Source: Escherichia coli
Lineage (GTDB): Bacteria > Pseudomonadota > Gammaproteobacteria > Enterobacterales > Enterobacteriaceae
Reading direction: 5' to 3' (one strand)
NCBI RefSeq assembly: GCF_003334255.1
Contig: NZ_QOWU01000188.1
Length of the DNA stretch: 780 bases
In this document: positions 1-780 of the stretch, piece after piece
Numbering within the stretch: position 1 is the stretch's first letter
Layout of the letters: every line of letters starts with the position of its first letter
Notes under the pieces: generated by a model
What the model was told of the DNA's origin: nothing
What the model saw: only the letters and a program-made list of their open reading frames with translations
The model's database searches: none
Translations under genes and position numbers: made by a program

Positions 1-331
1 CAAGAAACGAGGGCAGGGCGCGAAGTTCTGCCATGGCTTCCGATACCACCGTGGGCGGATTCTCGCGTTTGTGCTTCGCCAGTTTTTCCAGTCTGACCCG
101 ACGCTCTTCGTCGTGGTGAAGATACGAATTAATTCGCTTGCCTTCGTCTGTGTTTGTCAGGAAGGAGACGGTTTCTTCATCCAGTCTGGCATCAATGCGA
201 ATGTCCTCGTTGATGTAGCTCTGAATGGCCTGGCGTAATGCGGTTGGTTGTGCTCTGCCGAACGTTTCAGGATCGATAACCGGTAGCGGTGCGTTCCACG
301 GGTACGCCAGCTGTGCATTGCGGTCACTCAT
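1..331 (-). CDS. Hypothetical protein, N-terminal part only (at least 110 aa: MSDRNAQLAYPWNAPLPVIDPETFGRAQPTALRQAIQSYINEDIRIDARLDEETVSFLTNTDEGKRINSYLHHDEERRVRLEKLAKHKRENPPTVVSEAMAELRALPSFL...); 3' end lies beyond the left window edge
   Basis: Hand translation of the minus strand from the ATG at 331..329 gives an uninterrupted frame of 110 codons to position 1. It is absent from the ORF track because it has no stop in the window. GGGGAG Shine-Dalgarno at 345..340 with an 8-nt spacer. The start overlaps the stop of the upstream ORF (ATGAGTGA, 331..324). The in-frame upstream stop is at 433..431, and the only other in-frame candidate start (GTG at 400..398) has no Shine-Dalgarno motif. Confidence 0.7.
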   Translation of the reverse strand, partial: MSDRNAQLAYPWNAPLPVIDPETFGRAQPTALRQAIQSYINEDIRIDARLDEETVSFLTNTDEGKRINSYLHHDEERRVRLEKLAKHKRENPPTVVSEAMAELRALPSFL

Positions 332-743
332 GCGTCGTACTCCCCGCCAGTGACCTCCTGAAACGCCCGCGGTACAGCACGAGAAGGCGCTGGTATTCAC
401 CGATAAAGTCTTCTGCGGTGTATATGCCTTTCACGGCCACGCTGTGGGTTGTCATTTCCAGAACCAGTGCCATCTCTGACGATGACCAACTGATGGCGGT
501 ACTGTCGGTGCCGTTGATGTGAAATAAACCAAAGCCATCACCGTCACCTTTCACGTCCACGCGGTAACGACCGTCAACGGTGAAGGAGAAATCCCCGTAT
601 GTGGTGATGCTGCGGGCGGCCTGTTTACAGGCGCGGCGGTAGTAGTCGTGCCAGTTGTTCAGGCGGGAAGCCAGCAGGGGATCCACCGCCCACATCCAGT
701 TAAAAAAGTCCTGAATATCTGAAAGTCCCTTAACGCTCTTCAT
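324..743 (-). CDS. Hypothetical protein, 139 aa (MKSVKGLSDIQDFFNWMW...RRSLAGSTTHE); function unknown
   Basis: Complete ORF from the supplied track, ATG at 743..741 and TGA stop at 326..324. GGAGG Shine-Dalgarno at 753..749 with a 5-nt spacer before the ATG. Codon usage is enterobacterial-like (CTG, CGC, GGT, GAC, AAA preferred). The antisense frame is low-complexity and R/S/T-rich, consistent with this strand being the coding one. The same frame stays open upstream to the window edge at 780, so a start further upstream cannot be excluded. Confidence 0.78.
   Translation of the reverse strand: MKSVKGLSDIQDFFNWMWAVDPLLASRLNNWHDYYRRACKQAARSITTYGDFSFTVDGRYRVDVKGDGDGFGLFHINGTDSTAISWSSSEMALVLEMTTHSVAVKGIYTAEDFIGEYQRLLVLYRGRFRRSLAGSTTHE
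340..345 (-). promoter_or_regulatory. Ribosome-binding site (GGGGAG) for the ORF starting at 331, embedded in the 3' end of the upstream ORF
   Basis: Minus-strand sequence reads CGGGGAGTACGACGCATGAGTGA, placing GGGGAG 8 nt upstream of the ATG, inside the last codons of the 743..324 ORF. Confidence 0.55.
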
Positions 744-748
744 GAGAA

Positions 749-753
749 CCTCC
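749..753 (-). promoter_or_regulatory. Ribosome-binding site (GGAGG) for the ORF starting at 743
   Basis: Minus-strand sequence reads CCGGAGGTTCTCATG, placing GGAGG 5 nt upstream of the ATG. Confidence 0.6.
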
Positions 754-780
754 GGTAACAGACGTGCGGAAGCCTCCCGC

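Follow-up and report, generated by a model that had tools for sequence, protein, structure and literature searches.

An 8-nt stop/start overlap ahead of the replication endonuclease gene of a P2-like Escherichia coli prophage: a conserved start, a rare deletion allele and probable translational coupling

At one gene junction in Escherichia coli, the stop codon of a small upstream gene and the start codon of a replication endonuclease gene are contained in a single octamer, and the Shine-Dalgarno (SD) motif of the second gene lies inside the first. Such an arrangement raises the question of whether the overlap is a conserved device by which terminating ribosomes re-initiate on the downstream gene, or a by-product of mutation next to a start site maintained for its own sake. 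In terms of geometry, the window, i.e., the whole stretch of DNA analysed here (780 nt), presents a textbook case of a -8 overlap in which the SD is internal; this kind of junction is already known and both genes are present in the public annotation. The account developed below holds that the downstream gene, gpA, has a conserved SD/ATG start, that the -8 overlap is rare and was made by a deletion, and that translation of gpA is probably coupled to that of the upstream ORF; we put the probability of this account as a whole at about 85%.

A gene junction in a P2-like prophage

Both genes are read from the minus strand of the window, where the following features delimit the junction (coordinates are those of the window; negative spacings are overlaps and positive spacings are gaps):

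749..753, minus strand: GGAGG SD of the upstream ORF, 5 nt before its ATG at 743..741; -10.2 kcal/mol
324..743, minus strand: upstream ORF, 139 aa, a frameshifted allele; phrog_3237 (function unknown); exact protein WP_054518652.1
340..345, minus strand: GGGGAG SD for gpA, with an 8-nt spacer, within the upstream gene; the unshifted upstream frame encodes a conserved Gly-Glu here
329..331, minus strand: ATG start of gpA, invariant in 27/27 sequences; RefSeq start; phrog_91 match from residue 4
328..330, minus strand: TGA of ATGA, at which the upstream ORF stops in the closest relatives (-4 overlap) but which the window allele reads past in another frame
324..326, minus strand: TGA ending the upstream ORF in the window allele; -8 overlap, ATGAGTGA
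324-331, minus strand: double-TGA site, also present in phage PhiR44_2 (L010) at 898
1..331, minus strand: first 110 codons of the gpA-family replication endonuclease gene (PF05840, phrog_91), the remainder lying beyond the window

The octamer ATGAGTGA at 331..324 on the minus strand is the shared stop/start of both ORFs. Respective to the -8 (ATGNNTGA) class of junctions, the co-directional stop and start are found inside one octamer and the SD of the downstream gene is embedded in the 3' end of the upstream gene; the geometry itself is not conserved among orthologues, being present in 2/27. In ATGAGTGA, a TGA occurs in both non-gpA frames, such that any upstream frame ends at most 8 nt from the ATG. 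The second TGA (Ser-Asp, AGT GAC) is confined to the closest relatives, with ATGAGCGA, ATGAGCCA and others elsewhere, and therefore looks fortuitous.

Among 5,426 complete E. coli genomes, 65 match the window at 80-99.6% identity, on the chromosome every time, and these loci are annotated as a 'hypothetical protein' followed by a 'replication endonuclease'. The neighbouring genes are those of a P2-like prophage, namely a derepression protein, a Dam methylase, a 3'-5' exonuclease, an SSB, a portal and a terminase. The window falls within the early operon (early/replication region) of such a P2-like prophage (Peduoviridae) of E. coli, where it spans the junction from a small upstream gene to gpA. 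As neither the window DNA (blastn, distant mode) nor the upstream protein (tblastn) found a match in the phage collection, the lineage of the window has been met only in the prophage state; only the gpA N-terminus retrieves phages, and its nearest counterparts there (P88-like Xuanwuvirus among others) share about 35% identity in alignments that begin at residue 6-12. For the downstream ORF, phrog_91 ('nicking at origin of replication') matches the full-length orthologue L001:6451-8961 over residues 4-826 (E=3e-244), the 331 nt that this orthologue has in common with the window being identical but for one base (window 124), and PF05840 (Phage_GPA) is recorded on the gpA gene of L002, which carries the allele of the window. 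By homology, the downstream ORF is a P2 gpA-type replication endonuclease; the catalytic HUH and tyrosine motifs and the internal ori nick site of this type fall outside the 780 nt. No NCBIfam match was obtained for any of the three proteins tested and no Rfam match in the window at E <= 1. On the plus strand, opposite to the genes, two terminator-like hairpins with T tails occur at window 430-448 and 50-67, which is at chance level (2 found vs 0.8 +/- 1.0 by chance).

The upstream protein is confined to Escherichia and Shigella and matches only phrog_3237, with no Pfam record and no NCBIfam match. For its unshifted form, the AlphaFold2 model (mean pLDDT 81.9) predicts two helices, a 4-stranded sheet and two helices, with a confident C-terminal helix at residues 110-132. 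Since the frameshift in the window allele starts at residue 126, the last two turns of this predicted helix and the flexible tail are rewritten, including positions that hardly vary among family members. Neither the sequence nor the fold of the upstream protein gave a significant match in the PDB, and the top Foldseek matches of its model in BFVD are DUF5405 proteins (E = 0.024, TM 0.63-0.66 on target). This predicted fold is suggestive, and only suggestive, that the upstream protein may be a remote structural relative of P2 Orf83 (DUF5405); as hhalign gives only 12% probability for the pair, remote positional homology is possible but unproven. In public annotation, WP_054518652.1 stands as an ordinary hypothetical protein and not as a frameshifted allele, while the UniRef entry A0A0Q3IC01_ECOLX names its unshifted twin 'Inositol monophosphatase 1', which looks like an annotation error because no search performed here supports the name.

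The gpA start codon and the deletion upstream of it

The start of gpA at ATG 331..329 is strongly supported. The ATG is identical in 27/27 related sequences representing 11 distinct junction haplotypes, it is the RefSeq start of the replication endonuclease in every record inspected, and it is preceded in all 27 sequences by an SD at 8-nt spacing, either GGGGAG or, in the most divergent clade, GGAGAG. When every 9-mer of the minus strand was scored against the 16S 3' end, the best-scoring candidate starts were ATG-743 (-10.2 kcal/mol) and ATG-331 (-7.6 kcal/mol), and a match of -7.5 kcal/mol or lower at the right distance is available to only 4.8% of minus-strand positions. One of these energies, -7.5 kcal/mol, is that of GTG-327, 4 bases after the ATG, off the same GGGGAG. 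Given that GGGGAG also codes for a conserved Gly-Glu, part of its conservation may reflect protein coding and not the SD. In the window as well as in phage 186 and PhiR44_2, a PWNAP motif is located 7-10 residues past the gpA start. The sequence-only reading had placed the ribosome-binding site of the downstream ORF at this GGGGAG, within the upstream gene, and had preferred the start at 331 over an upstream GTG; both proposals are borne out, and the coordinates it gave for the ATG (331..329), the TGA (326..324), the GGGGAG (345..340) and the GTG (400..398) are all correct on the minus strand. In some relatives of the -4 clade (L003, L004), an in-frame GTG is found 9 nt upstream of the gpA ATG (GGGGAGTGCGACGCATG), which is unlikely to be used as it abuts the SD with no spacer.

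Four further features of the upstream gene bear on the origin of the overlap and on longer forms of gpA:

397..400, minus strand: GTGA, in which GTG 400..398 overlaps TGA 399..397
367..368, minus strand: site of a 1-nt deletion; CCGCGCGGCG in relatives, CCGCG-GGCG in the window, the missing C lying between 368 and 367 (L001:6414)
327..368, minus strand: end of the upstream ORF after the frameshift (codons 126-139, GRFRRSLAGSTTHE), where the conserved tail would be AAFQ.(A/V)T(A/G)GE
354..359, minus strand: AGGAGG, which has the best anti-SD energy of the window (-11 kcal/mol) but lies 22 nt from the ATG; not conserved

The closest relative, NZ_CP058571, is 99.6% identical to the window and comprises 781 nt vs the 780 nt of the window, and its RefSeq annotation shows a 4-nt overlap, not an 8-nt one. 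The 8-nt overlap results from this 1-nt deletion, which moves the upstream stop to the next TGA (326..324), the last 14 codons being shifted so that the upstream tail changes from ...YRAAFQEVTGGEYDA to ...YRGRFRRSLAGSTTHE. Elsewhere in the family, the tail YRAAFQ.(A/V)T(A/G)GE is kept in 20/20 other members aligned. A net additional base relative to the window is found in 60/60 of the E. coli matches listed and the extra base is present in all 10 of the metagenome contigs that match one or other allele; 932 contigs carry the unshifted twin protein vs 2 for WP_054518652.1, and a 24-mer of the deletion allele had no match in the GTDB species-representative genomes. Judged from these alignments, the 8-nt overlap is an ordinary, rare by-product of a one-base deletion and not a conserved design. 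Comparison of orthologues, which the sequence-only reading had put forward as a check on both elements, thus upholds the ATG (27/27) and not the overlap (2/27).

The prospect that the missing base is a sequencing or assembly error, with the real DNA having the 4-nt overlap ATGA, has to be weighed together with the longer gpA products that only the deletion would allow. An error would agree with the great rarity of the allele (2 contigs vs 932), with its absence from the 60 listed complete E. coli matches and the 10 metagenome contigs, and with the shortness of the known carrier, a draft contig of 4,256 bp. Indel errors usually affect homopolymer runs. The site, GCGCGG -> GCGGG, has no such run, at least two non-identical sequences carry the deletion, i.e., the window and L002 (CYUC01000103.1), which differ by a SNP at window 124, and the protein has two separate GenBank accessions, CUK20498.1 and RCQ31618.1. 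As L002 shares the deletion yet differs by a SNP, and as the site is not a homopolymer, the deletion allele is probably real and an error appears improbable. Starting from a genuine deletion, gpA could in principle begin at GTG 400..398 and be 23 residues longer, this codon being in frame with the ATG in the window, with an open frame between them and the preceding in-frame stop TGA at 433..431. The GTG is, however, devoid of an SD (-1.0 kcal/mol), RefSeq uses the ATG everywhere, and the GTG falls in the gpA frame only because of the deletion: in several relatives it is replaced by GGC or GCT, and where it is kept the gpA frame is closed at -69 by the overlapping TGA (G-TGA-A), so that the extension is possible only in the deletion allele. 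A start at this GTG has next to no chance of being the true one.

The motif AGGAGG at 359..354 was considered as an SD for gpA and discarded, since it stands 22 nt from the ATG with no start codon at a suitable distance, and relatives have GGCGG, GGTGG or GAAGG in its place. Only with the deletion does it become a pair of adjacent rare Arg codons (R129 R130) in the upstream frame, and the gpA frame, which is +1 from the upstream frame, is open from AGGAGG to the ATG. Tandem AGG-AGG is said to have been found by Spanjaard and van Duin in 1988 to cause high-level ribosomal frameshifting in E. coli, reportedly in the +1 direction. It is conceivable on the reading frames, and very improbable, that some ribosomes would slip +1 at this site in the deletion allele and yield an upstream::gpA fusion in which about 138 residues precede the normal N-terminus of gpA. 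An accidental deletion would then, if this were true, have given rise to a new, fused version of a replication initiator that acts in cis.

History of the junction

Across the 27 sequences, three spacings between the upstream stop and the gpA ATG are encountered, with counts that are not unbiased frequencies since the pattern used for the metagenome scan was specific to the -4 clade:

+5 spacing (GGG GAG TAA nnnnn ATG): 11/27 sequences, including the most divergent clade (55% protein identity)
-4 spacing (ATGA): 14/27 sequences, the close relatives of the window
-8 spacing (ATGAGTGA): 2/27 sequences, only the window and L002

The simplest order of events is +5 -> -4 -> -8. The ancestral and widespread state is GGG-GAG-TAA followed by a 5-nt spacer; in one sub-clade, the TAA was lost (to TAC or TGC) and the ORF extended by four codons to ATGA; from this -4 form, the window allele arose when a single C was lost 37 nt ahead of the ATG, shifting the last 14 upstream codons into a frame that happens to end at the next TGA, i.e., in ATGAGTGA. 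In the phase of the window, an ATG start allows no overlap shorter than 8 nt. Throughout, the SD and ATG form a module fixed across the lineage while the upstream stop shifted position. This history fits the neutral model of Fonseca et al. (2013, PMC3887535), in which overlaps originate when an upstream gene is lengthened at its 3' end. As in that model, the +5 -> -4 step, where the TAA is lost and the next in-frame stop is used, follows the commonest route; unlike in the model, the -4 -> -8 step is an indel in the body of the upstream gene and not a point mutation of the stop codon (Fonseca et al., 2013, PMC3887535).

A single SD/ATG module appears to tolerate an upstream stop at +5, -4 and -8, and across Peduoviridae the range extends from -11 to +6. 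Such tolerance is in line with current views, in which two genes need only lie close together to be coupled and overlaps originate as an upstream stop is neutrally lost or displaced. The lineage offers a natural +5 / -4 / -8 allelic series around a fixed SD and ATG, useful for relating stop position to coupling. The case also indicates that the reading of a single sequence can take a mutational accident for a design feature. Beyond annotation it matters little: the gpA start is fixed for the prophage lineage and the GTG alternative ruled out, and the upstream gene of the window is a frameshifted allele with a C-terminal helix altered according to the model, which automated annotation treats as normal.

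Translation of gpA and comparison with known systems

In the proposed mechanism, gpA would be translated from ATG 331..329 via the conserved GGGGAG 8 nt upstream, and its translation would probably be coupled to that of the upstream ORF, by analogy with orf84/A of phage 186. A ribosome terminating at 326..324 would have its P site about 2 nt beyond the ATG, with the SD some 10 nt upstream of it, and a short backward move would suffice for a restart at the ATG with the SD still in reach. SD-driven initiation by fresh 30S subunits would probably add to this, and would be the sole route if there were no coupling. On the analogy with tested systems, substantial coupling of gpA translation is probable, whereas re-initiation by the terminating ribosome as the main route to gpA is a more tentative proposition, with a little less than an even chance. 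The earlier view that the sequence implies re-initiation was too strong: the same SD and ATG occur behind a 5-nt spacer and a 4-nt overlap, and the mechanism of coupling itself, whether RNA unfolding or ribosome re-use, is described in a 2025 review as 'not firmly established' (PMC12548453).

What would remain without coupling is a gpA translated independently, free 30S subunits binding GGGGAG and starting at ATG 331, the overlap being functionally inconsequential. The moderately strong SD (-7.6 kcal/mol) at ideal spacing agrees with it, as does the occurrence of the same module in the non-overlapping +5 arrangement in 11/27 relatives. The stability of the 120-nt junction RNA is no better than that of shuffled controls (z = -0.53), so that no stable local structure masks the SD and no block to de novo initiation at this fairly good SD is visible; the same value argues against an RNA-unmasking mechanism, and a hairpin masking the gpA SD was dropped as a candidate. 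Among five overlapping pairs tested in E. coli, one, bioBF, showed de novo initiation (PMC6728339), which also weakens the claim that re-initiation is implied. Against independence, 13/14 tested overlapping pairs were strictly coupled in the same study, where removal of the SD reduced reinitiation in 4/5 E. coli pairs (PMC6728339), and spacings from -8 to +6 nt are the range linked to termination-reinitiation (Huber et al., 2023, PMC10666635). Moreover, the A protein of phage 186 is reported to need translation of the upstream orf84, the curated record stating that 'translation to end of orf84 appears necessary for translation of A protein', and gpA in Peduoviridae is always at most about 11 nt from the preceding stop. 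Independent translation of gpA is therefore rather unlikely, and probable coupling to the upstream ORF is the reading retained.

The proximity of gpA to the preceding gene is seen in P2, 186, P88, PhiR44_2, SEN8 and a Klebsiella phage, all within -11 to +6 nt:

P2: -11
SEN8: -10
186: -4
PhiR44_2: -4
Klebsiella phi14.1: -4
P88: +6

For this phage family there is an earlier report of gene A being coupled to the ORF before it, namely in orf84/A of phage 186 (Eganvirus ev186, NC_001317). Like the window, phage 186 is P2-like, the start of A (rolling-circle replicase) overlaps the stop of a preceding non-essential ORF, and the A protein has the N-terminal PWNAP motif. The overlap is -4 (ATGA) in 186 vs -8 in the window, the upstream gene of 186 is a PAPS-reductase-like ORF unrelated to that of the window, and, unlike in the window, there is no obvious GGAG-type SD upstream of the ATG of A. 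Phage 186 further possesses a terminator, tM1, about 85-112 nt inside A (L022 4745-4857), which is 'expected' to stop transcription when A is untranslated. As no tM1-like minus-strand terminator is present in the first 330 nt of gpA in the window, the arrangement of 186 is not fully reproduced here.

With the family prototype, phage P2 (NC_001895), the window shares an A gene overlapping a preceding small ORF, orf83, at the same operon position; the overlap in P2 is -11 with a TAA stop, and P2 was not among the tblastn matches of the gpA N-terminus at 1e-5, being too diverged to align. The general -8 ATGNNTGA class has the same geometry as the window, an SD being commonly embedded in the upstream gene, and in 1,695 prokaryotic species only the spacings -4 and -1 are commoner than -8 (Huber et al., 2023, PMC10666635; PMC12548453). 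Unlike the arrangement of the general class, the -8 of the window is a recent and rare allele, which derives from a frameshifting deletion and is no conserved arrangement.

Follow-up and report, generated by a model that had tools for sequence, protein, structure and literature searches.

The c4-icd-ant immunity of phages P1 and P7 is the basis of the C4 antisense RNA family in Rfam (RF01695), and in these phages C4 is processed from the transcript that it controls. Related arrangements, in which an open reading frame (ORF) runs over such an RNA, occur in P4 and Gifsy-1. In P4, the eta ORF contains CI and seqA as well as a constitutive promoter (Forti et al. 1999, as relayed in PMC10111431). 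According to the same source, full-length Eta arises only from an upstream promoter, in coupling with the gene before it, translation of eta prevents termination, and a phenotype is known for Kil, the C-terminal portion of Eta (PMC10111431). In the P4 sequence, the eta ORF (8168..8812, the old 'cI product') encloses matches to isrK/seqA (60.8 bits) and C4/CI (74.9 bits); eta overlaps the start of epsilon by 8 nt, epsilon overlaps that of orf151 by another 8 nt, and alpha, the replication gene, comes next. In Gifsy-1, the isrK sRNA with its terminator is followed by orf45, which covers the C4-like RNA STnc1160 (Hershko-Shalev et al. 2016, PMC4825925). Conservation of orf45 is seen in its nucleotides but not in its amino acids; the ORF overlaps anrP with its stop, and anrP requires translation of orf45 over the C4-like RNA (PMC4825925).

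No report linking C4 or isrK with P2-like phages was found in the literature searched. The DNA analysed here, a stretch of 780 nt from Escherichia coli (hereafter, the window), is part of a P2-like prophage and lies directly upstream of the replication endonuclease gene. Among 5,426 complete E. coli genomes, 65 matched the window with a best identity of 99.6%; every match was prophage-borne, and the annotation beneath all of them reads 'hypothetical protein | replication endonuclease'. A megablast of the window against the phage collection revealed no near-identical deposited phage. The locus of strain EC2 (L001), in which the genes are oriented on the plus strand, was used as a reference, and a window position equals 5781 minus the L001 position. 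Relative to L001, the window carries two substitutions and lacks one nucleotide at window position 368. Sequence past position 780 was taken from such relatives (99.6% identity) and not from the window's own genome. The comparison set comprised 96 related loci (66 distinct sequences) with identities of 72-100%, mostly 80-90%, and the isrK-C4-epsilon module was present in approximately 1,237 of the 5,426 complete genomes. The features of the window and of the reference locus are presented in Table 1.

Table 1 Features of the window and of the reference locus (window positions unless L001 is named)
Feature	Position	Strand	Basis or remark
Replication endonuclease (P2 gpA type), 5' part	1..331	-	PGAP in matching genomes; Phage_GPA Pfam matches in relatives
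139-aa ORF, phrog_3237 family, C-terminus frameshifted from ~368	324..743	-	PHROG E 8.6e-50
TAA at which the long ORF ends, overlapping the 139-aa ORF by 14 nt	730..732	-	GTTAAG kept in all 138-aa-type sequences
3' end of the long ORF (probably eta/Ash-type), 16 sense codons AGGFRTSVTGGSHEER plus stop	730..780	-	Frame open in relatives
TGA of the ATGA motif	740..742	-	Ends no gene in the window's lineage
ATG start codon of the phrog_3237-family gene	741..743	-	First possible start in frame; PGAP start
Shine-Dalgarno sequence (SD) GGAGG	749..753	-	5 nt ahead of the ATG
Last 37 nt of the 68-nt spacer from the epsilon-like gene to the 139-aa ORF	744..780	-	L001 annotation and sequence
Hairpin, 3' strand GCGGGAGGCUUC	769..780	-	5' strand past the window edge, L001 4980..4992
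73-aa epsilon-like gene	L001 4748..4969	+	PGAP
138-aa gene	L001 5038..5454	+	PGAP; 68-nt gap after the 73-aa gene
gpA-type replication endonuclease	L001 from 5451	+	PGAP

The first-pass annotation had pointed out that upstream of the ATG at 743 all three minus-strand frames are open to the edge of the window, and our translations from positions 780, 779 and 778 agree with it. The frame from 780 reads AGGFRTSVTGGSHEER* and ends at TAA 732..730, overlapping ATG 743 by 14 nt; the frame from 779 reads REASARLLPEVL-M and continues into the 139-aa ORF (743..324); and the frame from 778 reads GRLPHVCYRRFS* and ends at TGA 742..740 in an ATGA motif. Taken alone, the openness of three frames is a statistically weak observation: stop triplets were absent from all frames in 21.7% of shuffled 37-mers and in 27.5% of the real 37-nt windows of L001, and for the 56 stop-free nucleotides found in the relatives, the chance figure is 14.4%. 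The extension of the sequence upstream, as proposed in that annotation, separates the frames. In the relatives, the TGA frame meets a stop soon beyond 780 (L001 4979..4981), while the TAA frame stays open far beyond it, for 374 codons in L001 (3927..5051). The own frame of the 139-aa ORF and the TGA frame are open by chance, and the TAA frame is the real tail of a long ORF. The earlier idea that a third coupled gene ends here was therefore broadly correct, in the TAA frame, although the long ORF is not a conventional gene and its protein sequence is not conserved. We had at first viewed this frame as a spurious ORF over RNA genes; this view was abandoned once the frame was found to be open in every relative.

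On its way to the window, the long ORF crosses isrK (Rfam; L001 4494..4568, 64.1 bits with a gathering score of 50), C4 (RF01695; L001 4604..4691, 82.1 bits with a gathering score of 45) and then the entire epsilon-like gene in its +1 frame. isrK carries a terminator. The presence of isrK and C4 inside the frame explains the matches of residues 164-290 of the translation to PHROG 'transcriptional regulator' families. The 73-aa gene is a homologue of P4 epsilon ('derepression'): its product is 32% identical to P4 epsilon over 50 residues (E 8e-9), and its relatives match PF25738. A promoter-like site identified by its consensus only, TTGCCA-18-TACATT (L001 4458..4487), reaches to 7 nt upstream of isrK and is the sole site of this kind in L001 4380..5100. 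In most contexts, the long ORF starts at a conserved ATG located 57-60 nt upstream of isrK, while in the L001 type, the start is an ATG at 3945 with a GGAG SD, 19 nt past the stop of a DUF4406 gene. A further in-frame AUG lies at the 5' end of C4 (L001 4608) and is out of frame in the lineages that read C4 otherwise; the ORF has 147 codons when counted from this AUG and up to 368 when the upstream ATG is taken as its start.

The RNA cassette within the long ORF looks functional, as indicated by covariation between the C4 loop and its target. Complementarity of the loop to the epsilon-like SD is seen in each of the 29 distinct covarying loop/target combinations, with pairing energies of -26.2 kcal/mol for cognate versus -17.8 kcal/mol for non-cognate partners; the z value of C4 against the epsilon-like SD region is -3.17 versus +1.19 against the spacer in the window. 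The targeted SD belongs to a gene in another frame than the long ORF. The epsilon-like gene begins with ATGG in 97 of 97 sequences, which yields TGG and no ATGA stop in the long frame, so that the long ORF runs through epsilon to the next gene. There it closes 4-14 nt into the gene in every downstream module type: the overlap measures 14 nt at the present locus but only 4 nt (ATGA) in deletion variants and the P88 type, compared with 8 nt in P4. In a distant relative (L099), the ORF encloses isrK and C4, and one nucleotide separates its stop from the next ATG.

The likeness to P4 concerns several features at once. In both cases, isrK/seqA and C4/CI are enclosed on the same strand by a long ORF, which has 197-214 codons in P4 and 206 in relatives of the present locus; its start adjoins the end of the preceding gene upstream of the internal promoter, its stop lies on the start of the next gene, and downstream there is first an epsilon homologue and then a replication gene. 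Some of the translations also resemble Phage_ASH, which may reflect conservation of the RNAs. There are differences as well. The host here is a P2-like (helper-type) prophage, with a replication gene of the gpA type and not alpha; P4 eta stops in epsilon, whereas the long ORF here crosses the epsilon-like gene from end to end in the +1 frame; C4 targets the epsilon-like SD and not an in-frame nested kil; and the gene that follows the epsilon-like one is unrelated to P4 orf151. With Gifsy-1, the locus shares an ORF over a C4-like RNA after isrK, conserved in nucleotides but not in amino acids, with its stop on the next start. However, orf45 has 45 codons and ends with AUGA on an antirepressor gene, whereas the ORF here has 147-368 codons, covers an additional complete gene in another frame and terminates with TAA 14 nt inside the phrog_3237 gene, which has a strong SD of its own and no antirepressor match and whose coupling to the ORF would be a prediction. 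As in P1 and P7, as these are described, the loop of C4 can pair with the ribosome-binding site of the first small ORF downstream, and the two covary in a way that determines specificity, but the downstream genes here are epsilon-like and phrog_3237 instead of icd and ant, and the enclosing long ORF is P4-like.

These comparisons raise a central question: is the openness of the long frame selected, or is it a by-product of what lies beneath it? We hold with moderate confidence that positions 780..730 of the window mark where a P4-type RNA-immunity leader meets the following gene within the early/replication operon of a P2-like prophage, and that the TAA-frame tail belongs to an eta/Ash-type leader ORF whose translation probably serves the transit of ribosomes. 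Judged by the precedents of P4 eta and Gifsy-1 orf45, the passage of ribosomes along the long ORF, and not its product, would be what matters. On transcripts from the upstream promoter, this transit would stop the RNA structures from acting and would protect the C-rich RNA from Rho, and the long ORF would then hand ribosomes to the start of the phrog_3237 gene and, via it, to gene A. Transcripts from the internal promoter would be unprotected and would be silenced by the pairing of C4 with the epsilon-like SD. The main rival, which we consider unlikely, is that of a plain spacer with a ribosome-binding site: the TAA-frame ORF would be an untranslated by-product of ancestry, GC-rich RNA genes and overlapped codon usage, and the gene would use its own GGAGG.

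Two observations are in keeping with a by-product: stop-free runs of 37 or 56 nt are common enough (14-27%), and the probability that a mutation within isrK and C4 creates a stop is only 0.008-0.009. At the scale of the whole ORF, open stretches of 181-378 codons were found in the +1 frame in 96 of 96 loci, against only 3-28 codons in the +2 frame. Under null models that are crude in that recombination inflates the event counts and that RNA and protein constraints are only partly modelled, no stop-creating change was observed in the long frame versus ~12 expected from the minimum number of substitution events placed at random, and tree-based simulations on the 52 indel-free sequences left all leaves open in 0 of 300 runs at both 100% and 35% of the events and in 5-6 of 300 at 15%. 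Five control frames were calibrated (observed versus expected, for example, 22 versus 20.7 and 23 versus 24), which makes the zero difficult to attribute to a by-product. When changes were counted in the consensus context, six stops were found versus 12.3 expected, and all six alleles carry a second change in the same codon; such double changes, which avoid the stop, also argue against a frame that is of no consequence. Few sites allow a stop to be created synonymously with respect to epsilon, most of them being invariant ATC or GTC codons, and at the sole informative site (L001 4951), the codon is CTC or CTT and never CTG or CTA. Although the null models are crude and the sequences related, the openness tests point the same way and favour stop avoidance beyond ancestry.

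One additional piece of evidence is provided by insertions and deletions. Those that are not multiples of three occur as compensating pairs, which means that C4 would be translated in one frame in some lineages (IMAGRTGPTSVGP...) and in another frame in others (NYGGAYGADFGRAGF...), before the lineages return to a common frame; compensated frameshifts of this kind speak against a by-product. Upstream of isrK, the long ORF of the L001 type runs codon-aligned antisense through a minus-strand gene, which is marked as coding by a periodicity of 86/63/109. Of the frames of a gene, the codon-aligned antisense one contains the fewest stops, and this would help a by-product to stay open; however, two alleles of this stretch that are 53% identical are both open, for 189-191 codons. 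The position of the stop on the next start in at least four spacer/module variants is likewise hard to reconcile with chance, and P4 eta and Gifsy-1 orf45 are tested precedents for an ORF of the proposed kind (PMC10111431 and PMC4825925).

Several observations count against the ribosome-track reading. No codon periodicity was seen in the frame of the long ORF, the 5' part of the ORF is lost in one locus (L089), another (L096) carries an uncompensated 17-nt insertion with the frame still open, and RefSeq/PGAP lacks a long-ORF annotation in the closest genomes. The missing periodicity and the omission by PGAP, together with the strong SD at ideal spacing ahead of the 139-aa ORF, are what a by-product would predict.

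Another important question is whether the sequence of the encoded protein matters, that is, whether the ORF ending at TAA 732..730 encodes an Ash/Eta/Kil-like regulator or toxin. We regard this as quite improbable. Phage_ASH (PF10554) matches residues 16-108 of the 206-aa ORF of one relative (L007; i-E 2.2e-5). Of eight translations, among them P4 eta, four reach E <= 0.001 (best, 8.3e-23), while a Pfam search of the 368-aa translation of L001 gave no match. PHROG 'transcriptional regulator' families match as well, some pipelines call the gene, and a phenotype is known for P4 Kil as the C-terminal portion of Eta (PMC10111431). However, both the Pfam and the PHROG matches are confined to the translated isrK-C4 stretch and may therefore reflect conservation of the RNAs, and this very stretch is read in two frames by different lineages. 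In the overlap with epsilon, the variable columns are distributed over the epsilon codon positions as 31/32/53, which identifies epsilon as the protein-constrained frame and leaves the long ORF most variable at its own second codon position, contrary to what a constrained protein would show. The C-terminal tail moreover varies between module types, and MAFFT sets the P4 Kil portion against the C-terminal tails largely as terminal gaps, as judged from a multiple alignment only.

A broader proposal, to which we assign slightly less than an even chance, is that a family of P88/Xuanwuvirus-like P2-like phages carries a P4-type cassette before gene A, in which an eta-like ORF, extended by loss of the ATGA, may have become a pure ribosome track that hops frames over C4, runs antisense through an inserted gene and links upstream early transcription to the replication genes. 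If this is true, a natural ORF would be selected for being translated, and not for its product, over two sRNA genes and a full protein gene, and the CI/seqA immunity logic of P4 would also operate in P2-like helper-type phages, upstream of the replication gene. The 'Ash family protein' and several PHROG 'transcriptional regulator' families would then largely reflect translated RNA genes. The locus also poses an annotation problem, as gene callers differ in choosing the long ORF or the nested epsilon-like gene: in near-identical DNA, some of them call a Phage_ASH ORF of 205/206 aa that overlaps the following gene by 14 nt, and others the nested 75-aa derepression gene. A 62-aa 'hypothetical protein' annotated antisense over isrK and C4 is probably spurious.

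The narrower question raised in the first-pass annotation, namely where the gene in the window begins, has an ordinary answer: the phrog_3237 gene starts independently at 743 with its own SD, as that annotation had favoured. No start codon precedes this ATG in its frame, and the full-length close homologues share the same Met. The proposed check of GGAGG and ATG in relatives showed that both are kept, with GGAGG in every spacer of the 138-aa type and AGAGG, GGAGG or GCGAGG in the other module types. Since the SD is strong and no significant structure sequestering the SD or the AUG was found, translation of the 139-aa gene does not need coupling. The ORF itself stands, but its length of 139 aa does not represent the family, because it results from the 1-nt deletion near 368; relatives encode 138 aa with another C-terminus, and the C-terminal tail of the window ORF is unique among its homologues.

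That the 139-aa ORF might be the C-terminal part of a longer protein reading through in its own frame has next to no probability: this frame is open for 56 codons upstream of ATG 5038 in L001, where it is closed by TGA 4867..4869, a 1-nt deletion in one locus (L026) joins the long ORF to it and some database proteins are longer, but the 56 codons contain no ATG, GTG or TTG and overlap the epsilon-like gene, the PHROG profile match begins only at residue 7, all 33 close homologues are <=140 aa, every full-length one beginning with MK(S/N)VKGLSD, and the remote homologues have 127-145 aa, so that the absent start codon and the short homologues with the same Met refute the reading. The longer database proteins were set aside individually: P0034 is a duplication fusion, P0042 is an assembly product full of indels, and P0043 is an unsupported start call whose extension reaches no upstream gene.

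An epsilon-like or other upstream gene ending at TGA 742..740 and coupled by the ATGA overlap is just as implausible, since the motif exists and its TGA is the genuine stop of the long ORF, overlapping the start, in P88-type relatives and in the 11-nt spacer-deletion variants (L008 and L076), but in the window's lineage the TGA frame is closed at both L001 4967-4969 and 4979-4981, which refutes the ATGA reading there. This frame is that of the 73-aa epsilon-like gene, whose stop is the TAA at 4967..4969; the TGA at 4979..4981 is a second stop. The two lie 68 and 56 nt ahead of ATG 743, and past the second one, 19 open codons remain in L001 with one GTG as the sole start candidate. The annotated upstream gene thus ends 68 nt before the start, which is not the arrangement of an ordinary ATGA-coupled gene pair, and the coupled gene end suggested earlier for this frame falls away.

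The protein encoded from 743 has few relatives: only 18 were found among 1.84 billion representatives, mostly of 127-145 aa. The 138-aa protein gave no match in Pfam or NCBIfam, and a fold search of the PDB with its AlphaFold model (pLDDT 79.8) returned nothing significant (best E ~1). A relationship to P4 ORF151 was considered and rejected, as the proteins have no similarity. The 138-aa gene has a distant homologue in the 121-aa gene of P88 (22% identity, E 7e-9), which indicates that the gene order isrK, C4, epsilon-like, phrog_3237-like and gpA is conserved.

The spacer that precedes this gene is homologous between both downstream module types, and the epsilon-like gene ends 32 nt past the edge of the window. 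No promoter-like or terminator-like site was found on its coding strand, and neither C4 (z +1.19) nor isrK (z -0.69) showed special complementarity to the part within the window; these values indicate that the window spacer is not a second antisense target. Over approximately L001 4680..5020, the mRNA strand is C-rich and G-poor (skew, -0.22 to -0.33), a composition that would be compatible with Rho loading and is not evidence for it. The stability of the spacer fold did not differ significantly from that of shuffled sequences (z -1.75). The MFE fold includes a conserved hairpin spanning L001 4980..5012, for which RNAalifold gave 11 pairs. One of these pairs is fully compensatory (A-U to G-C, 8 versus 8 sequences), several other changes are wobble-compatible, and the 3' strand is invariant within the 138-aa type.

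The long open reading frame (ORF) of the P4 eta/Ash type, which crosses isrK, C4 and the epsilon-like gene, starts in the prophage type of L001 (the related reference locus, strain EC2) at an ATG preceded by a GGAG Shine-Dalgarno (SD) sequence, 19 nt past the DUF4406 gene. From there it passes antisense through the phrog_6315 gene on the minus strand, in codon alignment with it, and it is open in both alleles of this stretch, although these are only 53% identical. At the start of the epsilon-like gene, all 97 sequences carry ATGG, which in the long-ORF frame reads TGG (Trp, 'TPWQT'), one base away from an ATGA stop/start overlap. In P4 the overlap at the epsilon start is 8 nt, and in the distantly related locus L099 a stop is followed by 1 nt and then ATG. 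The other end of the long ORF is shifted by indels in the spacer that precedes the 138-aa gene, the counterpart of the 139-aa ORF: a 1-nt deletion in L026 fuses it to the 138-aa frame (343 codons), and with an 11-nt deletion in L008 and L076 it stops at the ATGA. In no case does it end upstream of the SD of the next gene.

Features discussed, with their coordinates
Feature	Locus	Position	Strand
phrog_6315 gene	L001	3900..4364	minus
Stretch of the long ORF with two alleles	L001	3927..4493	
Long ORF start (ATG)	L001	3945	
isrK-C4-epsilon-like module	L001	4430..4962	
Translated isrK-C4 stretch; phrog_821, 995, 6928, 3960, 29966	L001	4434..4815	
62-aa PGAP protein	L001	4499..4687	minus
C4 RNA variable loop	L001	4634..4662	
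Epsilon-like SD region	L001	4716..4750	
Epsilon-like start (ATGG)	L001	4748..4751	
1-nt deletion	window (L001)	~368 (5413)	minus
139-aa ORF (phrog_3237)	window	324..743	minus
Tandem duplication	L002	3494..4880	

The isrK-C4-epsilon-like module was found in 1,237 of 5,426 complete E. coli genomes, and its homology ends where the epsilon-like gene ends; the spacer and 138-aa gene of the window's type were present in only 65. Judged from this difference in distribution, a mosaic boundary lies just past the window edge. The C4 loop and the epsilon-like SD region, both outside the window, covary perfectly in 29 distinct combinations, which implies many immunity specificities among E. coli prophages.

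With 18 representatives in 1.84 billion proteins, phrog_3237 is a very small family, and in all contexts seen its gene lies between the immunity cassette and a gpA-type replication gene. The fold predicted by AlphaFold (pLDDT 79.8) consists of two helices, four strands and two helices, and had no match in the PDB. Compared with L001, the window carries a 1-nt deletion (CGCGCGGCG to CGCGGGCG), which may be either a natural frameshift or an error in sequencing. It replaces the C-terminal ...YRAAFQxxTxGE of the ORF by a unique tail, ...YRGRFRRSLAGSTTHE, and turns the ATGA overlap with gene A into ATGAGTGA.

A 62-aa 'hypothetical protein' called by PGAP is exactly antisense to isrK and C4, had no family match and is probably a spurious call. 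The translated isrK-C4 stretch is matched by Pfam Phage_ASH (PF10554) and by five families in PHROG, of which four carry the label transcriptional regulator or repressor; their conservation may be driven largely by that of the RNA.

In the related locus L002 (strain SCU-172), a stretch that runs from isrK and C4 through the epsilon-like gene and the spacer into the 5' part of the 138-aa gene is tandemly duplicated. The first copy of the 138-aa gene, which is truncated, continues in frame into the second copy of the long ORF, and this fusion is called as a 280-aa protein (P0034, one of the longer database homologues).
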